From Selaginella moellendorffii (taxonomy: Eukaryota; Plantae; Lycopodiophyta): a DNA stretch of 7,343 nucleotides. The stretch's first letter is position 1, and each line of letters begins with the position of its first letter. Location: assembly GCF_000143415.4 (NCBI RefSeq), contig NW_003314467.1, forward strand, positions 1 to 7,343, in the 5' to 3' direction. This document shows, piece after piece, positions 1 through 7,343 of the stretch. Position numbers and translations under genes: made by a program. The notes below the pieces were generated by a model. That model was not told the DNA's origin. It was given only the letters and a program-made list of their open reading frames with translations, and searched no databases.

Positions 1-416
1 ACCTCGAACTCAGGTATATCACTTTCGTCACTACTTTTCTTTTCCCTTTCTAACTGCTTTACTTCCAGGAAATTGATCTTTCATATACTTCAGTGCCACC
101 ACCCGGACTGCAGGAAATAGTGCCAGAGTTTGTAATACAACGGCCTCTTACTGAGAAGGACTACCAAATAGTTCTTGGTGTGGAACGATTCAGAGATATT
201 CTTCCAGCCTGTAGATCAGGCAGAAGTGGGAGAAATGGCATCCATTGCCATGAGGAGAGTGCCAAACTAACTTGTCAGCCGAGTTATGGATGGGATGATT
301 CTACTCACAGGTGGAAACTGCGAGTTTGATGGATTTAACAAGAGGATGTTCTTGGAGAGATCGATCACTGGGCTCGGTTATCAGAGTGGTGTGAGCAGCA
401 GACCCGTGGTATGATG
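1..416 (+). pseudogene. ARP5: Actin-related protein 5 (INO80 complex subunit), C-terminal pseudogene fragment
   Basis: Exon end 1-13, intron 14-68, then from 69 EIDLSY...RPLTEKDYQIVLGVERFR; shift at ~193 to EIFFQP-VDQAEVGEMASIAMRRVPN*LVSRVMDGMILLTGGNCEFDGFNKRMFLE; shift at ~362 to RSLGSVIRVV*AADPWYD. This follows the recalled plant ARP5 C-terminus (EID...RPLTEEDY.IV.G.ERFRCPEILF.P..IG.DQ.G..EM.....RR.P....ILMTGG....G.N.R...R..GS.I.VVRA.DP..DAW). Two frameshifts, stops at 268-270 and 392-394, and truncated before the AWRG motif. Confidence 0.85.
14..68 (+). other. 55-nt spliceosomal intron in the ARP5 fragment
   Basis: CAG|GTATAT...TTCCAG|GAA, pyrimidine-rich, branch site CTAAC at 50-54. Phase-0 splicing gives ..R.Q|EID, matching the recalled ARP5 RLQEID. 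Confidence 0.8.
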
Positions 417-669
417 AGGAATAAGAACTTAAGCTGATACAAAACAAGCTGCACTCTGTGTTTGCATCAGGTAGTTTCTTTAGTTTTTTTTTCAGAGGTT
501 TACATAGCAGATTTAAAAGATGAGTCGCTATTTTAGTGGTTCATGGCATTGATTTCAGTAATGTAGTGTTCATTCCAACTTTTAACATTCGTAAAGACAA
601 TTTCCAACAAGCCAAAATTGATTCTAATGCATCCAATGGTATATAGTATAAGAAAAAATTGATAAACAG

Positions 670-905
670 GACATGTACATGAAATGTGGAAACTTGGTGG
701 ATTCTCAGCCAGCTTTGACAAGATGGCTTGCCACAGTGCTGTGTCATAGATGTCACTGATGCTGGGATTGGCAAGGAGGTGGTTCTGGAGTTGTTTGTTT
801 GTGATGGTTTTGCCATAAGCCTCTCCACGGTGCTTAAGTTGTGTGGGAGCCTGGTGGATGTGTGGCTTAGAGAAGGAGAGGGTCACTCCCAGGCGTGTAG
901 AAAAC
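670..905 (+). pseudogene. PLS-class pentatricopeptide repeat (PPR) gene fragment, about 1.5-2 motifs
   Basis: DMYMKCGNLVDSQ (670-708), shift to FDKMACHSAVS*MSLMLG (714-767; W codon TGG>TAG at 747-749), shift to GKEVVLELFVC...SLSTVLKLCGSLVDV....HSQ. Fits the plant PPR consensus DMYxKCGxLxDAxxVFDxMxxxxVVSWxxLxxG...ALELF...LKACGSL...H. Confidence 0.8.
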
Positions 906-964
906 AATGCTGCCCTGTCAAACTCAGTAAAATTTTTTGGAATCTGACTTTGTTCTTATGTCAG

Positions 965-2175
965 GATTTCAGGATAAATACAACACAGAGAATAGGCCTT
1001 GGCCTTGCTTTAGAGGGCTTCACTAATAAGATCTACGAGGCATAGAACATAGTTAAATTCATCACATTTGTTCCTGTTATTTTCAACTGCAAATGTGTTG
1101 TCCCATCCAGCCAAATGACTACTCAGATTCTTCTCAGATAATTCAAATTCTCTGCTTGAGAAAGTTGTTATCACAACAAACAAGTACTTCAAGCCACCTG
1201 GATTGCTGTTAAGATTGGATCGTGAGTTAAAAGCTTTTGGATAGATTTCTTTCACCATTTTTTGCCGGTCTACACAACTTTAGTCACATGTAAGTTCATT
1301 GGCTACCTCATTGTCAATGCCACTTTGTTTCAGTGCGCCAGATAATACTAAGATATATGTGAAACATCAACTACTCATGCAACTTAGGGAAGGTTAATAT
1401 GACACATGTCTTGGAGCTTCCTCTTCATAGTGGCCTCCCATGCCTCACTTCCATCATCAATAGTATGTGATGAGTGAGAACGAACGAAATGCCTTTAAAA
1501 GAATTAAAGAATAGACAGATTTACATAACATATAATATGTATAAGATGAGCATCTCTAGCAAATTTCTCCAGTTGTACCTTGAAGCATTGTTCAAAAAAA
1601 TGCAAAGAGTAAGACAAACATCCAGATGACCATTGTGTTTGTAGTGCCATATAACAAGAGGATCTACCTCCAGAACTAAGTGACTTGTGCAACCTTTCTG
1701 AGCCACCCAACTTCGACAACGCTTGGGCCATAAAAATCCTCTTCTAATGTTTTTCTGATCAGACAAGTTGCATCAAAGAACTTCTTAATTTCATGATTGG
1801 AGTTTAGACTATGACCCTTTACAGGAGTAGTTTTTTTTTTCTAGATTCTTGAGAGTCCAAAGCTGGTTGCCAGAATCTGGTAATTGAACTTATAGATGTA
1901 TACTCTTTCTCTTGGTTTTGAAGGTATTCTTAATCAACTTAGTTCAAAGACTTATGAAGAGCTCATTGAATTGCTAAAAGACTTACTGGTGGTGGGGAGA
2001 ATGCAAAGAGAAACTCTCCCATTCTTTTCTGACAAATTGTCAACTACCAACTTTAGAAAAGGATAATCCCAGGATCTTTGCCAATAATTTCTTCCCCTCT
2101 TTGACACGGCTAGAGTGGATGCAAATGCTGAAGCTGCATTTTGCACCTGCAAAGTTTCTGTGACCAACTTGTAGC
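965..2175 (+). pseudogene. Decayed multi-exon gene of unrecognised family
   Basis: Candidate short GT-AG introns at 927-964 (CTGAC branch site), 1290-1333, 1393-1430, 1539-1572 and 1880-1923. They separate protein-like frames broken by isolated stops, e.g. QEDLPPELSDLCNLSEPPNFDNAWAIKILF*CFSDQTSCIKELLNFMIGV and GILNQLSSKTYEELIELLKDLLVVGRMQRETLPFFSDKL. No family recognised. Confidence 0.45.
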
Positions 2176-2272
2176 ATTAAAAGCTGTAAATGACTATTCA
2201 ATTGCACTCCTTTAACATGGCTCTCTCTTTTCTTTTTTTTTAAAAAACTAAAAGAAAAGGCTACCTAAGATG

Positions 2273-2322
2273 CCACCAAGTCTCATTACTGGGAGAACCA
2301 CCAAGTCTTATTATAGGGAAAA
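2273..2322 (+). repeat. Imperfect 25-bp tandem repeat, 2 copies
   Basis: ccaccaagtctcattactgggagaa (2273-2297) and ccaccaagtcttattatagggaaaa (2298-2322), 21/25 identical; subterminal to the Helitron-like end. Confidence 0.8.
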
Positions 2323-2425
2323 TCATCATAAGTCATTGTTCTATTTTTTTTTTTTGAAAATGTGTTGTTCTAACCCAAAGTATGTATGATTACATTTTTT
2401 CATATTGAAAACATTCTTTACTTTT

Positions 2426-2452
2426 TTCCAGCGGAGCTGGGATCCCTGCTAG
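2426..2452 (+). terminator. Helitron 3' terminal signal (hairpin + CTAG)
   Basis: TT-CCAGC-GGA-GCTGG-GA stem-loop (5 perfect bp, extended by a T.G and a T-A pair), then CTAG at 2449-2452 followed by T and a short TA run. Confidence 0.7.
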
Positions 2453-2462
2453 TATATATATA

Positions 2463-2629
2463 TGTGAGTGTTTGGAATAAGGAAAGGAAATACAGAAAAT
2501 GTGCATATCAATTAACAAAAAAACCTTAACTTATATACAGAAGTGAGTGGTCCGGATTGAAACAGCTACCAAAATCCCACTATGCTAATATTAGTATATG
2601 GCATTGTAGCCATACACTTGGCCCTCACA
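2463..2629 (-). repeat. 3' LTR (167 bp) of the minus-strand Ty3/Gypsy element
   Basis: Minus strand begins TGTGAGGG (2629) right after the polypurine tract and ends CACTCACA (2463): TG...CA ends with a 7/8 terminal inverted repeat. Internal TATATAA at 2537-2531 (-). Confidence 0.8.
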
Positions 2630-2644
2630 TCATCCCCTCCTCTC
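2630..2644 (-). promoter_or_regulatory. Polypurine tract (plus-strand primer site)
   Basis: Minus strand GAGAGGAGGGGATGA lies between the integrase stop (2662) and the LTR TG. Confidence 0.8.
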
Positions 2645-2661
2645 AGAATAATGGAAGACCA

Positions 2662-3760
2662 TCAAGGTTCTCTTATAGATAGGCCAGAATCGAGAGGAAT
2701 GTCAAGAGGAGGCATCAACGGATCTGTAGGTGGTATTAATTGCTCTTGATCCCTTGGTATAAAGCATTTCAGCCACTGCACATGCACAATCTCTAGAGGA
2801 TCGCCCTGTTGGATGTTATGCCGGACCTCATACACTTGTGGTCCAACTTGCCAAGTCATCCATTTTGTACTCTGTAGGTGGATGATGATGGGAGTTGTAG
2901 CACTGCTGTTGTCCTACTTGTACACAGCCTAAGTATTCTGCAGACTCCGCTTAGACCAGTGGAAGAATGCTCGTTAAATACTGATCCCACGACCTAGCAT
3001 TGGTAGCTCATGGAAATTGTGAAGGTAAACCCAACTCCGTTAGTAATATTGGATCATGACCATATAAAAGTTTATATGGTGAAGCACCAATAGAACTTTG
3101 CACCCTTGTGACATATGCATACTAAAAAGACGGCAGATAACCATCCCAATCTAAATGCTGAAAGTTCATGTACTTCGTGATCATCCCTTTGAACGTCTGA
3201 ACAAGTCGTTCCACCAAATCATTTGATTGTGAATGATAAGCACTCGTGAAAGTGTGGCATATCCCCAACCGAGACGTCAAAACATGAAGTGCCTCAGCCA
3301 TAAATGTGGGACTATTATCTGAAAGAATCCACTCTAGACAGGAATGCTGAAACACCACTTGATTGAGGAGGAAGTATCCAACAACAGTGGCAGAGGCGCT
3401 AGCAAGAGCATCAACTTCCACCCAATGAGTCATGTAGTCAGAAGCAATAATAACATACTCATTGCTAGTAGTCGATCGTGGAAAAGTTCCCATAAGATCA
3501 ATCGCCACCAACTCAAATAGACGGGAAACTACAATTGACTCCAACCATCCTTTTGCAGCATGAGAAGGAGTATTATGAGCTTGGCACTAAACGCAGCTAC
3601 GCATATACCAGATAACATCACGTCGCATCTTCAGCCAATAGAAAACCTATGCAGCTTCTCGGCCGCACGACAATGTTCCATATGCCCACCTAAAATAGGA
3701 GAATCATAGTAGGTATGGAGAAACCGTGGAATAAAGACAGAAGGCACCACTAGCTGTAAA
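2662..3760 (-). pseudogene. Gypsy integrase (zinc finger, DDE core, C-terminal part)
   Basis: LQLVVP...YYDSPILGGHM...YWLKMRRDV..Y.RSCV*CQ (degenerate HHCC); AIDLMGTFP...SDYMT.WVE...ILSDNS..F...SAYHSQSNDLVER (D,D,E retained); C-terminal QVGPQVYEV...VHVQWLK.F. The GPY region appears deleted near 2860. Confidence 0.95.
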
Positions 3761-4080
3761 GGATTATTAGAATCCGTCCCCACAAAATAAAGAAGGCCAT
3801 CTTCAAGGCGATACTAAAAATGTAAATGCCAAAATGGCAAGTCATCAGCAAGTGATGTAGGATTCTCAAACCCATCTCGAAGCCTTCGAATCCATAGCTC
3901 AAGCTTTTGAGCCTCGCAAACCTCATCAAGAGAAGGTAGATTTTGCTCTGCACCTTGTAAACACTAAATGTCAAATATAACAACCGTCGATGGCACAGAA
4001 TCCTTGTCTAGAAAATCCACAGACGCCGGAACAACAAACTCATCAAAAATATGAGAAAAGAGTGGAAAAGGAAGAGGAGC

Positions 4081-4650
4081 TCGAGAAAGGGCATCAGCAT
4101 CAACCATAAAACTCCCAAGGCGATGAATAACATTAAAATCATATATCTGAAGCTTCAAAGCTCACTAAGCAATATAACCAACTAGGTTCTTTTGCTTCAA
4201 TAATGAAGTAATGGCAGCATGCTCACCTTCAAGTAACGTCCAAAAACCATGTAGATATACATGAAGTTTTTCAAAACCCCAGACTACTGCTAAACACTCC
4301 TTCTCAGTCGTGGAGTAGTTCACCTCCGTATAAGCAACCAAAGAGAATAATTTAAACTACGATCCATGGGGTTCAAATATAAAGGGAAAAGACCAATGAA
4401 TAAGAGTGCACTCCCTTTTCCAATCGGTTAAGGGTCTTGGGATACTTGGGGTTAAGTGTCTTTGGGTTTGAATAATATTAGGTTGAGTGACCTCCCGGGA
4501 AATCCAAATTCAGGAGCTTACACTCTGCTGGTTGTAATGTATAACTTATATATGCAACGGGATAGCATTGACTAGGCACACTTAGGCTCTCTTGCATCAA
4601 CACACCTCCAAGACCAATATCAGAATCATCCACACACAAAATAAAAGGTT
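4081..4650 (-). pseudogene. Gypsy RNase H, interrupted by a solo LTR
   Basis: FILCVDDSDIGLGGVLMQ...YPVAYIS.TLQPAE|insertion|VNYSTTEKECLAVVWGFEKLHVYLHG...KLQIYDFNVIHRLG..MVDADALSR. Confidence 0.93.
4329..4522. mobile_element. Solo LTR (194 bp) nested in RNase H with a 5-bp target-site duplication
   Basis: Ends TATAAGC (TGTAAGC with G>A)...GCTTACA form a 7-bp inverted repeat. Flanks CTCCG (4324-4328) and CTCTG (4523-4527). Removing the insert plus one flank restores PAEVNYSTTEKE in frame. TATAAA at 4378-4383 hints at + orientation. Confidence 0.85.
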
Positions 4651-4919
4651 GAGTGTAGTCAGGATATGCCAAAACTAGAGGGGTTGTCAAGAGCTTTTGA
4701 TATCCACAAATGCCTACTCACAATCCGGAGACCAGATGAAAGATGATGTTGATGACTTCAGTAATGCTCGCAATGGTGCAATGCAATCAGAAAGATGATC
4801 CATAAAATGACCAAGATATTGCACCTTTCCCATGAAACATTGTACATCATTCACACACTTCAGAGTAGAGAACTTTAGAATAGCCATAAGTTTGTTAGGA
4901 TCAACTTGCAAACCCTTAT

Positions 4920-5460
4920 GAGAAATACAGTACCCAAGATAAGTCATGTCCTTGGACCCAAATATGCACTTCGACTGCTTCAGCTTTAAACCAACATCCC
5001 GTAGCTGATCCAACACTTTATAAACATCATGAACGTGCTCCTCCCACGTCCCCTCTGAGTGGATCAAGAAATCATTAATGAAGTCAGTAGTCACCTCTGG
5101 TATATTGTAAAGAACTTCGTCTATCATCCGGTAGAAAGTTGCTGGAGCATTGTTCAAACCAAACGGCATCACCAAGAACTCGTACAAACCAGACAGTGTA
5201 TAAAAAGCAATCTTAGGAATATCTTCTTTGGCCATCAGTATTTGCCAGTACCCAGAAGTAAGATCTAGCTTGGTGAACTAACGACTTCACCCCAGATAAT
5301 CCAAGAGATCAGCAATGTGAGGAAAAGGGTACACATCTGGGATCGTCACTTTGTTTAATGGATGATAGTAGATGTAGAAACGAATACTCCCATCATGCTT
5401 TATCACAAGATAAGTTCACATGCCCAAGGACTCTGCGACTTCTAAATAACACCCTTCTTC
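4920..5460 (-). pseudogene. Gypsy reverse transcriptase, inactivated
   Basis: KGVI*KSQSPW...DGSIRF....LNKVT.PD.YPFP.I.DLLD.LG...FTKLDLTSGYWQI...AF.T.SGLYEFLVMPFGL.NAPATF...FINDFLI...YLGY.IS. The catalytic (Y/F)xDD reads FIND at 5082-5071. Confidence 0.95.
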
Positions 5461-5629
5461 AACATCTCTTTGACGTTTGCACGTAAAATCTTGATCTCTT
5501 TGAGTGATCGACGATGAACAGAAACCTTGATTGGATGAGCATCCCCAGTTGGAATCGGATGACGTGTGGCAATTTTGGCCTTAGATGATAAGTCAAATTC
5601 AAAGAGACTAGAATACTCCTTCATGAGCC

Positions 5630-5965
5630 TCAAAGTCACACTTGGCATGATTGCACTGCAACCAATCCATACCAAGGATGAGGTTAAAAGCTTGACTTAG
5701 CACCACCCGCAATGACTACAACCCAAGCTCAAAATCACCCACACGTACAACCAAATCCACCTCATCTCATGCATATGCATGTGTATGGCTGTTGCCATAA
5801 AGAATGAAAACTGGTTCTACTACACGATGCAAATGTAGACGGCAATGTGTGGCAATAGGTCGAGCAATAGAAGATAAACTCAAACTTGTATCAACTAACA
5901 TAGAGAAAATAATAAGAAACCTCTTATTATAAAAACGAGTTTGGAAAGTAAATACTACATGAACT
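5630..5965 (-). pseudogene. Retropepsin aspartic protease, degenerate
   Basis: MLVDTSLSLSSI (D at 5892-5890; DTG>DTS) and downstream FNLILGMDWLQCNHAKCDF. Confidence 0.85.
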
Positions 5966-6333
5966 GGTGTTGAGTGAACCCCTTGATGATACTCCCAAAA
6001 GAAAGATGGAGGGGTCACTGACTTATTTGTGCAAGGTCCTTTTATTACTTATAATGGACTTCATCACGGGACTCCCCCTAAGTGAGGGGTTTGATGCGAT
6101 ATTTGTGGTGGTGGACCGATTTTCAAAGATGGCCTATTTCATACCCACTACAACAGAAGTGGATGTAGAAGATGTGGCGAAGTTGTTCTTTGAACAAATG
6201 GTTCGAATGTAGGGAAGGCTAGAAGAGATTATCTCAGATCGAGATAAGATCTTCATCAGTAGGTTCTGGAGAACTCTCCTGGAACAATATCACACTAAGT
6301 TGAAATTCAGCACAGCCTATCAGCCACAGACAG

Positions 6334-6380
6334 GTATTGAGTATTAAGTCAAGTTTGATGGCAGTAACACTTCTTGACAG
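6334..6380 (+). other. 47-nt GT-AG intron (phase 1) in the integrase core
   Basis: ACA G|GTATTG...GTAAC ACTTCTTGACAG|AC GGA CAA ACG GAA. Splicing gives T-D-G-Q-T-E with no residue gained or lost. Confidence 0.8.
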
Positions 6381-6798
6381 ACGGACAAACGGAAAGGGTG
6401 AATAGGCAGCTGGAGGATTATTTGTGATGTTATGTCTCGGGAGACCAGACCGATTGGGTAAATCATTTAGGACTTGTGGAAATATGCTATAACAACTCAC
6501 CACACTCGAGTATTAGGGTGAGTCCATGGGAAGTTATCAATGGGCGAGCTATTGAAGGTCCTGTGGAAATCGGTGTGGCCGAGTATCATGGAGAGTTACC
6601 TACAGCGGAGGCATTCACGGCGGAAAGACTCAACATTTGGAATCTAGTGAGGGATTCCTTGGAACAGGCTCAATAAAGGCAAACCAAGTATGTGAACTAG
6701 AAGTGCCGGGACGTAGAGTTCCAACTTGGGGAGAAAGTGTGGCTGGACATCAAGAACCTAAGACTAACAAGTGGGATCAGCCGAAAGTTGACCCAAAG

Positions 6799-6850
6799 GT
6801 AAAAATGCATGTATTCCTAGAAATGAATTGATCTTGAGTTTCTTAAGCAG
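6799..6850 (+). other. 52-nt GT-AG intron (phase 2) just before the GPY motif
   Basis: CAA AG|GTAAAA...TTTCTTAAGCAG|G TTT GTG GGG CCT TAC. Splicing gives KLTQRFVGPY exactly. AT-rich, in an AG|GT proto-splice context. Confidence 0.85.
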
Positions 6851-7031
6851 GTTTGTGGGGCCTTACAAGATTGAGGCACGAATCGGTAAAGTGGCTTACT
6901 ACTTCTGACTTCCTCGAGAGATGGGGAAGATGCACCTAGTGTTTCATGTGAACTTACTCAAGTCATACTTTGAAGATCTCCTTTGCAAGGACCAAGTGAG
7001 ACATTTACCTGAGGTTATTCAAGGGGAAGAG

Positions 7032-7193
7032 GAATATGAAGTTGAGGCCAACCTTAATGCATGCAAGAGCAAGTGACAAGGACATGAGATGAGGGAGTTC
7101 CATATGAAGTGAAAAGGATTTCCACATTGTGAAGCAATATGGGAATCGGAAGAGAACCTAGCGAATGCGCGAGATCTAGTGGAGGAATTTCTA
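7032..7193 (+). other. Chromodomain (group I-like) at the integrase C-terminus
   Basis: EYEVEANLNACKSK*QGHEMREFHMK*KGFPHCEAIWESEENLANARDLVEEFL matches EYEVE.I.......YLVKWKGY.....TWEPEENL.NA..LV.EF. Cage positions: Y (7035), W>stop (7110), F. Confidence 0.9.
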
Positions 7194-7343
7194 CAAGGCA
7201 AAACTCTATGTATTTATGCAAAGTTCAATTAAAGTATCAATTTGTGAGGTTGAGCAATGGCATATGTTGGGACCCGAAGGCACGTCAAAAGTAAGGTAAT
7301 TAGCATGGGTTAGCTAGGTCAACCAAGCGTAAAGAACTATGCC

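Follow-up and report, generated by a model that had tools for sequence, protein, structure and literature searches.

Retrotransposition is classically proved by introns being lost when an element passes through RNA, and the locus described here raises the question of how an integrase gene of chromovirus type can carry two inserts that look like spliceosomal introns. The gene lies at the 3′ end of the window, by which we mean the whole stretch of 7,343 nucleotides from Selaginella moellendorffii that was analysed. An earlier note, made from the letters of this stretch, had set out three alternatives and chosen none of them: (a) a chromovirus that reverse transcribes unspliced RNA and must splice to make integrase, (b) a DNA transposon derived from a chromovirus integrase, and (c) a domesticated integrase-chromodomain gene that later decayed.

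Layout of the copy and its surroundings

The element and its upstream flank can be divided into the following parts.

5760..6049, plus strand: candidate LTR piece of the intron-bearing family, a high-copy repeat with both ends cut and deep cover in DNA-type runs
6054..6333, plus strand: coding block A, core of the integrase (Pfam rve, E 2.4e-10), catalytic Asp codons at 6057 and 6237, one stop
6334..6380, plus strand: likely intron 1, 47 nt, GT..CAG, phase 1, read-through stop at 6345
6381..6798, plus strand: coding block B, catalytic Glu (codon 6392), remaining core and start of the SH3-like (GPY/F) domain, three stops
6799..6850, plus strand: likely intron 2, 52 nt, GT..CAG, phase 2, read-through stop at 6800, no spliced read
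6851..7232, plus strand: coding block C, GPY motif, SH3_Tf2-1 domain and chromodomain, three internal stops, terminal stop at 7230-7232
7233..7343, plus strand: 3′ non-coding part of the element, with depth up to the last bin and a loose end behind 7339

The succession of a D,D35E integrase core, a GPY/F (SH3-like) domain and a chromodomain is the order of chromoviruses (Ty3/gypsy). The Asp, Asp and Glu residues are those that we take, from established knowledge, to be the catalytic ones. Block C matches Pfam SH3_Tf2-1 (E 5.5e-12) and Chromo (E 3.3e-6), and the chromodomain, at about 7035-7193, also matches HP1-type chromodomains among structures. Blocks A, B and C contain one, three and three in-frame stops, respectively, seven in total, and the copy is therefore dead. 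It is also 5′-truncated, with everything upstream of about 6050 lost: the copy begins abruptly near this position, and at the loose ends before 6048-6054 the family contigs run into the usual integrase N-terminus (next 30 letters). On the other side, the family sequence extends beyond the window end at 7343. Run X1 has 340 difference places over 5800-7343, of which 315 are transitions, and CpG there stands at half of the expected level, a pattern as for a methylated, decaying repeat. A search for tandem repeats found none.

Upstream of the break, the family contigs diverge from the window sequence 5′ of 5760 and 3′ of 6027-6050, which leaves the repeat piece 5760-6049. Transcribed reads of runs X22 and X23 map there. 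A single X1 contig links position 7124 to 5918 in the same orientation, which places the repeat piece also 3′ of the chromodomain. In run X4 the depth of the piece is not clearly double that of the integrase. The piece may be part of the LTR of the intron-bearing family. An LTR start at the TGT of position 5790 was rejected, as the family contigs extend to 5760 and beyond.

The rest of the window holds other decayed sequences. A second decayed Ty3/gypsy element, at about 2450-5760 on the minus strand, comprises protease, RT, RNase H and integrase; no chromodomain match was obtained among the frames scanned, and its protease region is cut by the intron-bearing element. The RNase H region of this minus-strand element contains an insert of about 199 nt (about 4324-4522, minus strand), which starts with TGT, has short near-repeat flanks and is possibly a solo LTR or a miniature element. 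Two adjoining 25-nt copies, 84% alike, lie just outside the minus-strand element at 2273-2322. At the 5′ end of the window, an ARP5 gene fragment on the plus strand (14-415, with more pieces at 567-650 and 941-1042) contains a 55-nt intron at 14-68. The fragment is 77-84% alike to the ARP5 model and 97-100% alike to several hypothetical S. moellendorffii models; its frame 69-326 is 98-100% identical to six gene models of the species and 86% identical to the ARP5 model. It is likely a multi-copy captured gene piece.

The two inserts, in the family and in RNA

The earlier note had described the inserts at 6334-6380 and 6799-6850 as AT-rich, bounded by GT and CAG, and 47 and 52 nt long, neither length being a multiple of three. 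All of this proved correct, the GC content being 0.36 and 0.31 in the inserts versus 0.44, 0.47 and 0.42 in blocks A, B and C. Their excision yields PQT-D-GQTER at the first junction (phase 1) and KLTQ-R-FVGPY at the second (phase 2), as had been predicted. The further claim that they are the only frame breaks holds for frameshifts, but the blocks also contain the seven in-frame stops. As to the intron at 14-68, with which the inserts had been compared in size, it is real host-type sequence, but it sits in the multi-copy ARP5 fragment.

The insert lengths are fixed by homology, since related proteins run continuously with one residue at the junctions. Among 160 homologous proteins, from which only those reaching both sides of a junction were counted, exactly one residue (the split codon) stands at junction 1 in 102 of 102 and at junction 2 in 34 of 45. 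With junction 1 closed, 35 residues separate the second Asp from the Glu, the exact D-35-E spacing; such spacing is that of retroviral-type integrases. Insert 1 interrupts the DD35E triad, with both Asp before it and the Glu after it; the unspliced frame ends at 6345, four codons into the insert and before the Glu. The block B frame ends at 6800, and insert 2 cuts off most of the GPY/F domain together with the chromodomain.

When the inserts were shuffled, a GT start with an AG end appeared in 0.55% (insert 1) and 0.45% (insert 2) of cases, giving a joint chance bound of about 1 in 1,300 once the 6 and 5 equivalent cut positions are allowed for. In the family majority (about 97% of the depth of run X1) a branch-site-like word, CTAAC, occupies 6364-6368 of insert 1, 13 nt short of its 3′ end, and the host intron 14-68 has the same word similarly placed. 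Insert 2 is 51 nt long in one high-depth contig, owing to a 1-nt length variant at 6818; coding indels listed near 6898-6906, unlike this variant, cancel out. Short direct repeats flank each insert (5 nt, 6329-6380; 4 nt, 6797-6852). These repeats may record intron gain by repair insertion or by duplication of a proto-splice site; they are largely what the splice-site consensus produces and make no argument against introns. Insert 1 has GT-AG ends, the branch-site-like word and, in one read described below, exact removal from RNA, which are the marks of a spliceosomal intron. Both inserts are likely spliceosomal introns.

The inserts were then followed in the family. In run X1, 11,536 contigs fall on 5800-7343, and none of the 30 bins is without depth; by identity band they number 1302, 2786, 4806 and 2642, and these are contig counts, not copy numbers. 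The contigs with the region span identities from above 99% down to about 82%, and long contigs about 82% alike to the window run across the inserts, three of them (records 1-3) across insert 1 and two (records 4 and 5) across insert 2. No precise skip of either insert occurs among the X1 joints listed (15 of 30, the weakest with a depth of 139). Runs X4 and X5, from one sample of unlabelled library kind, gave 48 and 114 contigs and no joint at all; their deep contigs (depth 41-59) pass through both inserts. Contigs drop rare variants, so that rare intron-less copies could escape. Among the difference rows listed, the family depth has another letter at at least five of the seven stops of the window copy; these stops are therefore private decay of this copy. 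Both inserts belong to a high-copy family and not to the window copy alone. The refuting condition named in the earlier note, inserts unique to this copy and no spliced read in the family, was not borne out: the inserts are shared with high-depth and with diverged contigs, and one RNA read skips insert 1.

Evidence from RNA was sought in three runs chosen by species label, of each of which about 12% was examined. Six, four and two raw reads fell on the element, 12 in all. As joints were reported from at least three reads only, single reads were deduced by solving the depth tables. All six reads of run X21 could be accounted for in this way, and one skips exactly the 47 nt of insert 1. The sole solution over two binnings is 6288-6328 joined to 6376-6483 (149 letters), a skip that corresponds to the leftmost equivalent cut of the insert. 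In the difference tables this read appears at 6323 and 6430 but not at 6340 or 6364. No other raw read falls on junction 1, and this one could derive from a rare intron-less copy rather than from splicing. For insert 2, no skip was seen among the 12 raw reads of the three runs. Three raw reads extend about 20 nt from block B into insert 2, unspliced; they may be antisense or DNA, because their first mates lie on the strand opposite to that of the spliced pair's. The contigs of run X20, which is RNA by guess only, keep both inserts. The junction reads proposed in the earlier note were thus found for insert 1, as one read, and not for insert 2.

Identity and proposed working of the element

Protein searches retrieved no relative above 47% identity, the closest being P0024. 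RT was present in all eight of the homologs longer than 1,000 amino acids among the 18 scanned. A quick search covering 40 of 42 full-length homologs, with no labelled references, gave no placement in Galadriel from a tree. A family pattern scan for the same intron position returned no match, looser patterns returned 5 viral and 6 metagenome matches, all 11 without an integrase match, and none of the 20 candidates from a protein scan of viral contigs could be confirmed.

In its layout the window element matches a published element of the same species. SM1-Galahad is an LTR retrotransposon of 7.5 kb whose copies number in the hundreds, are about 95% alike and in many cases have suffered large deletions (Novikov, Smyshlyaev and Novikova 2012; PMC3350952). 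It has LTRs of over 1 kb, a tRNA-Met PBS, a PPT and an internal region of 5,278 bp. Its main ORF of 3,885 bp encodes Gag, protease, RT, RNase H and core integrase, without a chromodomain, and two further ORFs, of 316 and 309 bp, come after it. The second of these is reported as 113 amino acids with a group I chromodomain, two figures that are mutually inconsistent. The available text of that paper states that no intact copy and no target-site duplication were found; it reports three ORFs, and the words "intron" and "splic" do not occur in it (PMC3350952).

Block C reproduces both figures: 309 bp from the first ATG (6921-7229) and 113 amino acids from an upstream GTG, this GTG start being our choice. 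Block B gives 318 bp from 6482, a start codon in the family contigs, versus the 316 bp published. In the window the frame ends inside the integrase (stop at 6345) and two short ORFs follow, which is the layout of SM1-Galahad. The high copy number of the family and the deletion in the window copy agree with the hundreds of copies, many with large deletions, of the published element. If the 3,885-bp ORF ends in insert 1, the predicted spliced frame has 1,557 codons, versus 1,577 in the sister family SM2-Galahad, and the predicted genomic span of 4,770 bp is compatible with the internal region of 5,278 bp. By this match of lengths, and not of sequence, the window element is likely SM1-Galahad, and it would then carry gag, PR, RT, RNase H and LTRs upstream. 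Alternative (a) is favoured because the layout matches that of a published element with gag, PR, RT, RNase H, LTRs, PBS and PPT.

We therefore consider it rather probable that the window holds a dead, 5′-truncated copy of a chromovirus, likely SM1-Galahad, with two likely spliceosomal introns that are family-wide, the unspliced RNA serving as genome and the spliced RNA giving rise to a working integrase. The unspliced RNA would encode Gag-PR-RT-RNase H and a catalytically dead integrase stub without the Glu. Removal of intron 1 would complete the integrase active site, and removal of intron 2 would add the GPY/F domain and the chromodomain, so that the fully spliced RNA would encode a whole polyprotein of about 1,557 codons. 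If daughters are to inherit both introns, the RNA that is reverse transcribed must be unspliced, and splicing is likely partial. Most of the packaged RNA would be unspliced, and a spliced minority would supply integrase; in an element with one fused gag-pol frame, partial splicing may thereby set the integrase dose. The spliced RNA would retain all packaging and priming signals, and intron-free daughters should therefore arise. None was seen in the family contigs, from which rare variants drop out. That a fully packageable spliced RNA has not taken over speaks against splicing-gated integration. More tentatively, and as a proposal that we hold about as open to doubt as to belief, if not slightly more so, SM1-Galahad gained two integrase introns, one within the catalytic triad, and spread via RNA to hundreds of copies, with host splicing gating integration and unspliced RNA packaged preferentially.

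The same observations were weighed against other explanations. SM1-Galahad might spread without an integrase of its own: the inserts would have arisen in a master copy, their splicing would be incidental, and integrase would come in trans from SM2-Galahad or another chromovirus. SM2-Galahad, with hundreds of copies and one open frame, would be a suitable source, no intact SM1 copy having been found (in the available text of PMC3350952), and insert 2 was not seen spliced in the RNA reads. On the other hand, two GT..AG inserts are unlikely without selection for splicing (about 1 in 1,300), the family depth is free of five of the seven stops (in the rows listed), and insert 1 has both the branch-site-like word and one spliced read. 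We regard supply in trans as unlikely.

A little more doubtful still is a Ginger-like cut-and-paste DNA transposon, derived from a chromovirus integrase with its chromodomain, that would keep its introns since it does not pass through RNA. Ginger1 transposases do have a GPY/F domain and 1 to 4 introns (PMC2836005), no intron-less joint occurs among those listed, and the RT and LTRs of the element were not seen directly. Against this, the length fingerprint points to a published element with gag, RT and LTRs, and the upstream repeat piece recurs 3′ of the chromodomain on the same strand in one contig, as direct repeats would. Furthermore, Ginger1 ends in OTU or Ulp1, and GingerRoot is described without GPY and chromodomain (PMC2836005, PMC6839031, in the parts available).

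It is improbable that a resident LTR copy gained the introns and then multiplied as DNA, by tandem or segmental duplication or by carriage in a DNA transposon. Such a history would accord with the lack of an intact copy or target-site duplication in the published description of SM1-Galahad (PMC3350952, available text) and with the other multi-copy captured DNA in the window, the ARP5 fragment; it fits poorly with a region carried by contigs from above 99% to about 82% identity and with a window copy that lies inside the protease gene of another element, as a dispersed insertion would.

Repair fillers are often bounded by short direct repeats, as each insert is (5 and 4 nt), but we give hardly any credence to intron-mimicking filler DNA in the window copy, or to a domesticated single gene later decayed, as the inserts occur in the family majority, at very high copy number and with one spliced read; alternative (c) is incompatible with a family of thousands of contigs, the window copy itself having seven stops.

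Comparison with known systems

The family has probably been described already; its introns, in the literature searched, have not. We found no report of introns inside the integrase of an LTR retrotransposon in the literature searched; Repbase, subscription journals, the large REXdb files and the figures of PMC3350952 lay outside this scope and may bear on novelty. The available parts of PMC12130899 and PMC2442089 contain nothing on the window element. A 2025 review, in its available part, gives Ogre, EVADE and BARE1-type elements as the only intron cases among plant LTR elements, none of them inside integrase (PMC12786077). A family that keeps two host-sized introns would be a natural test case for asking how an LTR element chooses its RNA for packaging, if the ratio of Gag to integrase can be governed by partial splicing, and how introns are gained, with SM2-Galahad as intron-free control. 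It would also weaken a rule of thumb by which a Gypsy-type integrase with introns is assigned to a DNA transposon or a domesticated gene, and would re-annotate SM1-Galahad, whose chromodomain was thought to occupy a separate ORF.

SM1-Galahad and the window element share the species, a very high copy number, large deletions, a main frame ending in integrase, two short frames after it and a group I chromodomain with a changed chromo box. They differ in that SM1-Galahad was published as three ORFs, whereas the gaps are read here as two GT-AG introns (PMC3350952). Its sister family SM2-Galahad is likewise Galadriel-like and runs from gag to chromodomain in 1,577 codons, against the 1,557 predicted here, but it does so in one uninterrupted ORF (PMC3350952) and so has no such introns; the intron gain would therefore be later than the split between SM1 and SM2. 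SM-Tcn1, which also has a chromodomain integrase and comes from S. moellendorffii, was considered as the identity of the element and rejected: its pol frame is continuous and its integrase sequence, compared by eye, is clearly different, which makes it another family (PMC2864245).

Ginger1 resembles the window element in its Gypsy-type integrase, GPY/F domain and GT-AG introns. It differs in having terminal inverted repeats of 40-270 bp, a 4-bp target duplication and no RT, and in its C-terminal OTU or Ulp1, where block C ends in a chromodomain (PMC2836005, available part). Inverted repeats of this type are not present within the window, the ends of the element lying outside it. GingerRoot, which also has a Gypsy-type integrase and is present in Selaginella, is described with terminal inverted repeats and without RT, GPY motif or chromodomain (PMC6839031, available part), whereas the window element has both GPY motif and chromodomain.

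Among LTR elements with known splicing, EVADE, other Ty1/Copia elements and BARE1 have spliced and unspliced RNAs side by side, the unspliced one being the genome (PMC5580714, PMC12786077), and Ty1/Copia elements set an excess of Gag through splicing (PMC5580714). In these elements, however, splicing yields a short message for Gag, and all enzymes are encoded by the unspliced RNA (PMC5580714, PMC12786077); for the integrase of the window element the proposed logic is the reverse. Ogre is, like the window element, a Ty3/gypsy plant LTR element with a partly spliced intron, the removal of which is needed for the downstream enzymes. Ogre has a single such intron, which lies between protease and RT in a region averaging 274 bp (PMC6317226, PMC4408406), whereas the window element has two host-sized likely introns inside the integrase, one of them splitting the catalytic triad.
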